DNA of 23,841 bases from Thecamonas trahens ATCC 50062 (taxonomy: Eukaryota > Protista > Apusomonadida). The notes below the pieces were generated by a model that did not search any database, had not been told where the DNA came from, and saw only the letters and a list, made by a program, of their open reading frames with translations. Shown piece after piece: positions 1 through 23,841 of this stretch; the first letter of the stretch is position 1, and every line of letters begins with the position of its first letter. Location: assembly GCF_000142905.1 (NCBI RefSeq), contig NW_013657666.1, positions 102,468 to 126,308 of the forward strand. The letters are read 5' to 3'. The position numbers were made by a program, and so were the translations under genes.

Positions 1-734
1 ATTCCGATTCAATGGGGAGAGGAGGGAGAGAGAGCGCGTGTCGGCCACAGGACGAGTCGACAACGGGATTGGTGAGCAAAGTGAAGATGTTGTCAAGTCG
101 GAATTTTGCCTTCAATTTTACTACTGCTCTCATTCCCGGCCCACGCGTGGGTTTGCCACCACCGCGTGGGTTGCCTCCACATCAAAACGCAGACTGATGC
201 ATGCTTGATGCGGCCTCACCACCGGATTTTTTTGCCACTACTGCAGCCATGCTGCTGGTATACGTGGGCGTGTGGAGCCAGGGGGGTGAAGATGGCGCTA
301 CCGTAAGCTCTGGAAGGGTGATGGGACAGTGCCCAGGGTAGGCAGGGCGCGACAGCTGTCGATGCCGCTGCTGTTGTAGATGCCGCTGCCGCTGCAGCCG
401 TAGCTGCACCACCAGCTGACTCCATCTCGCAAACTCCATCACAAGGTAACTTGTTTGAGGTGGGCGCCACTGGATGCTACCGGGGTTACCGGAGTTTGGC
501 GCGTGGTAGAGCTCGACATCAAGCCCACACTCCCACCAACTATCATGGCACAGTCCGATCTGTCCACACCTCACCACCACCATCACCCGCCGACTGGCTG
601 ACATGCTGCCGCACTCAACATCAGACATAACCTTAACCTCCACATCACACAACGCTCTCCCCATCAACCAGTAGCCAGCAGTCAGTCAGCCTGCCTGCCG
701 CCAGCCACCGTTTCGCCAACCCCAATTGGCTCAG

Positions 735-921
735 CAACGAACGAACCAACGAACCGACCGACCAACGAACCGACCGACCGACCGACCGACCGACCAACGA
801 ACCGACCGACGAACCGACCGACCAACGAACCAACAACCGACCAACCAACGAACCGACCGACCAACGAACCGACCGACCAACGAACCGACCGACCAACGAA
901 CCGACCGACCAACAAACCGAA
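735..921. repeat. Tandem repeat of 4-mers (ACCG/ACCA/ACGA) with a higher-order 16-bp unit ACCGACCGACCAACGA
   Basis: Directly visible repeated gaaccgaccgaccaac units. Confidence 0.9.
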
Positions 922-972
922 CAATGCGCGCCAAACGGTTGCGACGAAAGCGAGACGATACAGGGCGTTTAC

Positions 973-1064
973 TCCCCCCCCCCCCCCCCCGCAGACGACA
1001 CACCCCCCAGGCCACAGCCACAGTCACAGCCACACACACACACACACACACACCACCACCACCA

Positions 1065-1103
<39 letters not shown>

Positions 1104-1145
1104 ACAACAACCACAACCACAACCACACACATACATACATACACT
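973..1145. repeat. Poly-C tract followed by (CA)n/(CCA)n/(CAA)n microsatellite-rich leader upstream of the 1156 gene
   Basis: C homopolymer at about 973-990; CA runs at about 1030-1100; acaacc and acat repeats up to about 1142. Confidence 0.9.
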
Positions 1146-1155
1146 CACGTTCACC

Positions 1156-4100
1156 ATGCCCTCCATGGGCCGCACCCTCTCACCGCCCGCCAAGGGCGCC
1201 AGCTCGCCCCCAACCGCCGGTACCTCGCACAGACGGAAGACGGGACGCCCGCGGGTGGCCGGTGGCCTACATACTGTCACTGCCCTCGCTCCTCTTGTTG
1301 GGCTCGTCGTCATCACCCTCCTCCTCCTCCTCGTTCCGGACAACACACACGCTGCGGTGGCTCGGCCTCATGGCCCTGCTCGGCCTGTGGCTGCTGACGA
1401 TGGTCGAGGGCTCCTCCTGGCTGAAGATACCGCTCCTACCTCGTCGATGCCGTTCTGCAGGAACTCTTCATTCTTGATCTCGCCGGGACTGGTAGAGACA
1501 GACATGCGGACGCTGGCTCTGGATCCTGGGCTGGGCAAGGCGTATGTTCCGTTCATCTCGCCGGTGGTAGCCATTATCGATACCGCCAACCACGCCAGGA
1601 CTGGCTCCGTCGACACCTCGCCACATCAGGACTTTCTCTCGGCGGTCCTGCTCGAGTCGCTGCACCGCCTCTACCTCACCTCAGGCACAAGCGGTGAGCT
1701 GGTTGTCATCCAGGTCGACGATCCGGTCCCGAGCGTCGTCGCCTCGACCTCACTCCGCACCGCGCTTACCCCGGTCCCGGCCAAGGCCTTTTTCTTCGCC
1801 GCTGTCCTCGACCCGGCCACTGCAACCGCGTACTACGGCGAGGTGACCGGCTACGTCGCCTCTGTCCACCTGCCGACCCTTACTGTCACGCGCACAGCTC
1901 TCTTGCCCGGTCAGCCCAAGCTCCGGTCCGCCGCGCTCGACGCCTCGGCCTCGTACCTCTTCATCGGCTCGCTCAACGCAGGCTCTGGTGCCGTGGTCGC
2001 CATCCTCCACACGGCCAACCTCACCCTCGCTGCGCCGACGCTCAACTTTCCGTCGCACTCGTTTGTGGCACTCGCCGCAAACGCCGTCGACAACGTTGTC
2101 TACGCCGCCTCGTCCTACGCCTCGTCGTCGGTCGTCATCATCGACGCCGCCCCGCCGTTTGCTACCTCCATCCTCGCGCTCCCCGCTGACGACGCCCCGC
2201 TCCTTTCGGCCGTCTACATTCCATCCGCGCAGACGCTTCTCCTCGGAACCGACATCGCCTTTGGGCCCGGTACCTCGCGCGTCATTGCCCTCGCTGCAGG
2301 CCCCGGTGTCGCCCTCACCCGCACCGGCGCGGCCACCATGGACACCGACGAGGTCTCGCTCGTCGCCGCCGTCCATGACGCCGCCGCAGACGCTGTTTAT
2401 CTTCCGTGCCGCGGCAGCTCGCGCATGCTCGTCCTCTCACTCACGCCGCCCAACTGCTCCGCCATCGCTGAGTGTGGCTCTTGCAACTCTGCCTGCGGCT
2501 GCGGCTGGTGCGCCTCGTCCGAGTCTTGTCACACCGGCGACCCCAACGGCCCGCTCGACGGCGCCACTTGCCCGGCCGCTGCCTGGGACTACTACGACTG
2601 TGCCAACTGTGTCGCCACCTCCTCCTCGTGCTCCCACTGTGCCACTAATCCGCTCTGCGGCTGGTGTGCCGCGACGCAGCAGTGCGTCCGTGGCTCGGCC
2701 TCGGGCCCAGTCGTTGCTTCCTACTGTCCGGCCCCGATCGACTGGGACTACGGCTCGTGCCCGGCCTGTCACACCCTCGGTCCGTCGTGCTCCGCCTGCG
2801 TTGCCGACCCCAAGTGCGGCTGGTGCCCGGCCACCGCGACTTGCGAGCGCGGCGCGGCGCCCGACTCGTACACCTCGACCTGTCCGTCGTGGTCTTTTGC
2901 CGCTTGCCGCGGTCCGAGCTGCGCCGCCGCCGCCTCTTGCGGCGCCTGTGCGTCTGCGGACCCGCATTGCGGCTGGTGCGCGTCGTCGACCTCGTGCATC
3001 GAGGGCAACGCCACGACGCCGTATCCGATCGCCGCATCGCCGTCGTCCTGTCCCGGAGACCCGTCGGCGTGGACCGGCGCCGTCTGCTCGGCCTGCTCGC
3101 TCCACACCAACTGCTCGGCTTGCGGTGCCGATGAGCTCTGTGGCTGGTGTGCGTCGAGCCAGAGCTGTGTGCCTGGCGCGGCCTCGGGCCCTCATGCCGC
3201 CCCGACCTGCGACGCCGCCGACTGGTCGTACGACACGTCGGCCTGTGTGGACTGCGCCGCCGCCGCGTCATGCTCTGCATGCACGGCCCTCACCGGCTGT
3301 GGCTGGTGTGCGCAGACGGCGACCTGCGAGCGCGGCTCCGACACCACCTCATACACCTCGACCTGCACTGCAGCCTCAGGCTGGGCCCGCGACAGCTGTC
3401 CGGTCTGCGCCACGGCCTCGGGCTCGTCGTGCGCCTCGTGCACCTCCCTCGCCGGTTGTGGCTGGTGCGCGTCGACCGCGACGTGTCTCGCCGGCGACGC
3501 CGCGGGCGCGTGGCCTGGCCAAGCCACCTGCCCCGTCACGCACTGGGACTTTGCCGGTGCTGGCGGCGCTGGCTGTCGTGAATGTGCCTCGCGCTCTGGC
3601 TGCGCCACCTGCCAAGCCGACCGCCGCTGCGGCTTTTGCTACGCAGACGGCCTCTGCAAGCCGTCAGACTCGGCGACTGGCAGCCTCATTGGGTCCCAGT
3701 CGTGCGGGACGAGCGAGGCCGTCTTCTTTGAGACGGATGCCACATGTCCGGACCTCTGCACCGGGCCTCAGACCTGCGCCGCCTGCGCCGCCTCGGACCC
3801 CCGCTGCGGCTGGTGTGCATCGTCGTCGACTTGCATGCCGTCGTACCTGAGCAACTCGACGTGCAAAGTGTGGGACGGAGCCTGCGACCGTTGCACTCGC
3901 CACGGTGCCGACTGCGCCGCCTGTATCGCCGACGACGGCTGTGGTCTCTGCGACTACGATTCAGCCGCCTCAACCTGCGTCCCAGGCTCGCCCACCGGGC
4001 CCTACGACATTGCCTCGTGCCCAGTCGGCTCGCTCGACGGCCTTCCGGTCTGGCTCCACGGCACTTGCTCCGGCGACGGTCTCCGCGACCTGTGCGACAT

Positions 4101-6887
4101 CTCGTCCGCCGCAGCCGCCGCAGGCACCCAGCCCTCGTGCGCCATGTGCCTCGCCCAAGCCGGATGCGGGTGGTGCCCGTCGAGCCGGACTTGCCACACC
4201 CCGGCGCTCTCGACGTGCTCCCGCGACGTTGTCACCTCGGCATGCCCGGGCTACTCTTACTACTACGTCCTCGCCCTCGCCCTCGTCCTTCTCCTCCTTC
4301 TTATTGCCGGCTGCGTCTTTGCCTGGCTCTACGTTCGCGACGTGCGGCCACTAGAGGAGCAGCTCTACGATCCGGCCAAAGCCTACGACGCCGCCAACGT
4401 CGCCGCCGGCTTGCCCGGCGGCGTCGACGCTGCCCGCACCCACGGCATCGCCCCGCCTGCGCCGGCCAAGGCCGGCAAGTCCACCGCTGCCGCTGCCGCT
4501 GCAAACGACTCGCAAGACGATGACGAGTTTGAGCTCGTCGGCATCGATCGCTCCGATGGCGACCCAGACTCGAGCGCCGACGCCGAGCGCGACGAGCGCG
4601 GTCTGAGTGTCTCAGCCAAGCGGAGAAAGCAGACGCAAGGCAAGGTTGCCGCTGCCGTCGCTGATGCCAGCGAACACCGCGACGACTCGGCGTCCGGAGC
4701 CGACCTCACCCTGGCGTCGGGCCCTCCGCCGTATGCGCGCGACGTCCACCTCCGCCCGCTCCCGTACGCGGCGTTTGACAGTACGGCGGTGCCGGCACCG
4801 TCGGAGCCCAAGGCTGTGTTGCTGGACGACTTGGCTAACGTGCTTCGTCACGAGGAGCATGTGCTTGCCAGCGCGCTCGCGCGGGTAGTCTCGGTCTCGG
4901 AAGACGGCGAGGAGGCGGCAAACGCGCTGCTGACGGTGCTGGCGGCCGAGGGTGATGCCATTGCCTTTGTCGACGCTGTCGTGGCCGACGAGGTAGCGGT
5001 GACCGAGGCGCGGCAGTCGAACACCCTGCTGCGAGCCAACACTATGGCGTCCAAGGTGCTCAAGGCCTTTTGCGGCATCGAGGCACTCGAGTACGTCTTT
5101 GCCGTCCTCCGGCCGTACCTCCTCCATGCGCTGTCGCAAAAGGCGCCGCACCCGCTAGCGCCGCGGACGGCGTCGGACGACGCCACGGCGCTGCTCGACG
5201 CCGTCGACGCCGTCTTTGCATCGGTGCTGGAGAGCGAGGCCGGGTTCCCAGCGCCGCTCCGCGCTGTCCTCACCCTCCTCTACGATCACGTTTCGCACTC
5301 GCAGTTTGCCCACCTCTCGACCCGAGCCGTCTCGTCAGTCCTCTTTCTCCGACTGCTCTCGCCAGCGCTCTGCTCGCCGCTTGCGTACGGCCTCATTGAC
5401 ATCGAGGCCGACGGCCTACCGCCGCTCTCAGGCGATGCGCAGCGAAACCTTGTCGACGTGTCCAAGGTCCTGCAGGCCGTCGCCAACCAGGCTCTGTTCG
5501 GCACCCGCAATGCGCACCTTGCTGGCACCAACCCTTGGGTCAAGGCCGCCATCCGCGAGCTGGAGGCCTTTGTGGCCCGGCTCTGCCTCGACGAACCGCA
5601 CGCGGACGACCGGGCTTTGCTCGAGCTCGACCCAGCGTACGGCACGCCGGTGGTGGAGAAGGCACCCAGCGCCGAGGAGGTCGAGGGGGCCTTGAGCGCG
5701 CTCGTCCGGCTGTGCGGCAAGTACGAGACCGAGCTGCGGTCGCTGCTCTCCGAAGCTGCGCTCCGGCCGGGCACCTCCCGCCGCTGCAAGTCGCTGGGCA
5801 CATCGGCCCGCGGCGAGCGGCCGTTCGACCACGTCCAGCGCAATATTGTGGAGATCTTCACTCACGGCGCCGAGCCTCACGCTGTCGCCGGCATCATGGC
5901 CAAGGACACGTACGCGGTCACCTCGGCACTGGTTGAGGTGGTCAAGCCCGACGAGGGCGACGACGTCGCCGGCGCCCTCGTCCTCCTCGCTCTCGGCCAC
6001 GACGGCCGCGACGGTGGCATGCGCCTGGTCAAGGTCCTCGCCGCCCGCGAGCTGCGGACCGCCACCGAGCCCAACGCCGTCCTTCGCGGCTTCCATGTTG
6101 CCGCCAAGGTCGCCGGCCTTTACGCCGGAATTGTCGGCCGTGCGTGGCGCGACGCCGTCGTCGGCCCCTCGCTCGCCGTCCTCGACACCCTCGCCTCGGT
6201 CGAGGATCTCGTCGACGCGGTCGGCGACCTGCTCGAGCGCGCCTTTAACGGCATCGATGCCCTCCCGCTCGAGCTCCGCTCCATCGCCGACCACCTCAAT
6301 GCCGTCGTCGGCGCCCGGTTCCCGAAGCGTGGTTCGTCGGCCCGGGACGCTTCCTCTTCACCCACTACGTCTGCCGTGGGCTGGTTGACGGCGCAGCGAC
6401 TCCGAACGCCCGCACCGTCGCCAAGCGCATGGCCTCGGTCATCGTGCACATGGTCAACGACATGCGATTTGGCGTCGGCACGCCTGACGACGTTGTCCTC
6501 AACGAGTTTGTCGCCCGCAACGTCGCCGTCATGCAGGGCTTCCTCATGGAAGCCTCCCGCATCTCCGAGGCCCAGGCTCTCGCTGCCGCAGAGCTCGCTG
6601 CCGACGCCGCCGGCGAGGCCTGGTTCGACGACGCCCAGATCAGCTCCGCAGCCGCGTACATCGCGTCACGCCTCCACTACTACGTCGACAACGCGGACTT
6701 TTGCTACGTCTTCCACTTTTACCACTTTTACGACGCTGACGACGTCGACTACGCACCTGACGCCTCCCCAGCCCGCGCCTCGGCCGCCGCCCTCGCGCCC
6801 GCCACCGACGATGTCGAGACAGGCTCTGAATGGGCAGTCATGGCAGAGCTCTCGCGCATCTTGCGCGAGTGGCGCCTGCAGGCGTAG
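1156..6887 (+). CDS. Plexin-like single-pass receptor: N-terminal hydrophobic signal, beta-propeller-like region, 11 PSI repeats, TM helix, two tandem RasGAP domains. A -1 frameshift at about 6321-6324 puts the true stop at TAG 6885-6887, not at 7239
   Basis: Hydrophobic segment LVGLVVITLLLLLV. Beta-strand blade repeats (RTLALDPGLGKAYV, AAVLDPATATAYYG, SAALDASASYLFIG, ALAANAVDNVVYAA, AAVHDAAADAVYLP). Eleven CxxC..CG(W/F/L)C..C..C..C repeats at about 2452-4250. TM YYYVLALALVLLLLLIAGCVFAWLYV at about 4258-4335. GAP1 motifs TLLRANTMASK, LFLRLLSPAL and RNLVDVSKVLQAVAN. GAP2 has VLRGFHVAAK and continues in the shifted frame as GRFLFTHYVCRGL...RTVAKRMASVIVHMVNDMRFG...LNEFV. Confidence 0.85.
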
Positions 6888-7199
6888 ACGCCAAACACGC
6901 TGTAAACGAGCACTGTGCTCTCGCAACTGCCCTTGCGCCTCTCTCAATAGTGAAAAGATGCAAGGCTGGCTTGGCTGGCCGCACGGGTGTGTTTGTCCGA
7001 TTAAGAGGAAAGGGGCGTGTGTGCAAAGAGAGGGACAAGCTGGAGAAGCAGAGAGCAAGAAAACTGCGCGAGCCAAGAAACGATGCCGCCCCGCCGGCCA
7101 AGAGAAGGCAGGCAGAGTCGGCAGCCGTGCAGCCGTCGCCGGCGGAGCAAGCAACGGCACACAGCAGAAGGGAGAGGTGGTGAAAGCCAGAAAGCGCGC

Positions 7200-8128
7200 T
7201 TACTTGTCGCGCTTCTGCAGGTACACCACAAGAGCGTAGAGGCCGCCGTAGACGCAGCACGTCCATGCAATGCCAGAAATAAGCATAATAAGGCCAATGG
7301 CAGCCTTGGTCGACGCCTTAACGCCGAACGAGCAGCGCGACGGGGCACCATTCGAGAAGCAGGCGCCGTTGCGGAAGCCGGCCACAACCGGGTCCTTCTG
7401 CGAGCGGATCTGAGCATCAACCGAGTACGACGAGCAATCGGACGGCGACGGCGAGTTCTGGACAACGCTGCTGCCGCAGGCGGTGTAGTAGGCACCGACG
7501 CGGCCGTAGGAGTCGGTATCGACAGACGAGTAGCAACCGATGCCGCCGTCGCCCGCAAAGTAGCCCGAGCCGGAGCCGTCTGCAACCTGGCGGCAGAGCA
7601 GGTTCATCTTGTACCACTGGTCCTTGGGCGGCGTCGGCGGCGAAGGCGGCGAAGGCGGCCGCGAGGTTGACGAGCCCGACGACGTCGACGTCCCGGAGAT
7701 CGTGCGCTTGTAGTTGGGCGAGACAACGCCGCCACCCGAAATGACAGTCGCGCTCTCAGTAAAGTCGATGGCCACATCCGACGGCGGCGAGGTGAACGTC
7801 TGGCCGGCGGAGGGGAACGAGTTCGGCCGGCCTGAAACACGCCAGAACAGCGGCTGATAGGCAATCTTAGAGTCGTCGTCGACCTTGACAACCTCCTGGG
7901 TCACCGCCGACATGGTGTTGGAAAAGTCGCTGGCAACAAAGGTCCGCGCAGCAAAGGTAGCCCGCTGCGACTGCCACTCCTGCATGCCCACCACAAACTT
8001 GTCCACCCGCTTACCGCGCGAGTCCTTCAACGCCGCCACCAGGAAGATGAGGCCCACAATGGTGAGGATCGGGCCGGTGCAGAGGATGCAGCAGATGCAC
8101 CCGAGGATGTCCTTGCCCGTCTCCTTGG
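7200..8128 (-). CDS. Uncharacterised two-TM membrane protein with a Cys-rich loop; 5' end unresolved (probable upstream exon)
   Basis: The frame extends upstream of the listed ORF as AKETGKDILGCICCILCTGPILTIVGLIFLVAAL (TM1). TM2 is AAIGLIMLISGIAWTCCVYGGLYALVVYL. A branch-point-like ACTAAC, a pyrimidine tract and a CAG at 8131-8129 on the minus strand suggest an intron acceptor. Codon usage is GC3-rich. Confidence 0.7.
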
Positions 8129-8178
8129 CTGCGTTGGTGTGTGAAGGGGAGGGGAGGGGTTAGTGGGCATGGCTGACT

Positions 8179-8345
8179 GGTGGGGTGGCTGCCTGGTGGG
8201 GTGCCTGGCTACCTGGTGGGGTGCCTGGCTACCTGGTGGGGGGGTGCCTGGCTACCTGGTGGGGTGCCTGGCTACCTGGTGGGGGGGTGCCTGGCTACCT
8301 GGTGGGGTGCCTGGCTACCTGGTGGGGTGCCTGGCTACCTGGTGG
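8179..8345. repeat. G-rich minisatellite, about 7 copies of 20/23-bp unit CCTGGCTACCTGGTGGGG(GGG)TG
   Basis: Seven exact cctggctacct cores separated by ggtgggg(ggg)tg. Confidence 0.92.
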
Positions 8346-9670
8346 CGTGGCTCCTATGGCAGGCTGAAGCCTTTTTCAGCCGCATAAGCCGCAGCAACAC
8401 AAACACACGCAAAGCCACCGTTGTCCCTTCCACGTCCCCACCCCCTCCTTCCCCTCCCCCCCTCCCTCCCTCCTCCCCCCACACCCAAAAGATGGCAATG
8501 CCAACCACGGCCGCCTCCAACACTCCCTGCACATAGCACAAAGCAGAGGTGCTTCTCATACAGACAAAAAAGACCATCACACAAACACAGAGGTGGATGC
8601 TGTGATCTGGTGACCATGGGCATGGGTATGAGGCTGGTCATGTGCGCTCCGAATGGCTAGGAACAAAAAATCGCGCGCATTCGCCAAAAGGCCGCCGATC
8701 AGACAGTCGCCTTGACAAGCTGGCAAGGGTCGCACGCCATGGCCACCGCTGGTGCTGTGGACACAGTGGAAGGAAGAAGAATAGGGAGTGAGGGGGGGAG
8801 AGAGAAATACAGTGTACGTACCCATCTCCCATGCCTCGGCAGGCTGCACGCAGCCGCCACGTCCACGTCCGTTTCCGTTTCCGCGTCCCATTGTCTTGCT
8901 AGCTTTGAGAGTGCGGTGTGGCCGAGGATGAAGGAACTGTCGTTGAACATCGTTGCGGAACAGGAGAGCCACCACATGATAACGGTTGCAGGGCAAAAAG
9001 GAAAAAAATGGGGGGGCTCCCAAAAAAAAGGCACAGTCAGCAGGACGGCTGATGGCTGCATGCCCATGGCTGTTGCAAGAAGAGAGGGGAGAGGAGGGGG
9101 AGGGGATGGAAGGGGGGAGCACAAAGGCCGAGGCGGACGGAAGAATACGTCGGGCACGCCGCGTGGGGCGGGTGACCTGGCGGGTGTCGGGAGAGTGTTG
9201 TGGAGGGCGGAAAAGAGCCGTTGACGTCATGGCGACGGCAAGGAAGGAGAGGAGGCGGGGGCGGGGAGAGGGGGAGGGGACCCGGGGGACCAAGGTGATA
9301 GATGCGCCCGATGGAGTGAGTGTGCAGGGAAGGAGCTGATATATGGGGGCTGGTGCCAGATGCTTGTCGCTCCGTCAGGCTTGTGCCACGACTCGAGAGC
9401 CGGGCACTACATCAAGAGCCAACAGTGGCCATGATGAACGGTAGGACAAGGATTGGGGTCCGCCATCTAGACCGCATTTATGCGCATCAGTAGAGGCACT
9501 GTCGCTTGCTGTGGCTAGTAGCAGGGCCTGTGTGTGCATGAAGCCCGCGCCGTGCCGCCAACTGTGCGAGAAACAAAGATCACAAAACAGCCGCGTCATG
9601 TTTACTATGTCACATCAACGTCTCTTTGCTCATCCGCACCGTTCATTCCGCACACGCACGCAAAGCATGG

Positions 9671-11335
9671 CTACAAGAGGAGCTCTTCCGATGTGGTCTT
9701 GCGCATGCTGCCACGCTCACCAGAGCGCTTGGCGACGGAAAGAACCCGCTCGGCGCGCATGGTGCGGAGCAGCGATGGCTGCTGCAGTTCATCGGGCGGG
9801 GGAGCGAGGTCTGCGGTGGACGACTTGCGCGACCAGGAGGGCGAGACACGGGCACGCGGGCGGAAAGCAGCCTTGCGGACGGCGAGGTCGATTTCGGCGT
9901 GAAGCGCTTCATGGATGACCGGGAACGGTGTGTTGAGATCCCAGCTCCGCTTCCCTGTGACCGGCAGCGGCGCGGCCGCAGCGGCCGACGGCGGCGACGA
10001 CGCGGTGTGTTGTGCTGGTGCGAGGCCGAGTGGAGCCTGCGCGAGGGCGGCACCGTTGCTGGCGATGCGAAGTGAGTGGGTGACGGAAGCTGACGACGGC
10101 GCGAGCGGCTTGGCAAAGGCCGGCAGAGAGTGCGGCGGCGGCGGGACGGCGATGCGGGCGTCGAGGTCCGAGACGAGCGGGAGGATGCCAGCCGAGACAA
10201 GCGCCGAGTGCTTGTGGGCGCGGACGGTCTTTGCGGTGGCCAGGAGCGAGGCATACGTCTCGCGGAGCGCTGGGAGGACGACGCCAGGTGGCTCTTGCGG
10301 GTGGAGATCAAAAAAGAGCGAGACCGAAAAGTTGCGCGGAAAATGGTGGTGCGACGAGTCCGCGTGAGGGCCCTCGAGCTTGGCGGCCGGTAGGGCGACG
10401 ACGGCCGAGTCGACAAACGCGGCATGAAGGGTGGCTCGGAACATCTCAACGCCGTCGTCTTCGACAGAGCGAGTCGACCCGCCGCGATTGCGGACGTGGA
10501 AGGCGCGGATGAGAAAGTCAGACGCGACAACAGTGTCGACGTCAAAGACCAGCGCAGGCACTTGGCCGGCGTCAAAGTACGGTACCACGCCGTTGAACTG
10601 CATGCGCCACTGCGAGGAGAAGAGGAGCTTGGGCGGATGCGCAGCCGCCGAGTACACGTTGACCACTGGCCGGCAGCCACCGAGCTCGCGGCCGTCGGCC
10701 GCCACCCGAGACGCAAAGGTCGGCACGCCGTGGAGGACGATCTTGCGGAGCCGTCGGGCAATGCCCGGGTCCGGCACCACCGACTTGGCCATGGCCGTGT
10801 CAAAGTACTCGACATACCGCCGCTGCGACGGCTTGGTCACGCCCTGGCGCGTTGCAGAGCGCCTGCGCGCAAAGACGCCGAGCGCCTCGGCTGCAGACCG
10901 AGCCTCCTGGGTCAGGGTCAGATACGAGGCAATGACCGTGCCTGTCCGCCCGCGCCCGGCAAGGCAGTGGACAACGGCCACGTGATGAACGGCAGCAACC
11001 AGATGGCTATGCACAGCATGGACGGCAGAGAGCAGTCGCTCCATCGGCGGCGGATAGTGGTCGGGAAACGGCAGCGCGACGACAGCGAGCGCATGGGGAA
11101 AGTCAGCCGAAGAACGCTCACAGACGTTGAGAACAAGGACAGCATTGGGGTGGTAGGCTTCGAGCATGGCCGAGACATCAGCCACCGCATTCCGATACAA
11201 AGACTCGACACCTGATGACGGATATCCCATAGCAATGATCCTCCGTGTGATGTACGTCAGATCGAGGTCGTACTTCCCGTCGGCGTACCGCACCTTGTCC
11301 TGCGACACGAGCGACTGCATCTTCCTCCGGAACAT
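9671..11335 (-). CDS. PTEN/tensin-family phosphatase with C2 domain and low-complexity C-terminal tail
   Basis: N-terminus LVSQDKVRY..DLDLTYITRRIIAMGYP..ESLYRN; WPD-type loop FPDHYPPP; P-loop HCLAGRGRTG; TI-loop GVTKPSQRRYVEYF; tensin-type C2 motifs EMFRATLHAAFV and FPRNFSVSLFF. ATG at 11335 (MFRRKMQ). Confidence 0.9.
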   Translation of the reverse strand: MFRRKMQSLVSQDKVRYADGKYDLDLTYITRRIIAMGYPSSGVESLYRNAVADVSAMLEAYHPNAVLVLNVCERSSADFPHALAVVALPFPDHYPPPMERLLSAVHAVHSHLVAAVHHVAVVHCLAGRGRTGTVIASYLTLTQEARSAAEALGVFARRRSATRQGVTKPSQRRYVEYFDTAMAKSVVPDPGIARRLRKIVLHGVPTFASRVAADGRELGGCRPVVNVYSAAAHPPKLLFSSQWRMQFNGVVPYFDAGQVPALVFDVDTVVASDFLIRAFHVRNRGGSTRSVEDDGVEMFRATLHAAFVDSAVVALPAAKLEGPHADSSHHHFPRNFSVSLFFDLHPQEPPGVVLPALRETYASLLATAKTVRAHKHSALVSAGILPLVSDLDARIAVPPPPHSLPAFAKPLAPSSASVTHSLRIASNGAALAQAPLGLAPAQHTASSPPSAAAAAPLPVTGKRSWDLNTPFPVIHEALHAEIDLAVRKAAFRPRARVSPSWSRKSSTADLAPPPDELQQPSLLRTMRAERVLSVAKRSGERGSMRKTTSEELLL

Positions 11336-11629
11336 GCTTGCCTCCTCACACACACGCCACACACCCTCTCCCTAACCTGTGCACGACCCGGTCGTTTCCC
11401 CACGTCGAGTGTGTGCCAATGTGTGTGAGCGAGGGTGCGGGGTGTGGGGTGCGGTGGTGGGTGGAGGGGGGTGGGGTGGGGTGGGGGGGGGGGGGCGGTT
11501 GTTGGTCCTCCCTGCGTGGGCCTGTAACCAGTCACCAGGCGGCGCACACTTGGCGGATGGGAGGGGATTGGAAGGGGGTGGGGGGGGGGGAGGGTGGGTG
11601 GGTGGGTGGGGGTGGGGAGTATCCCTTAT

Positions 11630-11840
11630 CGGATGGTGATGGAGGTAGGGGTGGGGTCGTGGGAAGGGTTGTGGTAGGGGTGATGGCGGTGATGGGGTTG
11701 TGTGGGAGGGGTCGCAATGGCAGCGATGGCAGTGATGGGGTTGTGGGAGGGGTTGTGGGAGGGGTTGTGGGAGGGGTTGTGGTAGGGGTGATGGCGGTGA
11801 TGGGGTTGTGGGAGGGGTCGCGATGGCAGCGATGGCGGTG
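11630..11840. repeat. G-rich degenerate repeat: about 60-bp direct duplication flanking (GGGGTTGTGGGA)n, in the divergent PTEN-like/ICMT-like intergenic region
   Basis: gtggtaggggtgatggcggtgatggggttg...gtcgc.atggcagcgatggc occurs at about 11671 and again at about 11779, with 12-bp units between. Confidence 0.8.
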
Positions 11841-11985
11841 GGGCGGCGGCGTGTGGAGGAAGGGACAGGCTCGCGGTCGCAAGGACGGCGCCAGCAGCCA
11901 CCGCCCAGAGCAGCAGGATGAGAGAGAGAGCGGGACCGGGACAGGGACCGGGTGGGACACGTGACTGGCATTTGAAGAACAAGAC

Positions 11986-12838
11986 ATGCCTACCAAGCTC
12001 CGTCCTGCTCGTAGTAAGCCTGGTATTGTAACTGTCTTTCTGGAGTGGCTCTTCTCCCATGGTGCCCTCTCAGGCATGGCCGTCGTCCTCGCCGTCGGCT
12101 ACGCTGCCACCCTCGCTGCGCCCATCCTGCTGGCCTCGGCTGCTGCTCCTCGACTGGTGTACGAACAAGGGGGGGGGGGGGGTTACATGATGATGGTGAT
12201 GCTAATGCCGATAGTGAGTAGATGGCTGGCGTGTGCGGGTAATCCTTGTCCAGAACGTGCGGCGTGTGCGCGTTGGCGATGGCCTGGGCGTCGTCGGCAT
12301 GCCCATAGACACCACCCAAACTCACCATCTTCCCAGGACCTCGACCTCGCACGCGGTGATCAACAAGGCCTGCTCGGCCGCCATCCTGATCCTGCTCATT
12401 GCCCAGTATGCTGGCATGCTGCCGTCGCCGCTGGAGGTCTTTGTGGTCGGCGAGTTGTTCATGGGACCCATTCGTGCCATGTGCGCTGCCTTTGCCACCG
12501 GCGGCCTCGCCGTGTACATCTGGGCCATGCTCATGCGCCTCGGCCTCCTTGTCCCGACCTCGTTCAAGACCACCGAGGACAAGACTGTCCTCATTATGTC
12601 TGGGCCCTTTGATATTGTCCGCTACCCGCACCTCTCGGCCGTCATCGTCATCGAGTTTTGCCTTGGCGTCGTCTCAACCAACCTGATGGTCCTTGTCATT
12701 GCTCTCGCCTCGGCCGTCGTCGCAAACTACCGCGTCGCCGCCGAGGACTCCATCTATGGCCGCCTCTTCAAGCGCGACATGATCAGCTACAAGTCGCGCC
12801 AGATTGGCGTCCTCATCCCCATCATTGAGATCGAGTAA
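11986..12838 (+). CDS. ICMT/PEMT-family (Ste14-like) integral membrane methyltransferase-like protein, probably with one intron ending at CAG 12253
   Basis: C-terminal family-like motifs LIMSGPFDIVRYPH, RVAAEDSIYGRLF..Y and LIPII; several hydrophobic helices. The frame change from the 11986 ORF to the 12233 ORF is resolved by a phase-0 intron from GT 12157 or GTGAGT 12214 to TTGTCCAG 12253. Confidence 0.7.
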
Positions 12839-12847
12839 CATCCTCTG

Positions 12848-14119
12848 TCATAATACAAGACGCACATCGTCGCCGAGCCACTGCGCGAGCAGCTCGCGTG
12901 TCCCCGGCTTCATCACCGGCTCCAGCCCGCACATGATCAGCATCCGGAACCGCCTGTTCTCCAGCGCATGCATCGCCAGAGTTAGCGGCGTCTCGGCCCG
13001 CGCCGCTGCTTCAACCTCGGACACATCAAGCACCTCGAGCCGGCACAGCGTTTGCAGCGCTGCCGCCAGACCTACCTCGGTCACCCGCGTCTGCGACACA
13101 TCCAGCCGCACCAGGCTCGTCGAGAGCACCGGCGAGTCACACACGTTCCACAACGCCTCGTCACAGATTCCGCTCCCGCCCGCCAGAGAGAGACTCTCAA
13201 GCGCCAATCCTGACTGCGCAAGCGCCTCTGTGCCCTCGCTGTCCACCCCGTACGCGTACGCCAGCGTCAGCGCCCGCAGCCGCGGCGCGCCCGCCACTAC
13301 CGCAGCCAGCCCGGCATTCCCCACGTGCATCGCAAACCAAATATGCAGCGCCGTGAGGTTTGCAAAGCACGAGCCCGGCATCCGCGCCAGCGCCGCGAGC
13401 GTGTGGTCCGAAAAGTTGGCCCACACCCGATCGCGGAGGCCAAACCCGATCGCCGTCGCCGCCGGAAAAGCCGCCATCACGCCCGCAACTTCTGCTCGCG
13501 ACTCGGCCTTGAGCGGGAGACCGTACACCTCGATCTGCCGCACATACTGGAAGCTTACCCCGCGAAGTCGCGCCGGAACTACAAGCGCACCACCGTCTGC
13601 GCCTACACTCACCACCGAGTCAATGACCAGCGCCGTGACGCCGGCCGCCACGAGGCCAAACACCAACCTAGAGTCGAGCAACGCACCAAGCCATCCGCCA
13701 CGGACCACCACCCTTTGCAAACACGCACTCGCCTTGGCCAGCTGCAGCAGCAATTCTGCACACGCCCGCGAGGCCACCCATGACTCGAGCGGCGCCGCCA
13801 CCGCATCGATCTCCAGTGCCTCCAGCCGCGGGAACCGCGCCACCGCCGCCATCGCCGCCGCCACCTCGTCGGCCTCGTCTTCGCCGATCCGGATCACCAC
13901 CACCCGCCACTGTCGCGCTCGCGCCGCCATCGCCGGATGTGCCAGCGCACCCACCGCCCCCGCCCGCCCGCCCCCGCCCACCACAAGCACCTCGGCTTCG
14001 GCCACCGCTGCTCGCCCTGCCCGACAGCTCGCCGCCACCGCCGCCAGCTCGCGCGCCTCCAGCATCTCCACCACACGCCGCGTCGCCGCCTCGGGCAAAG
14101 GCCATCCGCTCGTCGCCAT
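12848..14119 (-). CDS. Divergent F-box/LRR (FBXL, RNI-like) protein; in-frame upstream ATGs at 14239 and 14254 are also possible starts
   Basis: F-box-like LPEAATRRVVEMLEARELAAVAASCRAGR; cysteine-containing-type LRRs PRLRALTLAYAYGVDSEG, LESLSLAGGSGICDEAL, SLVRLDVSQTRVTEVGL and RLEVLDVS. Confidence 0.75.
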   Translation of the reverse strand: MATSGWPLPEAATRRVVEMLEARELAAVAASCRAGRAAVAEAEVLVVGGGGRAGAVGALAHPAMAARARQWRVVVIRIGEDEADEVAAAMAAVARFPRLEALEIDAVAAPLESWVASRACAELLLQLAKASACLQRVVVRGGWLGALLDSRLVFGLVAAGVTALVIDSVVSVGADGGALVVPARLRGVSFQYVRQIEVYGLPLKAESRAEVAGVMAAFPAATAIGFGLRDRVWANFSDHTLAALARMPGSCFANLTALHIWFAMHVGNAGLAAVVAGAPRLRALTLAYAYGVDSEGTEALAQSGLALESLSLAGGSGICDEALWNVCDSPVLSTSLVRLDVSQTRVTEVGLAAALQTLCRLEVLDVSEVEAAARAETPLTLAMHALENRRFRMLIMCGLEPVMKPGTRELLAQWLGDDVRLVL

Positions 14120-14345
14120 ACCCACCACTTTGGCCAACGCCTGCACCCGACCTGGTCCCGACCTCACAGAGAGTGGGAGCGACAAGTTGCCCACGGCGAC
14201 GTGACTCCGACCCGACCCCAATGACAGCTCAGCCTCCATTCCGTTCCATACCATGTTAACCCTTATCGGTTTGGTCGTTGAGCCACCCCATTTTTTTTGG
14301 TGTCCACAGAACACCCCCACCCCCCACATTCCGGACCGACTCGGT

Positions 14346-14537
14346 NNNNNNNNNNNNNNNNNNNNNNNNNNNNNNNNNNNNNNNNNNNNNNNNNNNNNNN
14401 NNNNNNNNNNNNNNNNNNNNNNNNNNNNNNNNNNNNNNNNNNNNNNNNNNNNNNNNNNNNNNNNNNNNNNNNNNNNNNNNNNNNNNNNNNNNNNNNNNNN
14501 NNNNNNNNNNNNNNNNNNNNNNNNNNNNNNNNNNNNN
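14346..14537. other. Assembly gap (192 N)
   Basis: Run of N. Confidence 1.
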
Positions 14538-14618
14538 TATATTATGGCTAACCCCCCCCCCCCCCCCCTACCTACCCCCCACTCTACCACCCACCCCCTT
14601 ACCCCCCCTCCCCTCACC

Positions 14619-15896
14619 ATGGCAGAGGCTGCCAGCCAGCTGAAGGCCATGTTCCCCGACATGCCCGACGAGACGCTGCAGCTGGTCCTCGACTCGACAG
14701 GTGGTGACGTCCACGCCGCCCTCAACACCCTCCTCGCCATGCATGCTGAAGACATGTCAGGGGATGAACTCTCTGATTCTCATCCAGACGCATGTGCTGC
14801 CTCGCTCAATGAGACCGTCCTCGCCACCACGCCCACTGCAGGCTCGCTGCTGCCCTCTGCTACTGGTCCCGCTGCGCATCTCGTTCGCACACAATCGCTC
14901 GCTGCCTCGACGACTTCGCTCGAGTGCAATGCGCAGCAATCGGTGTGGGACGATGATGGCGATGCTGACGAGGACGAAGACGGCGGAACAAGCGAGTCGG
15001 TTCCCGGCCTCGGTGTCTCGGTCAAAGGCCTCAGCGGAAGCCACAGCATTGTGCGGGGGATCGTGAGCGATTGGTCTGTCCTGCCGCTAGATGATGCCGC
15101 CGGTGCTCAAGTATCTGCGCTGTATGCCGAGGCCGAGGTCATGGCCGGCCTTGCGCCTGCCGAGCTGGCTGCACGGCTGAGCGAGGAGCGGGCTCGCGAA
15201 AAGGCCCAGATGGAGGAGCGCGACGCTCTCATCGCCCGGCGGTTGTACGCGCTGGAGCTGGGAGAGCAGGGTGTGAGTGGTGAGGCAAACGACGCGTCGT
15301 CAGTCGTCGAGCTCCACTCGATGCTGGTCAACAATCCAGACATGGTCGAGCGATTCAAGGCTGCGCTCGTCCCGCTCATCCGTGAGCGCATCGAGGGCGT
15401 CGTCCTCTCACCGTTGCACGGCTCTACCCAATCGGGTGCCATCGAGTACACCATTGAGGCCTCGCGTGTTGCATCCTTGGAGCTCGACACCGAAAAGGTC
15501 ACCGTCATTGTCGCAGACGTCATCGTGGTCATGGTCGAGGAAATGGCCCTCGTTCTCGAGCCTGCCCCCTGGTCGTACACCAAGCACTCGCGCCCCACCT
15601 TTTCGTCGTCAGGCACCGTCCAGCCCAAGCTGTACAAAACCCAGCTCAATGCCACCATGCGCTTTGGCATTGATCGCCATGGCGCTCCCGCCCTCTTCAC
15701 CACCCTCCCCACCTCGGTCAAGGTCAACAAGCTCAAGCTCAAGATCCAGGGCACATGGGCCAAACTCCTCTACTCGGCTCTCATTGCGCTTTTTAAGAAG
15801 CGGCTCTGCTCAGAGATCGAGTCCTCTATGGGCCTCGCCCTCGACGATGCCATCAACAACGAGTCGGCCTCCATGCTCGCCGCCGGCCTGGTTTAG
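14619..15896 (+). CDS. CUE-domain protein with MIU-like helix and C-terminal BPI/LBP (TULIP)-like domain
   Basis: CUE LKAMFPDMPDETLQLVLDSTGGDVHAALNTLL (MFP and LL motifs); MIU-like QMEERDALIARRLYALE; C-terminal about 170 aa of long beta strands (WSYTKHSRPTFSSSGTV, VKVNKLKLKIQGTWAKLLYSALIALFKKRLCSEIE) resembling BPI-type folds. No signal peptide. An upstream exon in the gap cannot be excluded. Confidence 0.75.
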   Translation: MAEAASQLKAMFPDMPDETLQLVLDSTGGDVHAALNTLLAMHAEDMSGDELSDSHPDACAASLNETVLATTPTAGSLLPSATGPAAHLVRTQSLAASTTSLECNAQQSVWDDDGDADEDEDGGTSESVPGLGVSVKGLSGSHSIVRGIVSDWSVLPLDDAAGAQVSALYAEAEVMAGLAPAELAARLSEERAREKAQMEERDALIARRLYALELGEQGVSGEANDASSVVELHSMLVNNPDMVERFKAALVPLIRERIEGVVLSPLHGSTQSGAIEYTIEASRVASLELDTEKVTVIVADVIVVMVEEMALVLEPAPWSYTKHSRPTFSSSGTVQPKLYKTQLNATMRFGIDRHGAPALFTTLPTSVKVNKLKLKIQGTWAKLLYSALIALFKKRLCSEIESSMGLALDDAINNESASMLAAGLV

Positions 15897-15972
15897 CTGC
15901 TGCGCCGATGCCGCGCCGATTGGCCGGCGCGTGGAAGGACACGGCTACATGTGCTGGTGACGTGTGCAACAG

Positions 15973-17856
15973 TTAACTGCCCCGTGGAGTCGCCGGCGCC
16001 GATGCCGACAGCACCGCCGCCGCCGTCGCCGAGTTGATCTCGCGCCGCAGAGCCTGGACCAGCGCCTCGAGCTCGCGCTCAATCCGGGTCGACGCCTCGA
16101 GCCGATCCAACTTTTCCCACGCCGTCCGCTGTCCGCGGTCGATGGCATTGGATATGAGGTCCTGCGTCGGATTGGAGATGACGTACAGGTAGTCGGAGAG
16201 TCCAAGCTGAGGGATAAAGGTGATGTGACCCTTGTACGTCTGCTCCAGCAGCGGAATAACCTGGGCAAGGACCGCAGGAAGGAGCCGCAGCCGCGCGAGC
16301 TGCGACAGCCGGTGCCGGACCTCGGATGTGACCACGTAGCCGAGGGCCGCCAGGAACCGCGACGGCAGCCGCGTCGTGCGCAGCCGCGGTGCAGAGAGGA
16401 ACGGGACCACATGCGGATTGACCTGCGAGACAATGAACGAATTGACGTTGAACAGCTCCGAGAGCCGCGCCATTGGCAAGTCGTGGTAGATCGAGCCGTC
16501 CATCCACAGCTCGCCCGACGGCTCCCACGGCATTGTCTGTCCGTCGGGCGAGACTTCCACAATCTCCACTGGCGCGTACACATATGGGATAGCACATGAG
16601 GCTAGCGCGGCCGACCAGATCAGCACCGACGGCGCAGACAGGTAGTTGAGCAGCCGCGATCGGTGCTTTGTCTGCGTCGACGAGACCGTGATGTTGAGGA
16701 TCCTTCCCGTCCGCCGGTACGCCTCTACAAACGTGACATCGCCGATGTTGTCGCGGAGGCACGCCTCAAGCTTGGTGATGTCCATCAGCACGCCCTGCGT
16801 CACCAGCCGCTTGATCTTGCGGAACGTGCCACCGGGGCCGAGCGAGTCGAACGCGTTGAGGTTGATGGCGTGCGGGAGAAAGAGGCCCGGCAGCTCGTCG
16901 TCGGTCCGCACTGCCACCATAGCCGCCACCAGAGCGCCTGCTGATGAGCCCGAGATGACTCGCGGAAGAAGCTGTGCCTCAAACAGCGTCTTGATGATGC
17001 CCAGATGGTACATGCCGTTCGAGGCCCCACCCGAGAGCAGCAGTGACGACCGGCCGTACGATTGCCTGACCTCGTAGAAAAAGTTGAACTTGTCCTGATG
17101 GCTGGCGAAGGGATTGCCGCGCGCCTTCCGGTCTGCAAGCCCCCGCCCCACACCAATACTCTCCAAGTCGGTGTCTTCGCCGAACGATGCCAGTTCTCCG
17201 GGCGCTAGCCCGCCGTGCAGTACGGTCGAGAGCGCAAAGTTGGAGATCGACGACGTGATGACACCGCCGGTCGGTAGGGCGAGCCCACCAGCCAACGGGA
17301 AGCTTGCCATGGCAACGCTGCCATCGCCAGCGCTGGCATCGGCTGCCTCAGCCAGCGCGACTGGGCTTTCAGGCTTGATGACGGCCAGGGCGCGGAGGCC
17401 GGCAACGACCTCGCGGACGTAGGCCTCGACCACTCGCTTTGTCCCGACATAGGTGTGTGCATAGAGCTGCGGATTGCCTATTCCGCCCACGTTGCGGAGA
17501 GTGCCCTTGCGGAGGAGCGAGACGAGGGCCATCCAATCGCCATCGGCCCGAGCCTGGGCGAGGGCGGCGGTCCGCTTGGCCACACCGGGCGCATCGTACA
17601 GAGTGTCATCGCCATCGTCCTTCTTCCACGCCTCCCTTCCTGTCAGCCGATCGAGCTCGCGGGCAAGCAGGGCATACTCACCGTAGTTCCTCGCCTCGTC
17701 CAGCAGCGAGAGCAGATCACGGACTCTTCGAGAGAGCCACACCGCCTTGACGGCAGCCAGGACGGCCGACTCGACCAGAGCCAGCAGTCCAAAGACGACC
17801 GAGGCGACCAGCGTCACCACGCCCACCACCACCGCAACCACTCTGCCCACCACCAT
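15973..17856 (-). CDS. Patatin-like triacylglycerol lipase, Tgl3/4/5-SDP1 family, with N-terminal hydrophobic segment and DUF3336-like region
   Basis: LLLSGGASNGMYHLG oxyanion loop; ISGSSAG nucleophile; TFVEAYRRTGRILNITV; LLNYLSAPSVLIWSA; WMDGSIYHDLP catalytic Asp; FNVNSFIVSQVNPHVVPF; N-terminal RNVGGIGNPQLY..TYVGTK. Confidence 0.93.
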   Translation of the reverse strand: MVVGRVVAVVVGVVTLVASVVFGLLALVESAVLAAVKAVWLSRRVRDLLSLLDEARNYGEYALLARELDRLTGREAWKKDDGDDTLYDAPGVAKRTAALAQARADGDWMALVSLLRKGTLRNVGGIGNPQLYAHTYVGTKRVVEAYVREVVAGLRALAVIKPESPVALAEAADASAGDGSVAMASFPLAGGLALPTGGVITSSISNFALSTVLHGGLAPGELASFGEDTDLESIGVGRGLADRKARGNPFASHQDKFNFFYEVRQSYGRSSLLLSGGASNGMYHLGIIKTLFEAQLLPRVISGSSAGALVAAMVAVRTDDELPGLFLPHAINLNAFDSLGPGGTFRKIKRLVTQGVLMDITKLEACLRDNIGDVTFVEAYRRTGRILNITVSSTQTKHRSRLLNYLSAPSVLIWSAALASCAIPYVYAPVEIVEVSPDGQTMPWEPSGELWMDGSIYHDLPMARLSELFNVNSFIVSQVNPHVVPFLSAPRLRTTRLPSRFLAALGYVVTSEVRHRLSQLARLRLLPAVLAQVIPLLEQTYKGHITFIPQLGLSDYLYVISNPTQDLISNAIDRGQRTAWEKLDRLEASTRIERELEALVQALRREINSATAAAVLSASAPATPRGS

Positions 17857-17960
17857 CCGAGCGATAGCCGACTTTTGAGTGAGAAAGAGACGTGGTGGCG
17901 TTACCGGTGGCGTTGGTGGTGGTGGGTGGCGGTGGCGGGCTGTGGCGTGTCGGGTGAGTG

Positions 17961-17992
17961 CGGGCGGGCGGGCGGGCGGGCGGGCGGGCGGG
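17961..17992. repeat. (CGGG)n microsatellite running into gap
   Basis: About 8 copies directly visible. Confidence 0.9.
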
Positions 17993-18092
17993 NNNNNNNN
18001 NNNNNNNNNNNNNNNNNNNNNNNNNNNNNNNNNNNNNNNNNNNNNNNNNNNNNNNNNNNNNNNNNNNNNNNNNNNNNNNNNNNNNNNNNNNN
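17993..18092. other. Assembly gap (100 N)
   Basis: Run of N flanked by low-complexity sequence. Confidence 1.
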
Positions 18093-18190
18093 CCCCCCCC
18101 CCCCCCCCCCGAATCCGTTGGCTCACTCAAAGGCGCTGGCGTCGGCCACAGGCACAGCCATAGCCGCAGCCACACCCAACTCTCAATCTC

Positions 18191-18898
18191 ATGGCGGTGG
18201 ACGACAACGAGCTGGCGAGAGCGGGGTGGGACACAGCGGACGAGATGCGGGTGGGTGCCTGGTGCCTGGTCGACGAGCTGCATCCAGGCACCGTCGCCTT
18301 TGTGGGCTCCATCGTGGAGGCCGAGGGGACATGGGTTGGCGTCACGCTCGATGCTCCGCTCGGCGATCTGGTCCAAGGGCCGATTCGGTACTTTGCATTC
18401 AAGAAAGGCTATGGCATGATGGTCCACCCGGCCCGTGTCCGCATTGTGCCCAAGCCCATGTCGCAGAGCGCGCGCGCCGAGCTCGAGCGTGAAGCCCGTG
18501 CAGCGGCTGCCCGCCGCCGTCGCCTCCGTCGACGGTCATCGCGCTCGCCACCACCATCATCGCCCGCCCTCAAGCTCGACTCGCAGGAGGCCATGCACGA
18601 TCTGGTCGAGGCAGAGAAGGTGGCCAAGCTCGCCCGCCGCGCCCGCCTCCGCTTCCCCATCGGGACCCGCGTCGTGGTCAACGGCACCCATTCGGGTGAG
18701 GTCTGCTTTATCGGTGCCACAGAGTTTGCCCACGGCCTCTGGTTCGGCATCCACCTGGACGAGCCCGGAGAGGGCAACTGTGACGGCTCGATCAATGGCG
18801 TTGACTACTTTGACTCGGAGCCCGACACCGCCGTCTTTGTCCGCAAGGCTGCGCTCGTCCGCATTGCCTCCGCCCCGCTCCGCCGCACCGTCGTGTGA
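18191..18898 (+). CDS. Small protein with two CAP-Gly domains
   Basis: Domain 1 GTVAFVG...GTWVGVTLDAPLG...RYF.FKKGYGMMV. Domain 2 IGTRVVV...GEVCFIGATEFAHGLWFGIHLDEPGEGNCDGSINGVDYF...AVFVR. Arg-rich linker. Confidence 0.85.
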   Translation: MAVDDNELARAGWDTADEMRVGAWCLVDELHPGTVAFVGSIVEAEGTWVGVTLDAPLGDLVQGPIRYFAFKKGYGMMVHPARVRIVPKPMSQSARAELEREARAAAARRRRLRRRSSRSPPPSSPALKLDSQEAMHDLVEAEKVAKLARRARLRFPIGTRVVVNGTHSGEVCFIGATEFAHGLWFGIHLDEPGEGNCDGSINGVDYFDSEPDTAVFVRKAALVRIASAPLRRTVV

Positions 18899-18915
18899 CG
18901 CCCATCCGTGGCGCT

Positions 18916-20742
18916 TCAGCTCCAGTTTGCGTTCCAGTTGCTCCGCATCACCCGTGCTGCCAGCGCGCGCCACGCCGCTAGCCCGCGGCTGCCCTGCGGG
19001 CCCATGCAGCTGAGCTCAAGGCTCGTCAGCCGCCGCCCGATGCCCAGCACCATCCCGAGCTCGAGCTCGGAGAAGGCCTCGACATGGGTGAGGACCAGCC
19101 GGCGGAGCTGCGGCGCCACGCCCACCAGCCACGCCACCTCAAGCAGCGACTGGACGTAGGTGCAGTGCCTAAGCTCGACACTCACCAGCGCGTGCGGCGC
19201 GCAGTTCGAGTGCGAGAGCGCAAAGCCGTCGAGCTTGAGCTCGCGCAGCACAGGCAGGCCGTCGAGAACCAGCCCAAGTTTAAGCCCAACGCCCGGCCCG
19301 GCCAATAGGTTCGCATCGTACGTCGACAGGTCCGCCGGCTCGCGCCACACCGAGAGGTGCAGCCGTTCGAGGCCGGGCGCGTCGCGGACAATGTAGTCGA
19401 GGAGCTCGCGGATGGAAAAGCCTACCGGATGCCGGCCCATGTGGAACCGCTTGAGCGCAAGTGATCGCAGCTGATGCCGCGCCCCGAGGTTGGTCAGCAA
19501 GTGCTCCACAAAGCCGAACGAGTAGTCAAGCGCCACCGTGTGGAGCTTGGGCGGGAGCCGCGGCACCTTGCGCCAGTCAATCCATGGATCCGGATCAGTG
19601 CCCAGAAACCACACTGCTGAGACCACAAACTCTTCCAGCACTGGCATGGCGCCAAACAGGATGTTGACCTCCCTCTCCGTCAGCTGCCCAGCCGGCACCT
19701 CGAGCACGCGCAGCGCATCAAAGCTACTGCCCAGTCCCAGCTGCCGGCTCACCGGTGACAGCACGTCCGTCTGCCGCAGCCGCAGCACCTCGAGCGCCTC
19801 AAGCCCTGACAGAGCGTCCAGGTACGACCCATCATCGTCTCCGCCTCCACCGGTCAGCTGCCTACGATCGCCACTGTCGCCAAAGACCTTGCAAAAGGTG
19901 AGGACGAGCTCGCGGAGCGGAGGTCGCGCCGCCGCCAGGGCCCGCAGCGCAGCTACCGAGACCGAGAACAAGCCCTCAATGGCCTCGCCGAGGAACTCGT
20001 CGCCGAGCTCGAGCACCTCGAGCTTAGGACAGAGTCGCGGCGCGAGGGCCACCACCCAGTCGCCGCACTCAAACGCCTCGCGGCGGACGACCAGCCGACG
20101 CAGCCGCGGCGCCGACGCCAGGATGTCGAGGACAAAGAGCGCCTCGGGTGCCACCACGGCCCCGCGACCAAGCGCCTCAACCATCGCCTCGGCGAGCCGG
20201 CCGGGCCGCGGTGAGAGCTGTGATGCCTGCGACGACGGCTCTGAGCTCGCGCTTGGTGCGGCGCCGGCGGCGCTCGAGCTCGCACCTCCCGCCTCATCGG
20301 CCAGCACCAGCCGCGGCATTCGTCCCGGCCGCGGATACGCCACGTCCGGGAGGACAATTTCAGTGAGCGAGAGTGGAAGCTGCGGGCCGTAGGCGTTAAA
20401 TGCACGGAAGACCCGGGCGGCGGCGCCCATGTCAAGCTCGACAAGGCCGGTGAGGCGGCCGAGGGCAAAGGCGACACCAGCATCGGTCACGCTGCCGGCG
20501 ACACGGAGGATGCGGATTGCTGGATGGGCCGAGACGAGGCGGACGAGGACCGAGTCGTCGACCCGCGCCGCAAAGGGAACAAGGTCAAGGACCCGCCACA
20601 GCGAGCCGTCGTTGGCGAGGGCGTGCCACTTGCGCGCCACCTGCGCCGCACGCCCGAGCGTCGCCCGGTCCAGCAGCGAGAAGGCATACAGCACAAGCTC
20701 CACCGGTAGCGAGTCGAATGTCCGCGGCTCCTTGGGCATCAT
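18916..20742 (-). CDS. F-box/LRR-repeat (FBXL-type) protein
   Basis: F-box FDSLPVELVLYAFSLLDRATLGRAAQVARKWHALANDGSLWRVLDL followed by LRRs (CPKLEVLEL, PLRELVLTFC, LEALEVLRL, PGLERLHLS, PVLRELKL, PQLRRLVL). ATG at 20742 or 20739. Confidence 0.88.
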   Translation of the reverse strand: MMPKEPRTFDSLPVELVLYAFSLLDRATLGRAAQVARKWHALANDGSLWRVLDLVPFAARVDDSVLVRLVSAHPAIRILRVAGSVTDAGVAFALGRLTGLVELDMGAAARVFRAFNAYGPQLPLSLTEIVLPDVAYPRPGRMPRLVLADEAGGASSSAAGAAPSASSEPSSQASQLSPRPGRLAEAMVEALGRGAVVAPEALFVLDILASAPRLRRLVVRREAFECGDWVVALAPRLCPKLEVLELGDEFLGEAIEGLFSVSVAALRALAAARPPLRELVLTFCKVFGDSGDRRQLTGGGGDDDGSYLDALSGLEALEVLRLRQTDVLSPVSRQLGLGSSFDALRVLEVPAGQLTEREVNILFGAMPVLEEFVVSAVWFLGTDPDPWIDWRKVPRLPPKLHTVALDYSFGFVEHLLTNLGARHQLRSLALKRFHMGRHPVGFSIRELLDYIVRDAPGLERLHLSVWREPADLSTYDANLLAGPGVGLKLGLVLDGLPVLRELKLDGFALSHSNCAPHALVSVELRHCTYVQSLLEVAWLVGVAPQLRRLVLTHVEAFSELELGMVLGIGRRLTSLELSCMGPQGSRGLAAWRALAARVMRSNWNANWS

Positions 20743-21046
20743 ACGCCTGCCGCGACTTTCTCCACCCCGTGCCCGCGGGCCTGTCGGCAGCGGCGACGCC
20801 GGCGGCAGCGCCAGCGCATACGCCCGCACGGCCTGGCGGCGGCGGCGGCATCGGCGGCACCCCGGTCGAGCCCCGTCGTGCCGGTGGCGTGCTAGCCATT
20901 CCGGAGAGGGGCAAGAACGAGCTGAGCGAGGGAAGTGTACCTCGGCTCGTTCCCATCCCTGCCCCTGTCCTCTGCGCCGTCATGTCGCCCTCTCGGCCCA
21001 GACCACGACCTTTTTTCGGACAGCGACACGCCAGTGGGCTTCCCTT

Positions 21047-23746
21047 TTACAGCTTGGCGCGGGTCTTCTGGGTCGACGGCTGCGACATGCCCGACCAGGC
21101 GCCCGAGGCGTTACATGCTGCCACGGCGTATGTGTATATGGTGTCGGCCTTGAGGCCGGCGTCGTAAAACATGAGGCCCGGGCCCTCGTAGACGAGCTCA
21201 AACTGCGAGCCGGGCGTCGATCGATAGACCCGGTAGGCGGTGTACGGACCGTTGGCCGCCGGCGGCGACCATGTCACCACCAGCGCTGCAGTAAAGACGA
21301 GCGGGAAGGTGGGTGGGAGCGGCGCCTGCGGGCCGCGCGGTGCCGGCGCCGATCCGGCCCGCTGCGCCCCATGGACGGCGGCGGCATTGTACGTCCGCAG
21401 GTAGTAGCCGCTGCCAGCGCCCGGGCCACTGCCGGCGCCCAATGCCGCCGCAGGCCGCGCCGCGTGCAACGCGTGCGCCGTCCGCGACTGCTCCTGCGCC
21501 AGCAGAGCCTGCTCGGTCCGCAGTGCCGCCAGCTGCGTCTGCTGCGCCTGGAACGAGGCCGACAGCGAGGCCATCAGCGGATGGGTGTACGGCGAGCTCG
21601 GCGGGACCGACCGCCGCACGCTGCCCCCAACGCCTGCGCCCGCACTCGCGCCTGCATACGCCTCATACACGCTTGGTGCCGGTGCAGCCGCATTCGCAGA
21701 TGCAGGAACATGCACTGGGGTAGGAGAGGACGACGGTGACGGTGACGATCGCTTCAGCTCGGCCAGCTGTGACTCGAGCATCTCGATCCGCCGCGCCTGC
21801 TCCTGCAGCACCGACATGGTCTCATCGCCCACACCCGGACTTCCCTCGCGTTCGGCAATCGGCGACGACGCTTCGGCTTCCACCTCTCCTGCTGCTCCTG
21901 GCACCACTGCTGATACATGCGGCCGCTCGGGTGTTGCCTCTGGCGCCGCTGCCGGCGACGCACCGTTCGGCGCATCTGCGCGGCGCTGCTTGGTCCGCCG
22001 CCGCCGCCGCCGCGGTTGGACCGGCTGAACCGGCTGGACCGGCTGGGCCGGCATGGCCTGCCCAGACTTGGCCATGCTGGCACCAGCGTCGTGGAGCTGG
22101 GCCTCGCGGGCGGCGTCGACAAGGTCAAGGATGTCGTCCGAGTCGACGGGTGCGTGCTTGTCGACCATGGTCTCGAGCATGTTGCACAGATGATCGACGA
22201 TGATGCCGGCCTCATGGGCGGCGACGGCATCGGCGAGCGGGTCAGCGTCGAGGGCGTCGCTGAGGGTGACGCGCGCGAGGGCCAGCGCATCGGCGTGCGA
22301 CGCGAGCACATCGTAGTAGTACACACAGTAGTTGAGCGAGGTCGAGAGTCTGATTGGGTCAAGCGGCGAGAGCTCGCGGCGCGCGAGCTCGTAGCCGGCC
22401 TCGTACGCGGCGTGCGCGGCCTTGACAGCTGCGCGGTGCGGGCCCGAGTCCGGCGCGGTGCACTCGGCGAGGTACCGGTGCATGTCGCCGTCGAGTGTCC
22501 GGTAGAAGACTTTTGTCTCGGGTGCCGACGATGACGGAAGCAGGTGGTCCGAGATGAGCGAGAGCAGGATGCGCGAGATGGTGTCAAGCTCGGCGTTGAC
22601 CTTGTCGCGCGAGCTCGCGAGCCTGCTGGCGTACTCTGCGTCGCGTGGCGGGCCAGTGCCCCACTGCAGCGCCTCGATGTGGAACGTCAGCAGCTGCCAC
22701 ATTGAGCGGCGGACAGAGATCGAGTTCTTGAATGCGTACGCGAGGTAGGCGCGCTGGGTCTTGGACAGCTCGTCGCCCGAGCCGCGGGCGGCCATCTTGG
22801 CCGCCTCCTCGGCCTTGGCGTCACACACGGCCGCCTGATCCGCAAGCGTGCGCCATGTGATGACGTTGCCGTCGCCGTCGTCGCGTTGCAAGTCGCCAAG
22901 CTGTGAGTCGTAGCCGCCAGGCGCCGCCGACCGCAGCGCCGCCGGCGCGCCGGCCGCCGCGGGATGAGTCCCGTCGCCGGTCGGCCGGTCGTATGTCGCG
23001 GCCGCAGGCGCCAGCGGCGCGCCCACGGTGGGTGCCAGTCCAAGCGCACTCTCCCAGCCGGCAAGGATCTTGCGGAGGTGGTTGAGAATGATCGGCGTCT
23101 GCGGGTTGAGCGGCGACGAGAGCACGTTCTCGTGGTTCGCCCGCCACTCGGTCGCCGCATTCAGCGCCTTGACCGCCACATTGTACGCCTCCTTGGTCGA
23201 GCCGAGAATCTCCCAAAGGAAGACAGCGTAGTTGAGGGCGCAGCCGAGCGCTGCCGGCGAGGCCGGCGGCAGATCAAGGGCAAGGCCGTGGGCCTGCCGG
23301 TACGCCTCGTTGCCAGCCACGACATCGGCCTCGGCCGCATCGCCGACATGCACCTCGGAGAGGTAGCGGAACACGTCGCCGCGCAGCGTGGCATACGCCA
23401 CCTTGTCCTCCATGTCGGCCGAGCCCGGCTCGAGCACGTCGGTCACCAGCGCCAGCACGCCCTGCCCAGCCGCCTCCACCTCGGCCCGGATGTTGTCGCG
23501 GAGCTCGTACAGCGGCCGCAGCTCGTCCCCCGCCGCACCTCTTGCTGCGCTGCTCTCCGCCTGCTCTGCCGCCAGCAAGTACGCCGACCTTCGTGCCGCC
23601 AGCGCCTTCTTGGCCGCATGCGCGTACCGATACCGCGCCGCGTCCGACAGCCGTCCCTCGGCCGCCGCCGCATGCGCCAGCGGCGCCGCCTCGGCGTCCC
23701 ACGACGCAGCCTCATGCAGCCAGTCGCGGAGCGTCGGCACGTTCAT
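21047..23746 (-). CDS. Tandem 14-3-3-domain protein with disordered/coiled-coil region and C-terminal fibronectin type III domain
   Basis: Domain 1 KKALAARRSAY, KVAYATLRGDVFRYLSE, LPPASPAALGCALNYAVFLWEIL. Domain 2 YLAYAFKNSISVRRSMW, KVFYRTLDGDMHRYLAE, LSPLDPIRLSTSLNYCVYYYDVL. FN3 LVVTWSPP..YTAYRVYR..GLKADTIYTYAVAACNASGAWS. Confidence 0.9.
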   Translation of the reverse strand: MNVPTLRDWLHEAASWDAEAAPLAHAAAAEGRLSDAARYRYAHAAKKALAARRSAYLLAAEQAESSAARGAAGDELRPLYELRDNIRAEVEAAGQGVLALVTDVLEPGSADMEDKVAYATLRGDVFRYLSEVHVGDAAEADVVAGNEAYRQAHGLALDLPPASPAALGCALNYAVFLWEILGSTKEAYNVAVKALNAATEWRANHENVLSSPLNPQTPIILNHLRKILAGWESALGLAPTVGAPLAPAAATYDRPTGDGTHPAAAGAPAALRSAAPGGYDSQLGDLQRDDGDGNVITWRTLADQAAVCDAKAEEAAKMAARGSGDELSKTQRAYLAYAFKNSISVRRSMWQLLTFHIEALQWGTGPPRDAEYASRLASSRDKVNAELDTISRILLSLISDHLLPSSSAPETKVFYRTLDGDMHRYLAECTAPDSGPHRAAVKAAHAAYEAGYELARRELSPLDPIRLSTSLNYCVYYYDVLASHADALALARVTLSDALDADPLADAVAAHEAGIIVDHLCNMLETMVDKHAPVDSDDILDLVDAAREAQLHDAGASMAKSGQAMPAQPVQPVQPVQPRRRRRRTKQRRADAPNGASPAAAPEATPERPHVSAVVPGAAGEVEAEASSPIAEREGSPGVGDETMSVLQEQARRIEMLESQLAELKRSSPSPSSSPTPVHVPASANAAAPAPSVYEAYAGASAGAGVGGSVRRSVPPSSPYTHPLMASLSASFQAQQTQLAALRTEQALLAQEQSRTAHALHAARPAAALGAGSGPGAGSGYYLRTYNAAAVHGAQRAGSAPAPRGPQAPLPPTFPLVFTAALVVTWSPPAANGPYTAYRVYRSTPGSQFELVYEGPGLMFYDAGLKADTIYTYAVAACNASGAWSGMSQPSTQKTRAKL

Positions 23747-23801
23747 TGCCCTCCTCTCTATCTATATGTTGCCACCGTGGCGTTGCAGTGGAGGAGTGTC
23801 A

Positions 23802-23841
23802 CCCCCCCCCCCCCCCCCCCCCTCCCCCCTCCCCCCCTCCC
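23802..23841. repeat. Poly-C / C-rich tract at window end
   Basis: Directly visible. Confidence 0.85.

Follow-up and report, generated by a model that had tools for sequence, protein, structure and literature searches.

The window analyzed here, 23,841 nucleotides of contig NW_013657666.1 from Thecamonas trahens ATCC 50062, carries on its minus strand a single-exon gene (positions 21047 to 23746) whose uninterrupted open reading frame (ORF) encodes, according to the ORF list, 899 amino acids (aa) followed by a stop codon. A TAG codon lies in frame six codons before the ATG. The ORF encodes two divergent 14-3-3 domains (D1 and D2), coiled-coil-like helices, and a fibronectin type III (FN3) domain in one chain, as reflected in a pair of Pfam 14-3-3 matches and a single fn3 match, an architecture that a sequence-only reading of the window had already described. 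Apart from this tandem gene, just one 14-3-3 gene, of the canonical type, is present in the T. trahens genome; it is located on another contig, is divided into several exons, and was read exon by exon.

Since long open frames are favored at the GC content of this locus (69%), where many spurious ORFs overlap the 899-aa gene, it could be argued that two or three neighboring genes, or an unspliced intron, have been mistaken for a single ORF because stops are scarce in GC-rich DNA. A drop in GC3 to 0.61 to 0.72 at aa 571 to 690, compared with 0.83 to 0.90 across D1, the linker, and D2, might be taken in the same sense. However, D1 has no stop codon and so could not end as a separate protein, and the linker between D1 and D2 has a GC3 of 0.83 to 0.87, like coding sequence. 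The splice-donor consensus of this genome, GTACG, was seen at three introns of the canonical gene, but within the 899-aa gene it is confined to the Pfam-aligned domains and occurs neither in the linker nor in the C-terminal half. A search for an intron in the linker and in the low-GC3 segment (aa 571 to 690) found neither a donor consensus nor a pyrimidine tract. The ORF of a metagenomic relative likewise continues without a break from a stretch resembling helix 9 to the C-terminal module, and the public gene model is the same exact 899-aa sequence (NCBI, UniRef, and EukProt). An artifact of the gene model is thus very improbable.

D1, the more divergent domain (positions 23042 to 23731, minus strand; aa 6 to 235), and D2 (positions 22154 to 22867, minus strand; aa 294 to 531) were scanned separately against Pfam. 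Both scored above the curated 14-3-3 (PF00244) cutoff of 33.2 bits, D1 at aa 23 to 231 (E = 2.1e-29; 103.1 bits) and D2 at aa 301 to 517 (E = 6.9e-40; 137.4 bits). In phmmer searches of the PDB, D1 matched 14-3-3 zeta (8e-22), and D2 matched rice GF14-C (1.4e-31). AlphaFold2 (AF2) predicted both domains with pLDDT values of >90 and with the nine-helix antiparallel fold and amphipathic groove of 14-3-3 proteins, although helix A fell outside every superposition. Superposed with VIA-align, the D1 model (range 14 to 236) matched 6bzd_B with Z = 27.1 and an rmsd of 1.7 Å over 218 residues, and the D2 model (range 303 to 532) matched 5lvz with Z = 27.5 and an rmsd of 1.7 Å over 221 residues; superpositions on solved 14-3-3 chains gave Z values of ~27 and rmsd values of 1.4 to 1.7 Å in general. 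The Pfam scan and the modeling, both proposed by the sequence-only reading as checks, returned two 14-3-3 domains, each modeled with the expected fold. Between them lies an Ala/Gly/Pro-rich linker (positions 22868 to 23041, minus strand; aa 236 to 293), close to the ~60 aa that had been proposed, with 25% Ala, 15% Gly, and 13% Pro over aa 236 to 290 and a pLDDT of 33 to 50 over most of its length. Phylogenetic analysis placed D1 and D2 in one group (96 SH-aLRT), and the two domains carry identical replacements of K120 by Thr and of M121 by Leu (residue states here and below were read from alignments with canonical 14-3-3s and are numbered as in zeta). This combination is consistent with a domain that had already diverged before it was duplicated internally.

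In 14-3-3 proteins, phosphate is bound by K49, R56, R127, and Y128, and the peptide backbone is contacted by N173 and N224 (PMC9523730). All four phosphate ligands have equivalents in D1 (K46, R53, R127, and Y128) and in D2 (K340, R347, R424, and Y425), and L172/N173, the LN motif, is present in both domains. Asn is found at position 224 in 48 of 53 other sequences and is replaced by I227 in D1 and by M523 in D2. The alignment thus bears out what had been read from the sequence about the phosphate pocket, the LN motif, and the missing helix-9 Asn. R60 is also replaced (Leu in D1 and Gln in D2), Y125 is altered in both domains, and W228 is Met in D2. The changes at K120, R60, W228, R18, and D21 go beyond those listed in the sequence-only reading. 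Among 46 canonical 14-3-3s, 51 positions are conserved at ≥85%, and D1 retains 35 of these, D2 retains 33, and both domains retain 28. K49, R56, R127, Y128, L172, N173, and V176, with the roles of the phosphate ligands, L172, N173, and V176 taken from the same source (PMC9523730), are all among the 28. Given that peptide-contacting residues are altered, the changed specificity proposed earlier is a fair inference from the sequence.

The same replacements raise the alternative that the domains have ceased to bind phosphopeptides and act instead as a helical scaffold or chaperone-like module, since loss of N224, K120, and R60 from both domains and of W228 from D2, with Y125 changed in both as well, could weaken or abolish peptide binding. 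The very long branches of D1 (2.67) and D2 (1.61), against a median of 0.71, point in the same direction. Yet D1 and D2 both preserve the four phosphate ligands and L172/N173 even though they jointly keep only 28 of the 51 conserved positions, and by our own arithmetic the rough chance of such survival is (28/51)^6, or ~0.03. A complete loss of phosphopeptide binding therefore appears improbable to us.

How the two domains are placed relative to each other is less clearly defined by the models. Canonical 14-3-3 dimers form through their N-terminal helices and the intersubunit salt bridges R18-E89 and D21-K85. R18 is replaced by Ser in D1 and Val in D2, D21 by Ala in both, and Y82 by Leu in D1 and Ser in D2, while K85 is Asn in D1 but kept in D2. 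At the residue level, with R18, D21, and K85 (in D1) changed, no canonical salt bridge is possible between D1 and D2. In the model of both domains, helix A runs into helix B (helices at aa 6 to 30 and 298 to 321), and all 50 VIA-align matches shown begin at chain residues 16 to 22, which indicates that helix A, the dimerization helix, lies off its canonical place in both modeled domains. These observations count against the sequence-only proposal of an intramolecular pseudo-heterodimer, in which D1 and D2 would pack by their N-terminal helices into the W-shaped 14-3-3 dimer while tethered by the linker. In its favor, E89 is kept in both domains, D2 keeps L12-A13 (as LAD) and A16, and by our estimate from dimer geometry the mostly disordered linker of ~58 residues would be long enough to connect helix 9 of one domain with helix 1 of the other. 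AF2 pTM values of 0.58 for aa 1 to 545 and 0.47 for the full-length protein are also higher than our own estimates for freely hinged domains (~0.44 and ~0.30, respectively). The former value suggests that the D1-D2 arrangement is only moderately defined, and the difference from the estimates hints that some arrangement is defined in the models. No PDB chain covered D1 and D2 together (longest alignment, 247 columns). We consider a canonical pseudo-heterodimer possible but rather doubtful.

Alternatively, D1 and D2 may be independent, monomer-like readers strung along the chain, with multivalency provided by oligomerization through the C-terminal helices. Such an arrangement is consistent with the missing interface residues, with the noncanonical helix A in the model, and with two conserved amphipathic helices that show a heptad pattern, and monomeric forms of 14-3-3 are functional and have a higher chaperone-like activity (PMC9523730). 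The pTM values, hinting at a partly fixed arrangement, stand against it, and so may the interface hydrophobics W9 and L301, which would be unfavorable if left unpaired and exposed. Independent readers are thus a tentative alternative, which we hold no more firmly than the pseudo-heterodimer.

The ~370 aa beyond D2 begin with an extra acidic amphipathic helix in the full-length AF2 model (positions 22079 to 22141, minus strand; aa 536 to 556), with mean pLDDT values of 82 at aa 531 to 540, 93 at aa 541 to 550, and 58 at aa 551 to 560. An acidic stretch in the relative matches this region, and the helix might conceivably act as a groove-occupying tail. The basic patch that had been noticed after D2 is PRRRRRRTKQRR (positions 21980 to 22015, minus strand; aa 578 to 589); it lies within a disordered stretch (pLDDT, ~35) and aligns with KRKRKGKGKRRRRHSKK in the relative. 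The two coiled-coil-like segments proposed earlier correspond to AF2 helices at aa 640 to 667 (positions 21746 to 21829, minus strand; pLDDT, 82 to 93) and aa 723 to 762 (positions 21461 to 21580, minus strand; pLDDT, 63 to 89). Hydrophobic residues make up 62 to 64% of heptad a/d positions in these segments, compared with 7 to 15% elsewhere (fractions of 0.63 versus 0.15 in the first and 0.64 versus 0.07 in the second), and both helices of the relative show the same pattern. The start of the second segment is very conserved, with MASLSASFQAQQxQLAALRxEQA invariant in all three sequences of the C-terminal alignment. Between the two helices lies an RRSVPPS motif (positions 21596 to 21616, minus strand; aa 711 to 717), which aligns with RRSPPS of the relative, where RRSPS also occurs nearby. 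The motif is disordered in the model, and no docking of it was seen in the full-length prediction, where its pLDDT stays at ~30 and phosphate is not modeled by AF2. Whether as a phospho-site or as an internal ligand, any role for it is speculative.

The C terminus consists of an FN3 domain with a conserved lead-in (positions 21053 to 21355, minus strand; aa 798 to 898). The fn3 (PF00041) match that supports the earlier FN3 assignment covers aa 821 to 892 and scores 28.0 to 28.4 bits (E = 1.9e-6; cutoff, 25), and relative P0003 has an fn3 match of 27.1 bits. Six beta strands were predicted at aa 823 to 887, compared with the seven of an FN3 sandwich, with a pLDDT of only 41 to 70 due to the shallow alignment. 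Feature matches of the tail in the ESM Atlas were all FN3 (score, 0.85; to be read as a lead only), and the whole 899-aa protein gave no usable feature match there.

Relatives of the protein were recovered from metagenome assemblies in ENA, including one from TARA Oceans, and they retain the basic patch, both helices, and FN3. Comparison of the C-terminal module with its marine-metagenome relative gave a pN of 0.114 and a pS of 0.756 (saturated), and on this sequence comparison the module (basic patch, helices, and FN3) is under strong purifying selection. The ORF on contig L007 is open to the 5′ contig end and starts with DLCDRVRSL, which resembles the unusual helix 9 of D2 (HLCNMLETM); no Cys is listed at the R222 position for any of 53 other sequences. 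An exhaustive HMMER search of 1.84 billion representatives recovered neither a full-length ortholog nor any D1 or D2 fragment with >40% identity; its yield was limited to two C-terminal fragments, P0003 and P0152, so that conservation of the tandem part rests on the nine residues at the contig edge. Scans of JGI metagenomes with the whole protein and with the C-terminal alignment found no relative. In a word-index search, the whole protein matched only itself and D2 alone matched nothing at E < 1e-10; these blanks are uninformative because the D2 query missed even canonical 14-3-3s. The gene adjoining the relative's ORF on its contig had no match in the window.

In comparison with canonical 14-3-3s (human zeta, yeast Bmh1, and rice GF14-C), the Thecamonas domains have the same nine-helix fold and share the phosphate pocket and L172/N173, yet they are only 24 to 37% identical to canonical members and replace K120, R60, and N224 as well as R18 and D21 of the interface. 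Both systems present two grooves per functional unit, which are supplied by a dimer of ~250-aa subunits in the canonical case and by one chain in Thecamonas, and the Thecamonas protein adds its long tail. A 14-3-3-type phospho-binding fold within a larger multidomain protein is also known from SMG5, SMG6, and SMG7, but there the 14-3-3-like domain is single, falls outside PF00244-level similarity, and is joined to helical repeats.

Tandem 14-3-3 proteins are not unique to Thecamonas, and the uniqueness implied by the sequence-only reading was overstated. A metagenomic family, P0011/P0016 (471 to 500 aa, from two contigs with 31% GC), also combines two 14-3-3 domains within a single unbroken ORF, and its duplication is conserved, since the first domains pair together in the tree and so do the second domains. 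In contrast to the Thecamonas protein, this family forms a separate clade within canonical 14-3-3s, indicating an independent origin; its domains are near-canonical (484 to 494 bits for the two together, with LIRDNLTLW kept), its linker is short (~25 to 35 residues), and it has neither a C-terminal extension nor FN3. Two Pfam 14-3-3 matches each were also found in predicted proteins of Branchiostoma lanceolatum (CAH1271196.1), Polarella glacialis (CAE8620535.1 and CAE8615325.1), and Turnera subulata (KAJ4838433.1), but their domains are canonical and no coiled coil or FN3 accompanies them. The two halves of the Branchiostoma prediction, the only one of the four so compared, are 59% identical to each other. 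These four are likely merged tandem genes in intron-rich genomes. Literature searches for naturally occurring 14-3-3s in tandem, single-chain, or fused form, and for any mention of 14-3-3 in Thecamonas, yielded papers on tandem binding sites or tagged constructs and nothing else, and no paper describing the P0011/P0016 family was found either. The layout of two 14-3-3 domains, coiled-coil-like helices, and FN3 is rare, and we found no paper describing it.

Taken as a whole, we favor, with a probability of roughly 0.55, a genuine intronless T. trahens gene for a single-chain, two-groove 14-3-3 that arose by internal duplication and gained bivalency covalently. An already divergent 14-3-3 would have duplicated within the gene, both copies retaining the phosphate pocket and the L172/N173 groove floor, and since these are kept in both, each domain has most likely kept its ability to dock a phospho-Ser/Thr segment, so that a single polypeptide could clamp two phospho-sites, a task that usually falls to a 14-3-3 dimer. 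With K120, R60, and N224 gone from both domains, the peptide backbone is probably recognized differently, and motif preference or affinity would change accordingly. As a covalent tether, the linker may stand in for the lost dimer salt bridges by holding both grooves together, and the conserved C-terminal module most likely serves either in oligomerization or in attachment to a particular partner or cellular site. A bolder version, which we offer tentatively and consider less probable, is that marine apusomonads possess a natural single-chain 14-3-3 in which duplication replaced dimerization, with nonequivalent grooves whose intact pockets and rewired contacts would read two different phospho-motifs, a coiled-coil/FN3 tail that would place this reader, and either RRSxPPS or the acidic helix at aa 536 to 556 perhaps acting as a built-in ligand controlled by phosphorylation.

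The function of 14-3-3 proteins is usually attributed to the dimer, whose paired grooves hold two phospho-sites or link two partners and whose formation is regulated. The Thecamonas protein has two divergent grooves hard-wired in one chain without the canonical interface salt bridges and thus offers a ready-made test of what dimerization contributes. That metagenomes contain another tandem family, of independent origin, suggests that the tandem solution arose more than once. Thecamonas is a close outgroup of animals and fungi and is used for tracing the origins of adhesion and signaling machinery, and its tandem protein could show how groove specificity diverges when the two halves stop being interchangeable.

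The 14-3-3 x2 + FN3 gene lies on the minus strand at window positions 21047 to 23746 as a single open reading frame (ORF) of 899 codons, with an in-frame TAG six codons 5' of the ATG; the whole window corresponds to C14:102468-126308 of the 28.7-Mb, 131-contig T. trahens assembly. An identical 899-aa sequence is present in NCBI, UniRef, and EukProt, and the public gene model is therefore the same single exon. Pfam scans gave 14-3-3 twice, with D1 at aa 23 to 231 (103 bits, E = 2e-29) and D2 at aa 301 to 517 (137 bits, E = 7e-40) each scanned alone, and fn3 once, at aa 821 to 892 (28 bits; cut-off, 25; tail scanned alone), as the sequence-only reading had proposed. Solved 14-3-3 proteins were matched by sequence at 1e-31 (D2) and 8e-22 (D1). 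Together with the predicted folds, these results bear out a single-chain double 14-3-3 protein with a C-terminal tail.

That separate genes were read as one ORF is very improbable. GC3 holds steady at 0.83 to 0.90 across D1, the linker, and D2, falling to 0.61 to 0.72 only at aa 571 to 690, and no stop codon closes D1. The other 14-3-3 in the genome is one canonical gene of several exons on contig C19 (read exon by exon, exons unjoined), three introns of which gave a GTACG(T/C) donor consensus, pyrimidine-rich bodies, and a CAG acceptor. In the 899-codon ORF, GTACG occurs at only five sites, all within Pfam-aligned domains, and no pyrimidine tract was found.

The start codon is preceded at ~50 nt by a poly-G/GA run and, beyond it, by a block of N's, either withheld sequence or an assembly gap (window positions 23780 to 23841 and L006:4300-4900), which makes the promoter region unreadable. 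The window neighbors, a PSI-repeat RasGAP receptor, an F-box/LRR protein, a patatin lipase, and a CUE protein, fit a protist such as T. trahens. The F-box + LRR gene (positions 18916 to 20829, minus strand; F-box-like E = 7e-13) is the next downstream on the same strand, with a gap of only ~220 nt. Elsewhere on C14, ~304 kb past the window's end, H2A and H2B histone-fold ORFs (L018:1284-2460) have no in-frame start Met near the fold, probably because of introns or short 5' exons. An intact histone H3 gene from contig C57 exactly matches KNC51306.1 / XP_013756228.1 of T. trahens ATCC 50062. Also on C57, a 255-aa ORF whose N terminus is extended by a long basic stretch and whose H3 histone fold is divergent (L012:405-1172) sits beside a canonical H3 gene (L012:1474-1887) and looks like a CenH3-like variant.

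D1 and D2 were aligned with 46 canonical 14-3-3 sequences and numbered from a zeta-like row. At the 51 positions conserved at ≥85%, D1 keeps 35 residues and D2 keeps 33 (28 in both). Retained in both domains are K49, R56, R127, Y128, D124, E131, Y149, L172, N173, V176, and E89, in agreement with the earlier assignment of the K49/R56/R127/Y128 equivalents and the LN motif. The helix-9 Asn noted as missing is indeed replaced (N224 to Ile in D1 and Met in D2). Also altered in both (D1/D2) are K120 (Thr/Thr), M121 (Leu/Leu), R60 (Leu/Gln), and Y125 (Val/Met), as well as E87, E40, C94, L170, and S175; W228 to Met, E180 to Asp, and G169 to Ser are confined to D2. In 14-3-3 proteins, phosphate is held by K49/R56/R127/Y128 and the peptide backbone by N173/N224, and the dimer is stabilized by one to three salt bridges (PMC9523730). 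At the dimer interface, R18 (Ser/Val), D21 (Ala/Ala), Y82 (Leu/Ser), and S58 (Ala/Met) are changed in both domains and K85 (Asn) in D1. We read these patterns as selection acting on the phosphate pockets, with peptide recognition and the canonical interface rewired. A pseudo-14-3-3 that does not bind phosphopeptides is unlikely.

In the AlphaFold2 model of aa 1 to 545 (54-row alignment), pLDDT averaged 88 (pTM, 0.58); D1 and D2 were mostly >90 and the linker at aa 243 to 261 was <50. Foldseek scored the model at TM 0.86 to 0.90 against solved 14-3-3 chains (normalized by target length), and VIA-align matched D1 (model residues 14 to 236) and D2 (303 to 532) separately over 218 to 221 residues (Z of 27.1 to 27.5; rmsd, 1.7 Å). 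Solved chains aligned only from residue 16 to 22 on (50/50 VIA-align rows), and DSSP placed a single unbroken helix at 6 to 30 and 298 to 321, where helices A and B are expected; the dimerization helix is thus off its canonical place in both model domains. A canonical pseudo-dimer of D1 and D2 is possible but less likely than not: pTM values above our own estimate for freely hinged domains hint at a defined arrangement, but the changed interface residues and the displaced helix A speak against the canonical one. The earlier interpretation of the protein as an intramolecular pseudo-heterodimer and tethered phospho-scaffold of altered specificity is supported in part. The full-length model (pLDDT, 72; pTM, 0.47) contains long helices at aa 640 to 667 and 723 to 762 and six low-confidence strands at aa 823 to 887, the remainder being disordered apart from the domains and a confident acidic amphipathic helix after D2 helix 9 (window positions 22079 to 22141, aa 536 to 556; mean pLDDT of 82, 93, and 58 at aa 531 to 540, 541 to 550, and 551 to 560). 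The C-terminal tail of 14-3-3s is capable of auto-inhibition (PMC9523730), and this predicted helix is possibly its counterpart.

D1 and D2 share 33% identity, compared to 24 to 37% with canonical 14-3-3 proteins. A quick maximum-likelihood tree made them sisters (SH-aLRT, 96), but their branches are long, at 2.67 and 1.61 (median, 0.71), and the pairing could therefore reflect long-branch attraction. Separately from the tree, the identical K120T and M121L changes favor the view that a domain which had already diverged was duplicated internally.

No full-length ortholog was found when 1.84 billion representatives were searched exhaustively with HMMER; two-domain 14-3-3 proteins did turn up elsewhere, and the architecture is therefore rare, not unique. 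P0016, a 471-aa metagenomic protein, occurs on five contigs from three sources as an uninterrupted single ORF (L021:3001-4416 and L022:2488-3903, the contigs with retrievable DNA; 31% GC), adjoining two Ser/Thr kinase genes and a Bax1-I gene. In the tree, its a- and b-domains group with those of its two-domain relative P0011 (500 aa), so their tandem is old and conserved; it is also independent of the Thecamonas tandem. The genes may belong to an AT-rich protist or perhaps to a giant virus. In two-domain entries from Branchiostoma, Polarella, and Turnera the domains are canonical, and merging of gene models may explain these entries. Among them, the predicted Polarella glacialis (dinoflagellate) protein P0029 (CAE8620535.1; 763 aa) has two canonical domains; its cluster mate is P0151 (CAE8615325.1; 1104 aa). 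Both may be true poly-domain proteins or the result of joining tandem genes. A literature search found no paper describing the 899-aa protein, P0011/P0016, or the other two-domain entries.

The HMMER search also found relatives of the tail, P0003 and its cluster mate P0152, in a TARA Oceans metagenome and another ENA sample. They align with aa 579 to 898, sharing the basic patch, both helices, an RRSxPPS motif, and FN3, where pN is 0.114 versus a saturated pS of 0.756. The frame on the relative's contig L007 runs open to the 5' end, starting DLCDRVRSL, similar to the unusual D2 helix 9 HLCNMLETM; these nine residues are suggestive of an upstream 14-3-3 domain in the relative also. No paralog of the tail module was found in the T. 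trahens genome. The sole other stretch there like the FN3 (C25:361621-361929; 38% identity, E = 3e-10) sits within a 1832-codon open frame.

About as probable as the canonical pseudo-dimer is a reading in which D1 and D2 act independently and are oligomerized via the tail. We favor, at a probability of roughly 0.55, a protein whose two grooves, in one chain, would read phospho-Ser/Thr bivalently with altered motif preference; the conserved coiled-coil/FN3 tail to which they are tied may serve oligomerization or targeting.
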